DNA of 10,179 nt from Bdellovibrionota bacterium (GTDB taxonomy: Bacteria; Bdellovibrionota_C; UBA2361; JBIKWN01), in contig JBIKWN010000078.1 of NCBI GenBank assembly GCA_044356295.1, positions 1-10,179 on the forward strand, written 5' to 3'. Under the pieces are notes generated by a model. That model did not search any database and was not told where the DNA came from. It saw only the letters and a program-made list of their open reading frames with translations. Of the stretch, positions 1-10,179 are shown one piece after another (positions within the stretch are counted from its first letter, which is position 1; the number at the start of each line of letters is the position of its first letter). The position numbers and the translations under genes are program-made.

Positions 1-1869
1 TCCATTTTTTAAAGATGCAGTGAGTACGACTCTTGAACGATCAGTATTAGTCTTTACTAAAAATCCTAAATCAGTAAAAAGAATAATTCGATTTACATCA
101 GGGAAATAACCGCCATTATGTTCATAATCGCTGGATAATTTTAAAAGGAATAAACCTTGGGGAATATTATTTGCTTTAATATAATTAGAAAAATCGAATG
201 TAGAAAAACGTGGCTTACCTTCTTCTGCAGCGGGTAATGTTACAGTCGAGCTAAATACTTCAGAGATATTTTCTGGACCAAAATTATAGTTAAACTGAGG
301 ATTCGAAAAACTTCCGTAACTTTGACTGACAAGATGGGGAATTGAATGGGGCAACATTCTGAAGAGCTCGAGCTTAACCGAGTCAACATTTCTTCCGTAA
401 AAGGTTAGTTTTTTATCACCTGAGATATTTAAAATAGATCCTTTATGAAGAAAATCAACTGCACCAGGAAATTTAGAAACAGAGTGAAGTGTATTGACTG
501 TCTTCGATAACAAAACACCTGCCGCACTTTTTGCACCGGCATTAAATCGAACATAAACACATCTATCCTTAGGAGCTTCAAAGCTAAAACTTGCATAATC
601 AACGTATGGACGATCCTCTGATATCCTTTTTAATGAAAGTTTTTTTGCTCGCTCAACGAGTACCTGCTCAGATACGAAAGCAGCGGTAGGGGCAATACAG
701 TTTCCTGTATCCTGCCTTGAACTATTCTCTACTGACTGTGTAACCGAACCTTCAGAAGATTCATCAGATGTATCATCACTATTCTCATTATAATCATCAT
801 CAGGGTATGAATCAGGAGCAGTCGTATCAATAATCGGCTCAACCGAATCACTGTCTTCTTGTATCTTCTTAGGTTTATCTAAAAGATAGGCTTCCAGATG
901 CTCGTCAATTTCGGAAGGTGCTACCAAACTAGACGTTGTTATATTAATAACTCGCCCTGCAGAATAATTTTCAGGATTATCAATACTGCGAACTTCAATA
1001 TTCTTAACTTTAAAATAATTTTCAGCACCTGGAACAACAAGAAATTGCGATAGAGACGAGTCGTTCGCATTACCGGGAAACACTGTTGTAACTCCTTTTC
1101 CTATTTCAACCGATAGCTTTCCGTCAGTAGCAGGTATGGATAAAAGGGGCGATCTAATAAATGCTACATTTCCTGTATCGCTATAGGTTACTGTTGGAGA
1201 GAGTTCTTCTTCTTTCCTTTGGCCTAAAGCACCTTCATTAGTAGACAGAGTTAATTTAATTCGTTTCTCAAATGCTGATCGATCGACAAGATGTGATAAC
1301 TGTACTGTTGCAAGCGCAGTTCGTTTGAGTGGATCGGTTGGATCTTCTTCTATCGCAAATGAGGAAACCCCAATCTGTAGCTTTGGTGTTCTCAATTCAA
1401 TCATTTTCTCTTTAAATACTGCATTTTTATCAAGCAGTTGAGGTGAAAGAGTAATTTTATACGGGACATCAACAAGCCAATCTTTTTCGGGCGTTACCAT
1501 AAGTCGATCAGCGGCTGCAACTGTAACACTACCTTGAAATGGCGGTTCAATCTGAATTTTATCAGCAATATTTTTTTCAAAATTCTCAGGTCGAAACACA
1601 GCGCGGGAAAAAGCAATAGTAGCACTTAAGGGTTTAGCATTTGGTTCAAGCGATGTCGCAGGAGCATTAGTAACTGTAATAGCAACATAGTTTGGTTGAG
1701 GAAGATTTATATACCAATAAAATCCATAACCAATGAGAAATGACAGTACTATAAGAATTGGAAGAATTACTTTAAGGAATCGAGGTGTTGTAAAGAACTG
1801 CATCCATGGTGCTGGATCGTAACGAACAGTTCCAAAAACTTTTTTGATGAATAATGTAAGCAATTTCAT
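1..1869 (-). CDS. Bacterial alpha-2-macroglobulin-family (MG-domain) protein, N-terminal 623 codons; continues past the left window edge
   Basis: ATG at 1867-1869 (MKLLTLFIKKVFGTVRYDPAPW...). The segments translated by hand share one frame down to base 1. N-terminal TM anchor VILPILIVLSFLIGYGFYWYI. A2M-like segments include PGAVDFLHKGSILNISGDKKLTFYGRNVDSVKLELFRMLPHSIPHLVSQSYGSFSNPQF and GLFLLKL...RIILFTDLGFLVKTNTDRSRVVLTASLKNG (the TDLG-x-x-VK segment around MG1/MG2). The ORF track omits it, presumably because its stop lies outside the window. Confidence 0.85.
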   Translation of the reverse strand, partial: MKLLTLFIKKVFGTVRYDPAPWMQFFTTPRFLKVILPILIVLSFLIGYGFYWYINLPQPNYVAITVTNAPATSLEPNAKPLSATIAFSRAVFRPENFEKNIADKIQIEPPFQGSVTVAAADRLMVTPEKDWLVDVPYKITLSPQLLDKNAVFKEKMIELRTPKLQIGVSSFAIEEDPTDPLKRTALATVQLSHLVDRSAFEKRIKLTLSTNEGALGQRKEEELSPTVTYSDTGNVAFIRSPLLSIPATDGKLSVEIGKGVTTVFPGNANDSSLSQFLVVPGAENYFKVKNIEVRSIDNPENYSAGRVINITTSSLVAPSEIDEHLEAYLLDKPKKIQEDSDSVEPIIDTTAPDSYPDDDYNENSDDTSDESSEGSVTQSVENSSRQDTGNCIAPTAAFVSEQVLVERAKKLSLKRISEDRPYVDYASFSFEAPKDRCVYVRFNAGAKSAAGVLLSKTVNTLHSVSKFPGAVDFLHKGSILNISGDKKLTFYGRNVDSVKLELFRMLPHSIPHLVSQSYGSFSNPQFNYNFGPENISEVFSSTVTLPAAEEGKPRFSTFDFSNYIKANNIPQGLFLLKLSSDYEHNGGYFPDVNRIILFTDLGFLVKTNTDRSRVVLTASLKNG

Positions 1870-1880
1870 AAGAGGGATAT

Positions 1881-1886
1881 ATAGTA
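1881..1886 (-). promoter_or_regulatory. Putative -10 box (TACTAT) for the alpha-2-macroglobulin gene
   Basis: Minus strand reads TACTAT-ATATCCCTCTT-ATG (11 nt spacing). No SD-like sequence precedes the ATG. Confidence 0.4.
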
Positions 1887-1983
1887 ATTTTGTCAAAAAT
1901 GCACGATTAAAACCCACATCATTTGATGGTCAATTCTATTCGGCTATTTGTTGGACTAAACACAGTGTTAGACAATAAAGAAC

Positions 1984-2024
1984 ACAACTTTATTCAACAG
2001 TTGTTTATCTGAAGAATACAGATA
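1984..2024 (-). terminator. Two adjacent weak hairpins downstream of the 885-aa gene; possible terminator
   Basis: Inverted repeats TATCTG(2006-2011)/CAGATA(2019-2024) and ACAACT(1984-1989)/AGTTGT(1999-2004). On the minus strand the second is followed by GTTCTTTATT. The stems are short and AT-rich. Confidence 0.2.
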
Positions 2025-2050
2025 CTTTTATGTCACCTTTAAACAACGAG

Positions 2051-4708
2051 TTAAGAAACTACTTGGTCGTTATTTATTGATAAGAAATACGGAGCTAAAG
2101 CTTCCTCAACATGTTTTTCTGCTACTGGAATGAGTTTATCTTCTAAAGTTTCAATAAATGGAAGGAACTTGGTTTTGTAGTATTCATGTATCTCCATCTC
2201 ACCAATTGGCTCCAGTCCAGATTCAACTAAATGTGGATTTATCCTCTCGACAATAACCCGGTGAAGCATTGGTATATAATCTCTGAAAGCACGAGCAAAA
2301 ACGAATTGCTCTTCTGCTGGCAAATACGAGAGTCCTTCCGATAATTGTGAAAATGTATACAAAAGCCTTCCAGTATAGACAAGCACCTTGAGGCGCCCTG
2401 TTCTATGGTCAAACTCATTACCTTCATGAAGAGCAACATACCTATCCAAAGTAATGATATCGTCATAACGATCTAATATCGCAACTTTCAACAAGTCACT
2501 TGCAAATTCTAAGTTATTATTTTGGTTGATGTCATCTTGTTCAAGAAGATGCTTCATGACGAGACGTTCCTGTTGAGCAACTAAAGTAAATGAAGTTGGT
2601 CCACCTTTAAAAATTCTATTACTTTGAGCTTTGCTGAGATGTTCATACCCTTCTACATCTATTAATTTTTGGAATGCCTCCCCAGAAAAAAGATTGCTGA
2701 GTTGCTCAATAATCAGTTTTAATTCATCAGTTGTTCGAACTTCTGTAAGAATTTTTGAAGCAGCATTGTAGACGTGTCCTCTTTCAGGAAAACTAATTAT
2801 GAACTCACGACTTAGTTCTTGCTGTGTTTCTATGGTACTTGAATAGAAAATCCCTTCACTTAATTTTCCATCTGTTTCCCTTTGAAGCATCGCTTCTTCA
2901 AGACCATCATGGACAACACAAAGCGCAGCCGTTCTGCTAGTAAAGTTCTCTTTAAAATAATGAATTCCTAATCCAAATAAAGTAAATCCAGAATGAACAA
3001 TTGACGCTATCTTTTTATTTAATGAGGGCTCGTAACGTTGTGGTAGTGAAAAAACTGGAATAGATTTATCATTGGTAGATGTAGATTTTAATATTCGAAA
3101 TAACACAAATTTAAAAATGTTTTGGAGCTCAACATTATCTTCTTTCTGATCTCCAAGCAGCCCTGCCCAAAGTTTTTGATGCTCTTGTTGAGGATTGGAC
3201 CTGCCAAATAATCCGCCAATAGTTGAAGCAATTGTATGCTTAGCTGCTCGATGAACTTCATTTATTGGAGGCGTTTTCATTTCAAGACTATGACGGGTCC
3301 TTCGGCGATAAAGGCAATCTGTTATTCCTTGACAGAGTCGGCTTAAGACAGTATCGGCAGCACTAACAATTGCAGTTCGTTTTGCAATAATCAAAGAAGG
3401 ATCTTCAATAACTTTTGGCTGAACCCAAGGAAAATAACCAGGACGAATACTACTTGCATCGTCATTAATCTCAATAATTTGATTTATATTTTTCTGAAAT
3501 GACCTGATTTGATCCTGATTTTCAGAAGACGGTATTGTTTCATTATTCAATGGAATGACAGGTATACCTTCACGCAAACAAGCTCTGATATCAAAAGCAG
3601 TTCCACAGATTACCCGAGCGATATCGGGATCGTTCATTTCTGAATTTATTCCAAAGACTTGATTCACAATAATTGATTCAGGATCACGAGAATAATCTAG
3701 TTTTCCAACTAATTCTTCTAGTTTCACTCGATCGTGTACACGTTTTTGCACTTCATTAAAAAGAGTTCCAAATTCACGCAGTTCTCTACTAGTAAAAAAG
3801 TTTTCTTCAATTTCAGAAACATTCAGAATCATCTCTTCGAGCAAATTAGGTGGGGGGATTTTTTTACTCTCAACTTGCTGCATCAAACTATCGAGAGTCA
3901 ACGTATCAGTTTCGATAAATATTAAACGGTCAGCTTCAGGCGATGCTGCAAGTCCAGTCGTTACGATATCATACCCTTCTCGTGCTAAGAATCCTGCAAC
4001 CCCTCTTACCGTAAATCTAAAAACTTTATTAATGATACTTGTATAAAGATACTGTGACTTTGCCCACTGCCCAAAACCTTTCTGTGTGAGAAATTCTGAA
4101 TCTCTATCAAGAATTTGTTTACCAAGAACAGCAGCTCGAAATGCATCTGTATCTAAAACAAGAACATTAGGAATCATTCGTATATGTGCTGCAGCTTTGG
4201 TTTTTCCTGAAACAGGAAACCCAACAAGACAACTAATGCTTCCTTGTCGAGATGATCCTGGTGTAGATTTTTTTTGTAACCAATCAGAGCGATGGACACA
4301 TTGGTTCATATAAACCAGTTGTTCAACGAGCTCTCCTAGGCTTTGTCCAGTTTTTAACTTCCAGAAAGTGATCGCTTCAATTAATTCTTGGGTATCAACC
4401 GCTGAAATTTCTCTTGCTTCTTTTTGATTATATACTTCAATAGATCCGATTCCACAACATGCACGGAAAAATCTCAGATCTTTTGTTATTGCTTGAATGA
4501 GCTCTTCGGTTGGAATCGAATTCATTCTTCCGTAAAGCGGCAGACCAGTTCCGACATCCTTAAAAGCAGCCAAGATTTCAGGTGTGGAACCTAAATGAAT
4601 TCTATGAAGCAAAGATCCTGGCCTCATAAAGGCATCGTCAATCAACTGACTTACGGCAATAGCTTCTAATCCATTTTCATTGGATATATCAATTGGGACT
4701 TGGTACAT
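2051..4708 (-). CDS. 885-aa hypothetical protein: P-loop nucleotide/polynucleotide kinase-like domain fused to a divergent RelA/SpoT/Mesh1-like HD hydrolase domain
   Basis: Long uninterrupted ORF. Walker A GFPVSGKT (aa 163-170, nt 4199-4222) after a hydrophobic strand, followed by VLVLDTDAFR (DxxR, aa 188-191) and LAREGYDIVTT. The C-terminal half has R558, H572, AALCVVHDGLEE (H600-D601-x-x-E604) and LDRYDDIITL (D746). The CDS is near certain; the domain calls are moderate. Confidence 0.6.
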   Translation of the reverse strand: MYQVPIDISNENGLEAIAVSQLIDDAFMRPGSLLHRIHLGSTPEILAAFKDVGTGLPLYGRMNSIPTEELIQAITKDLRFFRACCGIGSIEVYNQKEAREISAVDTQELIEAITFWKLKTGQSLGELVEQLVYMNQCVHRSDWLQKKSTPGSSRQGSISCLVGFPVSGKTKAAAHIRMIPNVLVLDTDAFRAAVLGKQILDRDSEFLTQKGFGQWAKSQYLYTSIINKVFRFTVRGVAGFLAREGYDIVTTGLAASPEADRLIFIETDTLTLDSLMQQVESKKIPPPNLLEEMILNVSEIEENFFTSRELREFGTLFNEVQKRVHDRVKLEELVGKLDYSRDPESIIVNQVFGINSEMNDPDIARVICGTAFDIRACLREGIPVIPLNNETIPSSENQDQIRSFQKNINQIIEINDDASSIRPGYFPWVQPKVIEDPSLIIAKRTAIVSAADTVLSRLCQGITDCLYRRRTRHSLEMKTPPINEVHRAAKHTIASTIGGLFGRSNPQQEHQKLWAGLLGDQKEDNVELQNIFKFVLFRILKSTSTNDKSIPVFSLPQRYEPSLNKKIASIVHSGFTLFGLGIHYFKENFTSRTAALCVVHDGLEEAMLQRETDGKLSEGIFYSSTIETQQELSREFIISFPERGHVYNAASKILTEVRTTDELKLIIEQLSNLFSGEAFQKLIDVEGYEHLSKAQSNRIFKGGPTSFTLVAQQERLVMKHLLEQDDINQNNNLEFASDLLKVAILDRYDDIITLDRYVALHEGNEFDHRTGRLKVLVYTGRLLYTFSQLSEGLSYLPAEEQFVFARAFRDYIPMLHRVIVERINPHLVESGLEPIGEMEIHEYYKTKFLPFIETLEDKLIPVAEKHVEEALAPYFLSINNDQVVS

Positions 4709-4721
4709 ACTTACGCATACA

Positions 4722-4730
4722 ATAGTACCA
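4722..4730 (-). promoter_or_regulatory. Putative extended -10 promoter (TGnTACTAT) for the 885-aa gene
   Basis: Minus strand reads TGG-TACTAT, 13 nt before the ATG at 4708. No SD motif. Confidence 0.5.
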
Positions 4731-4783
4731 ATGAATCAATTCTTAGTTAAGATTTTGATAGACCGTGAGGAATCAGGAACTCC

Positions 4784-5947
4784 TTATTTGAGCCCATTTT
4801 TGAGGTCGTCTATAAGGTCACCAACGTCTTCAATACCACACGAGAGCCGGACAAAACCATCAACAATTCCAAGCTTTTGTCTCTGTTCAACTGGGATGGT
4901 CGCATGGGTCATAATGGCAGGGTGTTCAATCAAGCTTTCAATACCACCCAAACTTTCAGCAAGAGTATAAATTTCTACTTTTTCCAAAAGATTTTTAGCA
5001 GCAGAAAGTCCACCCTTTAATACAACCGAAATCATTCCACCAAAACCTCCGTGCATCTGATCTTTAGCAATAGAATGCTGCGGATGAGACGAAAGTCCTG
5101 GATAGATAACTTTTTCAACAGCAGGATGGTCGTTTAAAAATGCAGCAATTTGTGTCGCATTTTCACAATGAGCTTTTACTCGAACTGCAAGAGTTTTTAG
5201 TCCACGATTTATTAAAAAACTATCAAATGGGCTACAGATTGAACCGACAGAGTTTTGTAAAAATGCCATACGCTCTACTAATTCATCTTTAGTATTAACG
5301 ACTGCAACGCCACCAATCACATCCGAATGTCCATTAAGATATTTTGTAGCAGAGTGAATCACAATATCAAAACCAAATTCGAATGGACGTTGCAAAATCG
5401 GAGATGCAAATGTGTTATCACACACAGTGATAATATTTTTACCTTTTACAGCATCTGATACGGCTTGTAGTGAAACAACTTTAAGCATCGGATTCGTTGG
5501 TGTCTCAACCCAGATCATCTTTGTTTCAGATGTAATTGCATTTTTTAAAGCAGCAACATCTGTCATATCAACATAGGTAACTTTTAACCCCATAGAATGC
5601 TTACGCACTTTTTCAAAAAGTCGGTATGTTCCTCCGTACAAATCATCCATAGCAACAATATGACTGCCGGCTGGAAGTAATTCTAAAACAGTTCCGACTG
5701 CGGCAAGTCCTGATGCAAAACCAAAAGCTTTTTTTCCACCTTCAAGTGCGGCAACGCAATCTTCATAGGCATAGCGTGTTGGATTGTGGCTGCGACCATA
5801 ATCATATCCCTTATGGACTCCTGGGCTATCTTGTTTGAATGTTGAAGTAGCGTAGATTGGAACAATGACTGCTCCAGTCTTTGGATCAGAGTACTGTCCA
5901 GCATGAATACCAATTGTTGAGAGTCCAAATTTTTTATCTGATTTCAT
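4784..5947 (-). CDS. metB: Cystathionine gamma-synthase/gamma-lyase family PLP-dependent enzyme (Cys/Met metabolism)
   Basis: 387 aa with family motifs GAVIVPIYATSTF, YDYGRSHNPTR, FASGLAA, DDLYGGTYRLF, WVETPTNP, DNTFASP, the PLP-lysine motif HSATKYLNGHSDV, LAESLGGIESLIEHPAIMTHA and RLSCGIED. Synthase versus lyase activity cannot be resolved from the sequence, so the symbol is a family-level label. Confidence 0.93.
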   Translation of the reverse strand: MKSDKKFGLSTIGIHAGQYSDPKTGAVIVPIYATSTFKQDSPGVHKGYDYGRSHNPTRYAYEDCVAALEGGKKAFGFASGLAAVGTVLELLPAGSHIVAMDDLYGGTYRLFEKVRKHSMGLKVTYVDMTDVAALKNAITSETKMIWVETPTNPMLKVVSLQAVSDAVKGKNIITVCDNTFASPILQRPFEFGFDIVIHSATKYLNGHSDVIGGVAVVNTKDELVERMAFLQNSVGSICSPFDSFLINRGLKTLAVRVKAHCENATQIAAFLNDHPAVEKVIYPGLSSHPQHSIAKDQMHGGFGGMISVVLKGGLSAAKNLLEKVEIYTLAESLGGIESLIEHPAIMTHATIPVEQRQKLGIVDGFVRLSCGIEDVGDLIDDLKNGLK

Positions 5948-5953
5948 TGGGGG

Positions 5954-5983
5954 ATGGTAACATAAGAATCACGATATTGTCAG
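5954..5983 (-). promoter_or_regulatory. Putative sigma70-type promoter for a leaderless transcript of the cystathionine enzyme gene
   Basis: Minus strand: CTGACA (5978-5983), 18 nt spacer ending in TGT (extended -10), TACCAT (5954-5959), then CCCCCA and ATG (6 nt). No SD. Confidence 0.55.
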
Positions 5984-5988
5984 GCACT

Positions 5989-7407
5989 TCAATCTGTCAG
6001 ATGAGCTTCGATGCTCTCTATTGATGTTTTTTGCGTATTCAGGGCTCTTGCTGCTTTCAAATATACAAAAGAAGCAAGAAGTGCTGCAACCGCAAAGCTG
6101 ATTTCTGTAAGTATTAGTTTAGTCCCTATCGTCTGAAGATTATCAGGCAATACGGAAATTCCAATCTGCAATGCAGAAGCTGTTGTTACAGGAACTGCAA
6201 GAAGCAATATCGCACGTTGCAGCGCTAAATTAGTTTGAGCTATAGCAAGATTACTGTGTTGTAATCCTACATTCACTTGCTCTACACGCGATGCTTGTTC
6301 CATTTTTTGTATTTGAGTTATGTTTTTTTGACGTTCAGTCATAAACTCGTTAAAACTCATGATAGATTGATTGAGAGTTCGTAAATCACTATCTGCTTCA
6401 ACCACTTGCGAAGTGAATAGATTATAGAGATCTTTCATATTTCTTACTGCAAGACTCTTCCACACAGCGTCTACCGTTGAATCATCTTGCAGAATCCGAA
6501 TTAACCTTCCCATAGTTTGGGCAACGGTTATTTTATGTTCATTGAGTTTACCTACTGCGATACTGAGTTCACCTTGGTGGGTAGAAAAACTGTGTCGTAT
6601 ACTCTGAAGTGTTTCCTCAGATAAATCATCAAAACTAAGACGTGAGTTAAGTTTTTCAAGACGCTCTTCTATTGCACTCGCTGTAGCATCTTGGTTTCTA
6701 AGCACCATTCCATAAAGGGTTCTTAAAACTTTGAGAGGATGCTCAAATTGGGTATCAGAAGATTGACTATCCTCTGATGATTTTTGAGCTCCTATCATTT
6801 TTACAAGCGCACTCCCGACATATTTTTCTTTTGAAAGATCAATGATGACAACGTTATGACCTCGCACTAAAACATAACATTTTTGAAGTGAAATTATATC
6901 TGATTCAACGACCTGATCATTTTGTTCTTGAGGTGGTTTCATTTTCCAATGATGAAATCTGAGGAGCTCACTTTGATCGATTGAACTTTTCTCATTAAGC
7001 TCAAATCGCAACCTTTCATTTCTCATTGACAAGCTTACGATATCAAGCAAATCAGCATCGAATGCTTTTTTACAAACGGGATCTATGAAATTGCTTATTA
7101 TCTTTGCAACAATCTCTTTGTTTGCTCTGCCATTTGGAAGGCTTCCTTCATAATCTTCAAGAAGATCGCTGATACTGGCAGCATTAATATAAGATAAACT
7201 TTTTTGGGGTTGATTTCCTGTTGAATGTTGGTCTTTATCCCACGTTAATTCGATACGTTTATCACTATATCGATATGTAATTCCAGGTTCTATAACACCC
7301 GTATCTTGAATAGGAAATAATTGCCCTAATTCACCTGGTGGTACCAGGGCAGTTGGTGGGCTTAGGGGCACTGAATCTGGGTTGAAAAGACCCATAAGAA
7401 TTGTCAA
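5989..7407 (-). CDS. Divergent CorA/ZntB-superfamily (2-TM) membrane protein lacking the canonical GMN motif
   Basis: 472 aa from TTG 7407 (alternative ATG at 7395). Large soluble N-terminal region, long amphipathic helices (AIEERLEKLNSRL; NMKDLYNLFTSQVVEADSDLRTLNQSIMSF, resembling CorA 'YFRDVYDHL') and two C-terminal hydrophobic helices. The first reads LLLAVPVTTASALQIGISVLPD, resembling CorA 'IFxPLT...YGMNF..MPE'. Confidence 0.6.
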   Translation of the reverse strand: MTILMGLFNPDSVPLSPPTALVPPGELGQLFPIQDTGVIEPGITYRYSDKRIELTWDKDQHSTGNQPQKSLSYINAASISDLLEDYEGSLPNGRANKEIVAKIISNFIDPVCKKAFDADLLDIVSLSMRNERLRFELNEKSSIDQSELLRFHHWKMKPPQEQNDQVVESDIISLQKCYVLVRGHNVVIIDLSKEKYVGSALVKMIGAQKSSEDSQSSDTQFEHPLKVLRTLYGMVLRNQDATASAIEERLEKLNSRLSFDDLSEETLQSIRHSFSTHQGELSIAVGKLNEHKITVAQTMGRLIRILQDDSTVDAVWKSLAVRNMKDLYNLFTSQVVEADSDLRTLNQSIMSFNEFMTERQKNITQIQKMEQASRVEQVNVGLQHSNLAIAQTNLALQRAILLLAVPVTTASALQIGISVLPDNLQTIGTKLILTEISFAVAALLASFVYLKAARALNTQKTSIESIEAHLTD

Positions 7408-7418
7408 TAACTATAAAA

Positions 7419-7427
7419 ATCACCTCC
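7419..7427 (-). promoter_or_regulatory. Strong Shine-Dalgarno sequence upstream of the CorA-like gene
   Basis: Minus strand GGAGGTGAT, a 9-nt complement of the canonical 16S anti-SD, 11 nt before TTG 7407. The spacing is on the long side. Confidence 0.6.
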
Positions 7428-7460
7428 AAAAATATGACAGCTTCAAACGCTAATCAACTT

Positions 7461-8897
7461 TTACTGACCCTGCCCAAGCGAATAACCAGGTTTTCCATCA
7501 AAAGTATATAATTGCTCAGTTTTTACGAACTCAAGCCCTTTGGCATCAAGAGAAGACATTAATTGCGCAATGTCTGAATTAAGGACAACAGCCTCCTTCG
7601 CTTCAAATCGGCACCGAAAAAGATCCGTACAAAAGGTTTCAGGGAATCCATTGGGCCAAACCTTTACCCCTCTATTACTCATCATTATGAGTTTAAGCCC
7701 TCTGACCTCTGCAGCTATCAATGCATCTGCAAGATCGTTCGGTAAAAGTTTTGATTCAATAAAAACATCAACACCAACTAATTTTTTTTCTTGGTGAGTT
7801 CTTTTTATATTTTTTGAACTTATTGCTTCATGACTTCCATAATGAGCAACAGGCAGAATGGTTGGCACCTGACCTAATCTTTCAATAACTGCATGAGTAA
7901 ATCTATCTGTACCAACTTTTTCTTTACTACTTTCAGCCTTAAAAATATCTCCGGTATGAATGCCATCTTCTAATGTTTTTAAAAGTGCATTATGAATTTT
8001 TTCCGCAACTTTATTTTTTCCAAGATGCACTAACATCATGATCGCACCTTGTAAAAGACCTGTTGGATTTGCAATATTTTGACCAGCAATATCAGGCGCC
8101 GATCCATGGATGGCTTCAAACATAGAAACGTTATCGCCGATATTCGATGAACCAGCTAATCCGACTGAACCGTTCACTTCAGCCGCTACATCAGAGATAA
8201 TATCCCCGTAAAGATTTAAGGTAACGATGACATCAAAATCTTGAGGACGGGTCGCAAGACGAGCAGTACCAATATCAATAATATAGTGCTCCGTTGAAAT
8301 TGTAGGATAGTCTTTTGCAACTTCATTAAAAATTAAATGAAACATACCATCGGTAAGCTTCATGATATTGTCCTTTGAAAAGCAGGTTACTTTCTTTCGA
8401 TTATTTTGAATTGCATATTCAAATGCATATCGAACAATTTTTTCGCACCCTTGATAAGAAAGGATTTTCAAACACTCGACAACATCTTGCGTTTGGCGGT
8501 ACTCAATACCAGCATATAAATCTTCTTCATTCTCTCTAATAATGACGAGATCCATTTTAGGATGACTACTTTTTATAACAGGATAATACGAGATATTTGG
8601 ACGAACATTTGCATACAGTCCAAGAGTTTTTCGAATCGTTACATTAAGACTTTTGAAACCGCCTCCTTGTGGAGTAGTAATAGGGCTCTTCAAAAAAACC
8701 TTTGTTCGTCGAAGTGATTCCCACGATGATGGCTCTATGCCAGATGTAAACCCTTGCTCATACACAGAGCTTCCTATCTTAATCTCTTCATAGACGAGAT
8801 CAGCTCCAGCAGCGTCGAGGATTGAAACAACTGACTGCATAATTTCAGGACCTATACCGTCTCCGTATGCTATGGTGATTGGAGTTTTCATGTTCAT
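7461..8897 (-). CDS. icd: Isocitrate dehydrogenase, long form (~480 aa) with C-terminal extension
   Basis: Motifs YGDGIGPEI, KSPITTPQGGGFKSLNVTIRK (isocitrate-binding S-x-N), IIRENEEDLYAG, SKDNIMKLTDG, NLYGDIISD and FEAIHGSAPDIAGQNIANP, plus a C-terminal domain (LVGVDVFI...MMSNRGVKVWP...GYSLGQGQ). Start placed at ATG 8897 (or ATG 8891) rather than the track's TTG 8906, which overlaps the -10 box. Confidence 0.95.
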   Translation of the reverse strand: MNMKTPITIAYGDGIGPEIMQSVVSILDAAGADLVYEEIKIGSSVYEQGFTSGIEPSSWESLRRTKVFLKSPITTPQGGGFKSLNVTIRKTLGLYANVRPNISYYPVIKSSHPKMDLVIIRENEEDLYAGIEYRQTQDVVECLKILSYQGCEKIVRYAFEYAIQNNRKKVTCFSKDNIMKLTDGMFHLIFNEVAKDYPTISTEHYIIDIGTARLATRPQDFDVIVTLNLYGDIISDVAAEVNGSVGLAGSSNIGDNVSMFEAIHGSAPDIAGQNIANPTGLLQGAIMMLVHLGKNKVAEKIHNALLKTLEDGIHTGDIFKAESSKEKVGTDRFTHAVIERLGQVPTILPVAHYGSHEAISSKNIKRTHQEKKLVGVDVFIESKLLPNDLADALIAAEVRGLKLIMMSNRGVKVWPNGFPETFCTDLFRCRFEAKEAVVLNSDIAQLMSSLDAKGLEFVKTEQLYTFDGKPGYSLGQGQ

Positions 8898-8905
8898 AGG
8901 ACTCA

Positions 8906-8911
8906 AGTATA
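8906..8911 (-). promoter_or_regulatory. Putative -10 box (TATACT) for icd
   Basis: Minus strand reads TATACT-TGAGTCCT-ATG (8 nt to ATG 8897). No convincing SD or -35. Confidence 0.5.
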
Positions 8912-8950
8912 CGCTGATATAAGCACTTGATCGAGTAATTCACCCTTAGA

Positions 8951-8978
8951 TTTACTCTAAAACATAATCAGTTATAAT
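8951..8978 (+). promoter_or_regulatory. Putative sigma70-type promoter for a leaderless ychF transcript
   Basis: TTTACT (8951-8956), 16 nt, consensus TATAAT (8973-8978), 6 nt, ATG 8985. No SD. Back-to-back with the icd promoter. Confidence 0.6.
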
Positions 8979-8984
8979 CAATGT

Positions 8985-10100
8985 ATGGGATTTACATGTG
9001 GTATCATCGGACTTCCGAACGTTGGAAAGTCAACAATTTTCAGTGCACTTACATCTGCGAAAGCGGCTGCGGCAAATTTTCCTTTTTGCACTATAGAACC
9101 AAATACTGGTGCAGTTCCCGTCCCTGATCCACGCCTTGAAATATTAGCTGGATTAGCAAAATCAGAGAAACTTCTTCCGACTCAAATGACTTTTGTTGAT
9201 ATCGCAGGTCTCATCCGAGGAGCTTCAAAAGGTGAAGGTCTTGGCAACCAATTCTTAGGTCATATCCGCTCAGTTGATGCTGTTGCTCATGTTGTCAGAT
9301 GTTTTATTGACGATAATATTATTCACGTTGATGGTGGTGTCGATCCATTACGTGACATCGACACAATTGATACAGAACTTGTTTTCTCTGATTATGAAGT
9401 TGTGCAAAAGCAGCTTCTTCGCCTGGATAAAGCAGCAAGAGCTGGTGATAAAGATGCCAAAACAAAAGTTGAAGTACTAAAAAAACTAGAACCTGTCCTT
9501 GCTCAAGGTAAAGCTGCAAGAACTGTTATCTTTGAAGGGATTGAAGCAGAAGATGCAAAACCTATTCTCAACATGCTTTTAACAAGTAAGCCGGTACTGT
9601 TTGTTGCAAATGTTTCTGAAGATGAACTTGGATATCAGCCAATTGAAGGTGGTCCAAAGCCTGTCGATATTGTTTATACCCATGCAAAAAAACTTGATGC
9701 AGGACTTGTTATCATCTCTGGGAAAGTTGAAAGCGAACTTTCTGAGCTAGGTGCAGATGAACGAAAGGAATTTCTACAAGAAATGGGTGCTACTGAATCT
9801 GGACTAGATAGATTAGTGGTTGCCGGATACCAAACACTGGGGCTTATTACTTTTTTTACTGTAGGACCAAAAGAATGCCATGCATGGACTGCTGAGACCG
9901 GCATCAAAGCCCCGCAAGCTGCAGGTAAGATTCATTCTGATTTTGAGAAGGGCTTTATTAGAGCTGAAGTTACTAGCTACAGCGACTATGTCGGATTTGG
10001 TGGTGAGTTAAAAGCGAAAGAAGCTGGCAAGCTGAGAGTTGAAGGTAAGGATTACACTGTTCAAGATGGTGATATCGTGCACTTTCGGTTTAATGTTTAA
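8985..10100 (+). CDS. ychF: Ribosome-binding, redox-regulated ATPase YchF (Obg family)
   Basis: 371 aa. G1 GLPNVGKST, G2 ANFPFCTIEPN, G3 DIAGL, GEGLGNQFL, the ATP-specific G4 variant NVSE, and a C-terminal TGS domain (APQAAGKIHSDFEKGFIRAEV...DGDIVHFRFNV). Confidence 0.98.
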   Translation: MGFTCGIIGLPNVGKSTIFSALTSAKAAAANFPFCTIEPNTGAVPVPDPRLEILAGLAKSEKLLPTQMTFVDIAGLIRGASKGEGLGNQFLGHIRSVDAVAHVVRCFIDDNIIHVDGGVDPLRDIDTIDTELVFSDYEVVQKQLLRLDKAARAGDKDAKTKVEVLKKLEPVLAQGKAARTVIFEGIEAEDAKPILNMLLTSKPVLFVANVSEDELGYQPIEGGPKPVDIVYTHAKKLDAGLVIISGKVESELSELGADERKEFLQEMGATESGLDRLVVAGYQTLGLITFFTVGPKECHAWTAETGIKAPQAAGKIHSDFEKGFIRAEVTSYSDYVGFGGELKAKEAGKLRVEGKDYTVQDGDIVHFRFNV

Positions 10101-10132
10101 ACTTAAAATCATAATTGTCCGGATTTTTAGTA

Positions 10133-10179
10133 ACGCGAAGGTCGCGAAGTACGCGAAGGATTTAATTAGATCCTTCGCG
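10133..10179. repeat. 9-bp-period CGCGAAG tandem repeat forming one arm of a REP-like palindrome, truncated by the window end
   Basis: CGCGAAG at 10134, 10143 and 10152. Perfect 10-bp inverted repeat CGCGAAGGAT(10152-10161)/ATCCTTCGCG(10170-10179) around TTAATTAG. Confidence 0.8.

What the first reader, a model, noticed from the sequence alone, without database searches (positions are those of the whole stretch)
2051..4708. 885-aa protein fusing a P-loop kinase to a SpoT/Mesh1-like HD hydrolase: candidate bifunctional nucleotide kinase/phosphatase
Seen in sequence: a kinase-type Walker A (GFPVSGKT, aa 163-170) with a downstream DxxR (DTDAFR), and about 400 aa later R558..H572..H600-D601-x-x-E604..D746. 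Established knowledge: Walker A plus DxxR is the layout of T4 polynucleotide kinase and AAA_33-type small-molecule kinases, and R..H..HDxxE..DR is the motif order of RelA/SpoT hydrolases and Mesh1/SAH. Long RSH proteins place the HD domain at the N-terminus next to a nucleotidyltransferase synthetase; here it is C-terminal and the partner is a kinase. Inference: one polypeptide may add and remove a phosphate on the same nucleotide, cofactor or RNA end, for example an alarmone-like signal, NAD(P)-type interconversion (human Mesh1 dephosphorylates NADPH), or a self-neutralising toxin/antitoxin pair. I do not recognise this architecture as a named family.
Basis: partly seen in the sequence, partly recalled or inferred. 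Interest (0 to 1): 0.8.

Follow-up and report, generated by a model that had tools for sequence, protein, structure and literature searches.

The report
Kinase fused to SpoT-like hydrolase
An uncultured lake bacterium encodes a rare 885-residue protein that joins an ATP-using kinase module to a very divergent SpoT/Mesh1-type phosphate-removing module, a pairing I found described nowhere and whose substrate is still unknown.

Summary
The 885-aa ORF exists, on the minus strand (2051-4708), and every motif sits at the residue numbers given. It is not chance. Four full-length homologues at 23-34% identity and one in a related genome keep K169, D186, D188, R191, R558, H572, H600, E604 and D746. Each half also occurs as a separate protein. 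No Pfam, NCBIfam or PDB sequence match names it. AlphaFold2 models are confident (C half pLDDT 87, N half 79.5). For the C half, the ten best of 48,161 solved chains are all RelA/SpoT-type hydrolases (Mesh1-NADPH Z 12.6, 176 of 178 residues, rmsd 2.8 A). A profile comparison places H572, H600-D601, E604 and D746-R747 on the RSH metal and catalytic residues, above nine null controls. The N half is a P-loop kinase, closest to AAA_33/PNK-type kinases. The family is very rare: 15 hits among 1.84 billion representatives. Function is inferred only. Most likely it adds and removes a ribose phosphate on a nucleotide-type small molecule (about 0.4). RNA end-healing is the main rival. I rate it a new variant of a known kind, interest about 0.6.

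The parts
2051..4708 (-). Whole gene: 885 codons plus TAA stop (2051-2053); ATG start at 4706-4708
   Evidence: The start fits the homologues, which also begin M-Y. Intergenic gaps are 75 bp to the upstream PLP enzyme gene and 133 bp to the downstream gene.
4259..4708 (-). aa 1-150: N-terminal helical region conserved with the kinase module (YG.LP and LKTG.S motifs). No known family.
   Evidence: The model has helices 13-139. The region is conserved in full-length and N-only homologues and in the G042 protein. The only hit is a sub-threshold DUF6331 match, E 0.006.
3449..4258 (-). aa 151-420: P-loop kinase core
   Evidence: Foldseek best hit is uridylate kinase 1uky, prob 1.00, TM(target) 0.58. 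VIA-align top 50 rows are almost all P-loop kinases (plus a few other P-loop NTPases), Z 9.2-6.8. hhalign against AAA_33-type kinases gives Prob 96.5, P 9.6e-10.
4199..4222 (-). Walker A GFPVSGKT (aa 163-170)
   Evidence: P165 and K169 are invariant in 6 of 6 full-length members.
4136..4153 (-). DTDAFR (aa 186-191): candidate Mg/catalytic aspartates D186 and D188, and substrate arginine R191
   Evidence: D186, D188 and R191 are invariant in 6 of 6. D188 and R191 align to the D..R of the AAA_33 set. The roles are inferred from PNK/AAA_33-type kinases (recalled).
3728..3751 (-). aa 320-327 VQKRVHDR: candidate lid arginine R327 (R323 also kept in the closest pair)
   Evidence: V324 and R327 are invariant in 6 of 6. 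They lie in helix 308-330 of the model. The lid role is inferred.
2054..3421 (-). aa 430-885: C-terminal module, which also exists as stand-alone 435-494 aa proteins
   Evidence: AlphaFold2 pLDDT 87.1, pTM 0.91. Stand-alone homologues P0016-P0022.
2249..3145 (-). aa 522-820: RSH (SpoT/Mesh1/SAH)-like HD hydrolase core with about 120 residues of insertions
   Evidence: VIA-align model range 93..391 against Mesh1 5vxa: Z 12.6, rmsd 2.8 A, 176 of 178 residues. The ten best rows are all RSH hydrolases.
2993..2995 (-). H572, candidate first metal-binding histidine
   Evidence: Kept in 12 of 12 rows. Aligned to the RSH-invariant H.
2894..2911 (-). H600-D601-G-L-E604-E605 (HDxxEE), counterpart of the RSH HDxxED
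   Evidence: H 12/12, D 11/12, E604 12/12, E605 9/12. These align to the RSH H, D, E, D.
2741..2749 (-). L654-T655-E656, counterpart of the L-T of the RSH 'VTKLT' motif
   Evidence: L 11/13, T 11/13, E 12/13.
2459..2473 (-). D746-R747-Y-D-D750, counterpart of the RSH 'DRLHN' (third metal ligand)
   Evidence: D 13/13, R 12/13, D750 12/13. These align to the RSH-invariant D, R, N.
3035..3037 (-). R558, conserved arginine 14 residues before H572. Equivalence to the RSH substrate arginine is unproven.
   Evidence: Invariant in 6 full-length members but 8 of 12 overall. hhalign pairs it with an RSH histidine and pairs the RSH arginine with L563.

Best explanation
The gene encodes an intact cytoplasmic fusion of two enzymes.

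The N half is a conserved helical region (aa 1-150) followed by a P-loop kinase of the hydroxyl-phosphorylating AAA_33/PNK class (aa about 151-420). It would use ATP bound by Walker A K169. D186 and D188 would act as Mg ligand and general base, with R191 and lid R327 holding the acceptor and the phosphates.

The C half (aa 430-885) is a very divergent, insertion-bearing RelA/SpoT-homologue (Mesh1/SAH-type) HD phosphohydrolase. It would bind a divalent metal through H572, H600, D601 and D746, with E604 activating water.

My committed reading: the kinase adds a phosphate to a ribose 3'(or 2')-hydroxyl of a nucleotide-type small molecule (NAD-, CoA- or alarmone-like), and the RSH-like half removes it. 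The protein would then set the level of that phosphorylated species, as PFK-2/FBPase-2 or Rel/SpoT do for theirs.

Shown: the ORF, the conservation, both folds and the motif correspondences. Inferred: catalytic competence, the substrate class, and that both halves share one substrate. The fold assignments alone I hold at about 0.85. The full statement I hold at 0.4.
For: - Fold of the C half: pLDDT 87.1, pTM 0.91. The ten best of 48,161 solved chains are all RSH hydrolases acting on ribose (pyro)phosphates of free nucleotides. These are Mesh1-NADPH Z 12.6, four small alarmone hydrolases Z 12.3-11.5, SpoT Z 10.7 and 9.1, a (p)ppApp hydrolase Z 9.7, and Rel Z 9.7 and 9.6.
- Residue map onto 13 long-RSH hydrolase domains: H572, H600, D601, E604, D746, R747 and L754 fall on identical invariant RSH residues, and D750 falls on the N of DRLHN. 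The real score is 31.7-34.9 (P 0.0005-0.0014). Nine reversed, shuffled or cross controls scored 11-18 (P 0.16-0.66).
- Fold of the N half: pLDDT 79.5, with P-loop kinases throughout. Tied top rows include enzymes that phosphorylate a ribose or sugar 3'-OH: zeta/PezT Z 8.4/8.1, dephospho-CoA kinase Z 8.0, APS kinase Z 7.9 at 22% identity.
- Profile match to AAA_33: Prob 96.5, P 9.6e-10.
- Catalytic residues of both halves are invariant at 22-33% identity, which argues for active enzymes.
- All 14 family members examined are acidic (pI 4.6-6.0, net charge -7 to -34). That fits small-molecule substrates better than nucleic-acid ones.
- Literature shows the chemistry is coherent. MESH1 removes the 2'-phosphate of NADPH (listing; PDB title) and the ribose 3'-phosphate of CoA (abstract of PMC13221220). 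A zeta-like P-loop kinase, AvrRxo1, makes 3'-NADP (passages of PMC5087710).
- The genome keeps canonical CoaE, NAD kinase and one long Rel/SpoT. With the patchy distribution, this points to an accessory function, not a replacement of housekeeping enzymes.
Against: - No substrate evidence of any kind exists.
- The best profile match of the kinase is to AAA_33, the family that holds polynucleotide kinases. Most known kinase-phosphoesterase fusions are nucleic-acid end-healers.
- Pfam HD_4 and AAA_33 do not reach their thresholds. The C-half profile signal is modest (HHalign probability 17-32%).
- The tool notes that helical models can reach Z up to about 13 by common arrangement alone.
- The second residue of the RSH 'ED' pair is E in 9 of 12 rows and V in two homologues. 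The RSH arginine upstream of the first histidine has no clear counterpart.
- The acidic Walker B residue of the AAA_33 set aligns with T251.
- Metal-site geometry was not measured.
- Gene neighbourhoods in the two available loci share nothing, so context gives no support.
Confidence: 0.4

Rival explanations
1. Nucleic-acid end-healing enzyme, a functional analogue of T4 Pnkp and Runella HD-Pnk. The P-loop half phosphorylates 5'-OH RNA or DNA ends. The RSH-like half removes 3'-phosphate, 2',3'-cyclic phosphate or 3'-pyrophosphate. The two activities then cooperate on broken or modified RNA (for example tRNA 3' ends) rather than oppose each other.
For: - The kinase core is closest in profile space to AAA_33 (Prob 96.5), with D188 and R191 on the D..R motif. 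Clostridium polynucleotide kinase 4gp6 scores Z 7.8 at 18% identity, tied with the other top rows.
- Kinase plus HD-phosphoesterase in one polypeptide is a known end-healing design: HD-Pnk (passages of PMC6097658).
- SAH enzymes and MESH1 remove the 3' pyrophosphate from tRNA CCA ends. The authors liken this to the 3'-phosphatase of T4 Pnk (passages of bioRxiv 10.1101/2021.04.30.441581).
Against: - No ligase, Hen1 or Tpt1 gene lies next to the gene in the window or in G010.
- The only RNA_ligase-family gene of G000 lies on another contig among HNH and intein genes. RtcB was found in G010 only, behind ftsEX and an M23 peptidase gene.
- All 14 family members are acidic.
- The nearest structural neighbours of the C half are free-nucleotide hydrolases.
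- The domain order is the reverse of HD-Pnk.
Confidence: 0.27
2. A toxin-like or effector kinase with a built-in antidote. A zeta/AvrRxo1-like kinase poisons a cell by phosphorylating an essential nucleotide sugar or cofactor. The fused SAH-like hydrolase neutralises the product in cis until the halves are separated, inhibited or delivered.
For: - Zeta and PezT toxins are among the tied top structural rows (Z 8.4 and 8.1, 180-186 residues aligned). The profile match to Zeta_toxin-type proteins has Prob 88.
- SAH enzymes serve as antitoxins of toxSAS modules (abstracts in the listing).
- The distribution is rare and patchy (3 of 91 genomes of the order). Each half also occurs alone.
- In G010 the homologue sits 48 bp behind a eukaryote-like Ser/Thr kinase gene.
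Against: - No PADLOC defence model matches.
- No mobile-element or secretion genes flank the gene; the window neighbours are housekeeping.
- I saw no obvious N-terminal signal sequence when reading the protein; no predictor was run.
- The family was not found in viral contigs.
- The zeta match is weaker than the AAA_33 match.
- The carriers have no small alarmone synthetase gene beyond the long Rel/SpoT.
Confidence: 0.12
3. One or both halves are non-catalytic, for example a nucleotide-sensing P-loop or a ligand-binding pseudo-hydrolase. The protein is then a regulator or scaffold rather than an enzyme pair.
For: - There is extreme divergence from the curated families.
- The ED pair is altered and the RSH arginine is missing.
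- T251 stands where AAA_33 has an aspartate.
- The related G042 module has lost the R191 equivalent.
Against: Every metal-binding and phosphoryl-transfer residue that can be mapped is invariant across homologues at 22-33% identity. That is the pattern of active enzymes.
Confidence: 0.08
4. Artefact: chance motifs in a spurious ORF, or an assembly chimera joining two genes.
For: The source is a fragmented metagenome-assembled genome (128 contigs). The word-index protein search found nothing.
Against: - Five full-length homologues from other assemblies share the architecture.
- A single contig spans the junction, and a run from another study holds the gene with 0 differences.
- Both halves give high-confidence models.
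Confidence: 0.02

Closest known systems
Small alarmone hydrolases / Mesh1 (single-domain RSH hydrolases, Pfam HD_4)
   Same: The C-half core (aa 522-820) superposes on nearly the whole of Mesh1 (176 of 178 residues, rmsd 2.8 A, Z 12.6) and on four SAH structures (Z 12.3-11.5). The motif order H ... HDxxE ... LT ... DRxx(D/N) maps onto the RSH motifs.
   Different: No HD_4 HMM match. The module is about 450 residues against about 180, with N- and C-terminal helical extensions and about 120 residues of insertions. It has HDxxEE (or EV) in place of HDxxED, D750 in place of N, and no clear RxSGEPY arginine. It is fused behind a kinase.
Long RSH enzymes (Rel/SpoT)
   Same: One polypeptide carries an RSH-type hydrolase next to an ATP-using phosphotransfer domain, with potentially opposing activities. 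SpoT and Rel structures score Z 9.1-10.7.
   Different: In Rel/SpoT the HD domain is N-terminal and the partner is a nucleotidyltransferase-fold pyrophosphokinase. Here the HD domain is C-terminal and the partner is a P-loop kinase. The genome has its own ordinary 740-aa Rel/SpoT on another contig.
HD-Pnk (Runella slithyformis) and other Pnkp-type end-healing enzymes
   Same: A P-loop AAA_33/PNK-class kinase and an HD-superfamily phosphoesterase sit in one polypeptide (passages of PMC6097658).
   Different: HD-Pnk has the HD domain first and the kinase last, and is encoded next to a ligase. Here the order is reversed, the HD domain is RSH-like, no ligase is adjacent, and an extra 150-residue helical region precedes the kinase. 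No HD-Pnk sequence was available, so no direct comparison was made.
Zeta/PezT toxins and AvrRxo1 (sugar-nucleotide and NAD 3'-OH kinases)
   Same: They share the P-loop kinase fold with helices ahead of the P-loop (Z 8.4 and 8.1, alignment starting at model residue 114) and an acidic D.D motif after strand 2. AvrRxo1 phosphorylates an adenosine 3'-OH.
   Different: No Zeta_toxin Pfam match. The profile match is weaker than to AAA_33. No epsilon-like antitoxin gene is present. The zeta motif details are recalled, not tested.
6-phosphofructo-2-kinase/fructose-2,6-bisphosphatase
   Same: An N-terminal P-loop kinase is fused to a C-terminal phosphatase acting on the kinase's product, which is the logic proposed here. 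It appears only as weak P-loop-level hits (E 0.55-0.99).
   Different: Its phosphatase has a histidine-phosphatase fold, not an HD fold. Its substrate is a sugar, and there is no detectable homology beyond the P-loop.

Membership tests
RSH hydrolase domain (Pfam HD_4, PF13328; SAH/Mesh1/SpoT) | Sequence match to the HD_4 model above its gathering score | tested here: not met
   No HD_4 hit for P0001 even at E <= 1. The PF13328 search of the own genome found only the 740-aa Rel/SpoT on contig C72.
RSH hydrolase domain (Pfam HD_4, PF13328; SAH/Mesh1/SpoT) | H ... HD ... D metal-binding residues in this order, conserved | tested here: met
   H572 12/12, H600 12/12, D601 11/12, D746 13/13. Each is paired by hhalign with the invariant RSH residue. 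Nine null controls scored far lower.
RSH hydrolase domain (Pfam HD_4, PF13328; SAH/Mesh1/SpoT) | E-D pair three residues after HD (HDxxED) | tested here: inconclusive
   E604 is kept 12/12. The next residue is E in 9/12 and V in P0007 and P0011, never D.
RSH hydrolase domain (Pfam HD_4, PF13328; SAH/Mesh1/SpoT) | Conserved arginine of the R.SGEPY motif before the first histidine | tested here: inconclusive
   The RSH-invariant R pairs with L563. R558 (8/12) lies five residues upstream and might be equivalent after an insertion.
RSH hydrolase domain (Pfam HD_4, PF13328; SAH/Mesh1/SpoT) | Fold superposable on solved RSH hydrolases | tested here: met
   The ten best of 48,161 chains are all RSH hydrolases, Z 12.6-9.1. 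Other HD proteins and PDEs score Z 8.9 or less. Foldseek alone found nothing at E <= 0.001.
RSH hydrolase domain (Pfam HD_4, PF13328; SAH/Mesh1/SpoT) | The four ligands converge on one metal site in three dimensions | not testable with these tools
   Model coordinates are not released. Only alignment ranges and rmsd are given.
AAA_33 / polynucleotide-kinase-type P-loop kinases | Walker A GxxxxGK[ST] | tested here: met
   GFPVSGKT at aa 163-170. K169 is invariant 6/6.
AAA_33 / polynucleotide-kinase-type P-loop kinases | Catalytic Asp and Arg (D..R) after strand 2 | tested here: met
   D188 and R191 are invariant 6/6 and pair with the D and R of the 'RSD..RK' motif of 12 AAA_33-type proteins.
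AAA_33 / polynucleotide-kinase-type P-loop kinases | Match to the Pfam AAA_33 model above its gathering score (27 bits) | tested here: not met
   The window protein scores 12.7 bits (E 0.16). The best family member scores 20.4 bits. 4 of 9 members match at E <= 5.
AAA_33 / polynucleotide-kinase-type P-loop kinases | Profile-profile similarity and P-loop kinase fold | tested here: met
   hhalign Prob 96.5, P 9.6e-10, 105 columns; the reversed control gave P 0.66. The fold rows are P-loop kinases.
AAA_33 / polynucleotide-kinase-type P-loop kinases | Acidic Walker B residue at the end of strand 3 | tested here: not met
   The D of the AAA_33 set pairs with T251, which is T, N or S in the family. 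Invariant D186 may take the role, as in kinases with a D.D motif (recalled, not tested).
HD-Pnk / Pnkp end-healing enzymes | Kinase and phosphoesterase in one polypeptide | tested here: met
   The domain order is the reverse of HD-Pnk.
HD-Pnk / Pnkp end-healing enzymes | Gene clustered with a polynucleotide ligase or Hen1 | tested here: not met
   None in the window or in 18 kb around the G010 homologue. The ligase genes of G000 and G010 lie on other contigs in unrelated contexts.
HD-Pnk / Pnkp end-healing enzymes | Activity on 5'-OH and 2',3'-phosphate ends | not testable with these tools
   Biochemical assay needed.
Zeta toxin / AvrRxo1 kinases | Match to Pfam Zeta_toxin, and an adjacent antitoxin gene | tested here: not met
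   No Zeta_toxin hit. The window gene is not among G000's listed PF06414 matches (that table is truncated, 37 matches unlisted). Neighbours are housekeeping genes. The profile match has Prob 88 only.

The most novel reading that the evidence does not exclude
The family is a writer-eraser enzyme for a nucleotide species not yet recognised in bacteria. That species would be a ribose-3'-phosphorylated cofactor or signal, such as a 3'-NADP-type molecule or a regulated CoA/dephospho-CoA switch. The stand-alone C-half proteins would then found a new, Pfam-invisible branch of the RelA/SpoT-homologue hydrolase superfamily, paired with a kinase instead of a pyrophosphokinase.
Probability: 0.25. Interest if true: 0.8.

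Novelty: new variant of a known kind. Interest (0 to 1): 0.62.

Why it matters
RSH hydrolases are studied as erasers of (p)ppGpp and, more recently, of (p)ppApp, NADPH, CoA and pyrophosphorylated tRNA. Every known partner that writes their substrates is a RelA/SpoT-type pyrophosphokinase or an unlinked enzyme.

A protein that hard-wires an RSH-like eraser to a P-loop kinase points to a substrate made by simple phosphorylation. It also offers a direct way to find that substrate: the two halves of one protein should make and destroy the same molecule, or heal the two ends of the same RNA.

The C half shows as well that the RSH hydrolase fold extends into sequence space that Pfam HD_4 does not see. 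The family is very small and so far known only from metagenomes. Its importance therefore lies in enzymology and in the reach of the superfamily, not in ecology or medicine.

Tried and rejected
**Sequence and structure searches that gave nothing useful**
- Word-index protein searches found no new relatives.
- PDB sequence and profile searches gave nothing for the whole protein or the C half, and only P-loop-level hits for the N half.
- Foldseek on the C-half model gave no match at E <= 0.001, only weak phosphodiesterase rows.
- The ESM Atlas holds the sequence, but its own model is poor (pLDDT 0.40), so its structure neighbours are meaningless.

**Collection scans**
- Genome contigs with the protein and with the stand-alone C-half alignment found none. 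One alignment was too diverse to scan (error).
- Viral contigs found none.
- The metagenome scan returned one locus with the same gene order as G010, so no new context.

**Other checks**
- PADLOC: no defence model.
- Promoter and terminator consensus scans were not above shuffles.
- Complex prediction of the N half against the C half gave no verdict (score 0.01). This is not evidence either way.
- No RNA holder is listed among public runs, so there is nothing to say on expression.
- The search of earlier findings returned nothing.
- The HD-Pnk primary paper is not held.

**Ideas rejected**
- Replacement of a missing dephospho-CoA kinase or NAD kinase: both are present in G000 and G010.
- An antidote to a genomic small alarmone synthetase: only the long Rel/SpoT was found.
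- A link to an RNA ligase: the ligase genes are unlinked and differ between the two carriers.
- Cyclic-nucleotide phosphodiesterase: Z about 8 with rmsd above 5 A, against Z 9-12.6 with rmsd 2.6-3.9 A for RSH.
- Assembly chimera.

Full report
**Observation.** Window 2051-4708 is one open frame of 885 codons ending in TAA. It lies on the minus strand; the plus strand is riddled with stops. The ATG at 4706-4708 is supported by homologues that also begin M-Y.

**Setting.** The window is contig C109 of a 2.96-Mb, 128-contig assembly rated 93.6% complete. G+C is 34-42%. The flanking genes are ordinary: a Cys/Met-metabolism PLP enzyme, isocitrate dehydrogenase and YchF. There is also a 472-aa protein of no family, and the start of a large protein with a faint alpha-2-macroglobulin hit. 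The best YchF matches among species genomes are a MAG labelled 'uncultured delta proteobacterium' (69%) and several MAGs of various phyla at 56-57%, among them a Bdellovibrionota bacterium (57%). The gene's DNA is held by lake-water metagenomes. Nothing suggests a pathogen.

**Is it a real family?** Pfam, NCBIfam and PDB sequence searches give no significant hit for the protein, and the word-index search found nothing. A full HMMER pass over 1.84 billion representative proteins found 15 proteins at E <= 0.001.

- One is a fragment of this same gene.
- Four are full-length homologues of 768-889 aa at 23-34% identity.
- One is an N-terminal fragment.
- Two proteins of about 400 aa cover only the N half.
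- Seven proteins cover only the C half (six of 435-494 aa and one 238-aa fragment).

A further full-length homologue (773 aa, 29% identical) lies in a genome of another family of the same order. Searches of related genomes were sparse.

- 2 of 41 relatives matched.
- 3 of 91 genomes of the order matched. The third carries only the helical-plus-P-loop module, at the C-terminus of an otherwise unrelated 801-aa protein.
- 2 of 110 genomes of the phylum matched the C-half profile.
- The two other genomes of the same genus (62% and 86% complete) gave no match.

All source names attached to these proteins read 'hypothetical protein' or are absent.

In the six-sequence full-length alignment, the invariant residues include K169, D186, D188, R191, R327, R558, H572, H600, E604, D746, R756, R772 and R781. 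The fusion is not a chimera: one contig of the likely source run crosses the domain junction. A run from another study holds the gene with no differences but in seven pieces, none of which bridges the junction.

**C half.** An AlphaFold2 model of aa 430-885, built with a 13-row alignment, has mean pLDDT 87.1 and pTM 0.91. Foldseek found nothing at E <= 0.001; only weak phosphodiesterase rows appeared. The exhaustive VIA-align search of 48,161 chains gave a clean answer. Its ten best rows are all RelA/SpoT-homologue hydrolases:

| Structure | Z |
|---|---|
| Human Mesh1-NADPH, 5vxa (rmsd 2.8 A, 176 of 178 residues) | 12.6 |
| Four small alarmone hydrolases | 12.3-11.5 |
| SpoT | 10.7 and 9.1 |
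| A (p)ppApp hydrolase | 9.7 |
| Rel | 9.7 and 9.6 |
| Other HD proteins and cyclic-nucleotide phosphodiesterases (the PDEs at rmsd above 5 A) | <= 8.9 |

The tool warns that helical models can reach such Z values by common arrangement alone, so I sought independent sequence evidence.

I took the hydrolase domains of 13 long Rel/SpoT proteins from related genomes and compared their profile with the C-half family profile by hhalign.

- The score was 34.9 (P 4.9e-4) in one setting and 31.7 (P 1.4e-3) in another.
- Nine controls (reversed, five column shuffles, cross-domain) scored 11-18 (P 0.16-0.66).
- H572 pairs with the first RSH histidine, H600-D601 with HD, and E604-E605 with ED.
- L654-T655 pairs with the LT of VTKLT, D746-R747 with the DR of DRLHN, D750 with its N, and L754 with L.

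Deviations remain. The second residue of the ED pair is E (9 of 12) or V. The conserved RSH arginine pairs with L563, not R558. HD_4 itself does not match. The module is about 450 residues, with helical extensions and about 120 inserted residues. I could not measure the metal-site geometry because no coordinates are released.

**N half.** The model of aa 1-440 has pLDDT 79.5 and pTM 0.84. It shows six helices (13-139), then a strand leading into the Walker A loop. Foldseek's best row is uridylate kinase (prob 1.00, target TM 0.58). In VIA-align the top 50 rows are almost all P-loop kinases (with a few other P-loop NTPases) at Z 9.2-6.8, with no clear winner:

| Structure | Z |
|---|---|
| Uridylate kinase | 9.2 |
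| Adenylate kinase | 8.5 |
| Zeta toxin | 8.4 |
| PezT | 8.1 |
| Dephospho-CoA kinase | 8.0 |
| APS kinase (22% identity) | 7.9 |
| Polynucleotide kinase (18% identity) | 7.8 |

AAA_33 is the only Pfam family that recurs among members (4 of 9), always below threshold. A profile comparison with 12 AAA_33-type proteins from the same order gives Prob 96.5, P 9.6e-10. It pairs D188 and R191 with their D..R motif. Against seven Zeta_toxin-type proteins it gives Prob 88, P 3e-6. The aspartate that ends strand 3 in the AAA_33 set pairs with T251. Invariant D186 may substitute, as in kinases with a D.D motif (recalled).

**Context and what it excludes.**
- The two available loci share no neighbours. 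In G010 the gene follows a Ser/Thr protein kinase gene by 48 bp.
- There are no PADLOC hits and no relatives in viral contigs.
- The genome has its own CoaE, NAD kinase and a single long Rel/SpoT. The protein therefore does not replace those, and it does not answer a genomic small alarmone synthetase.
- RNA ligase genes are unlinked and differ between the carriers. G000 has an RNA_ligase-family gene among HNH and intein genes. G010 has RtcB behind ftsEX and an M23 peptidase gene.
- All 14 family members are acidic, pI 4.6-6.0.

**Mechanism.** Shown: two confidently modelled enzyme folds with conserved catalytic residues in one polypeptide. Inferred: activity and substrate.

RSH-type hydrolases cleave phosphate or pyrophosphate from ribose 2' or 3' positions. 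Their known substrates include:
- (p)ppGpp;
- NADPH (PDB title; listing);
- CoA, at the 3' position (abstract of PMC13221220);
- pyrophosphorylated tRNA ends (passages).

P-loop kinases with a catalytic aspartate after strand 2 phosphorylate hydroxyl groups. One zeta-like member, AvrRxo1, makes 3'-NADP (passages of PMC5087710).

The simplest coherent reading is therefore a kinase that writes, and an RSH-like hydrolase that erases, a phosphate on the ribose of a nucleotide-type small molecule (0.4). The main rival is cooperative end-healing of RNA (0.27). It is favoured by the AAA_33 affinity and by the precedent of HD-Pnk (passages of PMC6097658). It is disfavoured by the acidic proteins, the absence of a linked ligase, and the free-nucleotide character of the nearest structures. 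A toxin or effector with a built-in antidote (0.12) and a non-catalytic protein (0.08) remain possible.

**Novelty.** Two full-text searches found no paper that combines small alarmone hydrolases with P-loop, polynucleotide or zeta kinases in one protein. Supplements and subscription journals were not covered. Both folds are known, and kinase-phosphoesterase fusions are a known kind. The pairing, the domain order and the Pfam-invisible RSH-like module are new. I rate it a new variant of a known kind, interest 0.62.

Noticed in passing
L103:11432-12316 (-) and L103:9062-11383 (-) (= G010:C14): In the only other genome with a full-length homologue, the gene lies 48 bp downstream of a 294-aa eukaryote-like Ser/Thr protein kinase gene on the same strand (Pkinase E 5.6e-50). 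The window has no such neighbour.
   Followed up: partly
L087:94-2499 (+) (= G042:C67): An 801-aa protein carries the helical-plus-P-loop module (LKTG.S motif, Walker A, D.D) at its C-terminus. It sits behind about 480 residues of no known family. The R191 equivalent is isoleucine. The kinase module is thus combined with different partners.
   Followed up: partly
window 5989-7407 (-): A 472-aa ORF between the PLP enzyme and isocitrate dehydrogenase genes has no family hit. There is only a faint DUF7946 match and a faint PADLOC Drt4 match (E 0.004). By eye it has a coiled-coil-like middle and a hydrophobic C-terminal stretch.
   Followed up: no
window 1-1917 (-): The first 639 residues of a large protein that runs off the window. 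It has a hydrophobic N-terminal segment, a D/E/S-rich acidic stretch, and a sub-threshold bacterial alpha-2-macroglobulin MG2 hit (E 0.006).
   Followed up: no
L133:5100-5774 (-) and L133:5956-10962 (-) (= G000:C55): The genome's only RNA_ligase-family gene (224 aa) lies next to an ORF of more than 1,668 aa with intein and LAGLIDADG homing-endonuclease domains, and near an HNH endonuclease gene. This looks like a mobile or phage-derived region. The other four genomes checked lack the ligase.
   Followed up: partly
G010:C5:16510-16992 (+): G010 has a second HD_4 match (E 3.4e-9) in a 399-aa frame besides its long Rel/SpoT. It may be a small alarmone hydrolase-like gene. G000 has none.
   Followed up: no
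window 2051-4708 (protein P0001): The ESM Atlas holds this exact sequence with a poor single-sequence model (pLDDT 0.40). AlphaFold2 with only 9-13 aligned relatives gave pLDDT 80-87. Foldseek missed the RSH fold that the exhaustive aligner found.
   Followed up: yes
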